This document shows, piece after piece, positions 1 through 64,000 of a DNA stretch of 64,000 nucleotides. Position numbers and translations under genes: made by a program. Numbering within the stretch: position 1 is the stretch's first letter; every line of letters begins with the position of its first letter. The notes below the pieces were generated by a model. The model ran no database searches, was not told the DNA's origin, and was given only the letters and a program-made list of their open reading frames with translations. Origin of the DNA: Entomortierella parvispora E1425 (taxonomy: Eukaryota > Fungi > Mortierellomycota); assembly GCA_020891255.1 (NCBI GenBank), contig BQFW01000006.1, forward strand, positions 1,860,001-1,924,000, written 5' to 3'.

Positions 1-1407
1 TGCCAGCCAGGACCATAAAACAACACCTTGAACTTGTCACCGGCGCCCGGGGTGGCCTTGAAAGTGCGCCAAATATGAATGAAATGGCCGAACTGAATCG
101 CAACAGGGTCAAAAGTGTTGATAGGATGTGTCAGTCCATAGGCCACAGGCTCCTCATCCTCCTTTTTGGCCACGACCTCGGGATAGATACGCTCGGCTGC
201 GTAGGTTCCGAACATGATATCCCAGATAATGAGGGTGCCTCCATAGTTCTTGTCAATGCAATAGCGGTTGCGGCCATGGTGAAGTCGATGGCTACTAGGG
301 GTATTGATGATGTACTCAAGCCAACCCAAGTAAGGAACGATTTCTAGCAAATAAAATCAGAATTGAAGAGGAGGGTGAGGAATATTGGTCCGGATCTCTC
401 TTGTTTCTACAGGCTGATACCACTTTTGCTTACCAGTATGGATCCAGAACTGGAAAAGCAGGTTGAACTGAGTGTGCACAGCGAATTGGGCAGGCGAGAA
501 CACGAGCGCCAGAGGCAAGTTGAACAAGAAAGAGGAATATGTCTGAACCAAAGACTGTCGCAAGGCCGTACTTGCGTTGTACATCTCACTATGGGTTGTT
601 GTAGAGCACTGGTGAGTCAAACACATGGGATTCAAAAACTGGTTTGCTTCGCCTTTTTTTTTTTTTTTTTTTTTTTGGCTCAGAAAGCAAGCTGGAAAGC
701 CAGAAGCACACCAGTGGTAAAGATGAAGACGAACCTGCTATGATGCACGGAGTGGCCAGCCCACATAAGGTTGATCTCGTGCGCTGCCCGATGGAACTAA
801 TGGCGATCATTGAAAATGAGTTAGAAACCGAGAGTGGTTCTCCTCCGTAAGCCCACTCAATGGGCACTCCTCCCTCCACCTTGCCCTTCCTATTCATACC
901 CAATAGTACGCAAAATCTAAAGAAGAAAAGAAAGGAGACCATTAGAATCAGCTCTGTTGGAGGGAATACTCTTCATAGTCAATCTCCAAAAAAATTCATC
1001 TTCTCCTTACCAACGCCGATGAAGCATCCAATCCAGGTCGAGAGCTTGAAGGTATCAAAGCAAATGGCATCGATACGGTAATGATCCCATACGTAATTGT
1101 AAGAGACCATCTGCAAACTGCCCAAGAAGAACCTGGACATTTGTTGAAGCGAACCAGCGCCCAAGGATCCGATCATGTCGTTCATCCGATATTTGCCCTG
1201 ACTCCACTGTCCATCATGACGCTTCAGACCTCGTGCATGGTCCTTGAAGAAATAATAGAGTAGCTCCATCACGATAAAGACTATAAACCAGGGCGTCGCA
1301 TCCGCCACATACGGCGGTACCTCGGCCTGGGTTGCAAACGTGGACCCTTTGGGCGAAACCAAGTAGAACATTCGGCCGAGCGATTCGGCCACTTTGATGG
1401 CAGTCAT
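1..1407 (-). CDS. AGMO: Alkylglycerol monooxygenase (TMEM195/AGMO, fatty-acid hydroxylase superfamily); 3' end runs off the window
   Basis: Exons 1407-1011, 916-900 (17 nt), 796-735, 588-434, 343-<1 join in frame at GT-AG sites. Product has DFAYYWFHRAAHE, WAGHSVHHSSE, QFWIHTE and HRLHHGRNRYCIDKNYGG, the His-box motifs of AGMO. Confidence 0.93.
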
Positions 1408-2297
1408 TCTTTTTTGCCAATCGTCGGATTCCGGACTTGCAAGCTGAGGTGGAAGGATGGAATGGACAAGAGTGAATGAAGAAAAAGAGATTCAATGAGG
1501 CGCGGGAAAAAAACAGAAAGAGAAAGGAAGGTATGCTTGTGGAGAAGACGGACAAAGACTCCGTATGCTCTGTTTTAAACCCTCTTGGCCGGTACGACCT
1601 CGGACGAATGTTTGTCAGATTAATTGCCAAATCGAGATGGGCGCTGCTCTCTCCACATGCCACACACCCGAGTCGCGTCTCCAAAGTGTCGCGCGAGGTG
1701 CTTCATGGCAAGAACGTGCATGTACATGTACCACCGTTTTGTAAAGTGTCGCCAGTGCTGGCAACATGGAGCATCAAAAGAAACGTGTAAATCAGCTCGC
1801 ACCGATGCCCTCGCGGCGGCTGGTTGCGTCTGAACCGAAGACCCATCCTTTAGTCAGCCCTTTCTTGCCTCCATTTTCGATATGGCATCTGTCCAGATCT
1901 GAGTTGAGAGCTCGTCGGCTGACTGAACAGCCGAACATGGGACCTGGGTGGGATTGGCAGATCATGCCATTCTGAATGTCTTCTGCCGAACTGGCACTCT
2001 TGGGAGGGGGTGGAACTCGCGTGTAAACGAAACGAGGGACATCTCGAGCTCCTTCTACCGACCTTCTCCGCAATCAGCGTCCTAGGCTCAGTTTCTCATC
2101 GGGGTTCTCTCATGGTGTTGTCAAGGGTTGAAACAGATTCCCACACTGGTCATGATATTTCGATCCCTTATTTATGATGGCAAGGAAACGTATCAAAAGA
2201 GAGGCTCAAGGGGCTCTTTTCATGTCAACCCGTCCCATGTAGCTTTGCTTTTCCTCTAAGCTATTAGTTGCTTTATTTTTATAATCTCGTGGACACT

Positions 2298-5269
2298 TCA
2301 GAGCTTTACATTGCTGCCGTTGGCGCTAGCGCCCACGCTGTAAAGACCTAATCCACGCTGTTCGATATAGGATCTGGCAGCACCTAGTCGGATCCGGCCG
2401 GTATCAATCATATGGGCCGTTACTTCATCCACAGAGGCAGGTGGTGTGCCCGCTGAGATGGCAATATTGCGTGCATGCAACGCCATGTGACCTTTTTGGA
2501 TGCCCTCCGTTACAAGAGCCCTCAATGCTGCAAAGTTTTGGGCCAGACCAACTGTTACCATGGCCTAAAAAAACAAAAAAATACAAAACGACAAGTTAGT
2601 TTAAACAGAATAGAAAACCCGATTGAGAAAGATGAGAGGCATTTCCTTACCATGGCCAGCTGCTTTGAGTCTGGGTATCGCATCACGCCCAATGTAAACG
2701 CGTGGATCGGGTTTGTACTCAAGACACCGCCTTTGGTTCCCACCATTATTGGCATCTCCAACTCGCCACAGAAAACCAGGCTCTCCTGCCCTTTATAACC
2801 TTGTCGTAACCGTTCTTCGTCCTCTTCAATCCAGTACTTAGTAAGAGGCTTGTAGGCATCCCCTCTGCAGATCTGACCATCGCTGCCACCAACATCTGAG
2901 ATATCTTGGCGCTCTCCGTGAGTTCTTTTCTGTCCTGAACCGGTCCCATTAATATATGGTGGTGCTGATGAGGACGCGGGTGACGATGACAACGATGGAG
3001 ACTCATAAGACCGCTCAGAATAGGTGCCTGCACCACTAGCCCAAGCATGGGCTCCAGCCTCGATCGCTCGCCAATCCTGACCCGTTGCCAAGGCGACGGC
3101 ATCAATTCCGTTCATAATGCCCTTGTTATGAGTAGCTGCGCGGTATGGATCCAAATCTGCCCACTCGAATGCCTCCAGCATTTTCACTGCAACATCTTTG
3201 CCCAGCAAGGATTTGTAGCCCATGTGCGAAAATGGAAGACGGAAAGTCGCCTAAACAGCATCAATTAATAATAAACAAAGTCAATCCCAAGTGCAAGTAT
3301 AGACCAACCCTAGCTCAGGTTAAAACACACAAAAGAAAACACTCTTTTACCTTGGCGATTCGATCCACGTTCAAATTGCTCAAAATCCGTACTCCGATGC
3401 GACCTCCACTCATTTTAGCCAAGAAAGGCGCAATCCCTTCCGCAACCGTATTGGCACAATTGGCTCCCATCGCGTCTCCAACGTCCACATGCAGATGGAC
3501 CACCAACCATTCAGAACACCTTCCTTTTCCAGACGGGCTAGAGTTGGACTCCGAAACTGAATCCCTGCATGGAAGATTTTGAGATACGACCACGCCATGT
3601 TTGACCAGTAAATCCTGTCCTCTGAAACTCTCACGCTGACGATGTCTCCGGATCCGATGAAATGTCACCCTTTGCACGCCTCCACCGCGTAGTACCATGT
3701 TGGTACAGTATTCGTTAGCCTCGCTCTTGATCTCATCAACGTGCTCCTTCATCCTGTTCAAGATCGCGTCCATGTTCTCGTCCAAGATATCCAAAAGTTG
3801 AACCTGGGCCACAATCATGTTCCGCTCTGGAGCCCAGGCTTGGAATCCCTGATACGTCGAGATTGTCTTGGCTGCGCTTGAGACTGCCGCCACAACCGAT
3901 GGCTCCTCGATGGCCATAGGGACCACATAAGGAGTGCCATTGATTGTAAAGTTGAAGGCAAGGCCTACTGGCATTCCCATTGTTCTAATAACGTGGTCAG
4001 GAAGGGGGTGGTGTAACGAGTTAATTTTACGCGTTCAGTTGGCGAGTCCTTCGAGTGAATGATGATAGCGTAGATCACGACAACGTACCCAATACAGTTC
4101 TCGATCATGTTGTTAGCAATCTGCTCGTCCAGTCCATGAACAGGGAATGGCGCACCCTCTTGATCAGAAGTCGCCAGAATGGCGTCCAATCGGGCGTCTA
4201 ACGAAAGATCTCCTTCTAACAGGTGTCCATTCGGCGTACCGATCATCTTCCGTTGTTCTTGCAGGTTAGAGATCACAGTTGCCTTGCGTTCACGCTCCAG
4301 TTGATCCCGACGCTCCTCCTCTGTCATAGCAACATCCTCATCTGGTTGCTGTTGTTGCTCTGGCTTAACTTTGGAAGTCGCAGTAACGGCCAAAGGTGCT
4401 GTCTGCCCAGATAGATCACGTTCCAGAGCTAAGCGGTCCTGGTCGGTCTGACTCATGCCATCTGTGTACTCTAAAGGCGATATGGCTCCCGTTGGAGAAG
4501 ATTGGCGACGCGGACTGACGCTGCGCTCTGAAGATAAGGAGGAGGGTGAGTCTCCCGATTCCGACCTTGTCAGATGAAGTGCGATCGCCGTCTTATTATG
4601 AGCCAGAGAAGAAGCCGAGCCTGAGACTGAACCAGCTCCAGATCCTGGGTACCGTGGCACCGGCATGTTCAACGGCAACAAGTAGGTCGCTGATCCTGTA
4701 GGCCCAGAGATAGATGATGTTGAAGATGGTGGGGAATCGGAGGACGTGGTTGAATTTGCCTGACTGCTGGTGACGCCATTCATCGCGGTCATGGCCATGG
4801 CCAGCGACCGTGTGGGTCCAAGGTTGGGCGTGGACTGACCAGAGGTCTTGGCCGAGGTTTGGGTAGAAGCAAAAGAGTCGAGCGAGGAAGGCCGGGTCAG
4901 GTGCGGAAAGGCCAAGCCCAGCTGAGTTCTTCGTTCCTTGATGGTCTTCTTGTAAAACCCGGACCAGTACGCGTGGGTCTGAATAGACTCTTGCGTGGAC
5001 GATGCCGCGGTAGCAGTGGTATTGATTGAGAGATGCTGAGGGCTATGCTGTGTGTTGGACACGTACGACATGGCGGAGGAGGACAATGTCCGGGAAAGAA
5101 CGGTTGTAGCCAACGAAGGGTTCATTTTGGCCTTAAAGGCAGATGCATCAGGTGGAGGTTGCATCGTGTTGCCGCTGAGGAGATTGTCGGTGGAATCAGT
5201 CAAGCCGGCAGCGGTTCTCAGATGGGGCCGTGGAGGAGGAGGCGCTGGGAGTGGATGAGTTATGGGCAT
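2298..5269 (-). CDS. mvaA: Class II (bacterial/archaeal-type) HMG-CoA reductase, soluble, with long Ser/Thr-rich insertions
   Basis: Exons 5269-4089, 3984-3351, 3250-2651, 2564-2298. Motifs [58 protein letters not shown]. No transmembrane sterol-sensing domain. The ORF-track start at 5365 is GTG; the first ATG is 5269 and the true start is uncertain. Confidence 0.92.
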
Positions 5270-6041
5270 GTCGTCCCGGAAAAGGTGGCGATGGTTGCGG
5301 AGATTTGGGAAACGTGGTGTGTGCGTGGTATGTCTCGCGGGCCTTTTTGGGGGGCAAGGATGCACTTGTGACAGGAGTGCAAGGAATCAATTGGGGGAGG
5401 AAACGAACATTGAAGGAAGGGAGGAAAATGCAGGGAGTGGCGAAGGAGGAAGGATGGTTAATAAGAGAAAGAAGAAGAGGGAGAAGGAAGAAGTTGAAGA
5501 AAGAAAGAAAGGGCGAATGCGGGAAGACAAGAGGCATGCGATGGCTTGAACAGCTGGCGCCTGTTTGCTCTTTGCCTGCCGGTCTTCCTATTCTGGGCAA
5601 GTCTTTCATGCTTTCATGGACGGAGCGCGTGTCATTGCCAGGCAAAGATATCAGTCTCAAACAATGAGCTGAGCGAATGCTGCTCGTGGCTGTGCGAACC
5701 TTTGCCTTGCGCGGGCTCGCTGTGCCCTCTTCTCGCGCTCTTTCCCTGCTCGGAAAGTCATTGTGTGATCCTGGACTCTGTTTTGAGAAAGAACATACGA
5801 TACGACTTCTGTCCATTGTGAACCTTGGCCTTCAAACTTTTAGCAGGCGGCTATAATCACGCCATGTCATATCCGCCCATGTCATATCAGTCCATACATA
5901 TTCTCCTGGCATCCTGAGGTAACCCGATCTCTCCCTCCAATGGACTTGCACCAGATGACAGGGGGGAATACAAACGCTCCCAAACGGAACGTATTTTTTA
6001 TTAAAGAGAACAATGGGTAAATCTGTAGGTCCGCAAACTCC

Positions 6042-9000
6042 TTACTCTCTTCTAGGTAAAGGATATGGTAAAGCCTGCGCATGACGATGGAGAGGAGGTG
6101 GGGGGGGAGGAGGGTACACATGTTGATCTTCGATACTCCTGTTGCGGTCAGAGTCCACCCCATTGTCATGGCTTCCATGGTACGAATGCTCCTGATGCTG
6201 CGAATGATGGTGATGCTGCGACTGCTGCTGGCTCGACGCCGACGATGAGGAATGGTGGTGTACTCGATCTCCAGAAGCGCTCAACGCCATCAAACTAGCC
6301 AGCGCGGAGCTGGTTTTCAAATCATTCACCAACGCTGCAGCATCCGCAGCAGACGCCGGAGCTTCAGAGCTTTCACCAGCCGAGACAGGTAGAGAGCTAG
6401 AAGGCGCCGACGATGACTTGTTCCCACCATTAGATCCAAGAGCTTGATCTAGGCCATTCAAGACAGCAGCCGCTCGACCTAGAAGCATAGATAGATGTGA
6501 TACCTCCCTCTGCAAATCCTCCCTTGTTTGCTGCAAAACATCCTTGTTGGGCAAGTTGCTGCCACTGCTAGTGGAAGTTGCAGCGCCAGAACCGGCATTT
6601 GTCCCTCCAGGGAGGGTTGTAGTGGACGATGACGATGGGTCTACTGGCGGTGAAGAAACTCTCCTGGAACCATGCACTGAGCTATAGGATGAATGGTGAT
6701 CCCTGTCCTGCGAAGACTGGTGCAAAATCTCGGATGCACGGGGCAAAGGTTGATGCTGACTCGGGCTTCCAGAGTGGTGAGACTGCGAGTGAGAGTGAGG
6801 CATTGAGATGGGGGGCAGACGGTGCGGTTGCTCATCCGAACCTTCATTATCCCTTCGATCGCCTCCCTTGTCATGCGAGCCGTGAATCGGGTTAAGTAGC
6901 GAAGGTAGACCGCGATGGCCATAAGAGCTTCCATAGCCTGATCGGCCTCCGTTGCTAGTGTGATGGCCACTGCCAGAGATACTGCCTTGGTTTCCTGCAG
7001 ATCCAGATGAATGTGATGAACGAGGACCATAACCATTGGGAGGTGGGAGGATGTTGGCGCTCCGCGACTCATGGGTGGGCGATTGCGATCGATGGTATCC
7101 TCCGTGGGAGCTGGGGGAATCGACAGAGCTGTAATAGCTATATCCACGGCTAGGACCATCATCCCCATGGCGAGGATACATTGGTGGTGAGCTTGGATGT
7201 GCGTTGCTTGAATGAACAATGCCTGTCGAAGACAGTCGGGTATTAGAAGAAGATAAGGACATGGTAGCGTAACCAGGCAACCGTGTGTTCCAGCCAGAGG
7301 ACGAGACATGCGACGAGCTGTGCGATCCATCGTCCATGTCACTCGAGCGCGAGATTGGAGGTGCCTGATATCCCTGCATTGTGATCGCATGAGGTTCATG
7401 AGGCGGCGATCGCTGTTGATGAGGTAGTTGATAGTTGTAGTGAGGCAGGTGCATAGCATGCGAATAGGAATATGAAGGCTGACTTCGAATTGGCGCTGGC
7501 AGTGGGTTCATTGGGTAACGAGACATGCTCATTGATTGAGAAGAGGGATATGGCCCATTGCTCTGATGCACATTGGCTGAATACCGCGAAGATGAAGCCG
7601 TCGATGTTGGTGTTGGAGACGAGCGGTGCGACGAGAGGTCGGACGTGGATCTGTGCTGGTCCTGAGAGTTGGTGGAGGAATGGCTGTAAGCGTGGCTCTG
7701 GGTCGTGCGACCATGCGCTCCATGATTGTGTGACTGGTTGTGCGAACTCCGATGAACAGTCGTGTCGTATCGAGATCGCTCATGACTCTCCGCCTCCCGT
7801 TCCTCGTGTCGATTGCTTCCGATGTTCTCAATGGGGGACACACTTCGCTTGAGCGCAGTCAACGAGGATGAAACCGTTCCCGATGTCGACGTTGAGGTTG
7901 GCTCCTTCATCAGCCACTCTGTCTGTCCGTTGGCTGCTCTTTTAGGCACGATCATATCTTCGATAGCCGGAACCCGGGGACCTGCCGTTGCCTGCACTTT
8001 TCTTCGCTTGGTGGCCGTCTTGCCTTGCTTCGCAGCCTGAGCCTCCGCCTCTGCTGGCTCTAAATCCGACGCTGTAGGTGGTGCTTGCTTGCTCTGTGAG
8101 GTCGTTGCTGTTGCTGTTGCTGCCGCTGCTGCCTTTGCGCTCGCCTTCGCCTGTGCTTTCGTTGGTACTGCTGTTGTTTGCTCTGATCCTTCCTGTGGAA
8201 CCAGAGGTGGTGAGTTTGCTAGAAGATTGACACGCTTGCGCCGTTTGATGACTGCCCGCTTCATCGTAACTGGTCTGTGGACGTTATGAAGCTTGAAGTA
8301 GAGTCCACAAGCATTGCAAATGGTGTTGCCACCGCTATCACGTCGCCACAGAGGTGTAGTGGTTGTGCTGCAATTGGCACAGACGAGATGCTGTCTGTTG
8401 GTTTGGTGTTGGTTGAAGGACGGACATCCAGCACATGACTCTGCTCCTCCCTCTCCGTTACAGTTTCCATCTCCTGGACAAGAACCTGCGCACTCGCCAT
8501 CGCTTGTCTTTTCCACTTTTGCTGCTGTCTCGGAAGGGTCGGCAGAACCAGTGCCGTCCATTGCTTTTGATGGCGTAGATCCGGATCCAGCCCCTGAGGT
8601 AGTAGTAGGGTTGGGGTGTTCATCGACATCATCCATGTCACTACCACCTTCCTCACCCTTCTTGCCAGCGGGGTTGCGCTTGAGCCAAGGAGGCCTTGTG
8701 AGGTTCCTGGCTTTAAAGTAGAGTCCTGCGTGGGGCGAAATGATGACGGATAGCACAAAGCAGAGTAAGAAAGTGAGTGAGTGAGTGAGCGATGGACGCA
8801 GAAGAAAGGCACAGAAACAAGAATAAATATGTGAGTCAGGCGAGGGGCGTGGGTTTGTGTGGAGAGAGAGACAAAGAGACAGAAAAGAGAGGAAAGAAAG
8901 AGATCCACCACTCCAATCGAGATTGGTGTGTGCCCAAAATAAACATCCGCCCTGCCCTCGACCGTCTTTACTAGTCGCGTGGTCTGCGCACGGAAAACAA

Positions 9001-10324
9001 AAAGGGCGTGTCCCACACTGCCGCTCTCTCACTGCTGGTCGTCCTCTGGCCAGGTCGTGCTGCCCATCATCCGTGCACGCACTCAGAAGACAAGCAAAGA
9101 GACAAAAACTCTCTATTTCAGCCTCACACAGTCCTTTCGACCCAATCGATTGGATGGCCACGGATCGATGGTCAGATCGATCAACATGTTATCGACGGCC
9201 AGATATAATAGGGCTCTTTCTCTCCCTTTCCCACCCTTTCTCTTCGCCGCCCCAAATGAATTAAAAAGGTACCTACCACAAGCATTGCAAATTGTCTGTC
9301 CATTGCCGGCTCGTCGCCAAAGAGGTGTTGTCGTGGTGCCACAGTTGGCGCAGCTTGTTGCTGTCACCCCGACCTTGTTCTCTTTTTTGGCACCGCTGAC
9401 AGAGTTCTTGCGGACACGAGGAGATACCGACCGGATCGATGAAGGCTCTTCAGAGCCATGTGGTGGTAATCGTGGCGATGGCGTCGGTGTAACGGACATT
9501 CCCTCTGAAAATCTTGAAGAACATCGATCGCCAGCGGGTGAGTCCGGGGAGGCCAAACGTTTCCGACTGCCAGCAACGGTACTATTATGGCTGGTGCTGG
9601 GAACTGCGCTAGATAATGAAGCTGGGCGCGGCATAGAAACATCTTCCATCTCACTATCCTGATTCTGACTCTGTTGGCGATGGGACGGGCTCAAGGAGGA
9701 TTGGTATGCGGAGCTTTTCTGATGATGTGACAAGAGTTGTTCTCGCTCCATAGACCCTTGATCTTCCGTCTTCACATGGTGGCCCAGTGTGGTCGTTGTG
9801 GAAGGAGCACTGATAGCCTTGGCAGGCAAAGGCGACGATGTCGATAGCATGAGCAAGGAAGACAAGGCTGAGGACTCTGAAGAAGATTCGTCGGTGGTAT
9901 GAGATTGTTTTGACGATGTGGCTATAGTCGAAGTCAGAGTCTGGGGAGTGGATGAGGAGGTGCTCGATGATGGAGGTGAGCTGGAGGAGGCGATGGAAGA
10001 AGGGGTGGCAAGTAAAGCTGATGTTGCTACTCCTGCCGATGTTCCTAGAGTTGCTGCGGAGGTGAAGGGCGCTGATGATGACAAAGGTGTGGATGGAGAG
10101 TTGGATTGCACTGATAATATTGAAGAATGTGATGAAGATCCAGAGGGAGGGGATGCAGATAAGGGGGCAGCAGAGGTGAGAGCAGACGAAGAAGTATCTG
10201 GTACGGAGTCCGTGGCCATGGTTAGGTGCAGTGGCTGCAGAGTGCCCGTTGTTGTTTTGATTGCTGTGTCCTTATTTGCAGTATGTAGACCAGGCCCAGG
10301 TTGCTCTGACTCTGTAAGGGACAT
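6042..10324 (-). CDS. sreA: Iron-responsive GATA repressor (SreA/Fep1/Urbs1 type)
   Basis: Exons 10324-9277 and 8725-6042. Two CxxC-x17-CNAC GATA fingers flank the Cys-rich [19 protein letters not shown] (CX5CX8CX2C) segment. C-terminal coiled-coil-like [15 protein letters not shown]. Confidence 0.9.
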
Positions 10325-11101
10325 GTACTGGGGTTGGAGAGCTGGGAGAGAGGAGGGGTGGGGAGAAGTGGACGATGTGGAGGGAAAGTGGAGAAGGGAA
10401 GAAGTTCGGATTTGTCAGTACGAGGTCTCGGAAAATGAGATGGTGTAGGAATTGAGATGGCCGAAGGGTCCTCTGCAGAAGATTACCTTTTTGAGATTTG
10501 CGGGGGGAAGACAAGCCGAATGGGGGGGGAGAGTGATGAGGGATGATGCCGGAATAGAGAGAGATAGAAAGAGGAGGGCAAGCAGGAGAGGTTCGATGGA
10601 TGGATGGACAGAATGTAATAAATGTAATATGAACCAGAAGAGAGGGAAGGGAGGCGGAGAAGAGACAGGGAGGACGCAGGCGGAAAAGAAGGAAAGAACG
10701 AAAGAACGGGGGCACAAGAGAAACAAAGCGCACCTCTCATTCACACCCGCCACGGCCAAAGTTTGGTCGCCGTCCCTCTTTTGTCGTCTCGCTGCCACAC
10801 TTTCTTTTTTTTTTTATCTTATCTCGACCTCGGATTTTTTGTGCTCGGATCTTTGCGTCCGTCGATGGCTGTTTGTCTGGCTGTCTCTCCACACAAGGCA
10901 TCTCTTAAGGGTTTATTCTTGTCTGCGATCAAGTTTTTTTTTTATCTTTTTTTCAATCTTGCGAAGGTTCAAGCGGGGTGGACGGCGGGCATTGGAAATC
11001 CCCTCTTTGACTATATATGTGGGATCGTGGGATTTTTAGAAAACCTCCATGTTTATTAAAGTCTGGGTGAAAGAAAAACAAAGCTCAAAAAAAAAAGACT
11101 C

Positions 11102-12764
11102 TCATGGGCGCTGGCGGCTTTGACGTTGAGCAGCTCGGGACGCTGTCGACAAGACTGGTCCTCGGGCTCGGGTGGGTCGGGTAGGTGTTGTCGGTGGAGC
11201 CGTGGTGGCAGATGAGGAAGAATTGCTTGACGATGGCGGAGATATCGTCGACGATGACCCTGACGGTCCCACGGCAGAGCCCAGACCCGATGGGGGAGGA
11301 GAGAGCTTAGCCTTCTTTGGCGTTGCAAGTCGGTTGATCGTCGCCACAGAGACCACTGTTCTCTTCTGAGCCGGAACTGCTAAGCCTGCTGAATCTTCCA
11401 CTGAAGAGTCAGAGGCGCCAGCCTTTCTCTTGGTTCCAGCTAGATAAGATGAGGTATTGGCACTGGAGGGTGCTCCACTGGGCGGCATTGCGTATACACT
11501 TTTACCAGAAGTCAAGGAGGATGCAACAGGCACCTTGATCACCCTCTTGTATCTTGGGATCATGGGCACTGCAGCTCTCGGCTTTGGCGAACTCTTTGAC
11601 ACATTGGTAGTAGAGGCAATCGAAGACATTCCCCCGGTCTTCTGTTTGCTGATTGGTGATCCAGGAGGCTTATTCGCCGTCGATCCTGCGAACCTGCTCA
11701 CTAATGCTCGCACTGTGCCCGAAGCAGGGAGAACGTCCGCTTCGCCCTTCTCTTCTGTCTTGGGCTCACCAGGCTTGGCTGACCTGTTCAAACTACAATA
11801 CCGGCCATGTGGATGATCAAGTATGTAGATCAGTACGAATCCTTTGGCTTGGATCATCAAGTTGAGTTCTTAGGAGACTTACACTTTGTTCAATTTCGCA
11901 CTGCTTACAGGCAAAGCAGAGCGAGAAGTCGTTGTTGTCCTTGACGCTGTCATCGAAGTCTTGGCCTCCCATAATTTCGTCCGCGTGGATACAGGGCGCG
12001 ATGGTTCCACGTTTTCCTCTTGCTTCACGGGCTCCTCCTTTGGCTCAATCTCCATGTCGTCCTTGTCCTCCTGCTTTGGCTCTATAAGCGCATCCTCATT
12101 CTCTTCCTTAATCAGAGTCTCTTCCTCCATTTTGACCTCGACCATCTGCTCAAGCTGGTCGTGGCGGCTGTTGTTGTGTTGATCTTTCTCGACTTCCATT
12201 TCATCGTCACCTAACTCCCGCTTCTGGTCCTCGCCCCCGCTCTCCAAAAGTTCGGTCTTGACAAGGTCCTGTTCTTCTGTTTTGGGTGGGGTCGTAGGAG
12301 CATCAGTGACCTCCAGCTTGACTGAAATTTCCTCCGGGTCAGCCATTGTGCTTGCATCTCTCTCATCCTCTGCCTTGAGTGTTGTTTTGTCTTCAAGTTT
12401 AAGAGCAACTGGGGGATTTTCCATGGGTGCATCTTCAGACTTGGCAAGGGTGGTCTCTGGGAATGAAACCGAGTCGGATGTAGAGACTTCCATTGAATGG
12501 TCCTGATTTGATTCAATCCCGGAATGCTGTTTGTCCCAGTGGTCTTCAAGCATTCGTCTCAGTGCTTCGTTCTAAAAAGGAAGAGCGTCGCCATTAGATA
12601 AACTGGTATCTTTTGTTCATCGAATGGTCTGAGGGAGCCTTAAATGCATCCATGTTTACCTCGCCAGTAGAATCAAGGCCGAGTTTGACACAGGCTGCCT
12701 GAAGCTGAATCCTGCTGAGTCCACCGAAATGTCTCTGTGAGGCAGCGAGGGTGTCTTTTGTCAT
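11102..12764 (-). CDS. SAP-domain protein with acidic middle and basic Ser/Pro-rich C-terminus (NuSAP-like layout)
   Basis: Exons 12764-12660, 12571-11883, 11792-11102 join in frame. The N-terminus LSRIQLQAACVKLGLDSTGE|NEALRRML matches the SAP helix-loop-helix pattern. Confidence 0.7.
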
Positions 12765-12896
12765 GGAAGGTGTATTTGTGTGTGCGTGTGAATGTATGAG
12801 GAATGAATGGATGAATGTTGAATGATTTGAAAAGGAACAAACAGAAAAGGCGCGTGAGAAGGGACCAAAGGGACGCGCTTTGCCACCAATTTTTTA

Positions 12897-13703
12897 TTAT
12901 TTTTTATCAGTCTTTCTTTTATCTGATAGCCTGTATGAAAACCAGATAGAAGAGACGAGCAAGACACTAGAAAAGGCGAATGCGAATGACACCAGGTATA
13001 TGGCTGTGGGCATCGTCTCAGAAGTCTTTGAAAAGATCCAGCCATAGAGCAAGGACGAAAAACTCATCACTATTGTGTCCATTATGCAAACGCCCCCTAC
13101 TGCCTTTCCGATCTGGTCCGGCCGGACAATGGTCGTTACCATGGATGCAAATGATGGTATAGCAACGGAGCCTAGCGCTCGAACGAAGGATGCTATAACC
13201 ACAATGGAGTGATTTAGTGCCTGGGCCATTCATTTTTTTTCCCAAGAGCAAACCCATCATGACAATAAATATCGCCATGGCGAACTTACCAACAAAGAGG
13301 ATGAACTCAGTCTTAAAGACGGGTACGATTAAATAGGCCAAGCAATATGCGACCGCACCAAAGATGACAAACGACAGGTCGTTCCGTACACTCGCCAATC
13401 TTTCAGTGGCGCTATCCTTGGTCATTTCAGCGGCGGTCGATTCATCTGAAGCCGTCTGTTCCGACAGATATTGGGATTCCGCAGTTCCCAAATCGAGTCC
13501 AGTGATCTGATCTACGGGTGCTGGTGGGAGAGGCGCGGCCTCGGCGTTGTTGATCTTTACATCTTTTTCTTTGAAATGGTGTGCCTTGAGCTTTTGGAGT
13601 CCAGGAAAGATGACGACATAGACAACAAAGGAAGAACAACCAATGAATGCAAAGTAGAATCCATCTTCGTAGGTGGTCCAGTGGAAAACCAGGTTCTATT
13701 ATG

Positions 13704-13737
<34 letters not shown>

Positions 13738-15279
13738 CAGTTGAGTATCAGTTTAGCACCCTTGGCTCGAAGAATAAATGCACCGCATCAGTCAAGCAAA
13801 AAGGACGACTTACGGTAAATGGGATCGTCATGATGGTCGTTCCACTGAGAGCGAATTGCAATAGTCCATAGATAAGCACCATGACTGCCAAGGTAAATTT
13901 GGATGGCAATAATTTCACACCATCCACTGTCGTATCCACCTTGCCAGGCAAGAATAGCATCAGTGGATCCAAGGCGTCCATGATTCCATTTTGCAATGTC
14001 TTCAGCACCGGGAGTCTTTCTTTCGCGACGACTTCCTCCCCTGATTTTGGCTCAACTTTGCTTCGCAACTCCTTTGGAAACGATTCGGGCATGACCGATG
14101 CGTAAAATGTCAAAAAAATCAGAGTCGCAATAGAAACATACATCGCGGTGCTCTCCTCGTGTGACCAATTGTAGATCATGCTTCCAATGATCGGCCCAAC
14201 CATGATTCCAACGGACAAGGAGACCATCACGTATCCTATGGCGAGACTTCTTCCTTTGGTTGGCGTGCAGTCGGCTATTAGGATTTTGTGTTGATCATTC
14301 GTTCAAAGAAGATAAAGTTAATAATGAGAAAGAGTGTAATTCCGGGCTCTGGAGTCACGATGTTACTTACCGATATAGGCTGTCATTGCAGGATCCAGGA
14401 GCAATCCTCCACCAGATAATCCCATCAAGAGCGCATCCACATAAAGAACCCAGACCCCGAGATTGACTGTTGGGTGAGCCATGTAGATGATCAACACTTG
14501 CGTCAACAAAGCCGGGATCAAAGTCCAGAAGACCAAAGATTTGCGGCCATGTCGATCCGACATGGAGGTATAGAATCCCACAGTAAAGATGGCTAGCAGA
14601 GGAGTTAGAAGGATGACAAAAAGTCAGTACCGAGGCAGACTATCTCCACTCAGAGTAGACAAGGCTGCTGATTCTTACCAGTGACATATTTCAATGATCG
14701 GATACGACTGAGCACCAGAGCTCCATAGGCTTGGACAGGAGCCGCGTTACATGGATTCTCGTCATAACGCCGACGCTCTTCTGTTCTGTTCCGGTTCCAA
14801 AATGAAAAGTCGTAGCTGCTGATGACATCGCTAGGAGTGGTGGTGGTATCGGCGTTGATGTCGATTTCACCCTTGTATCTTGGAATCGACAAGCTACTGA
14901 CGGATGGCAATGTCGTGGTATTCTGTAGATGATCCTTGCAGATGATCTTGATTATCATCTGGTCTTGAGGCGCCTGAGTGACCCCTAGGATGAGAGCCAG
15001 TAAAAACACAAACGGCAGTAGCCACACCAATGATGGTCGCTTGTACCAGGGTAAGGCTTGGATAAAAGCCAATCTAACGGACTCATCCAAAGATGGTGTT
15101 GTGGGCGCGCCTGCTCCTTCTTCTTCTTCTTCTTCTTCTTCTAGATCATGAACGGAGTATGATGTGTTGGGTTGTTTCCGGGGTTGGCTGCTGGAGTGGT
15201 CGTTAGAGTCATGACTGCGAGACGACTGAAGGAGAGGCTGCCGCTCCTGCTCTTGTTCATCTAAATGTTGCGTGACCAT
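12897..15279 (-). CDS. MFS transporter (SLC46/PCFT-like fungal family), paralog 1
   Basis: Exons 15279-14679, 14592-14371, 14274-13814, 13695-13290, 13192-12897. PWYKRPS N-terminal motif, MFS motif A SDRHGRK, ADCTP..GRS, many TM segments, N-terminal acidic dileucine ERQPLL. Confidence 0.85.
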
Positions 15280-15718
15280 TGAAGACAGCTATTGGAGAGA
15301 GAGACAGGGCGACAGTGAGAGTGAGAGTGACTCCAGGGATGGAGGAGGGAGATGAACGAGAGTGAAGGAAGGGAAGAAGGGCAACAGGGGACAATGTATG
15401 GAAGAGCACGCCGCTTTATATCATGATGATTGCTCAGCCAGAGCGCACAAGGTTCGATCACCCTTGGCAATGGACGACCCCCAATTGGCTGGACTCAAAT
15501 GCGCACGCACGCCCAGGGGAGAGGGAAGGTTTGCGACCCAAATTTGGACGGGATGACCGAAAAAAAAAAATTCTCTTGGCACCCTCTTGAGAACTCCCGC
15601 ATTCGTTTGTGCTCTGTATGTACCGTATGTGTAGTTCTTATTCATGAAGAAGAAGAAGAGAGAGGGGTGGGTTTTAATTGCACTCTGTGGGAAGTCTATG
15701 TATAATTGCGTGTGTTAT

Positions 15719-17628
15719 TTACGCCATTCGTCCCGCTGTCTTTCTGTTGGGGCGATGGAAAAATGTCCACACGGGCATGACCACCAGTCCAGCGGTAATC
15801 ATTAGGGACAAAGAAAGGAAATAGTAGGCTTGCGGGGTCGTGCTGGACGTCTTGGCAAAGATCTGGCCGTATGAAAGCACGGCCGCAGTGGAGGCTATAG
15901 AATCGATAACGGATAGAGCCCCCATGACCATCCCTGTATGGTCTGCAGGCATGATGGTCGTGATCACCGACATTCCAGAAGTTGCCCCGATGCTTCCAAG
16001 GATGGTCATGATCTCCGAAGTCACCAAGGTGGACACAGTCAAGAAGATAGGAAAGATGGAGAATCCGATGGCGATAATGGCTAGCCCGTACAAGTAGAAG
16101 GAGATGTCCATCTTCAGAGCTCTGATGGTCGAATTTGATGGCGCAGGGTCTACATCTTCTGTCGTAGGAACAGCACTGAAGGATGTTTCTCCGCTTCCAG
16201 TTGAAGAACTTTCCTCGATATTGTAGCGACTCTTGTAGGCTTTCTGAAGCAAAGGAAAGATCACAATGAATGTCACAGTTGTGACGATACCCATTCCGGA
16301 GAGGAAGATGCCATCCTCATACGCACCCCAATGAAAGAGCAGATTCGTCATAGGGTAAAAGTTGGACGACTGGCCTATTGCGACAAAATGTATGATGACC
16401 TTGGCCAGGAGCAGAAGGGAGGGTATGTACTTGGAGGGCATTCGCTCCGATACAACCACGTTATTTGGCAAGAACATCTTGAAGGGCTTGAAGATGGAGA
16501 GGGCTGATTGCTTAATTGTCTCCGCAACCCTGAGGAGGGTCGAACCAGACTTTGGAACTGCTCCATGGACAAGGCCCGGTACCATGTTCTGGGAAGAGTT
16601 GCGCGCCTTAGGCTTGAGGGACTCAGGAATGAAAAGCAGCAACATATAGAGTAAGGCAAACAAGACAACCACGATCCAGAGAGCTGTCGTCAGTTGTTCT
16701 GTGACCTTGGTGGTGTAGCCACCGAGGAACGGGCCGATAATACCACCCATGGAAAAAGCTGAAAGGGTCAGCCCAATTTGCATGCTTCGAGTAAGAGCCG
16801 GAGTGCAGTCAGCTATGAAGGCGATGAAGGAGAGAAGTATACCGATTATTATTTTTAATTGCTCCGGGTCTTTGGGCTTTCCAAGCGTCTGTCCAGTAGG
16901 ATGACTTACCAACATAGGCAAGAACCGCTGGGTTATAGAGATGACCCGTGGCCGTGGCCCCTTGGAAAACGCCGCCGATAGTGAGAAGAGTGGTTCCACT
17001 CAGGTTGCGTGGTGCGGCCGCGTAAAGTTGAATACAAGTTGCTATGATAGATACCAGAACGGACCATCGCAGCAAAAAGACGCGTCCGTACTTGTCGCTG
17101 AGAGACGTCCACCAGGTCAGGGTCATTAATGCTGATGGAGGTGTGTGAAGCGCGAGTTAGAAACCTCTTGAACACCGAATGCAAGAAAAAAAAGTTGACG
17201 TCCAGAATAAACATACAAATGATGCCTTCGGTGGCCTGAATACGACTTAGAATAACAGCAACTTGAGCAAGAACCTCGGGTGTTTTGCACAAGTCCTCTT
17301 CGTCTGAAAAGGAGAGTGAACTAGGAATGATCGGTGGTGTAGCATTCACAATGTCTCTGCAGATGATACGGATTCTGAGCTGAGCAGTGGGGCTGCCTTC
17401 AAAGCCAGCAGTGATGGCAAGAAAGAACAAAAATGGACACAGCCAGTAGATTGAAGGGCGACGGTACCACGGGCGACGAGCCAATTCTGCCATCCAAACA
17501 TCCTCGGCCTCATCGGCAGACAAGGGAGAAGGGATCTCTTGCTCTGGCGTTTCGTCCGTGTAGCTGCGGGAATCGTCAGACTCGAGTAATGGCTCCTGTT
17601 CTGGAGAATGAGAGTAGGAGGTCGACAT
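15719..17628 (-). CDS. MFS transporter, tandem paralog 2
   Basis: Exons 17628-17217, 17131-16910, 16812-15719. PWYRRPS, SDKYGR, ADCTP, N-terminal EQEPLL. Confidence 0.85.
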
Positions 17629-18437
17629 ATGGTGGCCTTGAAAATATAGAAACAGGAACAAGAACGGTAGTAAGAGAAATGCAATTGAGCAACACAGATA
17701 GAGAAAAAAAAGAGAGCAAGGAAAGAACCTCGTTATATACATAAAGACGGCAGTATACGAGAATTCACTAAGTTCGAAGAAAGGGCTGGCCCACGCCAAG
17801 CCAAGGTTTATTTGTTCGCGACGCTCTCACCTGCCAAGACTGAATGGGCAAAGGGAATGGACTCAGAGTGAATGGACTCAGAGTGGCGCCCTTGGCGCAC
17901 AAAAACGCAGTGGTGAGCGAGCTTTGGGCAATTGTTACTCGTCTGCTGATGCTCCCCGAGCCTTCAACACCAGAACTATCGCGTCTATCCCGCGCCCACA
18001 ACATTCAAGACAAGCCAATGTCGACATCACCGCGCCAAGTGCACTGCCCCAACCAACAACCGATCGCGCAGATCGTTGCCCAATTTAGAGTCATCACGTC
18101 GTCAAGAAAAGTGAAGAAAAAGGAAAAAAACGCCACCAACTCTAGCACAATGACGAAGGGATCGGTGGATTGGTCAAAAGTCCTTGATTGTGCCGAGGAT
18201 AACTGGTAGCCAGCTGGCTGGCATGTTTAGCTGAGCAAAGGAGACTTTCTTCGCTTGAAAGAACAAATCATGCAACAGAGAAGAGTTACACAAGACGAAC
18301 CCATCTGGGCCGAAGGCAGTAGAGGAGCCGAAGGGGTAGAGAAAATTGAATCTCGTTACATTTCCTGGCCATCTTTCTCTCTTCATCTCCATTCCACTCA
18401 ATTGCCATTACCTTTCTCACACTCTCTACAAGGACAA

Positions 18438-20737
18438 ATGACTCTTCTCAACAAAACAACGACGGGCGTTGCTGCGATTACCGCAGGTGCAGCTGTGTAC
18501 ATCAACAAGAAGCGGAACGAAGAGCCACTCCGTGGACCGTGGGATTCGAGCAAGGATGCCAATGTAAACTACGACTTTGTTATCCTCGGTGGAGGTACGG
18601 CCGGCTGTGTCCTTGCCTCTCGACTGGCTGAGGACCCCAAGGTCAGCATCCTGGTCCTTGAAGCTGGCTACTGTAAGTTTCCGTAACAGGTACCTTGTCG
18701 CAAGTCGCTACATCATCTTACTCCACGGGCTGAATATTAACTTTGGCTTCGTTGTGGAGAAATAGCTGATAATATTTCGCAGAGTATGACACCAGCTCTC
18801 GCAAGTCAGCTATGGGGCTCAGATAAGGACTGGAATTTGACCACAGTCCCTCAAGTCCATGCCATGGGACGAGTCATGCATCAGCCCAGAGGCAAACTTC
18901 TTGTAGGTTACGAGACTTGTGGATTGCTACTCTCAGGGTCGCCCTTTGTTTCGACCGCATCACTCACTCTTTTTTTTTTTTTTTTTATTGGTTCGCTCCA
19001 GGGGGGATCCAGGTATATCAAAACTTGTGAACAAAGAACCTGTAAAAAAACTCGAAGGAGAAATGGCGTCCCTCTAACTTTCCTCCCTCCTTTTGTGCAG
19101 CTCCGTAAACGCCATGATGTACCACCGTGGAGCAGCCTCTGATTTTGATGAGTGGGAACTCCTTGGGAATCCTGGCTGGTCTTATAAGGACTGCCTTCAC
19201 TACTTCAAAAAAGCTGAAGGACTGAACGACCCTCGTCTTCCTGTCGATCATCCTAGAGGACCTTTGACCAAACGCATCCGAAAACCCCAGTATGAAGAAT
19301 TTGAACCCGAGTTCCATTCTGAAACTGGGCCGTGGCAGATCACCTACCATCACCTTTTCGGCTCTTCTGAGGGATTCATTCGTGCCAGTATGGCTGAGGG
19401 CGTCCCTTTCAACAAGGATTTCAATGGCTCCAGTACAATTGGAACCAATCGTGTCCAGACCTTTATCCAGCGAGATGCTATTCGTAGCAGCGCTGCTCGT
19501 GCCTACCTTGGTCCAGGCCAGTTCTTGAATGAAGATGGAACCCCCAGAGCCGACCGTGGACGCGTCAGGATTGTCTATGGAGCCAATATCGTTCGCATTC
19601 TGGTGCAGATGCGACGTGGCGTTAAGGTCGCCGTTGGTGCCGAGTTTTTGGATTCAAACCGAGGTAGGTCATCGTTCACCTTTCTTAAACGTAACGATTT
19701 TCTGGTTTTCTCAATTATTATTTTTTTTTTTTTTTGTTCCTTTTTCATATACCGCGATAGAAATGCACACTGTCACCGCAGTGAAAGAGGTCCTTCTCTG
19801 TGCTGGAGCCTTTGGATCCCCTCATATTCTCTTGGCCTCTGGAATTGGCCCTTCTCCCCACAAATCGATTCCTCACATCCACACGCTGGCAGGTGTGGGT
19901 CGTAACCTCCAAGATCACTTGGGGGTTCCCATCAACTTTTTGGCTTCCCCCGACAGCCATACGGTCTCTCGAAAGCTTAGTCGAGTCCCCGGTATCCTCT
20001 ACGACTATAATGTGAACCGCACTGGATCACTCACTACACAAGGAGCTGAGGCTGTTATCTTTATACGATTGGAAGAGATGGCCCCAGAATTTGTAGCTCG
20101 CGAAAAAGCGAATGGCACCTGGCAAGATCGAGCCAGCGGACCGTCTGCGCCTCATGTTGAGATCCTTTTCGCACCCGCATTCATCCGCCATCACACCAGA
20201 GAGAAGGCTCCCGACAGTGAGAACTACTACAGCTTGATTGGACTGCTCCTGAACCCGGTTTCCGAGGGAACAGTGACAATCTCGGACGAAGTGAAGGGAG
20301 GTCGATTGGAGACCTTGATTGATCCTAACTACTTTTCGGACGACTTTGATACCCGTGTGATGGTCGAATGTGTGCGTTACATGCGGAAGATTGGTGAGAG
20401 GATGCGCCTGGACCCTGCCTGTGGAGGAGTAGAGATCTGCCCTGGAACAGACAAAGTCCCCTCCGATGACGACGCCAAGTTGCAGGACTATGTCAAGATG
20501 CACAGCTCTATTTACTACCACCCGACATCGACTTGCAGGATGGGACCCGCCTCGGACCCTCTGGCAGTCGTAGACGCACGGCTGAACGTTTATGGCATTG
20601 ATCGTCTTCGTATTGTGGATGCCAGCATTGCGCCAAAGCTTCCCGCGGCCCATACCTGCGCCATGTCGGTTATGATTGGAGAGAAGGCAGCAGACATGAT
20701 CAAAGAAGACTGGAAAGAGGTCCCTGCTAAGCTCTGA
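18438..20737 (+). CDS. GMC oxidoreductase (FAD-dependent alcohol oxidase/dehydrogenase family), paralog 1
   Basis: Exons from 18438-18672 through an 11-nt exon (19002-19012), 19101-19663 and 19761-20737. Motifs [58 protein letters not shown]. Confidence 0.92.
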
Positions 20738-20925
20738 GATATTCATCTGGTACCATTTGCCCCACATAAGCACATTGCATCCAATTGATTGAAAGAAAAA
20801 AAAAGAAAAAAGTTGATGCTGAAAACATTGTCTTTATGCAATTGTTGAAATGATGATGGTATAAAAGTACAAGAGGGATGAGGGTTTCTAGGTATATAGG
20901 GGCACTTGCAATGTCAGTCTACCCT

Positions 20926-22506
20926 TTACTTGTGAGGCGAGTAGATGATCAAGGCAAAGAGAAGACCGGAGACGGTTCCGGCAGCAGGCAGGGTGAAGAT
21001 CCAGGAAGAGGCAATCATGCCCAAGATCTTCCAATTGATGGACTTGACACCACCACCACTGCAGAGACCGACCGAAGTTGTGGCACCGGTGATACAGTGG
21101 GTGGTCGAAACAGGCAAGCCAAGCTTGGAGCAGGTCAAGACGGTCAAGGAGGTACCGAGAGACAGGGAGAAACCTCTGCTGGGGGAGACGTAGCAGATGT
21201 TGTTTCCCAGAGTGGCCATAACCTTGTAACCGTAGGTCAAGAGACCAATATCAATTGCAATGCCTCCATAAGCCAAGATCCAGACGGGGACTGGGGCAGA
21301 GCCACTGATATCGACTTCGGCGTGCTTCCAAACATAGTAGATGGTGGTCAAGGGTCCAATGGCGTTGGCGACATCGTTCGATCCGTGAGCAAAGGAGGCG
21401 AAACAAGCTGTAAGGACCTGCAAAGTACAGAAGAGCTGCTCGGTCTTGGAGTCATAACGGGTCGAGTTGTCATGGATATTGTCAACGGCCTCTGAGCTCT
21501 TGGTGATATCCTGGTTCAATCCAGCAAAGGCCTTGTTCTTCAACTTCTGGAGCAAGTTCTTAAACTTCTGGAGAATGGTCGAGGGCTTATCAGGGGTGTC
21601 GTCCAAGGCAGCCAAACCGCTGTTGACAGAGCCGTCAGCATTCTCGATACCACTGTCAATCATCTTGCCGTCCTTCTCGCAGGCAATCTCCTCGAGGTTT
21701 TCGGCGTCCTTGGAGCGGGTAGAGACAGCACGAACGTAGAAAGAGTGGTACCACTTGAGAGGCTCCTCACCCTCGAGCTTGCGGCGGAGGTAGACCTTGA
21801 GGAAGAAGTTGCACCAGAGGAAGACCACGACCGAGATACCGAGCGAGATACCAATGATAGCGCCAAGGGGTAGCGACGACAAGCTCAAACCAGGAGAACC
21901 CTTGAAGATGATGTAGAAAACGTTGATGAAAATGGTGATGGCAAAGTAGAAGGGAATGGCGGTCAATCCACGCTTGAGCGAGTCCTTGTGCTTCAAGATA
22001 AAGAAGCGAGTGATCGTGAAGATGATGGCGGTGACCAAACCGGCGGCCAAAGGTGAAATGATCCAGGACAAAACAATCTTGCCCACTTCGGCCCACTTGA
22101 CGGCGCTGAAACCAAATCCAGCGATACCGGCACCAGTGATGGCGCCAACGATGGAGTGAGTGGTTGAGACGGGGAGACCACGAGAAGAGGCAAAGAGTAC
22201 CCAAGAGGAAGAGCCAACCAAAGCGCAGACCATGGCCAACATCAAAAGCTCGGGTTTGTCACCAAAGAGCTTGACGTCGATCAAACCGCCCTTGATGGTA
22301 TCGGCAGTCGAGGAGCCCATGAGGAAAGCGCCCAGGAACTCACAGACAGAGGCAATCAGGACAGCCTGCTTCAAGTTCAGGGCACCGGAACCGACAGCGG
22401 CACCGAAACTGTTACTAACATCGTTTGCTCCGATACCGAACGAGTCCATGAAGGCAAAGATCATGCCCAGGGCAAAGAGAAACGTGTAATCACCGACGTT
22501 CATCAT
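20926..22506 (-). CDS. PHO89: Sodium/phosphate symporter, PiT/PHO4 family (Pho89-like)
   Basis: Intronless ORF with both PiT signatures, GIGANDVSNSFG and FAHGSNDVANAIGP, and two PVSTTH motifs. Strong C-ending codon bias. Confidence 0.95.
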   Translation of the reverse strand: MMNVGDYTFLFALGMIFAFMDSFGIGANDVSNSFGAAVGSGALNLKQAVLIASVCEFLGAFLMGSSTADTIKGGLIDVKLFGDKPELLMLAMVCALVGSSSWVLFASSRGLPVSTTHSIVGAITGAGIAGFGFSAVKWAEVGKIVLSWIISPLAAGLVTAIIFTITRFFILKHKDSLKRGLTAIPFYFAITIFINVFYIIFKGSPGLSLSSLPLGAIIGISLGISVVVFLWCNFFLKVYLRRKLEGEEPLKWYHSFYVRAVSTRSKDAENLEEIACEKDGKMIDSGIENADGSVNSGLAALDDTPDKPSTILQKFKNLLQKLKNKAFAGLNQDITKSSEAVDNIHDNSTRYDSKTEQLFCTLQVLTACFASFAHGSNDVANAIGPLTTIYYVWKHAEVDISGSAPVPVWILAYGGIAIDIGLLTYGYKVMATLGNNICYVSPSRGFSLSLGTSLTVLTCSKLGLPVSTTHCITGATTSVGLCSGGGVKSINWKILGMIASSWIFTLPAAGTVSGLLFALIIYSPHK

Positions 22507-23721
22507 TGTGAAGGGATGTTGCGATGAGTTGGCGGGAAAGAGGGAGGAAGAAAGATGAAAGGAGACGAAGAGTGAAGTTTTTTTTTTCCTCTCAAACACC
22601 TGTTGTATTTATATTAGATCTGGCTTACCAGGGAACAATACAACAGAAGGACTTTGGATGATCCATCGGTTGCCATCTCCACGCTCCGCAAGACACTCTG
22701 GTGAAGCTTCCTTCCCATGGTTCTGTGGCGCTGACTACCAAAAAAAACCTCCTATCAAAGTAGGCTGGCAGATCTGGGTCAGGAACCACGGACCAGGTTG
22801 CTGTGGCACATTGCTCAAACACCTCACACGATCAATTACCAGGGACAGAGACATTGCGAGCCACGCAGCCAATCAGTCTCAGCACAAGTAACATGCGGTC
22901 GATTCGTTGGCGGAGGCGAGAATCCTGGCGGGCAATCAAGCGAGCTGACGGGGCCTTCGAGGCAGGCCAAGCGGGATTCAGGGACTGTGTACGTGATCAT
23001 CATACTACGTACGGGCTATTTTTCTTCGTTTTTTTCTGGCTTGAGACCATTTGGAATTCTTGTCTTTCTGCAACGTTTTGGGCAGCTTCTGTTCTTATTT
23101 GCCTTCTTCCAAGTGAAGCCGAGAATGAACCCACATGGGGACCATCCTCAACGCTCGTTCGGTAAGCCCTTTTGCTTGTTTTATTATCTGAACAAAAAAA
23201 ACGGCACTTTTTGTCCTACACGGCGACATCACACGAGTGGACATGTTTGCTATGAATGGGCGATCACAGCCGGTAGAGAGAGAGACACACACTTAACTCT
23301 GCCAGTAGTGTTGGTAAGCGATCGTGCCCGCGTGAGGAACTGTGAGCCCCACAAGGACGAATTGAGTCTCCTTCCCCGATCTGTGCCATCTATCTTGGAA
23401 CATTTCTGACACGAAAAATCTTTCCGAAAGTCTTGCATGGGAAAAATCTTTTTACCTGTCTGTTGAGGAATTGCGCTGGCTTGACGCGATCGCAGCCCTC
23501 GGTATCGTTGACCCCGTCTAACTATAGGATCAGCAAAAACCTTCGCGTGTATTCTTGGCAAAGTCATCCCTAGCCATGCAAAACGAGCTGTTTGTCTTCT
23601 ATTTCTTGTCCTCAGACATTTCGTGTTTGTTGACTTGCATATCGGCTGTGGGGGTTGTTACGCGACGAGGAGTGAGCGCGACGTACAGTGCAGTGCGGGG
23701 GGAGGGTCCTTTGCCGATCCC

Positions 23722-23727
23722 TATAAA
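23722..23727 (+). promoter_or_regulatory. TATA box of the secreted protein gene
   Basis: CTATAAAT about 75 bp upstream of ATG 23801. Confidence 0.5.
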
Positions 23728-23800
23728 TCATTACCCCTCCTCCACACCAAAGGAGCAAAGTTTTTTTTTTCTCCAACACTTCCCTCTACAATCAATTGCC

Positions 23801-24622
23801 ATGAAATTCACAGTCCTTTTGTCAGTCACTGCCTTGATGGCCATGGCTGCGGCTCAATCCGCCGATGTCACTGCTGAACCATCTTTGGATGTCAACTACG
23901 CTGACCCCGGCGTGGATGACTCGATCTCCACTCCCATTAACTATGACTACAACGATATCATTGACCAACCCTCGAACGAGATGCCTGATGACGAGAACCT
24001 CAACAACGATGTCAACGACGACATCGATAACAATTACGACGATGATACCGACAACAACTACGACAGGGACGACAGTACAGACCATGACAAGAAGCATGGA
24101 AGCAAGAAATCTCAATTCATCGCCTGGTCCTCTCCCGATTACAAGGGTCACAAACAGCGGACAAAAAATACCAAGGGATGCTATCGTCTGGACGGTGGTG
24201 CTGTCGGTAGTTTCGAGGGGAGCTCCAAGGTTCAGTATGGGTTCTACAAGGACGATCGCTGTCGCGGCCAGTTCCTATTTGGGGCTAGCTATGCTCCTGT
24301 GAAGAAAATTGACCCTGTCATCTACCCTCGCTCTGTCAAGATGTTTGTTACCGAGGGCGGAGACGGCACTCCTTCGCGTCCTGACCCCTCTCGCTTTAGT
24401 TTGGTTGCTTGGTCGAGACCAAAGTTTTACGGTGATAAGCAATTGGTTCGTGGTATGGGATGCCAGGCCATGGATGGAAGCGATGTATACTCATTCCAAG
24501 GAGAATACAAGTACAAGTTCTATGCCAACCAGCACTGCTCTGGCCGCAAGGTCTTGGAAACAAAAGGTGGCAAGAGCAGCATTCGTAAGATTAACCCACG
24601 CTCGGTTTACATATACAAGTAA
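23801..24622 (+). CDS. Secreted protein: signal peptide, Asp/Asn-rich pro-region, two tandem ~75-aa basic repeats (beta/gamma-crystallin-like by pattern)
   Basis: Intronless, 273 aa. Signal peptide MKFTVLLSVTALMAMAAA. Repeats share WS.P.(Y/F).G.KQ, GC..(L/M)DG..V.SF.G, FY....C.G and PRSV. Confidence 0.75.
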   Translation: MKFTVLLSVTALMAMAAAQSADVTAEPSLDVNYADPGVDDSISTPINYDYNDIIDQPSNEMPDDENLNNDVNDDIDNNYDDDTDNNYDRDDSTDHDKKHGSKKSQFIAWSSPDYKGHKQRTKNTKGCYRLDGGAVGSFEGSSKVQYGFYKDDRCRGQFLFGASYAPVKKIDPVIYPRSVKMFVTEGGDGTPSRPDPSRFSLVAWSRPKFYGDKQLVRGMGCQAMDGSDVYSFQGEYKYKFYANQHCSGRKVLETKGGKSSIRKINPRSVYIYK

Positions 24623-24899
24623 ATGATCCTCAAAGTGATGTAAATTCCTCCTTATCCACTCAAATAGTCTATATCTGACAGAGAACTTAAGAATGGAACA
24701 TGCTTCTGTGGGGAGGTTGAGAAAGATGAGGTCTTCCAAAGATTTGAACCCAACCCTTTTTTTTTTTTTTTGGTGGCAAATATGTGTGATCACGTGATGA
24801 TAATTTGCCAAGAGAGTCCGAGAGAATGCATGCATCAAATGCTCCATCACCTTTGCTTTCTGTCATTTCATTCAAGCCCTCGAGCAAATCAGGACCACA

Positions 24900-26251
24900 A
24901 TGCGGAGCGCCAAAGTTGAGAAGTGCTTCTCCAGGAAGGAGCTCAATGACAGGGCGCAGGTTACTGTCGTTGACTCCACACCGATTCGATTCTACATTCG
25001 TGCTGCCCAACTTCTTTTTCGACAGGTCAGTGCTTTTACATATCTCTACTTTTTGTCTCTAGATCCGAGCTATCAGTTTCCACAGGGTTCGTTCTAATGA
25101 AGTATACTGATTCACTTGTTGGATCCCTCCATAGGCCCAGATCTATCAGAATGAAGGCGATTTGCAGACATCCTATATCCAATACATGAAGTTTTGCAAG
25201 TATGTTTTGATTCCACCCGACTTGCTTTTCTCCGAGATACATGAGGCGCAGGAATGATCTTAGCCTCTGACAACATGGATTGTTTGTTTCTTTAGCCTTG
25301 CTATTTCAGATCTTCGAAAGCATCCAGAACACTCGAACCCAATCTACAAAGCGTCCTTGTCAAGCTTACGGAAGGTAAAGAGGATCTGATATCTGTGACC
25401 GCAGTGTAGCTGCTGCAAGTGGTTTACTTTCGAGACGAGTTCCAATATGAGAAATAACTTGAAAACTTTTTTTTTATGTTAGACCGCGATGAATGCTTTA
25501 GACGAGATTGAGATCCTGAAACCTATCCTGGACCGCAAATATGAGGAGTACCAGGAATATGTTCGTCAACGAGATGAGGAAGCGATGCAGGAAGCCCTGG
25601 AGGCTCAATTGATTCATGACAGTCAGCGACAGATTGAACTGGAAAGAATGAGGAAGGAACAGCAAGACGCCCTCTGGGCTCAAAATATGCCAAGCCAAGA
25701 CTGGTCGATTCAAAAGGCTCTTGAAGGCGTTGTTGGCGTCAACTCGATGCAGCATTCACACCACTATCAGCACCAACATCCTCACCATGGAGTACAGGAG
25801 GTATGTGGTCTGGATTGGAGTTTCTGGAAAAGTACGGAGAGGTTCTAACCTGGAGTTGTCACTCTGGATACGATAGATCCAATACCCAGAACATCATCGT
25901 CAGCCCCACCACTCAACCCTTATTCGTCAGCCAAGCCTTCCGCCAACACCGACAGGTCCTGCACCTGCTATACCAAGGAAAACTCCTATCCCTGGAAACG
26001 TCCCAAAGCTTCCTCCAAAGATTAAAATTGAGGAGGATGTCCATGGTAAGCTGAGCTATATTCAACCGGTTAAACCTGAAGAGTGATATCCTTAACACTT
26101 TCATCTGTCTATTTAGAATTTTCTGAAGGCTTGAGGACAATGATTGTCCCAATCAGACTATTGGATCGGTTTTTGAATATTGTTCGTCCCAACACGCTGA
26201 AGAAACTGGAGACCTGTGGAATCTTGGCAGGCGTTCTGGTAAACATTCTTC

Positions 26252-26286
<35 letters not shown>

Positions 26287-27052
26287 CTGCAAAAAGTGCT
26301 GCGTTCGCGCGACCATGCAAGGAAAACAGCCCACTAATCATCGTGCCTCATCCGCCCATTGCCACGTAGTCTCGGAACAAGTTAACGGTCACAACACTCA
26401 TTATCCCCAAGCAGACAGCCACCTCCGACACTTGTTCGACGACAAATGAGGACGAATTGTTTGAATTCCAGATGGAAAGGGACCTGATGACACTTGGATG
26501 GATCCATGTAAGTCGGTTGCTAAACGGCAGGACCACGGCATGTGATTTATTGAGACGATTTGTTCGGTCAACCTTACACTTCCAACTTTCATTTGTAGAC
26601 ACACCCTACTCAAACCTGCTTTATGAGTTCCGTGGATCTTCATACACACTGCTCCTATCAGCTAATGCTCCCAGAGGCCATTGCAATTGTGTGTGCCCCT
26701 AGTCACGAAAAAGAGTAAGGAGGTGTCTCTGGCAATACATGCCTGTGTGACTTTGACTCTTGTCTTGTACTTGCTAATGTCTGCTTTTGAACCTTCCAGC
26801 TATGGAGTATTTAGGCTGACGGATCCTCCCGGACTTCAAGTGATCACCAACTGTCGCCAAAAACCATTATTCCATCAACATCCAGGCGAAGACGACATTT
26901 ACACCGTAAGTTGTATATGTTTCCCATTTTTCATTAATAATCTGAGTACTAAGACCTTTGCGGATTAAATTAAAACATAGGATGCCTGCGATCGTGGACA
27001 TGTGGAATTGGTGGACATGGATTTAGATATTGTAGATATGCGGAACAAGTAG
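24900..27052 (+). CDS. STAMBP: AMSH/STAMBP-like JAMM deubiquitinase (N-terminal MIT/USP8-dimer domain)
   Basis: 10 exons: 24900-25025, 25135-25199, 25296-25374, 25483-25800, 25877-26045, 26117-26238, 26370-26507, 26599-26714, 26800-26905, 26981-27052. JAMM motifs LETCGILAG and [21 protein letters not shown], plus [11 protein letters not shown]. Confidence 0.92.
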
Positions 27053-27290
27053 TAGAAGTGACGATAAAGATATGTGGGGACAGTATTGTCACCACAACCC
27101 GAAATCAGAAGAAAGTCAAGAAACTAGTGCGGCAACTGAAATTGTGGAGATCCACGGTGTGGAGAAATTCAGACAAGTTGAAAAGCAGCTCAAGGAAGGC
27201 TGAGGTTGAAATGAGAACAAAGGGCTCCTACAGTACTCACATCCTACAATTTCAAGGAGCTGCAGTATACTATAGGTCCTTGTTGCAATC

Positions 27291-27836
27291 CTATTTCTGC
27301 TCATCTCCGTGGGACCCCTGCTCGACTTCTTGCCCGTCTTGTTGATCGTCCTGTCGCTCTTTGTATGAAACGACACCCTCATAACCTAGGACTGAATGCA
27401 CAGTGATGATAAGTTTTTTCCCTTGCTCAAAATCATTTTGGATGTCGACTCCAAGAGACCTGTTGGGGAGCAGGACTCTGTCGTTGACTTCGTCATCGTC
27501 CTCGACGAGTGGCAGGAGCCTTAGGTAGATACCGTCTTTATAAATGAAGCCCAACAGGATGTATTCTGTCGAGTTAACGTCTCTTGGGACATGGACCGGA
27601 TGGGCACCTCGATGCCAGGAACGGAGAACTTCCTCGATTTTTTTGCCAGTGACGAGATCGATAGCAAGGTAAAAGATCTTTGGGTGGCCGACCTTGCCCA
27701 TTTTTGACCAGGCGACTTCAAGGATTTTAGCAGGTTTGCCGTTGATAATAGCGTAGTCGCCCTTTTTGAGGCTCTTGGATTCAACGATGTATGTTAGGGA
27801 CGACGAATCATCGTTGCTAGTGACTGACTGCTCCAT
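27291..27836 (-). CDS. Divergent, intronless eIF5A-like protein
   Basis: LKKGDYAIINGKPAKILEV, SKMGKVGHPK (canonical SKTGKHGHAK), IDLVTGKKIE, EYILL. Same domain order as eIF5A. Confidence 0.8.
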   Translation of the reverse strand: MEQSVTSNDDSSSLTYIVESKSLKKGDYAIINGKPAKILEVAWSKMGKVGHPKIFYLAIDLVTGKKIEEVLRSWHRGAHPVHVPRDVNSTEYILLGFIYKDGIYLRLLPLVEDDDEVNDRVLLPNRSLGVDIQNDFEQGKKLIITVHSVLGYEGVVSYKERQDDQQDGQEVEQGSHGDEQK

Positions 27837-28181
27837 CGGTGGGAGCGGAGGAGGTCAAGAGATAAAAAGAGAGGGAGTAGGTAGAGGGGAGGGGGGAAGA
27901 GAGGAAAGAAAAAAGAAAGAAAAAGAGGGGACGAAAAGAAATGAAAAAGACACGGTGCGTTGGTGGCAGTGCCTCCGCTCCGGAGGCGACGCAGTCTGGG
28001 AGATGACGGTGCGTTGTGCCTGGAGTCCTAGGCAAGATAAACTGAGGCCACCGACCTAGGGACTATGAAGAGCAATGATAGGTACATGTGCTATCCAGGC
28101 TCGGGCAGGCCATAGGTGATCCCATGCGAGCCGAGTCTGGTGGACCACCGTGTCGGTCATTGGTCCGTCTGGTTTGTGTGA

Positions 28182-28220
28182 GTGTGCAGGTGTGCAGGTG
28201 TGCAGGTGTGCAGGTGCAGG
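28182..28220. repeat. Tandem 8-bp repeat (GTGTGCAG)x4 plus a partial unit
   Basis: Read directly from the sequence, in the divergent intergenic region between the eIF5A-like gene and MMSDH. Confidence 0.85.
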
Positions 28221-28455
28221 GCGCGCCTCCCACCCCGCTGAACACACACCCCCGCTGCACTTCAAAGAAGAAAAAATTAAAGAGCCTCCATCAATCAACC
28301 AAGCCGTGGGAAGAAATATGGGCGTCCTTTTCACCGCCCGCTCAACCCCTCAACACAACACTTCTTCTCCCCCGTCTCTTCTCTTCTTCCCCCACTCCTC
28401 TCCTCTCCACTCCTGTCTCTTCATCCTCATCCCCCATCCCTTTTGCATCTTCGTC

Positions 28456-30256
28456 ATGCTCTCCTACGCCGCCATCCGTCGTGTCTCGGCCTCGCCCGCC
28501 TTCAAGCGCGCCATCTCTACTTCTCGCCCTGCTCTCTTTGCGGCACAGGCCTCCATCCCCCGCACAAAGCTCTTCATCAATGGCGAGTTCATCGACTCAA
28601 AGACCGACAAGTGGATCGAGCTCCGCAACCCCGTACGTGCCATGGCTACAACACGAATCTGGAACTAGATGAGAAGAGCACCCTTTCTCCACAATCCACT
28701 CCTCTTGATTTACTGACATGACTTCATCTCATTCGTTAGGCCACCCAAGAGATTGTGACCTTGGTTCCCGAGGCAACCCCTGAGGAGCTCAAATATGCCG
28801 CTGACTCTGCAGCTGAGGCCTTCAAGACCTGGAAGAAGACTTCGATCCTCCACCGCCAGCGCAAGATGCTTGATCTCCAGCTCTTGATCCGTGACAACAT
28901 GGACAGGATTGCTCACTCCATTACCTTGGAGCAGGGCAAGACCTTGGCTGATGCCCGCGGTGATGTTCTTCGTGGTCTTCAGGTCGTCGAGTCTGCTTGC
29001 GCCATCCCCCATATGCTGTTGGGCGATAACCTCGAGGTCGCTACCGATATGGACACCTATACCATTCGCGAGCCTCTCGGCGTCGTTGGTGGTATTACCC
29101 CCTTCAACTTCCCTGCCATGATCCCCCTGTGGATGTTCCCCCTTGCCAACGTTATTGGTAACACCTGCGTTCTCAAGCCCTCCGAGAAGGACCCTGGTGC
29201 CACCATGATCTTGGCTGAGCTCGCTCAAAAGGCCGGCATCCCTGCCGGTGTCCTCAACATCGTTCACGGCGCCAAGGACACTGTCAACTTTATCTGCGAT
29301 AACGAGCACATCAAGGCCATCTCCTTTGTCGGATCTGACCAGGCTGGTCATTACATTCACGAGCGTGGCTCGCGTAACGGCAAGCGTGTCCAGGTATGTT
29401 TTGTTGTTGTTGTTGTTGTTGTTGTTGTTCTCCCTGAATGCTGTGCAAATACTTTCCAACAAAACAACTGATAAATGTCTCCATGTCCTTACAGGCCAAC
29501 TTGGGTGCCAAGAACCACGGTATCATCATGCCCGATGCCAACAAGAACCACACCTTGAACCAGCTCACTGGTGCTGCCTTCGGTGCTGCCGGCCAGCGTT
29601 GCATGGCTCTTTCGACCGTTATCTTTGTTGGAAAGGCCAAGGAGTGGCTCCCCGAGTTGGTTGAGCGTGCCCAGAAGCTCAAGGTCTCTTCCGGATTCGA
29701 AGCTGATGCTGATCTCGGTCCTTTGATCTCGCCCGAAGCCCTCAAGCGTGTTGAGCGTTTGGTCGAGTCCGGTGTGAAGGAGGGTGCCGATCTGGTCTTG
29801 GACGGCCGTGGTATCAAGGTCCAGAAGTACGAAAAGGGCAACTTCATCGGACCCACCATCTTGACCAACGTCACTACCGATATGGAGTGCTACCGTGAGG
29901 AGATCTTTGGTCCCGTCCTTGTCTGCTTGAACGCTGACACCCTTGATGAGGCTGTCCAGATCATCAACAAGAACCAGTATGGTAACGGTACCGCTATCTT
30001 CACCCAGAGCGGAGCCACTGCTCGCAAGTTCTCCCACGAGGTTGATGCTGGTCAGGTTGGTATCAACGTCCCCATTCCCGTGCCATTGCCCATGTTCTCC
30101 TTCACTGGATCCCGTGGTTCGATCCGTGGCGATGTCAACTTTTACGGAAAGGCCGGTGTCAGCTTCTACACCTCGACCAAGACCGTCACTGCTCTCTGGC
30201 GCCACGAGGATGCCGATGCAAGCGAGTCTGCTGTCAACATGCCCACTATGAAGTAA
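28456..30256 (+). CDS. ALDH6A1: Methylmalonate/malonate-semialdehyde dehydrogenase (CoA-acylating), mitochondrial precursor
   Basis: Exons 28456-28632, 28740-29393, 29495-30256. [24 protein letters not shown], catalytic [26 protein letters not shown]. Arg-rich presequence. Confidence 0.96.
29401..29429. repeat. (TTG)n microsatellite in MMSDH intron 2
   Basis: Read directly from the sequence. Confidence 0.85.
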
Positions 30257-30892
30257 ACGAGGATTCCAAAAGGGAATCAAAGTCGGCACTTTTTCTCCAC
30301 CCAACCAATGTACCATAATCTAGAAAACAAAACACAAAAAATAACTCTTTCACTCAAATACATTCATTGTCCGCATTTTGAGCCATGAAGCAAGGAGATG
30401 AGAGTACCGAAGCGATCCTTCCGTGAGGCATCAACAAAGGTGCTCGCCCCGGGCGTTCTAGACGCGCTCTTGAACCTAGTTCTCTGCAAGAGATGAGTAT
30501 GTCTGTGTGTGTGTATGTGTATGTGTGTGTGTACAGTTACGGTACCATAGGCAGCAACCCGAGCCGGGTTCAAAAAGTTCAAGTTACTCGAGCACTTTAA
30601 TCTGCATTGCCAAGAACGACGCTTTACAAGTCGTTGATTTGCCTCTGGACGTTCCGACCAGAAAACTCGTGGGGTGTGGGGTTTCTGAATTCTCAACAAA
30701 TACAGTCGGTTGAAGGCATTTCATTCGTCTTCCTCTTATGCCCATTTGAATCTGCTTCTTATACCCCATTGTCCATCCTTCCCTCATTCACTTCACACAT
30801 TCTCCTCCATCTCTTGTCCAGGCACAAAGGCTCCTACCTCCCCCTTCAAAGAAAATAGAATTTGTGGAGAACGTAATACACAAGTCTGAAAA

Positions 30893-33177
30893 ATGTTTGC
30901 TCCAAAGTCTGCAGTAATCAAAAGCGTCCTGTCGACCCTGGATGCTGTTTCGCGTCTGACCCACCTGCCCGAGGAGGGCAAGGCACCTTGGAATCATGCC
31001 AAGGATTCGCAAGAACATTACGATTACATCGTCCTTGGTGGTAAGCGCTCTTACATCTTTGATCCGCTTGTCCGCCCGCCTTCCTTCACTGATTGGTACT
31101 CATTGTCATTCTCTATTTAAAAACATAAGGTGGGAGTGCTGGCTGCGTGGTTGCTAATAGACTGGCGGAGGATCCCAAAGTCAAGGTTTTGGTTCTAGAG
31201 GCCGGATACTCTGACGAATTCATGTCGAGCAAAACACCAGCCGTTTACATTATGACTATCGATTCCGCCACGGACTGGAAATTCAGGACCGTCCCCCAGC
31301 GGTATGCCAACAACCGAGTGATGAAGCAGCCTCGCGGAAAGATGCTCGGCGGCACTTCCTCCATGAACGCCATGATGTACCATCGTGGACCAGCCTCAGA
31401 TTACGATGAGTGGGTGGCCCTGGGAAACCCAGGCTGGTCTTACAAGGAATGTCTACCCTATTTCAAAAAATCTGAAGGATTCAAGGATCCCACCGTGCTG
31501 AAGCCCTGCGACCAAACGACCGCTCAATCAGCCCGTGTGACGAAATCACAGTATGAGACGCACGATCCGGAGTACCACGGAACAGAAGGTCCTTGGCAGG
31601 TCTCCTTCCACCATTTGTACGACAGCTCCGAAGGTTTTATCCGAGCAAACGAAAAAGAGGGCGTCAAATTCAACAAAGACTTCAATGGCGAATCGACCTT
31701 GGGCGTGAACCGAATCCAGACATTTATTCAAACGGATGCAGTGAGAAGTTCACTCTCGAGAGCGTTTTTGAAGCCCAAGGAGGTGGTCCCAGGAGGACCC
31801 AGCTACGGTCAGAGAGGCACTATTCGTGTTGTGTATGGAGCAACCATCCGACGGGTTTTGGTTCAGTCGAGAAAGGGTGTCAGGGTCGCCTGTGGAGCAG
31901 AATTTGTGGATCATAATAATGGTAAGCCCTCATCCCCCTTTATTTTTGTCTCTTTACGGGATGAACGCGTTGGACAGAACAAACAACAGCAGCTCACAAG
32001 ATTATTGCTACTCGTTTTTCCTACTCTTCAAAAGTTGTGCGACAGGTCATGGCTGTCCGCGAGGTCTTGCTTTGTGCCGGCGCTTTCGGATCCCCCCATA
32101 TTCTCTTAGCTTCAGGAATTGGGCCCTCTCCTCTGCCCTCCATCCCCCACATCCACAAGTTGCCTGGCGTAGGCGCCAACTTGGCTGATCATCTCGGGCT
32201 CACGCTAATCTTTAAGGCCCGAAATCGCTGCGCTACCGCACATCAGGACCTTCATTATGGCCGTGCGCTTGCGACCTTTCTCCAATATCAATTCCGGGGC
32301 ACTGGTGGTCTGTCAAGCCAAATGGGTGAGGCAGTGAACTTTGTCAGACTGGAAGACTTTGCTCCCGAATTTGTGGCAAGAGAGAAGGCTCAGGGGACAT
32401 ATTTTGAAAGAGCCAGTGGACCCCAGTCGCCTCATTTCGAGATCATTTTCGCGCCGTATTACTTCAAGGAGCATGGCGATATCTTGGCCCCTGACAACAA
32501 GGTCTATTACACCTTGATTGCTTTATTATTGAACCCTCGGTCTGCTGGAACTCTCAAGATTGCACCTTCCAAGAGCAAGAAAAAGACCGTGGTTAAGAAC
32601 TCTCCTCAGGGCACCGCTATCCTGGACGAGATGGAGACGGTGATCGACCCCCATTATCTGGAGGATGAATGGGATGTGAAGTGCTTTGCAGAGGCGGTCA
32701 AGTTTATTAGAAAGATTGCCAAAAGAATGAGCGAAGACCCAGAAATTGGTGGACAGGAAGTTCACCCTGGTGTGAGTGCCGTTCCAGACCACGATGAAAA
32801 AGCGATACAGGGATTTGTGAGAAGTAAGGTCGAGACCTACTACCATCCGACGTCGACCTGCAGGATGGGACCATCCTCGGACCCTCTAGCAGTTGTAGAT
32901 GCTAGGTTGAATGTGTACGGTATTGATCGATTGAGGGTCATTGACGCCAGTGTCATGCCCAAGCTGCCAGGTAAAAAGGAAGACCGCACTCACAAGATAT
33001 GAACTGCGTGAGACCTGCTCCAACGGTCTAATGGTAATCTTTCTTCTTTTTTTTCCATTAGCCGCTCATACCTGCGCTCCAACGGTCATGATTGCAGAGC
33101 GCGCGTCGGATATGATCAAGGAGGACTGGCAAGACCCAGCTGCGAGAACTACACAGGCGACTGTTGCTCGCCTTTGA
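30893..33177 (+). CDS. GMC oxidoreductase, paralog 2
   Basis: Exons 30893-31040, 31130-31921, 32035-32970, 33062-33177. [48 protein letters not shown]. Confidence 0.92.
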
Positions 33178-33507
33178 TACCCAAGTTTTGTTTTGCATTG
33201 GTGGACAATTTTGCCTTGAGCATGCTCCCGAGAAATCGGACCCGTATTTGGTGCAGATTAGTTGATTGAATAAAGAGAACCTTGAACGTCCAACATGATC
33301 GTGGAACCGTGCCAAGTGGGTGGGGAAGGGAACAAAAAAAACAGGGACAGGCTTGCGTTCTAGCTCTGAACACAAAAAAAAAGCGGCTGAGAAATATCCG
33401 TCATTCGCTACTTTTGTGAGAGCTCAATTCTCTTTTCATGCCTCCTTTCCTTCCTCATCGCACTTTCCCTCTCCCTCCTCCTCCAAAAGAAAAAAAGCAC
33501 CGTCACC

Positions 33508-35151
33508 ATGGTCACTCACTCGACTATTCCCGAATCCAAGTACGCTCATCAAATCAAGCATGCAATTGACTCCCACAGCAAACCTCTCCGTGAACTCAGC
33601 TTGGAGGTATGTCCTGCCACGTCCTACCTCTTTTTCCTCCCCTCCAAACTCTTCAGCTCTTCCTTTTTCGAGAGGCGAATCTCATCCATCCCCTCCTTTG
33701 CTTACTGAAATGACGAGTAGATCCACAGCAAGCCCGAGCTTGGCTACCAAGAGGTCTATGCCCACAAGATCTTGACCGACTACCTCGAGGAGGTAGGATT
33801 TAAAGTGACCAGAGGCGCCTGTGACATCAAGACTGCCTTCATTGCCGAGTATGAATCTCCTGCGACTGCACCCGCCGTTGCGGCAGGCAAAAGAGTGCGC
33901 TCTGTTGGCTTTTGTTCTGAATATGATGCCCTTCCAGGAATCGGCCACGCCTGTGGGCACAACTTGATCGCGATTGTGGGCGTTGCAGCGGCGCTGGGAG
34001 TCAAGGCAGTGCTGGAGAAGGATAATTTGGTGGGCCGAGTCAGATTGCTGGGCACCCCAGCCGAAGAAACCACAGGAGGAAAATTGCTCATGATCGAACG
34101 AGGCGCGTTCGATGGTTTGGATGCTTGTCTGATGTCCCACCCTAGTCCGCGCGATGGCGTCTACAGTACCATCTTGTCGGTAGGTGGGTGCAAAGTCGAG
34201 TACTTTGGAAAAGCGTCACACGCGTCTGCTTCACCCTGGGAAGGTAAAAAAAAAAAAAAAAAAAAGTCGGAATTTGCAACCCGGGATTTGGCCCATTGCT
34301 TCGCCCTTTTCCGTTTTTTTCTTTTCTTTTTTTTTTTCTAACGGCCATGTTGATGATTGTCAATGGAACTCTAGGCATCAATGCTCTCGATGCCATGGTC
34401 ATGACCTACAATGGTCTTGCGCTTCTTCGTCAACAGACAATGCCCACATCCCGAATCCATTGCATTATCACAAGCGGTGGCCAGGCTGCCAACAGTAGGT
34501 CATCGATGCATGGTCGTTGACTCGTACAGCTCAACACCCTAGCTAACCTTCAGTCATATACTCTCAATTGCAATAGTCATCCCTGATTACGCATCCGGAA
34601 AGATTATGTACCGGGCTGTGACCGTTGTAGACAACAACAAACTGTTTGAGAGCATCCAACAGATCATCGAGGCCTCCGCTGATGCCACTGGCTGTACCGT
34701 CAAGATCACCCGAGAGATGGAATACTTGCCCATGCCCAACAACGAACACATGGCAAGCCGGTATACAGAATACATGACAGGTCTTGGAGTTCATTACCGC
34801 CCTCGCGAGGAACAGGAACGTCAACCCTCTGGGTCGACGGATATGGGCAATGTGGGCCACTACCTTCCTGGTCTTCATCCAGGATTCAACATTGTGGCCC
34901 TGAACGGAACGACTGATCCAGACATCTCCAACCATTCTATCAAGTTTACTGCTCAGGCCAAGACCGAGGTTGCCCATTTGGCCAGTCTTCGGTCTGCCAA
35001 GGGATTGGCAATGACGGGGCTGGATGTGTTGATCGAGCCTGGCTTTGCGGAGGCTGTGAAAGAGGATTTTGAGAAAATCCCAAAGACATCGGCAGAGGAT
35101 TACAAGATGGCCAGAGCGGCCATCAGCGCCGGTGGATGTGGTTGCCACTGA
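33508..35151 (+). CDS. PM20D2: Peptidase M20D amidohydrolase (PM20D2/ACY1L2-like), paralog 1
   Basis: Exons 33508-33606, 33721-34243, 34375-34494, 34577-35151. EYDALPGIGHACGHNLIA, GTPAEE, HASASPWEGINALDA, GSTDMGNV. Confidence 0.9.
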
Positions 35152-35408
35152 GTAATTAAAGAAAGGCGATCGGTAACCACTTTTTCCACAGAAAATGTAT
35201 TAAATACCCTTCAAGGCGAAGTGCAAGGGTGGAACGATGGGAGAAGAGGAGTTTTCTCAATTGAGAAGGAGGGAAAAAAAGTTCATTTGACCACTTGCAC
35301 TTACGGAGAGTCAATTAAGGGTATATGATGATTTCTTAAGGGTCTAGCGTTTAGATGGTATTGAGTTCAAATACGTCAAGAAAAAATTTCTTTCATCGAA
35401 AACATCTT

Positions 35409-35481
35409 GCTCGCTTAGCTTAGTCGGTAGAGCGTTGTGCTAATAACGCAAAGGCCGCAGGTTCGATCCCTGCAGTGAGCA
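35409..35481 (+). tRNA. tRNA-Ile-AAT: tRNA-Ile, anticodon AAT, copy 1
   Basis: 73-nt cloverleaf GCTCGCT...AGTGAGC-A. Anticodon arm TTGTG-CTAATAA-CGCAA, T-loop GGTTCGATCC, TTTCCTTTT downstream. Confidence 0.96.
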
Positions 35482-35898
35482 TTTCCTTTTGCCTCTCTTC
35501 ATCAGCTCCTAAGTCCGTCACTGGAGGGCCGATCAAGCTTTTTTTTTTCGGCGCGCGCTTTGTGTCATCCTTTGCCGTAAAAAGATGTAAAGGTACGACA
35601 GACCGGGTGGGCCAACGAATGACTGACTGCTGTAACCGTCCCACCGGTGGAGGAGAATTCTAGACCGCGTTTCCTGGCATTACATTCAGATCCAAAGAGC
35701 TGAGATGTACTTGGACAGGACCGGACCAAATCAGCTAATCGCGATCAAAAAGATCAAACTGACATTGTCTATATGAGCGGCGAGGGAGAAAGGCCGTCGT
35801 TGAGGTAATCCTTTTCTGAGCTTTGTGAGCACGCTTTCGGTACTCGTGATATGGATTTTGAAATGAGATCGACAAGGAAAAACTCGATTCCTGGCAAC

Positions 35899-36086
35899 CA
35901 CGTATTTTCAACGGGCGAATCGAATCGGATATAAGACGCGTTCGAATTCGACTCGACTTTCTCGGATCGAATAAAGAGCTGATTCGATTCGACCACTGTC
36001 GAATAGAAGATTCATCCGAATCGACTGTATTCGCCTCACGTCGAATCGAATCCGGATCGAATGTCGAATTTTTCTGAAAATACGTG
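35899..36086. mobile_element. Putative MITE-like element, 188 bp, with 12-bp terminal inverted repeats
   Basis: CACGTATTTTCA (35899-35910) and TGAAAATACGTG (36075-36086) enclose about a dozen TCGA/CGAAT motifs. No target-site duplication seen. Confidence 0.45.
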
Positions 36087-36586
36087 CTGACTGTTCTTTT
36101 TTTTTTTCTTTTTTTTTTTTTTGGCAACGCAAAGTCAAGAAACGAAGCACGGATAAAAGAACTTTTACTTTACAGCGCGGACACGCCTACATATTAGTCG
36201 ACTAAAGTTACTGTACCTGAATGTCAATGGCTGGTGCCCTCTTCCCCACGGTTTCTGTCCTAGCCAGAATTGACCGTTGTAATCCGAAGAGGCCCTCACC
36301 ATCGCTACTAAGAGTGAACAGCAAGAGTAGAAGCACTATTCCTCTTTGTGCTACGATTTCCGGTAGTCTCCCCTCAGATGGTTTCAAAGACTAAAGGAAG
36401 CATTGTCCAATGGAAGAGATGCAGTGGTTCTGAAAAAAAACGTCTTTCATTGAAACGTCTTCATTTGACCGCTTGCACTTACGGAGAGTCAATTAAGGGT
36501 ATATGATGTTTTCTTAAGGGTCTAGTGTTTTGAGAGTGCTGAGTTCAAATACGTCCAAGGAGAAAGGTCCTCATCGAAAACATCTT

Positions 36587-36659
36587 GCTCGCTTAGCTTA
36601 GTCGGTAGAGCGTTGTGCTAATAACGCAAAGGCCGCAGGTTCGATCCCTGCAGTGAGCA
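36587..36659 (+). tRNA. tRNA-Ile-AAT: tRNA-Ile, anticodon AAT, copy 2
   Basis: Sequence identical to copy 1. Confidence 0.96.
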
Positions 36660-37942
36660 TTTCCTTTTGCCTCTCTCCATCGTGAGAGCCTGGAGTCCGG
36701 AGGAATCTACAGACGGCGCAGTCGTCGACCATGGAGAGACCTTACTTTTACCGCCGGCGATTTCATTACTTTTCTACCCACTGATCCAATCCTTAACCGC
36801 CGAAATTCCATGGCCGTCGGCCTACCCATCGCCGTTTTCATTAAATCGTAGTCCTCCTTTTACTCTCTAAAACTAGTCAGTCACTTTGCCCCTGGCATTG
36901 ATAGAAAATGGTCTGCATGAGCCGCAACTTTGAACTGCCCCACGGTGGAGGTGGCGGTCAGTCGCCAAGGTTCCCACACTTCTACTTGTTTCGTAGTGGA
37001 TTCCAAGCGTTTGATCATAGGGAAAATTGACGGTCTTGGACGTGTTCGGCCGTTAAGAACTGGATCAGTCGGTGGTGAAGAGCCGAAAGTCAACGTCGGA
37101 GGATAAGAGACCCAAAGAGTAACGTCTCGCCTTGGTCTTTGATTTTTTTTTTGCGTCGTGTTTTGTGTCACCAACCACCATGCAAAAAAAAAAGGTCAGA
37201 TTGAAGATCTGACAAACTAATACCTCAGAGAAGTAACACGCACCGCAGGGCAATGATGACTCTGTTGTGACATGTATTGCAGTTTATTCATCTGTCAGCT
37301 CCGACATATGGTGGTTGACGACCTCCTGTGAACCTGCAAAAAAAATAGACGGCAAGGACAGGTAAAATTACGGGAGCGGGTCAAGCACACTATCCTACAA
37401 GTATTCTACGCGTGTGGGCGCCAGCCTGAGTATGTATGAGCCTCTGGAAGAAGGCGCGCTAAAATCACCAGGGAGCCAGGGAGATGACTGGTACCCTCAT
37501 TCATTATGTAATGTCCTTTGGTGAGAGTGAAAGAGCGGATATCGGGAGGGAAGCAAAGTTGTATTTAAAAGACACAGAAAAAAAAAGACCATGCAGGCAT
37601 CCTCCACTTCCATTATCGACTCCAGCAAGCTGAGCCTGCTCCTTCTCCTGCCTCTCTACTCCTCCCTCAACTCCAGATCTAGTCGCACCACTGACATATG
37701 GCATACCCATCCCGCGCAGTCCCTTGATAACTTCCAACGAGAAGACCCATTTTGACTGGATAAAACAAAAAAAGCATGTTATATCATCATCCTATTTTCC
37801 ATCGCAAAATGCCACGGGCAGACACACGAGTGGTTATCAAAAGGAAAATCCCCATGGCCGGTGGAAAACCAACCGACGACTACGCCGTCTGTAGATTCCT
37901 CCGGACTCCAGGCTCTCCACGATGGAGAGAGGCAAAAGGAAA

Positions 37943-38015
37943 TGCTCACTGCAGGGATCGAACCTGCGGCCTTTGCGTTATTAGCACAACGCTCTACCGA
38001 CTAAGCTAAGCGAGC
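37943..38015 (-). tRNA. tRNA-Ile-AAT: tRNA-Ile, anticodon AAT, copy 3 (inverted)
   Basis: Exact reverse complement of copies 1 and 2. Confidence 0.96.
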
Positions 38016-38314
38016 AAGATGTTTTCGATGAGGACCTTTCTCCTTGGACGTATTTGAACTCAGCACTCTCAAAACACTAGACCCTTAAGAAAACATCATA
38101 TACCCTTAATTGACTCTCCGTAAGTGCAAGACTCTTTCATTCAAAAAAAAATGCACTTGTGGATGTTTATTGCCTTTGGACTATTCCGCCTTTTCAAATC
38201 AGAATTGACCAGGTTGTATGTAAAACACCATTGAGTTGTCTCATCAATTGAGGAGTTGTCATATGAGTTTTTAACGAGAGGATTGGAAAGAAGCTGAAAT
38301 TCCCCCCTTTTTTT

Positions 38315-38668
38315 TTAGCAGTACTGAAGCGACTTGATTCCGAACTTGAGGTAATTCTCCAGAGTGCAGGCCTGAGAGCTACAACTGAACTGGGATTCAC
38401 ATCTGTTGGAGCAGGCAGTGATGCATGTGTCGTTCAAGCAATCACCAGCACAGGCGCCAGCGCAAGTGCTCGCGAATTGCTCACAGTTGCACTTCATGAT
38501 TGCGCAGGCTTGAGAAGCGCAACAAGTGGAAGTTGTGCCTGTAAAAGAGTCGCAAGAGTTGGCGACTCCGTTTCGCTTTGACAGCAAGATATCAGCAGGT
38601 CCCGCGTTCGCCAAGGTAGCGACTGCGGCCAAACAAGCAAGGAGGGTGGTGGTTGTTGTGAAACGCAT
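38315..38668 (-). CDS. Small secreted cysteine-rich protein (117 aa) with Kex2-type KR site
   Basis: Signal peptide MRFTTTTTLLACLAAVATLANA, then LLSKR, then a mature ~85-aa region with 15 Cys and repeated CX3C spacing. Confidence 0.75.
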   Translation of the reverse strand: MRFTTTTTLLACLAAVATLANAGPADILLSKRNGVANSCDSFTGTTSTCCASQACAIMKCNCEQFASTCAGACAGDCLNDTCITACSNRCESQFSCSSQACTLENYLKFGIKSLQYC

Positions 38669-40355
38669 CTTGTTGTTACTGATTTGGGTGAGAGAAGGAA
38701 GAACGGCTATTCTTTGAGGGACGGAAATAGGATTGTTAGAGCCTGTGGATAGTATCATGAAGTAGAGGTTTTAACTGAAAAATGGACAAGGACGCGTACC
38801 TTGGGTCTTGCTGGCTGGGAGTTGTCCGTTGGAGTTGTCAATGGATGGCGGTTTTTTTCCTGCGAATTGCGATCCTTTTATACAAAAATAAGAACTTTCA
38901 GTGTTCAGGAGCAACAGTTCTACCAGGAGAGAATCAATTGCATTGTTTGAATGGTCTATCAGACTGGGTGAATGAATGGATGAATGACTGATAAGTATTG
39001 ATTTCTGGAAGAAGGAAAGAAAAAAAAAAACTCACGCGGAGCCATCACTTGTAACGCGAAACCGACGTTCAGACAGACAATTTGAAAAAATTGAGGGCGA
39101 ACGCGGTGCGGCATTAAACCAGCGTTTACTTGAGTCCTCGTGGAAATCAGACAACAGGCATGGGCTCTACTCGTTGGATTGTTACACCTGGGAAGTACAA
39201 GATGTGTGCATCTGATTCAAAATATGGGTTGTCAAGAGTGGGCTCCAAGACAGCGGCCGAACAGCAAAGAAGGTCACCTTCACCCTTCCAACAAAACAAA
39301 CAAACAAAAGGTCCAAACGGACAGATTTGTCCGTCTCTGACCAATATCATCTCTGCTCTCGCCCGTTATCGAGGTGCACAGAATACGTGTCCCATGAAAG
39401 CAAGCATGGGCGCGGTGGGAAAGCAGTTCTCCTCGGATAAAGAGATGGGTGACCCGTTGAGGTTGGGATATTCATGAACGGACACAAACGCGCATCGAGG
39501 TTTGCGTCCTTTTTTTTTTTTTTTTTTGATCGCGGTCAGTTTTCCCCAAGCACAAAGCCTCCCCCCCCCCATTCCTTCTCACAGAATAATAGAGCTACCA
39601 CAGTAGTTGACCTGGGCTGCCTTGTAGGCTTTCATCGCTGGCTTGATCATTTCATTTCCCCCACCCCCCCACCTATTCTCTTCAGCATCATCAACTGCCA
39701 AATTCTTCATCTTCTACAAAACGTCGCCTTTTTTATGCAACTCTCCTAGTTTATCCCGTCCTTGGCACTTCATAAGAATTTTTTTCACAGGGAAATGTGG
39801 ACGAAGAGAGAAGAGTCAAATGTTGACAAACAACAACAAGCTTCCCCACCAAAGAGAGCCAATTGCGCCCTTTATCCATTCTCGGTTTACGCGTGCAGTG
39901 ATATATTGAGAACTGGGGAGTTAGCATCGTCTAGTGAGCACGAACGACAGTTGTTTGTATTTGAGTATGGCACAGAGAGGCAAAAAAAAAAAAAAAGAGA
40001 AAGAGGCAAGGTCCGTAATCGGCTTGCTCATGGATTGAGCCCCTCTACTCAATTCTCGGAAGGATCTAAGGATTGTTCGCAATTCTGATCTCTTGTCAAC
40101 CTTGCTGAGCATGCCTCTTCATATTTCGTCCGACATACCAATACGAGATGCCGGTATGGTGCACGTGTTTTGGATCCTGCCATTTACAACAACATCATGT
40201 GTGCTCATGTCACAGTGAAGCTGTAGACAAAGGTGGGTGATGTTTGATGCATTAGTGTGCGCGCGTGTGTGTGAAGAGAGGTTTATTGAACTCTGCATCT
40301 GTAGGGATTTCTTTAAAAATTGGCAGAGCTCTTCAACTGCACCTTTCCTCTTTTC

Positions 40356-41942
40356 TCAGTGGCAGCCGCATCCACCTGCATTGATAACCGCTCTGGCCAT
40401 CTTGTGCTGAGCATGGGAAACATCCTTTGGTACGCTTTTGTCAAAATCGGCCTTGACCGCCTCTGCGAAGCCAGGTTCAATCAGCACGTCTAATCCCGTC
40501 AAAGCCAATCCCTTGGCAGATCGAATGGTCGCAGAGTGAGCGACCTCTGTCTTTGCCTGCTCCGTGAACTTGATGGAGTGGTTTGACACCGAGACATCAA
40601 TGTGGCCCTCCAGACTGACGATGTTGTACACAGGGTGAATGCCAGGCAAATAGTGGGCCACGTTGCCCATATCAGTCGAGCCCGAAGGAGCTGCTTCCTG
40701 CATGGCGCGAGGAAGATAGTTGACACCAAGGTCTGCCGTGTAGGACGCGTAGCGGGCGGCCATGAGTTCATTGTGGGGTACTGATTTGTATTCCATCTCC
40801 TCGTTGATCTTGACAGTGCATCCGGTCGCTTCAGCGGCTGCGTTGAGGACGCGCAAAACGTTGTCACGGACCTTAACATGGTCGTCCTGGTTGGTGGCCC
40901 TGTACGAGACTTTTCCGGCAGCATGAGCAGGGATGACTATAGGAAAAATAGGTTAGGAGAGGGACACTTAAACAGTCTTCTACTTTCCAATAACGTGTCA
41001 TCATCAAGCCTCCTTACTGTTGGCTGCCTGACCGCCATCGGTGATGATGCAATGGATACGAGAGGTTGGAGCGGTCTGCTGTCTGATTAATCCAAGTCCT
41101 TGGTATGCCAGCACCATAGCATCTAGAGCATTCACGCCTGGAAGTTGGAAGAGAAGGGAATGGAAAAGAAACTAGCTAATCAGTACATGCGATTGAGAGC
41201 CTATTCCGAGCAAGGACATGTATGCTCTCTTACCTTCCCATGGCGAGGCTGATGCGTGCGAGGCCTTTCCAAAGTACTCCACATCAACCCCACCAACGGA
41301 CAGAATGGTGTTGTAAACGATATCCGCCGGTGCAGGATGAGACATCAGGCAAGCATCCAATCCATCAAAGGCGCCTTTCTCGATCAAGGGAATTTTTCCT
41401 CCGGTGGTCTCCTCCGCAGGCGTTCCCACCAGTCGAACGCGGCCAACCAGGTTGTTCTTCTCTAATGCTGCCTTGACACCCAGGGCTGCCCCAACTCCTG
41501 CGATGGCGATCAAGTTATGGCCGCAGGCATGGCCAATTCCTGGAAGTGCATCATATTCAGAACAGAACCCGACGGCGTGTACTTTTTGTCCTGCAGCAAC
41601 GGCGGCTGCGGTGGCAGGGGATTCGTACTCTGCAATAAACGCTGTCTTGATGTCGTAGGCTCCCCGGGTAACCTTGAATCCGGCTTTCTCAAGATAGTCA
41701 GTCAGAACTTGGTGCGCAAACACTTCTTCGTATCCAAGTTCAGGATTGCCGTGGATCTGGAAAAAAAAAGAGGGGGAGAAGTTGTTAATTCTATGACCAT
41801 CATCTATTTTAAAACACAGCAGTGGTAGTGACGAAGGACAAACCTTCAAGCTGAGCTCGCGAAGGGACTCGTTGTTATCATCGATAGCCTGCTTGACCTC
41901 GTGGGCATATTTATTTTCTGAGACGGAAGTGGACTGGGTCAT
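40356..41942 (-). CDS. PM20D2: Peptidase M20D amidohydrolase (PM20D2-like), paralog 2, inverted relative to paralog 1
   Basis: Exons 41942-41844, 41756-41234, 41137-41018, 40936-40356, with the same three intron positions as paralog 1. Same motifs and the same C-terminal GGCGCH. Confidence 0.9.
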
Positions 41943-42065
41943 TGTGAAAACGAGTGGGATCAATCGGTTGGATTAAGTAGACGTGGGAATGATGTGGTGA
42001 TGAGGAGTGGAGTGGAAGAAAGAGTTGTGAGGAGGAAAGAGAATCGACAAGGGCCAGGGCATTCC

Positions 42066-42106
42066 CTTTTATACCACGTCTTCTGTCAGATGACCTCTTG
42101 AGGTCA
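42066..42106 (-). promoter_or_regulatory. Candidate core promoter of M20 paralog 2: TATAAA plus palindrome TGACCTC-TT-GAGGTCA
   Basis: TATAAAA on the minus strand at ~42067-42073; perfect 7-bp inverted repeat at 42091-42106. Confidence 0.4.
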
Positions 42107-43854
42107 AAAAGGTCTTGCCTCCACGGTGCGTGAGAACGTAGCCCCATCATGTTTCGCTCTCTGCTGCCAGGGATACAACCGGACAGCGGTTTCTATTGCT
42201 GATTGTTCATCCTTCGGCAATTTGGAGGGCAGACAAGGTTCCCTTTCTTGGACCAGATCCTCGCTCGTCCAGTCACCCACCCAGAGGGTGTCTGTTGTTC
42301 GTACACAAGAATCAAACTCCAAGCCCTGAAGGAGAGAACGCTTTCCAGGGAAAGATTTCCTTTGCTTTTCCCCACACGCGGTGAATAGATGCTTATGAGT
42401 TTGGTACGCCACAATAAACCTCCGGAGGAACGTTACTCCAACAAGACATGTCTGCCTCTTTGCCCCACTTGTTTGTTAAAGCCGATCGCTGTCTTTGCCG
42501 CCATCAACGTTCACTGACTCCGGCCAGGCTGCCTATTGGGTGATGCACCTTGGCGCTTGAGCCATCGGTGCTACCACGCAACTGTCGTATCCACTCTCAA
42601 TTATCCATTGGGTGAGTCTCGCAATAGGGAGGAATAGAGCGTCCGTGGTGCCATTGAGAGAAAGTTAGTACGCGTTATGTTGACTATATATTTGGCCAGG
42701 CCAAACCGCAGCTCTGTTTATTTACCAACAACCTTGGTGGCGACGTTCAGAGAAATCCAGGCCATTGAGTTCATGTCCCCAATCCAATGACATACAAGGG
42801 GGCCCAACATCATTGGCTTGTGCTACAGTTGCAGGGTGCATGAATGAGTGACGAGATACCATTCCACAAATGCCAGGTCATACAGAAGGCAGCACTTCAA
42901 AAAAAAAAAAAAAAAAAAAAGAGAACCGAGATGTTCGTTGCTCCGTTTCCACAGTGCGCAAAGTGCTGTGCACCCGCAAGGTACATCATTTCTCGCCAGT
43001 TCTTCTGTGGTGGAGGTAAGGAATACATGACGTCCTTAGCTGTGCTTTGCGCAATCAGGCGATGCGAAGTCGGCGAGGGATGACGAGCCAGTGAACAGCA
43101 AAGGACGAAAAAGAGATGAAAAAAAAAAAAAAAAAAAGCAAGTAATGGCGATGCGGGAAAAAAGAGCCCTTTGTAGCTGCGTCTCTCTCAAATGTTTTCA
43201 AGTTGGGTTCGTCATAACAGTTGCCTTTGATCGCGACTATGGTGAGGACGCAGTCAGTCTGGCGATTCGAGTTCGAGGCTTCACAAAGTCAGTGGTTGGA
43301 GACTGGTTGGTCTGGTCGATTTGGCTTACTGGCAGTGCATTCTGGAGTAAACCATTGTATTCCTGAGAAAAGTGTCTGGCTTGGATGGCCAGAGCGCTGC
43401 GTTGCAGCTATTCTGGACCCTGGAGGGGTAAAGGACAAGGCGGAGCCAAGGATTGCATATTCCCTGCATCTCCTTGGGTGTTGGTCTTGCAAGTCCGGCG
43501 GTGGAGAAGATACGATGCGGTGGGTATGAGGTGCAATGCAGACCCTACAACAACAACCAGACGGGAAGGAGCGAGAGCAGGGTGTGGAGGCAAAGAGGAG
43601 AGCCATTCGCTCAAAGACAAACGTCCTGGCGGCGTTGGCAGGACCTTGTGGATGTTTGTGCTCCCAGGCACTCTATTGTTATTGGTGTCTTTGTACCTCT
43701 GGAGCTGTCTCGGGGTGGTCGTAGTTTTCCACCAGGACTCTTGACGAGAAGGTAGACAAGACAGCTTGCTTTCAGTGCGATGGTGCAGGATGAGAGGAAG
43801 AGAAGAAAGGAAATACGGACGCGCGACGAGCGAGTCAAGAGACGATGGGAAGGT

Positions 43855-43874
43855 AGAGAGAGAGAGAGAGAGAG
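43855..43874. repeat. (AG)10 microsatellite
   Basis: Read directly from the sequence, upstream of the LEUNIG-like gene. Confidence 0.85.
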
Positions 43875-44425
43875 AACGAGAGAAGACAGAGAGAGAAACA
43901 AACAGATGGCCTCCCAGAAATGAAGTGCCTCCTTCCTCTCTTTGCCTCGTTTCGTCTTTTGTTCTTTGGCCTCTCTTTTCTGCTCCTCCAGGACCTTGGT
44001 CTCTTCTCGTCGTTCGTTCTTCCCTTCCCTTCCTTCCTCCTCTTTCTTCTCCTGTGGTTCGCTCCCTTCGCTAAATTTCGTTCACATATTTCTTTCCCCG
44101 TCTTTCCTTTTGCTCGTCTTGTTTCTTCCCTCCACTCGCATTCCCTCCATCTCCATCCCATTCCCTTAATAATCATCATTCCAATTCTCCTTTTCCTCGG
44201 CCTTCCTCCTCCCCACCCGAGGATCCCTTGCTCTCAGTTGCTCCTCCCCCTACTCCCTTCGAGATCGCCATTCTCGATTTCAAGACTTACCCTGATCGCC
44301 CCTTCCTTCTGTTTCTCGTCACTTGTTTCTGAAACTTGCTTCTTTCTCTCTCCCAACAATCCCCTCCCTTTGACCGTGCGAGCAATAACACGCCCAGGAT
44401 TCTGTCCCAACATTCATTACAATCC

Positions 44426-47400
44426 ATGGCACAGTCCCAGCAACGAAAGCCAGGAAGCTGGGACAATGATCGTCTGATAAAGTAAGGAATCAATCTCAGG
44501 AAAACAGGAGCAAGAGGACTAATGGGCCATGGCGGTGGTGTTTGGTGGTGGTGCTACAATGGATTGGGAATTCTCATCCTTCAGTCCCAGGACCACGGAA
44601 AAGCGCTGTTTGGACACAACAACGCAACAACAGCGGCAGGAGTGTGGGCCTCTGTCCTTGTCCCATGGAAACCGCGAAACCCCCTTTTGTTGTCGTTCGC
44701 TAATCACAAAAGAAAGGACAGCCAGACAGGAGCTCTGAGCTTGAGGAGGGGGGAATGGTCTGCTGAGATGTCAGATGGAATCGACACTATCGGATATGAA
44801 TGACTGAACGTTCGCAGGACATCAGTAGCCTCGAATATTGCAGTGCTGTCCCTAGCTGAAAGATGCTCTGCGATGGTACCATTCTCCCTCTCATTGCTCC
44901 ATCGGCTCTCAGGTTTTTCTGAGACGGAATCTGTTCAGCGAAAAGGGCACAAACTCAAAAGTCAGGAAGAGAATAGCGGATGTTCAACGGGAGGCAAAGG
45001 CTGGATTGCCAGCAATCATCAGACTGCGTGCATATGTGGCGACCTCTCAGGAGTCGAATCTCGACTGGATTCGCAGGAGATGGACTGGAACGTGGGACGA
45101 GATCTTGCAGTTGCACCGGAGAGACCCCTTCTGCTTCCCCCCTCTTTCTCTAGTTTTGTTTTTGCAAATGCAAATGGAGACTAGGAGAGGGAGAAATGAC
45201 TGCATGCTGCGTGTCGAACCCAAGCAGGAGAGGGAGGAGAGCAAGAGGGGGACCAGGAAGACTATTCATTTTTCATCCATATGTCTTTGCCACGGAGTGT
45301 GTCTCTTTTGTGGTGTTTCCCGCCCTCCTTCTCACCCCTGTCGCGGGATGGTTTTTTATTTTTCGGTATCTCCACTCATTGTCTTTGGTCAGCCTCCCAA
45401 GCATTGTGTTGGCAGCTCTCTGCTGGATCGCCCCTGTCGGTTTGCAGCGAGCCACCACCAGCTTCTACGTTTGAGGTTCTATACATGTGTGTCTGTGTGT
45501 GTTTCGAGCTTGGAGAGCAGCAGCAGAGGCACAGGGACACAAGACGGGGGTTGTGCCAGGTCATGAGCAGTGAGCAAAAACAAAAAAAGAGGCAAAGAGA
45601 TCGACAGGGGAGGGAGCGCACACCTGGCTCTTGGGCAGCCCTCAGACCCGCCACGGTCACCTTCCCAGAACCATTGAGAGAGAGCATCCACTAACAATCC
45701 TTCCTTTTCTCTTCTTTTCCCGTGTGGTAGTCTGTACATCTACGATTATTGTGTCAAGCGCAACTTCCAGGCATCGGCAACGGCATTCGCAACCGAGGCA
45801 CAGGTCGGGCCAGATACCAAGGTTGAATTTGATACGCCAGAGGGCTTCCTGTACGAATGGTTCGTGGTCTTTTGGGATTGCTGGAACGCAGGCCACCAGG
45901 TTGGGAACTTTGGCAAGGATGCTGCAGCTTTCATGGAGGTACGAACGACTTTTTCTTCTCACAGTTCATTGTCGGGTCGATCTAATAATTTCAATCTAAA
46001 AAAGCTTCTTTCGACTCCGCACATCTCGATATGTTTCTCGTTTTCATAGCTCAACCCACTGGCTCGACAGACAATGAGACTTCCTCAGGGTCAGACTGCC
46101 TTTCAGGCCAGGAATGGCCAGCAGATGCAAATGCAGCAGCTTCAGCTTCAGCAACAGCAGCAGTTGCAGCAGCAACAACAGCAGCTCCAGCAACAGATGA
46201 TGCAGCAGCATCCTCAACAGCTCCTACAAAAGCAGCAGCAGCAGGCCTTGGAGCAGCAACAGCAACAGCAGGCACATCAACAGCAGGCACAGCAAGCCCA
46301 GCAGCAGCAAGCCCAACAGCATCAGGTACAGCAGCAACAAGTGCAACAGCAGCAGACACAACAGCAGGCGCAACAGCACCAAGTACAGCAGCAGCAGCAA
46401 GCACAGCAAGTGCAACAGCAGCAAGTACAGCAACAACAAGTACAGCAGCAACAAGTACAGCAGCAACAAGTGCAGCAGCAGCAAGCGCAACAACAGCAAG
46501 TGCAACAACAGCAAGCCCAGTTGCAAGCCCAGCAGCAGCAGCAGCAACAACAACAGCAATTGCAACAACAACAGCAGCAACAGCAACAACAGCAACAACA
46601 ACAACAACAACAACAACAACAGCAAGCGCTGCAACACCATACGTCCATGCAGAATCAACAGCATCCGGGAATGACACCAAACGCCACACAATCACCGAGC
46701 ACCATCCACATGCAGTCGCCTCATCCACAACAGCAGCAGTTACAGGCATCGCAACAGGCCGGACATATGGCAATGCATTCCTCACCTCAGTTCTCAACAG
46801 CTCAGACAGTTACTCCCCTCACGGGTCCTGTTGATTCTGTAAGTGTTTATGTTTTGAACTTGAGCTTGAGTTTAAGGGAAAGCATAGAGTGGTCAATTGA
46901 CTGAACCCCATTCTCTCAAATTAGCCTCAGCTTGCAAATCTTGCACAAAAGGCGCCCCTTGGTGTCCAACAGCTCCGTGGCCAGTAAGTGGTTGTCCTCG
47001 CATGCGAGCCATGGCATCAATCGCGAATTTGACCTAACGCAACCTGCGGCTATTTGTCTATACTTTTGCTTTAGTGGAATGATGAGCCCCGTGCAGAAAA
47101 ATGTATTCATCAAGCAGCATAAGCAAGTTCAGCAAGCTCAGCAACAGCAACAACAACAACTTATCCAGCAGCAGCAACAGCAGCAGCTCGCTCAGCAACA
47201 GCAACAGGCTCAACAGCAAGCACATCAGCAGCAAGCACAGCAAATGCATCAGCAGCAACAACAGCAATTGCACCAACAGCAACAATTGCAGCAATTGCAG
47301 CAATTGCAGCAGCAGCAACAGGTACAGCAGACGACTCCACAGCAAGGACCAATGCAGGCGCTGGATCCACAGCATCAACAGTTACTTCTGCAGCAACAGC

Positions 47401-50400
47401 AACAGCAACAGCAACAACAGCAGCAGCAGCTACAACAACAACAACAACAGCAGCAGCAGCTACAGCAGCAACAGCAGTTGTTGCAGTCGCAGCAGCATCA
47501 AAAAATGTTACAGCAGCATCAACAGCAGCGGCAACACCAGCAGATGCAGATGGCGGCCGCCAGAGCAGCGGGTATCATGCCGGCAGCAGCAGAGCACTCC
47601 TCGCCAGTACCAACGACTGGGGATCCTCAGATGGATTCGCCACAGGATCGTAAACGTATTCGAAATAATTCCAGCGGAGCGTTTTCTCCGGTTATTGGGC
47701 AACCTAATCAAGCGACGCCGCTTCAGCAACACCCTGCCCTCATGGCAGCGAATGCTGGTTCTCCGAATACCTCAAATTCGCCAATAGTGACTAATGCGGT
47801 GCAGCCTGCCGTGAGCGTACCCGAGACGCCGACTAAAGGAAACCGCAGGAAAAAGTCGGTGAAGAAAGAGCCATCATTAGGCCCTGGAGTAGATGCGGCA
47901 TCCGTGCCGATAACTGGGGCTCAGTTCGTCGTCCCTGGAAATGCCAATGTGCCAGCAGTAAACGGCTGGACACAAGGCAGTCCAAGCGTGACACACATGC
48001 AGCAGCAAGGTTCTCCAGCGCCACAACAGGGTGTGCAGATGCAAGGAGCTGTCCCACCGCAAACTCAACAGCAATTGCAACAACATATGCAACAACAGCA
48101 CCAGCAGCAACAGCTTCAACAGCTTCAACAGCAACAGCAGCATGCTCAAATCCAAATTCAACAGCAGCATCAGTTACAACAACAGCAGCAAGCCGAGCAG
48201 CAGATGCAGATGCAGGCACACTTCCAACGACAACAGCAGCAGCAACAGCAGATGGCCGCGGCCGGTATGCATGTCCGTCCTGGTATGATGCACCCTCCTG
48301 TTCGGCCAGGCGTCAGTCCAACGATCGGGGTGGCGACTCCAGGAGTTATCCAGTCCCCAACAGCGAACCCCCAGTTGTTACCTGGGCTACTGACACAGCC
48401 GCAGCTTCAAGTCCGACAGATCCAGCAAGCTCAACAGCAGCAGGCTCAACAAGCTCAGCAACAGCAGCAACGTATGCAGCATCAGCTGCAAATGCACCAG
48501 CAGCAAATGATCCAACAGAATCAGCAGCAGCACCAGCAGCAACATCTTCAGCAGCAACAGCAACAGCAACAGCATCTTCAGCAACAACAGCAATTGCAGC
48601 AGTCTGGACAACCTGGACAACCTGGAGATGTGCAACATCAGCAACACTTCTTAACACCGAATCAACAGACACAACAGCATCTCCATCAGGGGACGTTGGG
48701 TCCTCAGACACCACAGGATTCGTCGCTTCTCAAGAGCACGCAGAGCCCGGTGCCGCAAAACACAGCCCCAAATGGAGTTCATATTCCTGTTGACCCAACT
48801 ACAGGAGTTCCCCAGAGTATGGACCCCAACATGCAATCGGCTCCCTCTCCGTCTAACCAGGCTCTTCGAGAGAGAATCCAGTCAATGCAGTCGCCCAATG
48901 TGAGCAACAGCACACTTTCAACGCCTTTGAGCATGGGGTCTCCTTCCAGTCGCGCAAGGATACTTCAGCAGCAGCAGCAACAACAGCAGCAACAGTTCCA
49001 TGCTCAGCAGCAGGAGGCACAAAAGAAGCAGCAGCAGGCTATGATTTGGGCGCGTCCAGGTCAAATTAACTTGGACAGCTCGAAGTTGCCTTTGCAAAGG
49101 CAGCAATCGATGATGAATCAACAACATATGGCTGGAAATGAAGTGAGTAAACGTGATTCATCGTGCGTCTTTGTCTGGATTTACCTTCATTAACAATTCC
49201 GTTGGTGCAAATGTTCATATTAGGAATACAACGGCTCCCCTAACGCGGGATCTCAGACGGAAGCTCCTGCTGCTATTATCTCTCCCTTGTCAGTTGGAAT
49301 TGATAATGGCGCAGTGGGTACGGGTGGTGTTGATGAGCTTGGAAGGATGCAGAACCTTCTAACGGACAATAGCGAGTTCGAGAATATCGAGAATGATGGA
49401 TTACAGATGGACATGGGTGTGGACGCGTATGGAAATATAAACCTGCTGAATCTCGGTCGAAGCGAAGGTTTGTGATAGTACCGAAGCGATGTATGCCGAT
49501 GGACAGACTCGTTTTGTTTTCTGTGCGGTTCTGTTTGCTTTTTTGCTGGTTTGTTAATCTCAGTATACCTTTTCTAGATTCCCAGTTGCAGCTCTTTGGT
49601 GAATTGAGCGGACATATACAAAAAATTCACACGTGTGCGTTTTCATCTGATGGGCGGTGGCTGGCAAGTGCTGGCGTAGACAAGAAAGTGATGATATGGT
49701 CTGTCGTAGACAAGGAGCTGAAGTATACGATTGAAGGTGTTGAAGGTCACACAGCGTACATTACCAATGCAAGATTCACACAGGATGATCGACTCATTCT
49801 TGGCACGACTGCTCATGATTCTACTCGCATCTGGGACTTGGGACCGTTGGCGCAAGGCACCTCTTCAGCGGTTCATTCTCTTCAAGTCCTCAAGGGGCCA
49901 AACATGGATTTTAAGGCAGTTGATTTCTGTCCTGGGATTGGAAGCACCAAATGTGTTACTTGCGATACTGGTGGCGAATTGCGACTGTGGGACTTTAAGA
50001 CTGGTCAATGCGAACGAACAATCAAAATGGTAAGACGCCAAAGTGACGATGACCCCAGTCGATGGTTTCTTGAATTCAGATGAGATTTCTAATATTATGA
50101 TTTGCAACCGTCATGTTTCATAGTCAATCAAGACAGTGTACTTGCCTCATCCTCCTGTGAGATATCACCCGCTGAATCCCAACATCATTGCGGTAGCCGT
50201 CGGCACTTCTCTCTATGCAGTTCAGCTCAACGACCCCTCCTCCCCTCCTCGACCGTTAAACACAACTCACAACAGCAACATTACTACTCTGGATTGGTCC
50301 GAGAATGGCAACTTTTTGGTGACTGCCTCGGAAGATCAAGTCTGCGTCTGGGACTCTTCGAACAATGCAAACCGATGGCGCCCATTGAAGTCTCAACAAA

Positions 50401-50708
50401 CCCAAAAGGTTAACAGCTGTGCCTTTATCAAAGCGTCTCCTTCTTCTACCACGATGGCTTCGAAATCAAATGCAACGACGACACGACTAGTCTATGGCGA
50501 ATACGAAAAGATATGGATCTGGACATTTAATGGAGGTGGCTATATTGGTAGCACTCCAGTGGCGGATTCTCGGGCGCACCCAGGTGCGGCAGTGTTGGCA
50601 CTGGCTAGTTCACTTACCAAATTGGATGGCGAAACATCTACAGTGATGTTGGCAAGCGCAAGTGCTGGCAAAGACGGGAACCTCAAGCTGTGGAAACTCC
50701 CTGTTTAA
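44426..50708 (+). CDS. LEUNIG-like protein: N-terminal LUFS/LisH domain, very long Gln-rich region, C-terminal WD40 repeats
   Basis: Exons 44426-44481, 45731-45938, 46050-46838, 46925-46983, 47075-49142, 49224-49467, 49578-50029, 50124-50708 join in frame. N-terminus WDNDRLINLYIYDYCVKRNFQASATAF..DTPEGFLYEWFVVFWD. WD repeats include GHIQKIHTCAFSSDGRWLASAGVDKKVMIWS and HNSNITTLDWSENGNFLVTASEDQVCVWD. Confidence 0.88.
46130..46630 (+). repeat. Coding CAG/CAA polyglutamine tract containing a 15-bp (QQQQV)n sub-repeat
   Basis: Read directly from the sequence. Further polyQ blocks lie at 47130-47540, 48070-48250 and 48420-48600. Confidence 0.9.
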
Positions 50709-51247
50709 AAAAAAAAAAAAAAAGGCCAGGAGACGGAGGATGATGTTGAGATGACCGACGATTGTTTTGTGTGTCCCGTAGTGCTAGTAGGCTTTTTCTG
50801 TAGCTCTTTTTTCTTTTTTCTTTCTCTCTATCTCTCTTTGTTCATATACCATGTAACATTCGCTTTTTCGTCGTTTTACTTTTTCCCTTCGTTTTATGAT
50901 TATTTATTTTTTCTCATTTCCATTCTTCCCCTCTTGATTCTTACCCTTTCCACCCCATCTAATCTCATCCCCGCCCCCCCCATCTTTATGTACCTTGCCA
51001 CCAAAACAATAACGATGCTCATATTTTCAATCTTTAAATGAGGTGTAGGTGATTTTGCCTTTATTTTTACTCGATCATTTAATAATGTTAGGAGGTGTGG
51101 TTTATGAGATGAGAGGACGACAAAAAGGTAATGAGGTATCGCGTGTCGAGCCGAAAACAAAAAAAAAAATGAAGCAAAATCTTTAAAAGTTTAGGAGGAA
51201 GATAGATTGTACAGGTACAAAAGTGGGAGGGTTCTGAAATAAGAGTG

Positions 51248-52833
51248 TCAGCAGCATCCTTCTTTGGTCTTGCTCTGTGACAAATGGATCCGATCCATCA
51301 TGGCTGCATTGTCATCTGGATGGCGTCTAGATGCGAATTCTTCCTCGGTTGCCAAGATATCTTCCAACAGGAACGTTACTGCATCCTCAATGTTATTGTT
51401 ATCCTTGGCTGACGTCCCAAACCTATTTTAAAGAGGAGAAGGAGAGAAGGACAGCACAACAGTCAACAAGAGGGCTCATTGCTATTCCAATTGCGGTCTT
51501 CGATCTTGGGTCCAATTTTCTCACCATTTCAAAAATCCATGTTCGTCGCAAAACTTTTCCATCTCCTCAGCATTTAATCCTGGTGAGTGATCCTCGTGCA
51601 GATCCATCTAAGAATGTCGAGGTAAAAAAAGATTAGTTATCGTAGATCAAGATCCTCTCTCATCGAAGCTAGAAAGAAAGAATCCCTCGCCTTTTCCTTC
51701 GATGCTAGATCGGAGAAATCGGAGAAATCGGCTCAGTGTCCACTGGTTTACCTTGTTCGCAAGCAGGATTGTGGGGATCGATCCTCCACCCAAACCGGGA
51801 GGCAAGCTCACTTTTGAATCTAAATCCGATTTCCATTTCGCCACTGCCTCGAAGGTCTTGGGTCTTGTGACATCGTACACCACCAGGGCTGCCACCGCTT
51901 CCTTGTAGTACACCTAGAAGAAGAGGAGAGATACAATAAGACGCTGTTCGTAGATCAAAAAAAAAAAAGAGGTCCGTTTCGATAAAATGTGGGGTTGTGG
52001 GCTAGGCGGCGGGCATGTAAAAATATCCTTCGCCCCAGTGCGTTCCAGGTCGCGCAATATTTGTCCATGATGATTCTGTAAGCAAAGTACAAACACAGGC
52101 AATCGCAAGCTTTTGTTTGCACATCCTCCAGGAAAAAAGGGTTCTCCTTGAATGTTGCACAGCGCAGCCCCCCCTTCGTCTTTTGGCATTTTTCATCCAT
52201 GTTCCTGCATCCTTTTTCTTCTTCTTTGGCTGCAAGGTGTAACCCTCCTGACTTTCCGTTCCGTTGTAAGGTCGTTCTTTCGTTTGTTTCCTGAGTTTCT
52301 GTGGTATTTCTGTCTTCGTATCGTAGCAAGAAAGAGGTGCTGTGTGGTGTCTCATTCATTTCCCTTTAGCAAGAAAGATGTTGTGTGGTGTCTCTTATTC
52401 ATTTCCCTGGTTTCTGCTGCCCAGTCCACGTTTTTTTGCCAGCAGTCGTTCGTTCGTTCGCTTAACAAAAGGGGATAACTTCCTCCATTTACCCTGGTCA
52501 TATTTCCGAAACGTTCTTGACCCGCAATGTCCCACAACTGCATCCGCACCACTGTGTCGGGTGACCATTGAACCACCTTCAGCGCAAAGTCGACGCCAAT
52601 CTATGGTTTTCCCATCAACAAGAGAGCGAAAAGAGAGTTAGAATTTTGAAGGTCCCCGAGCAAATGACAAAAGCGGAGAAAGCAGGTGAACAACTCACGG
52701 TGGATTTGTAGTTCATGGAGAAGATGTTGTGGACATATCGTTTGATGATGGAGGTCTTGCCCACACCGCTGTCCCCGAGCACCAGGACCTTGAACAGGTA
52801 CTCTCGGATCTCTGTTGGATAGGCGTCATGCAT
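51248..52833 (-). CDS. RAB32: Rab32/38-family small GTPase
   Basis: Exons 52833-52699, 52600-52493, 51913-51752, 51607-51525, 51422-51248. GDSGVGKTS, YKSTIGVDFALK, diagnostic WDIAGQERFGNMTRVYYKEA, LLANK, TSAK, C-terminal CC. The start may extend upstream (possible short exon near 53158). Confidence 0.9.
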
Positions 52834-53818
52834 TGGTTCTCCTTTATGTTTGTGTCGGTGTGTTTGGGTGAGTCTTGGCTGGGCCGGTTTGTAAGGAAGG
52901 GTGCTGTTCGTTCCTGGACCGGAGATGCTCAATGTCGAAATGCCGCTGTAGTCGGTCTGCTATGAGAGAAGGGTGATGTGATAGGGGGTTGACTATGAAT
53001 CTAGAGAGATGGAGATGAGGCGAATGGCACGAGGGAGGATGGATTGCAGGATGGAAGAATGTGAAGAAAGAAAAAGAGATGAATTGTGTACAAGAAAGAA
53101 AATAAAAGTGAAATTGGTTCCTGAGAGAGCTGAGCAGCACCAAAACGACCGAGGACATGTCCGATTCCCTTTAGCCCTTTTTTTTTGATCCTTCGTCTTT
53201 ACCGGCTCTGCGTACACCTGCATGCGTGCATGCATGCATCTTGGGTGGACGGGGCGGACCTCGCTCCCGAAAACATCCTTCGGAGGGTCACCTTCTCACA
53301 CGCAGTCCTAATGGCCTGACTGATTGACGAAAACCGTAAGCCGACGGACTGACGAGGTCCGACTGCCACAATGGCCCCATGCTGCTCTCGTCTTCTTGTC
53401 CGGCATTGCTCTCTGTTGTTTTTTTGGTTCCTTCCTATCGCAGACACATGTGCCCGACTCCATTGATGCCCACTCTCTCCACAGCTAAACACGCAACTGT
53501 TTGCCTTCGTGATCTTTCTTTACCTGCTACCGCAAAATTGCAATTCCACTCTAACCTTTTTTTTTAGGTCAAGTGGTCTTTCTGTTGTTTATATAGCTAC
53601 GGTTATATGGACCGATCGGCGATGGTGACTATGATGACTATGATGAAGACCCTTGCAGCTATCGAGGGATTGCGCAATGGAAAAAACAAAAATAAACCAC
53701 CGATACGTTTCCTTGAGACTTGGTGTCCACAGGGTTCACAGGCTTCGCACGCGAGTTTTCAGTCCGTGGTGATAACCATGTCGCCATTTTCGGCGGTGGT
53801 CACAAACTTTTGTTACCG

Positions 53819-55594
53819 CTATTCGCCCTTGCTTTCTATCTTGTTGTCTGCACCGAGATCACGATCAGTCACCGCAGTCGTCGAAGAAGTAGAAGAATAG
53901 CTGTCGCCGACGCCGCTATTTAACAGTTCGGCAACCGTCAGAATCACTTTTCCTTCCTTCGATCTCTCGTTGTTGTCTTCCTCAACGGCGGAGGGTGTTT
54001 TCGAGGAAGTGCCAGTGGAGGAAGTTGATGGATCCGATTGGCATCGGGAAGCGGCCTTGTCCATCTTGGATTTCTCCCTTCTCTTCCTGTTCTTGTTCTT
54101 TTTGTTCGTCTTTTTGAGACCTCGGTTCTTGCTCTTGCGTCCTGCCGACTCTGAGGTATCGTCCGAGTGCTCAGAGTGATGGTCCTCGTCCGAATCGTGT
54201 CCTGCAGCCGATGAACCGGGTGAAGGCGGTTCGACTTTGTTGGATGCAGGAGACCAGGGTGTGGATGCATCAAAGTGTGGACGATCGCCATCTTCAGCCA
54301 CAAGGAGGGAGGAAGAAGAGGTGATGGTTGTTGCTTCTGGATCCAATTCGAGTGATTCTTTTGTGGCTGTAGCAGCAGTTGCTTCGGCCGAAGTCTTGGC
54401 CGAGGAATCCTCATCAACAACGTCCATCCTTTCCTGTTCACCACGCGTTTCGATCTTCTCGTGCTGATCACCTGCGACTAACCCAAAAGACACTGCGGCC
54501 TTGGGGTCAATCGGCAGAGGTCCGTCAGCCGACTCTTCCGTGGCTTTGCCATTCTCGAGACTTTCCCCCTTTGCACCTGCCGTGCCCTCGGCTGCTGCTT
54601 GGGCAAATGTCTTGGAATCGTCCTTGTTTTCCTCTGAGGTCGCTGTGACCTCATTAGCCTGATAGTGAGAGCGCACAAAGTATTCTCGATCCTGCACCGC
54701 AGAGGGCAAAGACTCTGCAGCTTGAGCAAAGGTCTTGTCGGAGTTGGGTTTGTCTGCAGTGAATGCATGTTCTTGTTCCAATTCCAGCGCAGGCTGGTCT
54801 CTCGATCCTGCAACTTCGGCAAAGGAAGGACCGTCATGAACGGGGACAACCGCCAGGGAGGAAGAGCCAGGAGGGGGGGCTGATTTTTCAGTAGCAGGCA
54901 CCTCTGTGTCGTCGCTGTTGGCCATGAGAGAAGGAGCAAGCGACCAGCAGGGCTCTGGATTCCCAGGACGCTCCTCCACTTTGTGCTCACAAACCATCCG
55001 TAGCTGGACCTCTCCGTCCATGGTGTCCACGACAGCAACATCCGATAATGACGGGGAGAAGCGCACAGCCTTCTCTGTTCTTTCGTCAGAGTTCAAGCCC
55101 AGCTCGGATCTCTGGAGTGGCCTGTCCGTCGTCTCTACTTGTCTTTCTGTTGACGTATTTGAGATACCATTGCCATCAAGGAGATTTTGATGACTCTGAC
55201 GTCTTGCTGATCCCGCCTCCTTGTTTTGAGGTTCTTCTCGACTTGGCTGTTGCATAGGCAGAAGGCCGTGATCATCCTTGTCATGGCCCGTGATGATTAG
55301 GACAACATCGAGTGCTACGGTAGACACTGTGCAGACGATGCTACAACTCCAGAGTGTAAGACAGCCGAGCCAAGAACGTGGATCTTCTTGGACATGCCAG
55401 GGCAAACAGCTCGCAACCCAATCTATGGATGCTTGAGGACCCGTGGGTCTCGAGAATCCTTGGAAGAGGCAAAATCGAACAAGCTCGAGCTGGAAAAGGG
55501 CGGTCGCGAGTAACAGGGGAACACACTCGGTCACAAAACGTGGCAAAACGAAGGTGATGATGTCCTTGACTTTGCTGGAATCTGTGTTGGACAT
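53819..55594 (-). CDS. Hypothetical protein: hydrophobic N-terminal segments, acidic disordered tail with repeated (S/T)FA(E/Q)(V/A)A motifs
   Basis: Single ~590-codon ORF from ATG 55594. No family recognised. Confidence 0.65.
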   Translation of the reverse strand: MSNTDSSKVKDIITFVLPRFVTECVPLLLATALFQLELVRFCLFQGFSRPTGPQASIDWVASCLPWHVQEDPRSWLGCLTLWSCSIVCTVSTVALDVVLIITGHDKDDHGLLPMQQPSREEPQNKEAGSARRQSHQNLLDGNGISNTSTERQVETTDRPLQRSELGLNSDERTEKAVRFSPSLSDVAVVDTMDGEVQLRMVCEHKVEERPGNPEPCWSLAPSLMANSDDTEVPATEKSAPPPGSSSLAVVPVHDGPSFAEVAGSRDQPALELEQEHAFTADKPNSDKTFAQAAESLPSAVQDREYFVRSHYQANEVTATSEENKDDSKTFAQAAAEGTAGAKGESLENGKATEESADGPLPIDPKAAVSFGLVAGDQHEKIETRGEQERMDVVDEDSSAKTSAEATAATATKESLELDPEATTITSSSSLLVAEDGDRPHFDASTPWSPASNKVEPPSPGSSAAGHDSDEDHHSEHSDDTSESAGRKSKNRGLKKTNKKNKNRKRREKSKMDKAASRCQSDPSTSSTGTSSKTPSAVEEDNNERSKEGKVILTVAELLNSGVGDSYSSTSSTTAVTDRDLGADNKIESKGE

Positions 55595-56155
55595 GCCTGT
55601 TGCGCGTGCGATGGTTTTGTGGTCGTAACTGTGATTTGGTGGCAAATCGTCAAGGGGTTTGTAAGCAAAGGAACAATGAAGTGGAGAAGAAAGCAACGAA
55701 GGTTGAGGAAAGAGAAAGGAAAGAGAAAAAAGAGACAGAGAGGAGCGCGACAAAGGTCAGTGTTTTACATCTTCATCATTCTTCATCATGACCATCATGA
55801 TGGAGTCACGAAAACGAACGGACCTTCTCTCCCTGTTCGTCCGCCATGACCAAAAAGGCCCGCTGCGCGCGCTCCTTTTCCCTCTTCTTTCCTAGCTCCC
55901 TTGTTGCCTCCTGTTGACTCATTCTCTTATATCTTTCTCTTCTTCCTCCGTTGCTGTGCCTTTTCTTTTTTCCGCTTCTTTGCTCTCAAAGACGTGTCCT
56001 TGCATTTTTGATTGTGCATTTTCCTGTCATCGCATTGTCAGCGGCATACTTTAGTTGACTGATCTCAATTTTCGCGTCGTGTTTAGTTTTTTTTTGCAGG
56101 ATGCATTGTGGCACGCAGTTGTGGGATGGGGACATGGAATGGGAGAACTTACAGT

Positions 56156-57600
56156 CATGAGGATGAATATCCATGAGCCAGATCCATCTCTCTCACCCAG
56201 TTACCAATGGCATAAACTAACGAGGCCGCGTGTTCCATGTGAAAGCCATGATTCCCTTTCGAAATCACCAGTGACTTTGCATTGAGCATTGGGCATCCAG
56301 CTCGCTCTACGCTTGACCACTATCACGTTTTTGAGGGGGAAAAGAGCAGGTTTAGAATGCAACCACACTCTGGAGTGAAGGGAAGAGGGCGAAAGCAACA
56401 AAGCATGACCATTTTGTTTGCATGAATCTTTTTCCCTTTCTCTTACATTCGACTATCTTTTGCCTTCCCAAGTTTTTGGATGCCAAGATGCACAGCACAG
56501 GGCTTTTGATTTGACCCATGAATGACTTTGCATATCCTTCTGATAATGCAGCATTTTCCCTGATCGCGAGCATAGGATCTGATGTCCAGGTCCACCCCTG
56601 GAGGACAATTCTCTCGTCACTTTCTTTCTCTTGGAACTTGACCAAGGAAGGAGACCTCGCGGCATGAGAAGTTTTGCAAACTCAAGCGGGATTCCGTAAA
56701 TGTTTCCTTGCCCTCGCAACGCAATGGCGGGTTCGACAGAGGTAATGGTAATAAATGGTAAAGGGCTCGAGAGGATAATTTTCTTTCTAGAAAGGTGATT
56801 GCGTAAATGCTCAGGTTCACCCTTCTCAGGAGCAGTAACTGGGCCCATGACATCGAGAAAGATAGTCAGGGCGACTCTGATAGAAGGAAGAGAAGGTGCC
56901 TTTTTGAAGGAGGGGAAACGGGTCTGTTTCTTTACCTGTCTGCAAAGAGACCGGAGTACAGACACCTCCCATGGAATGCCCCAGCAAGCAATGCCTCTCC
57001 CACCCGACAAACTCGACGACCCGATAGACATCCTTAACATTTTGCCTTAAGAAATAATCCCTGGACTTTCGATGGATGGAAAGACCATGACGAGCAAAGT
57101 CCAGCGCTGCAATCTCAACCGGCTCTGGCCAAGTTGTTGAAGTAGCAGGCTGAAAGTGAAAGTAGAAGAAGGTGCACACGATGAAAAGCAAGGGGAGTAA
57201 TAAAAGTATGGCTCGAGAAACGAGAGAAAGAATGATTTGTGCTTACGGCGCAATTCTAGGGCGCGAAAGGAAAAGTAACCGCAACGGTCAGGGACCATTA
57301 GTCATTACTGCATTGGCCCAATGTCTTCTGCATCCCACTGCCATGGGGCATTCTGCATTGCTTGGATTTCTTTTTGTTCACTTTCATTCAATCAAAAGTC
57401 ATTGTTGAACATACGGGTCAAAGGACGCCGCGTTTTCCAAATAGCCATGAAGGGCTATGAAGCGGCTACGTTCTCTCGATTGAGCATCACCGCCTATTTT
57501 CTAATGCTTTGCCCTCAACTCTGCATTGTTGCCGCATTGAAACGAGGGCTCCTCTATAGTTATACCGGCCAGTGTCAATGGGTCCGTTGGAGATGTGTAT
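56156..57600 (-). pseudogene. Disrupted alpha/beta-hydrolase (SERHL-like) gene
   Basis: Collinear motifs ELRAKH*, RFIALHGYLENAASFD, ALDFARHGLS, GHSMGG, LYSGLFADRV, WTWTSDP, GNHGFHME. Interrupted by an in-frame TAG (57501-57503) and frameshifts near 56960, 56640 and 56265. Confidence 0.8.
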
Positions 57601-58041
57601 CGAAAGTGGATGGGGGGGGGGAAAGCAAATGGTGGAAGGAAAGAGAGCAGAAGGATAAGGGTCAAAAAGAGGTTCGATCCTGTCCCTCATATTGTGTTGT
57701 AATAACCAAAACGGCCGAGCCGAGGTGATTGATCGCGAGGAAAGGGAAGTTATCTCAATGCAGCACAAGGGTTGTCAACAAGAGCAGCACTGGAAACATC
57801 ACAGCAAAGAAAGCTGGTCTCCAGCAGAGTAATTGCTTCAGTGGTCCATGAATCCAGGTCGCGCGGGTGCTGCAATGCTCGATTTGGTGAACAATGTCGG
57901 AGACGCGCTGTTTCTGTGTTCTGTGACGTGCAGAGAAAGAGATGAGACCCACGAGCGGAGAGAGAGGGGACCCCTTCTTTTCTTCCTCCTTCCTGTCCTC
58001 CTGTTCATTTGTCCCGTCCTCTGCAGTTCGCTACACATTCA

Positions 58042-60353
58042 ATGACATCTCTTCGTTTCGGACTGGGAAGGCTGGCCAGGCATTACTCTGCCTGTGCGTC
58101 AGCTCATTCATTCTTCACGATCCCTGCTCAATCACGGTCAATTCATCTCATGCAAACTTCCAGACCATTCTCGCGTGGACCGCGGATGGTTTCGAACCAA
58201 AACAAGCATCGTATCACCATACGGTGCGCTTCGTCCTTGCCTGAACATACAAATACCCCACGGTCAACAGTGGACCGCCTCGGAAGGCTCCGAACTTTGA
58301 TGAAAAAACCCGAATATAACATTACAGCCTTGTAAGTGTGTATCTTGGTCCCCTTGATCCGAGGACTGCAGCATTTTCAAAATGGCCTTTTTCTTACCCA
58401 CATGATCTCTATCCGAACAATAGTGTTGTGCCTTCTGAAGATGCTCACCAAAGCGAGTATGTTGCAGAATGCGACGACCGCCGAGCCTATATTTCTGGAT
58501 TCACTGGATCGGCTGGTTTGGCGATTGTGTGCTCAGATAATACGGCAGCCCTCTTCACCGATGGACGGTATTTCCTACAGGCATCTCAGGAGCTGGATTC
58601 AAACTGGACATTGATGAAATCAGGGATGCCCGATGTTCCAACCTGGCAAGAGTTTTTGATCCGACTACCACCCGGTTCTAGAATCGGCATCGATCCCCTA
58701 GTCTTTACAGCGAGTAAGGAAGAACAAAACCATTTGCCATTGCCTTGCCTCATATTTTCTTCAAGGGCTGAATCCAACCGTCTATATATGTCGTTATTAA
58801 TGATCCCTTGGTTTTTTATCTTTTTTTAGCTGACGCCAGAAAACTAGAACAGGAGCTTTCAAAAGTCGGATCAAAACTAGTGCCTGTTCCTAATTTAATT
58901 GACATGATCTGGCAAGGGCGACCATCGCGCCCAGCAAAAGACCTCAGATTGATGTCTGTCAACACCACAGGAAAGAGTCATATGGACAAGATAAAAGCAC
59001 TCAGGGCCAACCTGGAGGAGAGAGGCGTGACAGGATGCGTCGTGTCGGGCCTGGATGAGGTTGCATGGTTGTTCAACATGCGGGGATCGGATGTACATTG
59101 CAATCCGGTTTTTTTCGCCTACGCTGTTGTGACCCAGGATTCAGTTTCGCTTTACTTGCAGGACAGAGCCGTCTCTGAGGCCGTGAGGGATCATCTCGGG
59201 AAAGACGTAGAGATCAAACCCTACGAAAGACTTTATGACGATCTGCGAGACATGTCTAAAAGGCTGAAGGAGACTAACCAAAAAATGCTCTTGGGAACGA
59301 GCACGAACCTTGCTTTGGCAAACGCGCTCGGAAAAGAGAACGTAGTCGAGGCGAGGTCGCCCGTCGTTGATGCAAAGGCGATCAAGAACAGGACCGAGCT
59401 GGAAGGCATTCGAAATTGTCATTTGAGGGATGCGGCGGCTGTAATTCAATATTTCGCTTGGCTCGAGGATCAACTGAAGAAGGGCGTTCATTTGGATGAA
59501 GCGGATGGTGCTGAACGCCTCGCCAAGTTCCGAGCGTGAGTGACATTTTGTTTTTTGAGTGTTTTATTGTGGCTGATAACACCGTCTGACATATATTGTG
59601 CCTGGTAGTGAGCAGACGGGATATGTCGGTCCATCCTTCGATACCATCTCATCGACAGGACCCAACGGCGCGATCATTCATTACAAGCCAGAAAAACCAG
59701 CTGCAGCCCAGATCCGCCGTGATGCCGTCTACCTGTGCGATTCTGGTGGACAATACCTTGATGGCACAACGGATATCACTCGAACCCTTCATTTCCAGCA
59801 GCCGACTGAGCATGAGAAACGATGCTTCACGCGCGTCTTGCAGGGACATATTGCCATTGACACGGCCATCTTTCCCCGGGGCACGACAGGCTATGTGCTT
59901 GATGTGCTCTCCCGGCGAGCTTTGTGGTCGGATGGATTGGATTTCCGTCATGGAACCGGACATGGTGTTGGTGCCTTCCTAAACGTCCATGAAGGACCCC
60001 ATGGATGTGGATCCAGGCCAGCCTACAACGAGGTAGCTCTGGCTCCAGGGATGACGCTGACGAACGAACCGGGTTATTACGAGGATGGAAAATTTGGGAT
60101 CCGAATCGAGAACGTCCTCCTGGTTCAAAAGAAAAAGACTCGGCATCATTTTGGTGGCAAGGATTACCTCGGATTTGAACATGTCACATTTGTGCCCATC
60201 CAGACAAAGATGATTGAGAGGCACTTACTGACTGACGCTGAGGTGGAGTGGGTCAATCAATATCACCGGGATTGCCTGGAAAAGGTGGCGCCGCTCTTGG
60301 ATAAGGGTTCGCTGGCAAGAGCATGGCTAGTGAAAGAGACAATGCCCATTTAG
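58042..60353 (+). CDS. XPNPEP1: Xaa-Pro aminopeptidase (M24B, XPNPEP1/Fra1 type) with possible mitochondrial presequence
   Basis: Exons 58042-58331, 58424-58713, 58830-59535, 59609-60353. [62 protein letters not shown]. Confidence 0.95.
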
Positions 60354-60502
60354 AAAACTGAAGTGCTCAATGCAAACAAGTCGGCCCTTCAGTCCAATGC
60401 ATGTGTATGTGTATGTGTATGTGTGTATATTATTTTTTTCATGAAATTATTGTAACTATGAATACTGTAATGCAACGGGAGGACAAAAAAAAAAAGGACT
60501 CT

Positions 60503-63500
60503 TCACATGGATCGCAACATGTCGCTCGACAATCTACGTTGTACCACTGCCAATGGTACATCTTCCTCCTCTTCTTTTTGGTGACCGCCAGCCTTGCCAT
60601 TGAGTTTTGGCTTTGTCTTGCCATGACTCTTTGAGGAGGTGGAGGGTGTTCGACGAAGATCATCGACGCTGTGCCGCGTCATGATCGGGACGCGCGCTGC
60701 GGCCGCCTTGATATGGTTCGCTGCCGATTTAGACGAAGCCGACATCATCGACGCAGTGGAAGAGGAAGAAGGGGAAGATACAGACAAAGAAGTACAGGAT
60801 GTTGAATTAGGTGGTGAAACAAGGGTGGTTGTGGTGGATACAGAGGAGGGGGTTGACGAACTGAGCGCGTTGTTCGAAACTGCGCTCATGGTCACGAACC
60901 CATCCGAGGACAAAGTCGGAGACTGAGGAGGAGAAGGAAGACCAGCCTTCGTAGATATGGATGAGACAGCTGAGGAAGAAGATGGGTTCGCTGCGAAATT
61001 TGTCCTGGATCTGTCTTCCATTGATGCACGCGAATTAGGCATAGAATGCTGCTGCTGTTGCTGCTGTTGTTGCGGGCGATAAACTTCAACGCGGGTTGGA
61101 ACCATACTGTATGCCGCTGGCGACCCATAAGAGACTGGGGGGCCGGAAACTGCAAACGAATGCTGGAGGTGGGTTGGTGGATGACTCAAGACTCGGACAT
61201 GACTGCTAGGAAACGACTGGAACGTTGGCCTTGGCATCTGTTGTAGTGAGGGTCCGGGAACCGTCGTCGCTGTCGATGTCTGCGTTGTAGCGGCTCCGGT
61301 GTTGTCCGATCGAAACAAAGGCGAGAGGGGAGGCGTCAAGAGACCAGCAGGCAAAGAGGAGCCGTTGGTCGAAGTCGGCGTCGAGGGAAGAGGCAGGGAT
61401 GGAGGGCCATGCATCTTTTTCATGGAGGACCGATAGCTTGATCCGGTATTTGGAGCTCCTGACACCCCGCCTTTGGGCATGGAAGGGTCAAAGTATTGTG
61501 TTCGTGGTGAATGTCGCATTCCATCTGTAGGACCCGGGATCATGGAAATAGCCCCGGCACTCATTCCACAATTGGGAGGACTCGTTGGTCGTTTGGGTCC
61601 AGTGTACATTTTGGACGGCAATGGGTGGGATGACACGGCAGAAGGAGTGATCGAAGGCGAAGGCTGAGGCAAAGACTTGGCGGCGGTCGAACTGACAAGT
61701 GGCTTCGTGACCAGTTCCGACTGGTTGTTCTGGACTGTTGTGAATGTCGAGGTCGCAAAACTGGGCCGGGTTCCAATCAACAATTGGTTTTGGGCAGGCC
61801 AGCCCTGGCTGTTGACATCTGGGTCTACACCCGTCATCAGGGCCAGATTTGATTGTTGCTCCTCTGTCAACATGACGGAACGAGGAGAGCCATTAGACCC
61901 CTGTTGGTACATTTGCATCTGCTGTTGATGAAGTTGAAGCAGCTGGAGCTGTTGTAGTTGCTGTTGGTGTAAAATGCCCTTACGCCCCGTTGTCCTCTTG
62001 GGGATGATCACTGTCGGTGTTGGCCTGATACGTTCGTTCGCATAGTCTGTTTCGCTCTTGTCCTCTTCAGCCTCCTCTGTAGCATCCGAAGTTCCTTCTG
62101 ATGCCTGAGAGGAGACTTTCCAGGGCATAGAGCCGTTCTTACGGTCCGGGTTGATCATTGGGTATGCAGGAATCCGCAAGAGTGGTAGCCGTTCCTTCAA
62201 GTTTGCAAGCTGAGCTCCCGTGTTCGATCCGTTGTTCACATTCTGAGCCTTGTTCAGTTGCATTCGGCTCTGAATTGAGAACACGAGCGACTTCTTTGTC
62301 TTTAGCTCCTTTCCTGTCGTTGATGCCACTGTTGCCGTGGTAGCGCTTGTTTTTGAAGTGGATCGAACAGGGACTGTGGGTCCTGCATCCATGTCGATGC
62401 CATTCTGCGACTCTTGGCTGGATGACTCCTGTTGATGCTGCTGCTGCTGCTGTTGTTGCTGCAGCTGCAGTTGCTGTTGATGTTGTGCCATGATCATGGC
62501 ATGAGCCATATCGAGTCTCGGTGGGAATTGGGCCGATGACATGGCCGTATAGAAATCTCCGATCTCGTTGCATTGTTTGTTGGTCAAGCCCCGTCTAAGT
62601 TGCAACAAGATCAAGTGAAGCAAGACTGCATGCCGAAAAGGCCTCCTCTCCCTCTCTCTCAATTTGCGCAATGTGTGGATGTAGGCAATCCTTTTTAGCG
62701 TCATGGCTCTTGGATCCACCAGGGAAGACGGACTGGACTGTGCGCCAATGGCTCCCAAGGATGCAGTCGCGGCCTTGTTAAGGTTGGCCGTCATGACCGA
62801 GGACATGGTCTCGGTTTGGTCCAAGGGCGGCGTAGTAGGTGGGGTGGTAAGCGCCGAGAATTGGAACGATCTCTCTTTCGCATTGCTTACACTACTACTA
62901 CTGCCATTTGGCAACAGCGTCATCAAATTGCTGGGGATCTTGATGCCGCTTGTACGTAGCAGTGAGGTCGAAAGAGTCGAATTCAAATTGTTCTGCACCC
63001 GTGGTATGGTGGAGAAGAACGAGGCTCCGCTGATGGGTGAGTTTTGGGAAGAGTCAGAGGAATCGCTCGAATCTGTCGATGAGTCGGAGGAATCAGAGGA
63101 AATTGAGCATGTGGACGAGGCTCTTGAGACCCTACTCTTGGCACCTAGTTGACCTCGAATCGAAGGTTCTGAGGACGAGGCAGAGGATGAAGACGAGGCG
63201 GTGGATAGTGATGAAGAAGCTGCGGACGAGGATGCAGACTGAGAGGGGGAAGGGGTTTCGGTCTTGAGGCGCAACGACGCCGGTTCCGCCTTCGACGTGG
63301 GTGGCAAAACAAGGGGGTAGGACTCGTTAAAGTCCAGGTTGAGGCTGTGCTGATCGAAATAAGATGGAGGCATCACAAAGTCGGACCCGATGCCCTTGCA
63401 CAAACTGGCAGCAAAGTCCTGGTTGCTACCTCCTTCATTCCTGGTGTTGGTCATAGACCCTGTTGTTGATTCTGATCTAGAGGATTCGATTTGCAGTGAA

Positions 63501-64000
63501 GCCAAGTAGGCGTTTTGGATGAGTGTAGCAAGCGAGGTTTCCTCCTGACCTGAAGGTGTGTCCGGATGCGTTGTCATCTCCTCCTCTTCCTCCTCCTCCT
63601 CTTCCTCGGTGCACTCCTGCTCCTGCGTTGTCATAGAAGCTGCCATCATGTCTAGGGAATCCATAAGAGATCGCGGGGCACCATTGCTTGACTGGTATAT
63701 GGTTTCTTCAGAAGAGATCTCACCACTGGGGTCGATCTTGAAAGGGTCAAAGCTGTCGGGGCCAAACATCCCATCCGTGGGACTCATCATGGGCGTAGGA
63801 ATGATTGGAATTGTCTTCTGGTGGGCTGGCAAAGTCGGATGTGTCAGTGGTGGGGATATGCTCATCTTGACCTTTGCTGCTGCTTCCGCCGCCGCCGCCG
63901 CCGCCACCCCTGATGTTCCTCCTGATCCCCCATTCCGTCCTGCCGTATCTTGGTCCGTGTTGGACCACTCATAGTCATCTTCCACATTAGAATTGGTGCT
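60503..64000 (-). CDS. Large Ser/Thr/Gln-rich, mostly disordered hypothetical protein; 5' end outside the window
   Basis: Open frame of over 1160 codons. The ORF-track start at 63985 is GTG and the frame stays open to the window edge. One ordered-looking island (LKRIAYIHTLRKLRERERRPFRHAVLLHLILLQLRRG) and a C-terminal EEEDVPLA motif. Confidence 0.75.
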   Translation of the reverse strand, partial: STNSNVEDDYEWSNTDQDTAGRNGGSGGTSGVAAAAAAEAAAKVKMSISPPLTHPTLPAHQKTIPIIPTPMMSPTDGMFGPDSFDPFKIDPSGEISSEETIYQSSNGAPRSLMDSLDMMAASMTTQEQECTEEEEEEEEEEMTTHPDTPSGQEETSLATLIQNAYLASLQIESSRSESTTGSMTNTRNEGGSNQDFAASLCKGIGSDFVMPPSYFDQHSLNLDFNESYPLVLPPTSKAEPASLRLKTETPSPSQSASSSAASSSLSTASSSSSASSSEPSIRGQLGAKSRVSRASSTCSISSDSSDSSTDSSDSSDSSQNSPISGASFFSTIPRVQNNLNSTLSTSLLRTSGIKIPSNLMTLLPNGSSSSVSNAKERSFQFSALTTPPTTPPLDQTETMSSVMTANLNKAATASLGAIGAQSSPSSLVDPRAMTLKRIAYIHTLRKLRERERRPFRHAVLLHLILLQLRRGLTNKQCNEIGDFYTAMSSAQFPPRLDMAHAMIMAQHQQQLQLQQQQQQQQHQQESSSQESQNGIDMDAGPTVPVRSTSKTSATTATVASTTGKELKTKKSLVFSIQSRMQLNKAQNVNNGSNTGAQLANLKERLPLLRIPAYPMINPDRKNGSMPWKVSSQASEGTSDATEEAEEDKSETDYANERIRPTPTVIIPKRTTGRKGILHQQQLQQLQLLQLHQQQMQMYQQGSNGSPRSVMLTEEQQSNLALMTGVDPDVNSQGWPAQNQLLIGTRPSFATSTFTTVQNNQSELVTKPLVSSTAAKSLPQPSPSITPSAVSSHPLPSKMYTGPKRPTSPPNCGMSAGAISMIPGPTDGMRHSPRTQYFDPSMPKGGVSGAPNTGSSYRSSMKKMHGPPSLPLPSTPTSTNGSSLPAGLLTPPLSPLFRSDNTGAATTQTSTATTVPGPSLQQMPRPTFQSFPSSHVRVLSHPPTHLQHSFAVSGPPVSYGSPAAYSMVPTRVEVYRPQQQQQQQQHSMPNSRASMEDRSRTNFAANPSSSSAVSSISTKAGLPSPPQSPTLSSDGFVTMSAVSNNALSSSTPSSVSTTTTLVSPPNSTSCTSLSVSSPSSSSTASMMSASSKSAANHIKAAAARVPIMTRHSVDDLRRTPSTSSKSHGKTKPKLNGKAGGHQKEEEEDVPLAVVQRRLSSDMLRSM

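What the first reader, a model, noticed from the sequence alone, without database searches (positions are those of the whole stretch)
2298..5269. Spliced, soluble class II (bacterial-type) HMG-CoA reductase in a fungal genome
Seen: class II motifs [24 protein letters not shown] and GHMALH; no membrane sterol-sensing domain; three GT-AG introns, so bacterial contamination is unlikely; three Ser-rich insertions, the largest ~250 aa between ERRTQL and NMIENCIG. Established: fungi normally use ER-anchored class I enzymes, and class II enzymes are far less statin-sensitive. The cofactor helix here reads [14 protein letters not shown]. It lacks the Asp of the NAD(H)-specific Pseudomonas mevalonii enzyme and keeps the Arg before GGG seen in NADPH-using Firmicute enzymes. 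Inference: an old horizontally acquired or retained second HMGR, serving as a statin-resistant bypass or for mevalonate catabolism, possibly controlled through the disordered inserts.
Basis: partly seen in the sequence, partly recalled or inferred. Interest (0 to 1): 0.75.

Follow-up and report, generated by a model that had tools for sequence, protein, structure and literature searches.

The report
Old bacterial-type HMG-CoA reductase in fungus
Beside its normal membrane-bound enzyme, this Mortierella-like soil fungus has a real, spliced gene for a soluble "bacterial-type" enzyme that makes mevalonate; it was inherited from very early fungal ancestors rather than recently borrowed, its kind was already mentioned in print for "some fungi", and what it does in the cell has never been tested.

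Summary
Window 5269-2298 (minus strand) is a four-exon gene with three GT-AG introns. Its 893-aa product is identical to the NCBI protein [quoted passage not shown]. It passes NCBI's curated class II model (TIGR00532, 304 bits against a cut-off of 260) and fails class I (32 bits against 442). It keeps the catalytic residues E421, K648, D664 and H831, has no membrane segment, and its model matches solved class II enzymes (target TM-score 0.8-0.88).

It is not a recent transfer. Orthologs occur throughout Mortierellomycotina, Glomeromycotina, Endogonales, chytrids, Neocallimastigomycota, Blastocladiomycota, Capsaspora, Corallochytrium, a nucleariid and Amoebozoa. None appeared from Dikarya or Mucorales. 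The gene tree roughly follows the species tree. The three intron positions are shared across genera, and a congener's mRNA is spliced at all three.

The genome also has a canonical sterol-sensing class I HMG1 and a soluble class I copy (scan note s1-182058, on other DNA). The scan also read this same stretch a second time (s1-199048). Conaco et al. 2016 already reported class II genes in sponges, Capsaspora and "some fungi".

My best reading is a cytosolic, probably NADPH-using, sterol-independent mevalonate-forming isozyme; its function is untested. Side observation: most non-Mucoromycota orthologs carry an unannotated C-terminal domain with a terpene-synthase-like fold, which this gene lacks.

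The parts
4089..5269 (-). Exon 1 (aa 1-393 plus 2 nt). It holds the N-terminal extension, the N-terminal helix WSGFYKK..ERRTQL, insert 1, and the start of the conserved MIENCIG dimer motif.
   Evidence: Gene model; identical to deposited protein P0181. The MPIT start is shared with M. alpina ortholog P0184.
3985..4088 (-). Intron 1 (104 nt, GTACGT..TAG), placed after NCIG.
   Evidence: Same position in Lobosporangium and M. alpina. Removed from the mRNA of Mortierella sp. GBA43.
3351..3984 (-). Exon 2 (aa 394-605): EEPSVVAA, cofactor helix, insert 2, DAMGAN.
   Evidence: PF00368 125 bits and TIGR00532 123 bits on this exon alone.
3251..3350 (-). Intron 2 (100 nt, GTAAAA..TAG), placed after DRIAK.
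2651..3250 (-). Exon 3 (aa 606-805): [16 protein letters not shown], insert 3.
2565..2650 (-). Intron 3 (86 nt, GTAAGG..TAG), placed after KQLAM.
2298..2564 (-). Exon 4 (aa 806-893 plus TGA): flap domain with GHMALH. The protein ends about 55 aa after the catalytic domain and has no further C-terminal domain.
4976..5269 (-). N-terminal extension, aa 1-98. It is rich in Ser, Thr and Pro and poorly conserved, with pLDDT below 50 over residues 12-84.
4172..4897 (-). Insert 1, aa 125-366. It is mostly disordered and Ser-rich. It contains two islands conserved across Mortierellomycotina: aa 124-157 (Ser/Thr-rich [20 protein letters not shown]) and aa 308-345 (a charged helix).
3903..3905 (-). Codon of Glu421, equivalent to the catalytic Glu83 of the P. 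mevalonii enzyme.
   Evidence: Ungapped alignment to 1QAX; coordinates.
3687..3707 (-). Cofactor helix C-T-N-M-V-L-R (aa 487-493), just before GGG.
   Evidence: Motif definitions are quoted in bioRxiv 10.64898/2026.07.06.735745.
3510..3656 (-). Insert 2, aa 504-552, in the small cofactor-binding domain. Its first half is basic and conserved (RRH..RESF.GQDLLVK.GV); its second half is variable and Ser-rich.
3122..3124 (-). Codon of Lys648, equivalent to catalytic Lys267.
3074..3076 (-). Codon of Asp664, equivalent to catalytic Asp283.
2774..3013 (-). Insert 3, aa 685-764. Aa 688-734 are Ser-rich with pLDDT below 50. Aa 735-764 are conserved and modelled as ordered.
2487..2489 (-). Codon of His831, equivalent to catalytic His381.
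   Evidence: Ungapped stretch matching query 167-276 to 1QAX residues 316-425; coordinates.

Best explanation
The gene encodes an active, soluble class II HMG-CoA reductase. It is a homodimeric enzyme of the Pseudomonas/Streptococcus type that interconverts HMG-CoA and mevalonate using the Glu421, Lys648, Asp664 and His831 catalytic set. It belongs to an old eukaryotic clade of class II enzymes that early-diverging fungi inherited vertically and that Dikarya and Mucorales appear to have lost.

In this fungus I read it as a cytosolic isozyme that works in the mevalonate-forming direction and probably accepts NADPH. It would run in parallel with the ER-anchored, sterol-sensing class I Hmg1 and so escape sterol-sensing and ER-degradation control. 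Mortierellomycotina lack the C-terminal domain found in most other eukaryotic orthologs. They carry instead lineage-specific disordered inserts with conserved Ser/Thr-rich islands, which are the likeliest sites of regulation (for example by phosphorylation). Low statin sensitivity would follow from the class II active site as a by-product.

Shown: the gene structure, class membership, catalytic residues, fold, lack of a membrane domain, taxonomic distribution, conserved introns, and expression with splicing in a congener.

Inferred: enzyme activity, cofactor, direction, location, and regulation.
For: - Gene model identical to the deposited protein.
- TIGR00532 scores 303.9 bits against a cut-off of 259.95. 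Class I TIGR00533 scores 32.3 bits against 441.8.
- The catalytic tetrad aligns to 1QAX residues 83, 267, 283 and 381.
- AF2 model: 373 residues have pLDDT of 90 or more. The top 42 Foldseek PDB hits are all class II HMGRs (E 1e-37 to 1e-25, target TM-score 0.69-0.88). Class I hits come only at about 1e-13.
- No hydrophobic segment and no sterol-sensing domain.
- The own genome holds a class I HMG1 with a sterol-sensing domain and a soluble class I copy.
- Orthologs occur in all sampled Mortierellomycotina genera at 68-98% identity over the M. hygrophila query region (this gene 77%). They occur in Glomeromycotina, Endogonales, chytrids, Blastocladiomycota, Neocallimastigomycota, Capsaspora, Corallochytrium, Parvularia and Amoebozoa at 41-55%. 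The first bacterial proteins appear at about 45% or below in the list (to the Glomeromycotina query) and at 32-42% to this protein.
- Tree: a split with support 97 separates all named eukaryotes from all named prokaryotes. Support is 96 for the mainly fungal clade of 38 rows (25 fungi, a nucleariid, 12 unnamed), 100 for Mortierellomycotina and 97 for Glomeromycotina.
- Introns sit at the same three codon positions in Lobosporangium and M. alpina.
- 3-kb contigs from SRA runs SRR6256837, SRR6256838 and SRR6256840 carry an intron-free full-length ORF. The one compared (SRR6256840) equals the genomic locus of Mortierella sp. GBA43 minus exactly those three introns.
- Cofactor helix: NADH enzymes have Dx(V/L)xxxL and NADPH enzymes have (H/Y)xSxxxR. 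This gene reads CxNMxxR. Nearly all of the 65 rows on the eukaryote side read Cx(S/N)MxxR (a few have V or I at position 1, or T, G, K or R at position 3), sharing the polar third position and the Arg with the NADPH type.
- In most non-Mucoromycota orthologs the enzyme is fused to a domain whose model has the terpene-synthase/prenyltransferase fold. This ties the clade to isoprenoid metabolism rather than carbon-source catabolism.
- Conserved islands lie inside the inserts.
Against: - No eukaryotic class II HMGR has been assayed in any paper I could find.
- No RNA run was listed for this species, so expression here is inferred from relatives.
- Cys at position 1 of the cofactor helix fits neither defined motif, so NADPH use is a guess.
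- The curated model's name is 'degradative'.
- A 49-aa insert sits in the cofactor-binding domain and an 80-aa insert in the large domain. Either could change or abolish activity.
- The 98-aa N-terminal extension could be a targeting signal, so a cytosolic location is not shown.
- The suggested phosphoregulation rests only on conservation and composition. The AMPK/Snf1-like pattern around Ser129 lacks its basic residue in several orthologs.
- The tree is a quick search with SH-aLRT support only, is unrooted, and contains many unnamed rows.
Confidence: 0.55

Rival explanations
1. Degradative enzyme. Like P. mevalonii MvaA, it would oxidise mevalonate to HMG-CoA, which HMG-CoA lyase then splits. 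This would let the fungus use or recycle mevalonate or mevalonolactone from soil or from its own turnover.
For: The best curated model is named 'degradative'. The closest solved structures by sequence score include the NADH-type Delftia and P. mevalonii enzymes. A class I enzyme already covers biosynthesis.
Against: The NAD(H) determinant Asp146 and the Dx(V/L)xxxL motif are absent, and Arg occupies the NADPH-type position. The name of TIGR00532 covers biosynthetic Gram-positive enzymes too. Many relatives are fused to a terpene-synthase-fold domain. No lyase or transporter partner is adjacent; the neighbour is a GATA factor.
Confidence: 0.15
2. Statin-tolerance gene. The enzyme would be kept because class II active sites bind statins poorly, protecting a soil fungus against statin-producing Aspergillus, Penicillium or Monascus neighbours.
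For: Bacterial class II enzymes bind statins far more weakly than class I enzymes (established knowledge; structure 1T02 is among the hits). Mortierellomycotina are soil fungi. The enzyme carries no sterol-sensing domain.
Against: The clade is far older and broader than any plausible statin exposure. It includes marine and animal-associated protists, anaerobic gut fungi and obligate plant symbionts. No data show induction by statins. The statin sensitivity of this clade has not been measured.
Confidence: 0.12
3. Catalytically dead or repurposed protein. The large inserts would have turned it into a regulatory or scaffolding protein that binds HMG-CoA, CoA or NAD(P)H without turnover.
For: There are three large insertions, one of them inside the cofactor-binding domain. 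No activity data exist.
Against: All four catalytic residues and the substrate-binding motifs are intact. Core columns are up to 90% identical between genera. The inserts fall in loops, and the core is modelled at pLDDT above 90.
Confidence: 0.05
4. Recent horizontal transfer or bacterial contamination, for example from Burkholderia-related endobacteria of Mortierella.
For: The protein belongs to a family regarded as prokaryotic, and Mortierellomycotina often host endobacteria (own knowledge).
Against: It has three spliceosomal introns at positions conserved between genera, and these are removed in mRNA. GC content matches the neighbouring gene and the introns are AT-rich. It sits on a 2.4-Mb contig next to a GATA-factor gene, and that neighbourhood is conserved in M. 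alpina and Lobosporangium. It shares only about 32-42% identity with any prokaryotic protein among 1.8 billion representatives, against 41-55% with other eukaryotes. The B. cenocepacia enzyme is not the best structural relative.
Confidence: 0.01

Closest known systems
Class II HMG-CoA reductase of Pseudomonas mevalonii (MvaA; PDB 1QAX, 1R31, 1T02)
   Same: Same fold (target TM-score 0.81-0.88; 33-34% identity). Same catalytic Glu, Lys, Asp and His. Same ENVIG-type dimer motif and C-terminal flap with GHMALH. Soluble, with no membrane domain.
   Different: The bacterial enzyme has 428 aa, is NAD(H)-specific through Asp146 and Leu148, and is degradative. The fungal protein has 893 aa, with an N-terminal extension and three inserts. 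It has Cys and Asn at those two positions and Arg before GGG. It is encoded by a spliced nuclear gene.
NADPH-dependent biosynthetic class II HMGRs of Gram-positive cocci (Streptococcus pneumoniae 5WPJ/5WPK/3QAE; Enterococcus faecalis 7M1Z/7M3H)
   Same: Same fold and catalytic set. The Arg before GGG is shared, and the third position of the cofactor helix is polar, as in the (H/Y)xSxxxR motif.
   Different: 28-30% identity. Position 1 of the helix is Cys, not His or Tyr. The inserts and extension are absent in the bacterial enzymes.
Eukaryotic class II HMGR genes reported by Conaco et al. 2016 (PLoS One, PMC4784904) in demosponges, Capsaspora owczarzaki and 'some fungi'
   Same: Same clade. 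Capsaspora P0020 groups with the fungal sequences on the eukaryote side of the tree. Those organisms also have a class I gene alongside.
   Different: That paper gives only a tree and a sentence. It does not name Mortierellomycotina and gives no domain architecture, cofactor motif or function. Capsaspora and most non-Mucoromycota orthologs have an extra C-terminal domain of about 400 aa that this gene lacks.
Fungal class I Hmg1 (ER-anchored, with sterol-sensing domain), present in the same genome at contig C12 (locus L001)
   Same: Same reaction and the same Pfam family PF00368.
   Different: Different class: TIGR00920 767 bits and TIGR00533 580 bits for L001, against 25 and 32 bits for this gene. 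L001 has a sterol-sensing domain and many hydrophobic segments; this gene has none.

Membership tests
Class II HMG-CoA reductase (NCBIfam TIGR00532 equivalog; Pfam PF00368) | Score above the curated whole-protein cut-off of the class II model and below that of the class I models | tested here: met
   TIGR00532 303.9 bits (cut-off 259.95). TIGR00533 32.3 bits (cut-off 441.8). TIGR00920 25.2 bits (cut-off 778.35). PF00368 300.5 bits.
Class II HMG-CoA reductase (NCBIfam TIGR00532 equivalog; Pfam PF00368) | Catalytic Glu83, Lys267, Asp283 and His381 (P. mevalonii numbering) | tested here: met
   E421, K648, D664 and H831 align without gaps to those residues of 1QAX.
Class II HMG-CoA reductase (NCBIfam TIGR00532 equivalog; Pfam PF00368) | Class II three-dimensional fold (large domain, small non-Rossmann cofactor domain, C-terminal flap) | tested here: met
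   The AF2 core has pLDDT above 90. The top 42 PDB matches are all class II, with target TM-scores up to 0.88. This is a predicted structure, not a solved one.
Class II HMG-CoA reductase (NCBIfam TIGR00532 equivalog; Pfam PF00368) | Soluble protein without an N-terminal membrane or sterol-sensing domain | tested here: met
   No hydrophobic 19-residue window reaches 1.6. No PF12349 hit.
Class II HMG-CoA reductase (NCBIfam TIGR00532 equivalog; Pfam PF00368) | HMG-CoA/mevalonate oxidoreductase activity | not testable with these tools
   Needs an enzyme assay. No assay of any eukaryotic class II enzyme was found in the searched literature.
NADH-specific (degradative-type) class II subgroup | Cofactor-helix motif Dx(V/L)xxxL (Asp146, Leu148, Leu152 in P. 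mevalonii) | tested here: not met
   The helix reads C-T-N-M-V-L-R, with Cys, Asn and Arg at the three positions.
NADPH-specific class II subgroup | Cofactor-helix motif (H/Y)xSxxxR | tested here: inconclusive
   Arg at position 7 is met. Position 3 is Asn (Ser in many clade members). Position 1 is Cys instead of His or Tyr.
Long eukaryotic class II HMGRs (chytrids, Blastocladiomycota, Capsaspora, Amoebozoa) | Conserved C-terminal domain of about 400 aa following the flap domain | tested here: not met
   The protein ends about 55 aa after GHMALH. A profile of the domain (A1) finds nothing in the own genome. The domain is also absent in Glomeromycotina and Endogonales orthologs of 508-629 aa.
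Long eukaryotic class II HMGRs (chytrids, Blastocladiomycota, Capsaspora, Amoebozoa) | Catalytic domain groups with the eukaryotic clade and carries its Cx(S/N)MxxR signature | tested here: met
   Tree split with support 97 and mainly fungal clade with support 96. The motif is present in nearly all of the 65 eukaryote-side rows.

The most novel reading that the evidence does not exclude
The eukaryotic class II HMGRs would be a distinct, ancient Amorphea-wide enzyme line with two features of its own. One is a third type of cofactor helix, Cx(S/N)MxxR. The other is an ancestral fusion to a terpene-synthase-fold domain that senses or converts prenyl diphosphates. On this reading, Mucoromycota dropped that domain, and Mortierellomycotina replaced its control function with kinase-targeted disordered inserts. 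This gene would then be a sterol-independent, signal-controlled valve for mevalonate supply.
Probability: 0.2. Interest if true: 0.7.

Novelty: new member of a known kind. Interest (0 to 1): 0.45.

Why it matters
HMGR reviews and preprints from 2026 still describe class II enzymes as mainly, or even exclusively, prokaryotic. This gene is one well-documented member of a eukaryotic class II clade that spans early-diverging fungi, unicellular relatives of animals, and amoebae. Every clade member lacks functional data.

If the enzyme is active and uses NADPH, these fungi have a second route to mevalonate that escapes sterol feedback. This matters in three ways:
- for understanding isoprenoid and sterol control in oleaginous Mortierella strains used in industry;
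- for predicting statin effects on chytrid pathogens and mycorrhizal fungi that carry the same gene;
- as a source of soluble eukaryote-adapted HMGRs for pathway engineering.

The gene itself is already annotated and is ordinary within its lineage, so the value lies in the family-level picture rather than in this locus.

Tried and rejected
- **RNA evidence for this species.** The look-up of sequencing runs listed no RNA run. I used spliced transcript contigs of a congener instead.
- **Peroxisomal targeting.** The C-terminus ends in VKL, and ortholog C-termini are unrelated to each other, so a PTS1 signal was rejected.
- **The C-terminal domain as a separate gene in this genome.** The profile search found nothing. 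That tool warns that an empty answer without a positive control proves little.
- **Identifying the C-terminal domain by sequence.** There was no Pfam family, no PDB sequence match and no useful ESM Atlas lead. Only the fold comparison gave a signal.
- **AMPK/Snf1 site around Ser129.** The hydrophobic and basic pattern fits in most orthologs, but several lack the basic residue. I keep it only as a weak lead.
- **Functional linkage to the neighbouring GATA-factor gene.** The neighbourhood is conserved in three genera, but the relative orientation differs. I treat it as plain synteny.
- **Literature on function.** Seven full-text searches found no functional study of a eukaryotic class II HMGR and no description of the fusion domain.
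- **Tree row selection.** Of about 159 candidate rows, I kept the 101 that covered profile positions 40 or lower through 380 or higher with at least 300 positions, plus four named Mortierellomycotina rows that failed this filter. About 54 fragments and partial models were left out. No class I outgroup was used because of its 14% identity, so the tree is unrooted.
Full report
**1. What is in the sequence**

On the minus strand, an ORF opens at the ATG at 5269. With three GT..AG introns (4088-3985, 3350-3251 and 2650-2565; 104, 100 and 86 nt) it runs to a TGA at 2300-2298. The 2682-nt CDS encodes 893 aa.

I built this model only from reading frames and splice consensus. It is identical, residue for residue, to a deposited protein named [quoted passage not shown] (P0181, on a 2.4-Mb contig). 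This also names the organism and agrees with earlier scan notes.

The spliced product runs across each junction in register with bacterial enzymes: NCIG|TMGMPVG, DRIAK|ATFRLP and KQLAM|[10 protein letters not shown].

**2. Class membership**

- Exons 2-4 each hit PF00368 and the class II model TIGR00532.
- The whole protein scores 303.9 bits on TIGR00532, above the curated cut-off of 259.95. It scores only 32 and 25 bits on the class I models.
- Against the PDB, the best sequence matches are class II enzymes (the top ten of eleven): Delftia, P. mevalonii, Burkholderia, S. pneumoniae and E. faecalis.
- Ungapped stretches put Glu421, Lys648, Asp664 and His831 on the catalytic Glu83, Lys267, Asp283 and His381 of 1QAX.
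- An AlphaFold2 model from a 67-row alignment has 373 residues at pLDDT 90 or more. Its top 42 Foldseek matches are class II HMGRs (target TM-score up to 0.88; 24-34% identity). Class I structures follow at about 1e-13 and 14% identity.
- The protein has no hydrophobic segment, while the genome's class I enzyme has many. It has no sterol-sensing domain.

**3. Inserts**

Solved bacterial enzymes align to aa 367-503, 553-684 and 765-873. The N-terminal helix (WSGFYKK..ERRTQL, aa 99-124) is shared with all eukaryotic orthologs. That leaves four extra regions:
- a 98-aa N-terminal extension;
- insert 1, aa 125-366;
- insert 2, aa 504-552, in the small cofactor-binding domain;
- insert 3, aa 685-764.

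They are rich in Ser, Thr, Pro, Gly, Ala, Gln and Asn (0.41-0.66 of residues) and mostly modelled below pLDDT 50. They are not uniformly free to vary, however. Across 35 Mortierellomycotina orthologs, four stretches are strongly conserved:
- aa 124-157, a Ser/Thr-rich stretch;
- aa 308-375, which includes a long charged helix;
- aa 503-525, which is basic;
- aa 735-764.

**4. Cofactor helix**

A 2026 preprint summarises the Miller and Kung motifs as Dx(V/L)xxxL for NADH enzymes and (H/Y)xSxxxR for NADPH enzymes. This protein reads C-T-N-M-V-L-R (aa 487-493). By ungapped alignment, Cys replaces Asp146, Asn replaces Leu148 and Arg replaces Leu152.

In a profile alignment of 105 proteins, nearly all of the 65 rows on the eukaryote side read Cx(S/N)MxxR; a few have Val or Ile at position 1, or Thr, Gly, Lys or Arg at position 3. 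The rows on the prokaryote side are varied. The motif is thus a clade signature. It shares the polar third position and the Arg with NADPH enzymes, but Cys at position 1 is new. NADPH use is an inference from this, not a result.

**5. Other HMGRs in the genome**

A six-frame search of the assembly finds three loci:
- Contig C12 carries a canonical class I enzyme with a sterol-sensing domain (TIGR00920 767 bits; PF12349).
- Contig C13 carries a 474-aa ORF that is a class I catalytic domain alone. This is the gene of scan note s1-182058.
- The third locus is the present gene, which is therefore an extra enzyme and not the only one.

**6. Distribution and origin**

An exhaustive search of 1.8 billion representatives with exon 2, two word-index searches and cluster look-ups give the following picture.
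- Orthologs are present in every sampled genus of Mortierellomycotina (68-98% identity to the M. hygrophila ortholog; this gene 77%).
- At 41-55% identity they occur in Glomeromycotina, Endogonales, many chytrids, Monoblepharidomycetes, Neocallimastigomycota, Blastocladiomycota, Caulochytrium, Capsaspora, Corallochytrium, a probable ichthyosporean, the nucleariid Parvularia, and Amoebozoa.
- No protein of Dikarya, Mucorales or Zoopagomycota appears in either list of the best 120. Both lists run down into unicellular holozoans and amoebae, and one runs into bacteria. Given how many Dikarya proteomes the database holds, the gene is probably absent there, but I could not search fungal genomes directly.
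- The nearest named prokaryotes are Poseidoniales archaea, Teredinibacter and Myxococcales. The short, prokaryote-length rows share about 32-42% identity with this protein.

I built a maximum-likelihood tree (105 rows, 424 profile columns, LG+C20+F+G4, quick search, SH-aLRT support).
- One branch (support 97) separates all named eukaryotes from all named prokaryotes.
- The fungi (25 named rows), Parvularia and 12 unnamed rows form a clade with support 96.
- Within it, support is 100 for Mortierellomycotina, 97 for Glomeromycotina and 99 for Blastocladiomycota.
- The three Mucoromycota groups sit together with support 87.

The tree is unrooted and about 54 partial rows were left out. It shows vertical descent within fungi. 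It does not show whether the clade began by transfer from a prokaryote.

Further evidence of long residence in the fungal genome:
- The three introns lie at the same codon positions in Lobosporangium and M. alpina, with different lengths.
- CDS GC (0.53) matches the neighbouring gene, and the introns are AT-rich (0.38).
- A GATA-factor gene is the neighbour in all three genomes.

**7. Expression**

No RNA run was listed for this species. For the ortholog of Mortierella sp. GBA43, contigs of about 3 kb assembled from SRA runs SRR6256837, SRR6256838 and SRR6256840 carry the intron-free full-length ORF. The contig from SRR6256840 aligns to the genomic locus in four blocks of 99.7-100% identity that skip exactly the three introns. 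A second species shows the same kind of intron-free contigs in three more runs. The gene is therefore transcribed and spliced as modelled in close relatives.

**8. Prior knowledge**

Conaco et al. 2016 (PMC4784904) state that demosponges and Capsaspora have both HMGR classes and that class II genes occur in "some fungi". They propose a transfer into the opisthokont ancestor. My finding of amoebozoan members pushes that date back, if the amoebozoan copies are vertical.

I found no functional study. A 2026 fungal mevalonate review and a 2026 preprint still describe class II as mainly, or exclusively, prokaryotic. Public annotation already names this protein an HMG-CoA reductase.

**9. Side observation**

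Orthologs outside Mucoromycota are 750-1400 aa long because of a conserved C-terminal region of about 400 aa with no Pfam family.
- A model of this region (pLDDT 72, pTM 0.77, from only 13 sequences) gives only weak Foldseek hits (E about 0.1). Almost all of them are class I terpene synthases or prenyl-diphosphate synthases.
- The independent structural aligner lists only such enzymes in its top 50 (Z 15.9-12.1; 231-285 aligned residues; rmsd 3.5-5.7 Å).
- The tool warns that helical models often reach Z of about 14 by arrangement alone. The uniformity of the list, in a domain fused to an isoprenoid-pathway enzyme, is suggestive but not proof.
- I saw no DDxxD-type motif in the consensus.
- The domain is absent from this gene and was not found elsewhere in the genome.

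**10. Reading**

With high confidence (about 0.9), this is a vertically inherited, expressed, structurally intact class II HMGR paralog.

With moderate confidence (about 0.55), it works as a cytosolic, NADPH-accepting, mevalonate-forming isozyme outside sterol-sensing control, and the conserved islands in the inserts are its regulatory handles.

The other roles carry lower odds:
- degradative role: 0.15;
- selected statin tolerance: 0.12;
- dead enzyme: 0.05;
- recent transfer or contamination: 0.01, effectively excluded.

**11. Verdict**

The finding is real and correctly described, but it is not new as a kind. It is an annotated member of a eukaryotic class II clade that has been mentioned in the literature and is common in early-diverging fungi. 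Interest is moderate, because the whole clade is biochemically unexplored, the field still overlooks it, and its cofactor motif and fusion domain offer testable questions.

Noticed in passing
Related proteins, not the window: e.g. P0015:450-867, P0020:555-1050, P0035:464-792, P0227:542-1015 (alignment A1): Most eukaryotic class II HMGRs outside Mucoromycota carry a conserved C-terminal domain of about 400 aa with no Pfam family. The predicted structure of this domain matches only class I terpene synthases and trans-prenyltransferases in the top 50 structural hits (Z 12-16). No DDxxD motif is evident. I found no description of such a fusion in the searched papers.
   Followed up: partly
Own genome, contig C13:2448035-2449171 (locus L002:1465-2886, minus strand): This is a third HMGR: an intronless 474-aa ORF that is a class I catalytic domain only (TIGR00533 531 bits), with no sterol-sensing or membrane domain. 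It is the gene of earlier scan note s1-182058. I did not examine its transposon context or its origin.
   Followed up: partly
window 6042-10324, minus strand: Directly upstream lies a large gene with two GATA zinc fingers (ORFs 6042-9161 and 9113-10324, probably joined by an intron). A GATA-factor gene is also the neighbour of the class II HMGR gene in M. alpina and Lobosporangium. There it is convergent with the HMGR gene rather than tandem, so the HMGR gene or the block has been inverted in one lineage.
   Followed up: partly
Related proteins P0325-P0341 and others; P0117, P0118, P0081 and P0069 in the tree: Many metagenomic proteins of 744-760 aa (the one named row is a Gammaproteobacteria MAG) fuse a class II HMGR to a GHMP-kinase domain (PF00288 and PF08544, mevalonate-kinase type). 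They are about 43-46% identical to the Glomeromycotina query and are among the nearest non-eukaryotic hits.
   Followed up: no
Related protein P0047 (877 aa): A class II HMGR annotated in the desert locust Schistocerca gregaria genome groups with the amoebozoan sequences in the tree. It may be a contaminant or symbiont sequence rather than an insect gene.
   Followed up: no
window 15719-17799 (minus strand) and 19529-20737 (plus strand): ORFs with a Major Facilitator Superfamily domain and a GMC oxidoreductase domain lie 10-15 kb from the HMGR gene. I saw no sign of a functional link.
   Followed up: no

What the first reader, a model, noticed from the sequence alone, without database searches (positions are those of the whole stretch)
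44426..50708. Complete plant-LEUNIG architecture (LUFS + polyQ + WD40) in a fungus
Seen: once a 56-nt exon at 44426 is spliced across a 1249-bp intron, the N-terminus reads WDNDRLINLYIYDYCVKR...PEGFLYEWFVVFWD. This closely parallels the LUFS domain of Arabidopsis LEUNIG (WEADKMLDVYIHDY...PGGFLFEWWSVFWD). It is followed by about 1000 Gln-rich residues and a WD40 propeller. Established: LUG/LUH are usually described as plant Gro/Tup1-like corepressors, while LUFS proteins of Dikarya (Flo8, Mss11, Som1, Adn2/3) and animals (SSDP) lack WD40 repeats. Inference: either the three-part architecture is ancestral and was truncated in Dikarya and animals, or it fused independently. It predicts a LEUNIG-SEUSS-like corepressor complex with an LDB1/Mfg1 homolog in early-diverging fungi. 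The ORF track misses the LUFS domain entirely.
Basis: partly seen in the sequence, partly recalled or inferred. Interest (0 to 1): 0.7.

Follow-up and report, generated by a model that had tools for sequence, protein, structure and literature searches.

The report
LEUNIG-type co-regulator gene in Mortierella
This soil fungus has one eight-exon gene with the same three-part layout as the plant transcription co-repressor LEUNIG; the layout is shared by many early-branching fungi but missing from yeasts and mushrooms, so the "plant" regulator is much older than published and yeast Flo8 looks like a shortened version.

Summary
An eight-exon gene (44426-50708, +; 4461 coding nt, 1486 codons) encodes a LUFS/LisH N-terminus, 1052 residues at 38% Gln, and a C-terminal WD40 propeller.

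No RNA data could be obtained. The 56-nt first exon and 1249-bp intron rest on comparison instead. The ATG, the exon, the GTAAG donor, a CTAAC-like branch point and the TAG acceptor are all conserved in Mortierella sp. AM989, while the intron itself does not align.

The layout is not peculiar to this fungus. Single proteins with LUFS plus WD40 sit unnamed in public databases for Mucoromycota, Chytridiomycota, Monoblepharidomycetes and Neocallimastigomycota; for Basidiobolus only separate LUFS and WD40 records were seen. All Dikarya relatives seen (Flo8 type) lack WD40.

The fungal propeller aligns end to end only with plant LEUNIG/LUH. In a tree it is sister to the green-plant clade (96/92), apart from this genome's own Tup1, Prp19 and three unnamed WD40 genes. 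Independent fusion is therefore unlikely.

This is the genome's only LUFS gene, and two LDB/SEUSS-type genes are present. I found no paper describing the architecture in fungi; a 2026 study dates LUG to streptophytes. The function, a LUFS-LDB-tethered co-regulator, is inferred.

The parts
44426..44481 (+). Exon 1 (56 nt): start codon and MAQSQQRKPGSWDNDRLI, the first part of the LUFS/LisH domain; ends in phase 2 (AA|)
   Evidence: Sequence read. The motif is unique in the window. It is 14/18 identical to a conserved upstream exon in Mortierella sp. AM989, with ATG and GTAAG donor conserved. N-termini of Pilobolus, Basidiobolus and plant homologues begin MAQS..W.
44482..45730 (+). Intron 1, 1249 bp, GTAAGG...TAG, with a CACTAACAATCC branch-point-like box about 30 nt before the acceptor
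   Evidence: Single copy in the genome. No Rfam family. The interior does not align to AM989, whereas donor, branch box and acceptor do.
45731..45938 (+). Exon 2: rest of the LUFS domain (LYIYDYCVKRNF...PEGFLYEWFVVFWDCWNA...)
   Evidence: Pfam LisH 1.1e-5. SSBP2/SSDP LUFS structures, E about 2e-6. 312 LUFS relatives in 1.84e9 representatives. 90 bits to a 20-sequence LUFS profile.
46050..46838 (+). Exon 3: 263 aa, 56% Gln
46925..46983 (+). Exon 4 (59 nt), a short linker exon; the least certain part of the model
   Evidence: Placed by GT-AG sites and frame only. No homology support.
47075..49142 (+). Exon 5: 689 aa, 36% Gln, with the basic stretch RRKKSVKK (possible nuclear localisation signal)
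49224..49467 (+). Exon 6: 81 aa linker with the acidic motif TDNSEFENIENDG ahead of the propeller
   Evidence: 46% identity to AM989. Motif compared with plants and fungi by eye.
49578..50029 (+). Exon 7: first half of the WD40 propeller
   Evidence: Pfam WD40 6.5e-15. 48% identity to Calcarisporiella and 31% to a Gossypium LEUNIG over 135 aa in one alignment. 62.5% to AM989. Placed in the fungal clade, 100/100.
50124..50708 (+). Exon 8: second half of the WD40 propeller, ending ...NLKLWKLPV and the stop codon
   Evidence: Pfam WD40 5e-11. Collinear with the plant LUG C-terminus up to its final KLWK. 47% to AM989. Tree.

Best explanation
The locus is one eight-exon gene for a LEUNIG-type transcriptional co-regulator. 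It is the fungal member of the LUFS / Gln-rich / WD40 family and the only LUFS-family gene of this Mortierellaceae genome.

Shown here:
- The architecture itself.
- The conservation of exon 1 and its splice signals.
- The specific kinship of both end domains with plant LUG/LUH.
- The architecture's presence across early-diverging fungi and its absence from the Dikarya relatives seen.

Inferred from what is established for LUG-SEUSS, Flo8-Mfg1/SomA-PtaB and SSDP-LDB1:
- The LUFS domain dimerises through its LisH helices.
- It docks on an LDB/SEUSS-type adaptor; two such genes are in this genome.
- The adaptor is recruited by DNA-binding factors.
- The long Gln-rich stretch acts as a flexible, possibly condensate-forming or activating linker.
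- The propeller recruits chromatin or Mediator partners.

The protein would then act as a repressor or activator depending on context.

Evolutionary reading: the three-part architecture arose once and was already present in the ancestor of Fungi. The WD40-less Flo8/Som1 proteins of Dikarya are most simply derived from it by loss of the propeller.
For: Gene model.

Junction of exons 1 and 2:
- The motif is unique in the 64-kb window.
- Exon 1 is 14/18 identical in Mortierella sp. AM989 (tblastn E 3e-12).
- Exon 1, the start of exon 2 and a short 32-bp piece upstream of exon 1 are the only conserved DNA there; the intron interior does not align.
- The ATG, the AAA|GTAAG donor, the branch box, the TAG acceptor and the Asn split codon are all conserved.

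One gene rather than two: LUFS and WD40 lie in a single annotated protein in Mortierella sp. AM989, Calcarisporiella, Pilobolus, Bifiguratus, Gonapodya, Synchytrium, Irineochytrium, Quaeritorhiza, Anaeromyces and Piromyces.

WD40 kinship:
- A profile of eight fungal propellers aligns in one domain over about 300-370 of 393 positions with named plant LEUNIG/LUH (best domain 83-138 bits).
- Bacterial and generic WD40 proteins reach at most 69 bits in short pieces.
- This genome's own Tup1 (2 copies), Prp19, Utp13, TAF5, LIS1 and others reach at most 64 bits, fragmented.
- Tree: fungi 100/100, green plants 97/91 with the chlorophyte Cymbomonas basal, the two together 96/92 against same-genome outgroups. 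Zoosporic fungi form a 100/99 clade, as expected for vertical descent.

Other support:
- The embedding search of the Calcarisporiella homologue returns only plant LEUNIG/LUH clusters (0.91-0.92).
- LUFS matches solved SSBP2/SSDP LUFS domains, and the alignment shows shared W-x-x-D-K-M-L and GFLxEWWxVFWD blocks.
- There is a single LUFS locus in 38.9 Mb.
- Two LIM_bind loci are confirmed exon by exon.
- SomA-PtaB and Flo8-Mfg1 pairing is described in PMC4631450; LUG-SEU pairing through LUFS/LDB in PMC13395540.
Against: - There is no transcript evidence.
- Exon 4 has no homology support.
- Outgroups in the WD40 tree are few, and some are partial or on long branches (the Tup1 piece, Prp19). No TBL1/HOS15/Sif2 or Groucho/TLE sequence could be included.
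- In whole-sequence bit scores TBL1XR1 (117), Utp13 (138) and WDR5 (103) overlap the plant LUG range (86-142). The distinction rests on end-to-end collinearity and on the tree.
- The LUFS tree (84 columns) is unresolved and does not show where Dikarya Flo8 branches.
- No binding, repression or activation was tested.
- Absence from animals, other protists and all Dikarya was not surveyed exhaustively: only the best 150 of 312 LUFS hits were seen.
Confidence: 0.8

Rival explanations
1. The architecture is homologous but did not descend vertically from a common ancestor of plants and fungi. An early transfer between the green lineage and an ancestor of Fungi, in either direction, would explain why only these two groups were seen to have it.
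For: Among the hits whose origin I could identify, WD40-bearing LUFS proteins came only from Fungi and Viridiplantae. Vertical descent would need losses in animals, Dikarya and possibly many protist lineages.
Against: Fungal and plant clades are reciprocally monophyletic, with a long stem on each side. Each mirrors its own species tree (chlorophyte basal in plants; zoosporic fungi together), so any transfer would have to predate both crown groups. Other eukaryotic groups were not surveyed, so the two-kingdom pattern may be a sampling effect.
Confidence: 0.15
2. Convergent fusion: a fungal Flo8-type LUFS protein acquired an unrelated WD40 propeller independently of plants.
For: WD40 domains are abundant and easily recombined. 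Whole-sequence scores of the fungal propeller profile against WDR5, TBL1XR1 and Utp13 overlap those against plant LUG.
Against: Only plant LUG/LUH align end to end in a single domain, up to the shared C-terminal ...KLWK end. The tree gives 96/92 support for fungi plus plants against same-genome WD40 genes. A short acidic motif before the propeller looks shared (by eye). The embedding neighbours are all LEUNIG/LUH.
Confidence: 0.05
3. Same gene, different main role. As the only LUFS gene of the genome, it works chiefly like Dikarya Flo8/Som1: a cAMP-PKA-responsive activator of adhesion, morphogenesis or sporulation genes together with an Mfg1/PtaB-type partner, rather than as a LEUNIG-like repressor.
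For: There is a single LUFS locus. Dikarya Flo8 LUFS domains are as similar to it as plant ones. Flo8-Mfg1 and SomA-PtaB act as activating complexes (PMC4631450). A long Gln-rich region is typical of activators.
Against: It retains a propeller collinear with that of a known co-repressor family, conserved across early fungi, which argues that the propeller's function is kept. Plant LUH itself both represses and activates (a study titled so is in the reference list of PMC9564828), so the two roles need not exclude each other.
Confidence: 0.3
4. Mis-joined model: the LUFS/Gln-rich part and the WD40 part are two adjacent genes.
For: No RNA evidence was obtained. Basidiobolus entries carry the two parts in separate records (P0004 LUFS only, P0157 WD40 only).
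Against: All exons are in frame, with short canonical introns and no stop. There is no start codon context or promoter-sized gap between exon 5 and exons 6-8 (81-110-bp introns). Ten other fungi have both parts in one annotated protein. The Basidiobolus LUFS record is 256 aa on an 11.9-kb contig, and whether it is complete was not checked.
Confidence: 0.04

Closest known systems
Plant LEUNIG / LEUNIG_HOMOLOG (LUG/LUH) Gro/Tup1-like co-regulators
   Same: The order of parts is the same: N-terminal LUFS (LisH plus the GFLxEWWxVFWD block), a Gln-rich middle, and a C-terminal WD40 propeller running to the very C-terminus (...KLWK). The propeller is collinear at 29-31% identity and is sister to the plant clade. 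The start of the protein (MAQS..W..DK/R..L) is also shared.
   Different: The protein is much longer: about 1050 aa of 38% Gln, against roughly 700-950 aa in total for the plant proteins seen. The WD40 blades carry lineage-specific insertions. It is fungal. No functional data exist, and published work dates the family only to streptophytes (PMC13395540).
Dikarya Flo8 / Som1 / SomA (and Mss11) LUFS transcription regulators
   Same: The LUFS domain is similar (about 37-52% identity over the matched part of exon 2). Here it is the only LUFS gene of the genome, as somA is said to be in Aspergillus fumigatus (PMC4631450). An LDB-type partner (Mfg1/PtaB) is expected.
   Different: All Dikarya relatives seen have no WD40 propeller: Rhizoctonia, Mixia, Tulasnella 'flo8', Ceratobasidium, Naganishia, Eremothecium, Saitoella, Pneumocystis.
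Animal SSDP / SSBP2-4 (LUFS partners of LDB1, ChiLS complex)
   Same: The LUFS domain is detectable by sequence against the solved SSBP2 and fly SSDP LUFS structures (E about 2e-6). The implied mode of docking on an LDB dimerisation region is the same.
   Different: SSDP has no WD40 (established knowledge). Its similarity is limited to about 53 residues.
Tup1 / Groucho / TLE co-repressors
   Same: The general logic is shared: an N-terminal oligomerisation domain, a low-complexity middle and a C-terminal WD40 propeller.
   Different: There is no Tup_N domain. The genome has two separate Tup1 genes. The one Tup1 propeller piece included, which is partial and on a long branch, scores low against the fungal LUG-type profile and falls outside in the tree.
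TBL1 / TBL1XR1 / HOS15 / Sif2 (LisH + F-box-like + WD40)
   Same: LisH at the N-terminus, WD40 at the C-terminus, and a role in HDAC co-repressor complexes.
   Different: The N-terminal domain here is of LUFS type. TBL1XR1 matches the fungal propeller profile significantly only over about 100 of 393 positions. No TBL1-type sequence could be placed in the tree.

Membership tests
LEUNIG/LUH (LUFS-type Gro/Tup1-like co-regulators) | N-terminal LUFS domain (LisH plus the conserved downstream block) | tested here: met
   Pfam LisH. SSBP2/SSDP LUFS structures. Alignment with plant LUG/LUH LUFS at 52-58% identity over about 53 aa.
LEUNIG/LUH (LUFS-type Gro/Tup1-like co-regulators) | Central glutamine-rich region | tested here: met
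   Exons 3-6 are 1052 aa with 403 Gln, 38%.
LEUNIG/LUH (LUFS-type Gro/Tup1-like co-regulators) | C-terminal WD40 propeller homologous to that of LUG/LUH | tested here: met
   End-to-end single-domain alignment of the fungal profile with named plant LEUNIG/LUH. Pairwise collinearity. Tree 96/92 for fungi plus plants, with limited outgroups.
LEUNIG/LUH (LUFS-type Gro/Tup1-like co-regulators) | All three parts in one polypeptide | tested here: inconclusive
   In-frame GT-AG model, single-protein homologues in ten other fungi and conserved exon 1 splice signals all point that way. No transcript data were available.
LEUNIG/LUH (LUFS-type Gro/Tup1-like co-regulators) | LUFS-mediated binding to a SEUSS/LDB adaptor | not testable with these tools
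   Only the presence of two LIM_bind genes in the genome was shown.
LEUNIG/LUH (LUFS-type Gro/Tup1-like co-regulators) | HDAC- or Mediator-dependent transcriptional repression | not testable with these tools
   Needs tethering or knockout experiments.
Flo8/Som1 (Dikarya LUFS regulators) | LUFS domain followed by low-complexity sequence only, with no WD40 | tested here: not met
   The LUFS domain is present, but a WD40 propeller is also present. The Dikarya relatives lack it.
Flo8/Som1 (Dikarya LUFS regulators) | Orthology of the LUFS gene | tested here: inconclusive
   It is the sole LUFS locus in the genome, so it is the only possible counterpart. The LUFS tree is unresolved.
Tup1/Groucho | Tup_N (or Q/GP) N-terminal tetramerisation domain | tested here: not met
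   Pfam on exon 2 gives LisH only. Tup_N maps to two other loci in the genome.
TBL1/HOS15/Sif2 | LisH followed by an F-box-like domain and a TBL1-type propeller | tested here: not met
   The N-terminus is of LUFS type. TBL1XR1 matches only about 100 of 393 profile positions significantly. The F-box-like part was not specifically sought.

The most novel reading that the evidence does not exclude
LUG-SEUSS (plants), Flo8-Mfg1/SomA-PtaB (Dikarya) and SSDP-LDB1 (animals) are three descendants of one ancient co-regulator module. Its LUFS subunit originally carried a C-terminal WD40 propeller. Early-diverging fungi and green plants keep the ancestral form, while Dikarya and animals lost the propeller independently. 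Flo8/Som1 and SSDP would then be truncated LEUNIGs, and the origin of LEUNIG would move from about 800 My (streptophytes) to before the plant-fungus split.
Probability: 0.45. Interest if true: 0.7.

Novelty: new member of a known kind. Interest (0 to 1): 0.55.

Why it matters
LEUNIG/LUH are treated in the literature as plant co-repressors. A 2026 study places their origin, and that of LUG-SEUSS pairing, in the streptophyte lineage (PMC13395540).

A complete, conserved LUFS / Gln-rich / WD40 gene across early-diverging fungi, with a propeller sister to the plant one, would have three consequences:
- It would push this co-regulator back to, or before, the ancestor of Fungi.
- It would link three separately studied systems: LUG-SEUSS, Flo8-Mfg1/SomA-PtaB and SSDP-LDB1.
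- It would recast the well-studied virulence and morphogenesis regulators Flo8/Som1 as propeller-less derivatives.

It also gives a concrete, testable question in tractable Mucoromycota: what does the propeller add to a Flo8-type regulator?

On the practical side, gene models in Mortierellaceae miss the first exon. The GenBank model of Mortierella sp. AM989 does, and the ORF track here misses the LUFS domain altogether.

Tried and rejected
- The joined spliced protein was not built, searched or folded. Every search used single exons by reference or database homologues.
- The search for homologous proteins on the WD40 region of the Calcarisporiella homologue was swamped by multi-repeat bacterial WD40 proteins. 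It added only Basidiobolus and Pilobolus.
- The same tool on that protein's LUFS region found only itself, with too few shared words.
- A reciprocal search of the genome with a plant LUG propeller was uninformative. Giant NACHT-type WD40 genes and exon splitting dominate the scores.
- Whole-sequence bit scores against PDB WD40 proteins do not separate families. I used single-domain coverage and a tree instead.
- The LUFS-only tree is unresolved.
- NCBIfam gave nothing for the outgroup WD40 genes.
- The strict exon 1 motif was absent from the AM989 contig because of an Asp-to-Val change. A peptide and DNA search then found the exon.
- Rfam found nothing in the long intron, and a genome-wide DNA search showed it is not a repeat.
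Full report
**What is in the sequence**

On the + strand between 44426 and 50708 I read an eight-exon gene:

| Exon | Coordinates |
|---|---|
| E1 | 44426-44481 |
| E2 | 45731-45938 |
| E3 | 46050-46838 |
| E4 | 46925-46983 |
| E5 | 47075-49142 |
| E6 | 49224-49467 |
| E7 | 49578-50029 |
| E8 | 50124-50708 (with stop) |

- All seven introns are GT-AG with GTAAG/GTGAG/GTACG/GTTTG donors.
- Six introns are 81-111 bp and the first is 1249 bp.
- The exons sum to 4461 nt, a multiple of three, giving 1486 codons plus the stop.
- E1 reads MAQSQQRKPGSWDNDRLI. Its last two bases (AA) join the T at 45731 to give Asn, and E2 continues LYIYDYCVKRNF...PEGFLYEWFVVFWDCWNA.
- Everything below used single exons by reference, or full-length homologues from the databases.

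**Domains**

- Pfam finds LisH in E2 (E 1.1e-5). It covers profile positions 6-27 of 27, so the start of the domain lies upstream of exon 2. Pfam also finds WD40 repeats in E7 and E8.
- E2 matches the solved LUFS domains of SSBP2 and fly SSDP (6iwv, 8hib, 6tyd, 6s9r; E about 2e-6).
- Exons 3-6 encode 1052 residues with 403 Gln (38%; E3 alone is 56% Gln). They include one basic stretch, RRKKSVKK.

**Is exon 1 real?**

Three lines of comparison stand in for it.

1. The strict motif W[DE]x[DE][KR][LMI][LIMV], which precedes YIYDY in LUFS proteins, occurs once in all six frames of the 64-kb window, at 44459.
2. Homologues begin the same way:
   - Pilobolus: MAQSQRRNTWDG...
   - Basidiobolus: MAQPPSKNLWDGDKMLNIYIYDYC
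   - plants: MAQSNWEADKMLDVYIYDY
3. In the contig of Mortierella sp. AM989 that carries the orthologue (L029):
   - The peptide MAQSQQRRPASWVNDRMI (14/18 identical, tblastn E 3e-12) lies about 1.1 kb upstream of the LUFS exon.
   - At the DNA level, exon 1 (81.5% over 92 bp), the start of exon 2 and a 32-bp piece upstream of exon 1 are the only conserved islands there. The intron interior does not align.
   - The ATG, the donor AAA|GTAAG, a branch-point-like box (CACTAACAATCC here, CATTAACAATCC there) about 30 nt before the acceptor, the TAG acceptor and the Asn split codon are all conserved.

The intron is single-copy in the genome and holds no Rfam family. I take the junction as very likely real. 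Exon 4 (59 nt) is the weakest part of the model, since it rests on splice sites and frame only.

**One gene or two?**

A search of E2 against 1.84 billion representative proteins gave 312 LUFS relatives. I checked the best 150 for the window's WD40 exons and looked up names.

LUFS and WD40 lie in one annotated protein in:

| Organism | Length (aa) |
|---|---|
| Calcarisporiella thermophila | 1211 |
| Bifiguratus adelaidae | 1632 |
| Pilobolus umbonatus | 1129 |
| Gonapodya prolifera | 1787 |
| Synchytrium endobioticum | 1418 |
| Irineochytrium annulatum | 1453 |
| Quaeritorhiza haematococci | 2331 |
| Anaeromyces robustus | 1328 |
| Piromyces finnis | 1324 |
| Mortierella sp. AM989 | 1081 (partial) |

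- The AM989 protein matches E2 at 64%, E6 at 46%, E7 at 62.5% and E8 at 47% identity.
- Its GenBank model lacks the true first exon and reads part of the CAG-rich region in an Ala/Thr frame.
- These proteins carry only generic names: 'hypothetical protein', 'LisH domain-containing protein', 'WD40 repeat-like protein'.
- Every Dikarya relative seen has no WD40. These are Rhizoctonia, Mixia, two Tulasnella 'Transcriptional activator flo8', Ceratobasidium, Naganishia, Eremothecium, Saitoella 'flo8' and Pneumocystis.

**Is the propeller the LEUNIG propeller?**

Simple scores do not settle this. E7 scores higher against WDR5 than against plant LUG when repeats are summed. I therefore built a profile of eight fungal propellers (A1, 393 positions).

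| Target | Result against the A1 profile |
|---|---|
| Named plant LEUNIG/LUH (Zingiber, Sesamum, Oryza, Coffea, Cucumis, Canavalia, a liverwort, Mesotaenium) | one domain over about 300-370 positions, best-domain 83-138 bits |
| Bacterial and generic WD40 proteins | only the first two blades, at most 69 bits per domain |
| PDB: TBL1XR1, WDR5, Utp13 | significant stretches cover only about 100-170 positions |
| This genome's own single-propeller genes, including two Tup1 genes, Prp19, Utp13, a Utp12-type gene, TAF5 and LIS1 | at most 64 bits, in fragments |

- Pairwise, E7 and E8 align collinearly with a Gossypium LEUNIG at 29-31% identity, down to the shared C-terminal ...KLWK.
- In a maximum-likelihood tree the fungal propellers form one clade (100/100). 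E7 and E8, entered separately, sit with Mortierella sp. AM989 (100/97).
- The zoosporic fungi group together (100/99).
- The green-plant proteins form the sister clade (97/91), with the chlorophyte Cymbomonas at its base.
- The two clades are joined (96/92) against five WD40 genes of this genome.
- Caveats: the outgroups are few, some are partial or long-branched, and no TBL1- or TLE-type sequence was available.
- An embedding search with the Calcarisporiella homologue returned only plant LEUNIG/LUH clusters (0.91-0.92).
- By eye, a short acidic motif ahead of the propeller also looks shared (not tested statistically):
  - plants: DDNVESFLSHDDGD
  - AM989: EDNVTFDLFNDGDGD
  - window: TDNSEFENIENDG

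**Genome context**

- Other agents' notes call this genome Mortierella-like or Entomortierella parvispora. I only verified that its closest orthologue is from a Mortierella.
- A 20-sequence LUFS profile finds a single LUFS locus in the 38.9-Mb genome, this one.
- Two LDB/SEUSS/Mfg1-type genes are present on the same contig. In each, consecutive exons match consecutive parts of LIM_bind, and a Gln-rich N-terminal frame precedes them.
- Two Tup1 genes also exist, so this gene is additional to Tup1 rather than a replacement for it.

**Interpretation**

Shown:
- A LUFS / Gln-rich / WD40 gene.
- Its conservation across early-diverging fungi.
- The specific kinship of both end domains with plant LUG/LUH.
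- The absence of the propeller from the Dikarya relatives seen.

Inferred: the protein works as a LUFS-dimer scaffold that docks on an LDB-type adaptor and uses the propeller to recruit chromatin or Mediator partners, repressing or activating by context. This follows LUG-SEUSS (PMC13395540), Flo8-Mfg1/SomA-PtaB (PMC4631450) and SSDP-LDB1 (the structures hit).

- Independent fusion is disfavoured.
- A single origin is favoured, with later loss of the propeller in Dikarya. The loss itself is not resolved by the LUFS tree.
- An ancient transfer between the green and fungal stems cannot be excluded, because other eukaryotic groups were not surveyed.

**Novelty**

- The sequences are already public but unnamed.
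- In the searchable library I found no paper that reports LEUNIG-type proteins in fungi.
- The most recent evolutionary study restricts itself to streptophytes. [quoted passage not shown]
- The library lacks most subscription journals, so this is absence of evidence only.
- I rate the finding a new member of a known kind in an unexpected kingdom. It is of moderate interest, chiefly for the link it draws between LEUNIG, Flo8/Som1 and SSDP.

Noticed in passing
L029:4567-4620 and L029:5633-10003 (Mortierella sp. AM989, JAAAUM010001095.1): The GenBank model BGX27_000544 starts at a spurious MRYIESKNPL. It misses the conserved first exon about 1.1 kb upstream and reads part of the CAG-rich region in an Ala/Thr-rich alternative frame.
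   Followed up: partly
window 49360-49420 (exon 6) and the homologues shown: A short acidic motif 30-60 aa before the first WD40 blade looks shared by plant LUG/LUH (DDNVESFLSHDDGD), Mortierella sp. AM989 (EDNVTFDLFNDGDGD), other zygomycetes (GDFSDIF.GGDD) and the window (TDNSEFENIENDG). It was seen by eye only.
   Followed up: no
window 44321-44352: A 32-bp stretch about 75 bp upstream of the start codon is 81% identical to the corresponding place in Mortierella sp. AM989. It may be a conserved 5'UTR or promoter element.
   Followed up: no
G000 C6:469558-472830 (L005) and C6:402466-406122 (L007): Two paralogous LDB/SEUSS/PtaB-type genes (LIM_bind split over consecutive exons, with a Gln-rich N-terminal frame) lie about 67 kb apart on the same contig as the LEUNIG-type gene, about 1.4 Mb away from it.
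   Followed up: partly
G000 C14:955956-959500 and C4:2527000-2530888: There are two Tup1 paralogues, with Tup_N split over two small exons in each.
   Followed up: partly
G000, many loci (e.g. C10:630 kb, C7:894 kb, C8:3020 kb, C13:2057 kb): The genome holds dozens of very long open frames (about 1300-1900 aa) packed with canonical WD40 repeats, probably NACHT/NOD-like receptors. They dominate any WD40 search of this genome.
   Followed up: no
window 46031-46834 (+), 46051-46797 (-), 46224-46691 (-), 46322-46648 (-): Long Ala/Thr-, Ala/Val-, Leu- and Cys-rich ORFs overlap the CAG/CAA-rich exon 3 in other frames and on the opposite strand. They are by-products of the repeat composition, not genes.
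   Followed up: yes
P0016 (Bifiguratus adelaidae OZJ03101.1, 1632 aa): UniRef names this LUFS+WD40 protein 'Alpha-galactosidase'. The propeller ends near residue 1143, so the model probably runs on into a neighbouring gene.
   Followed up: no
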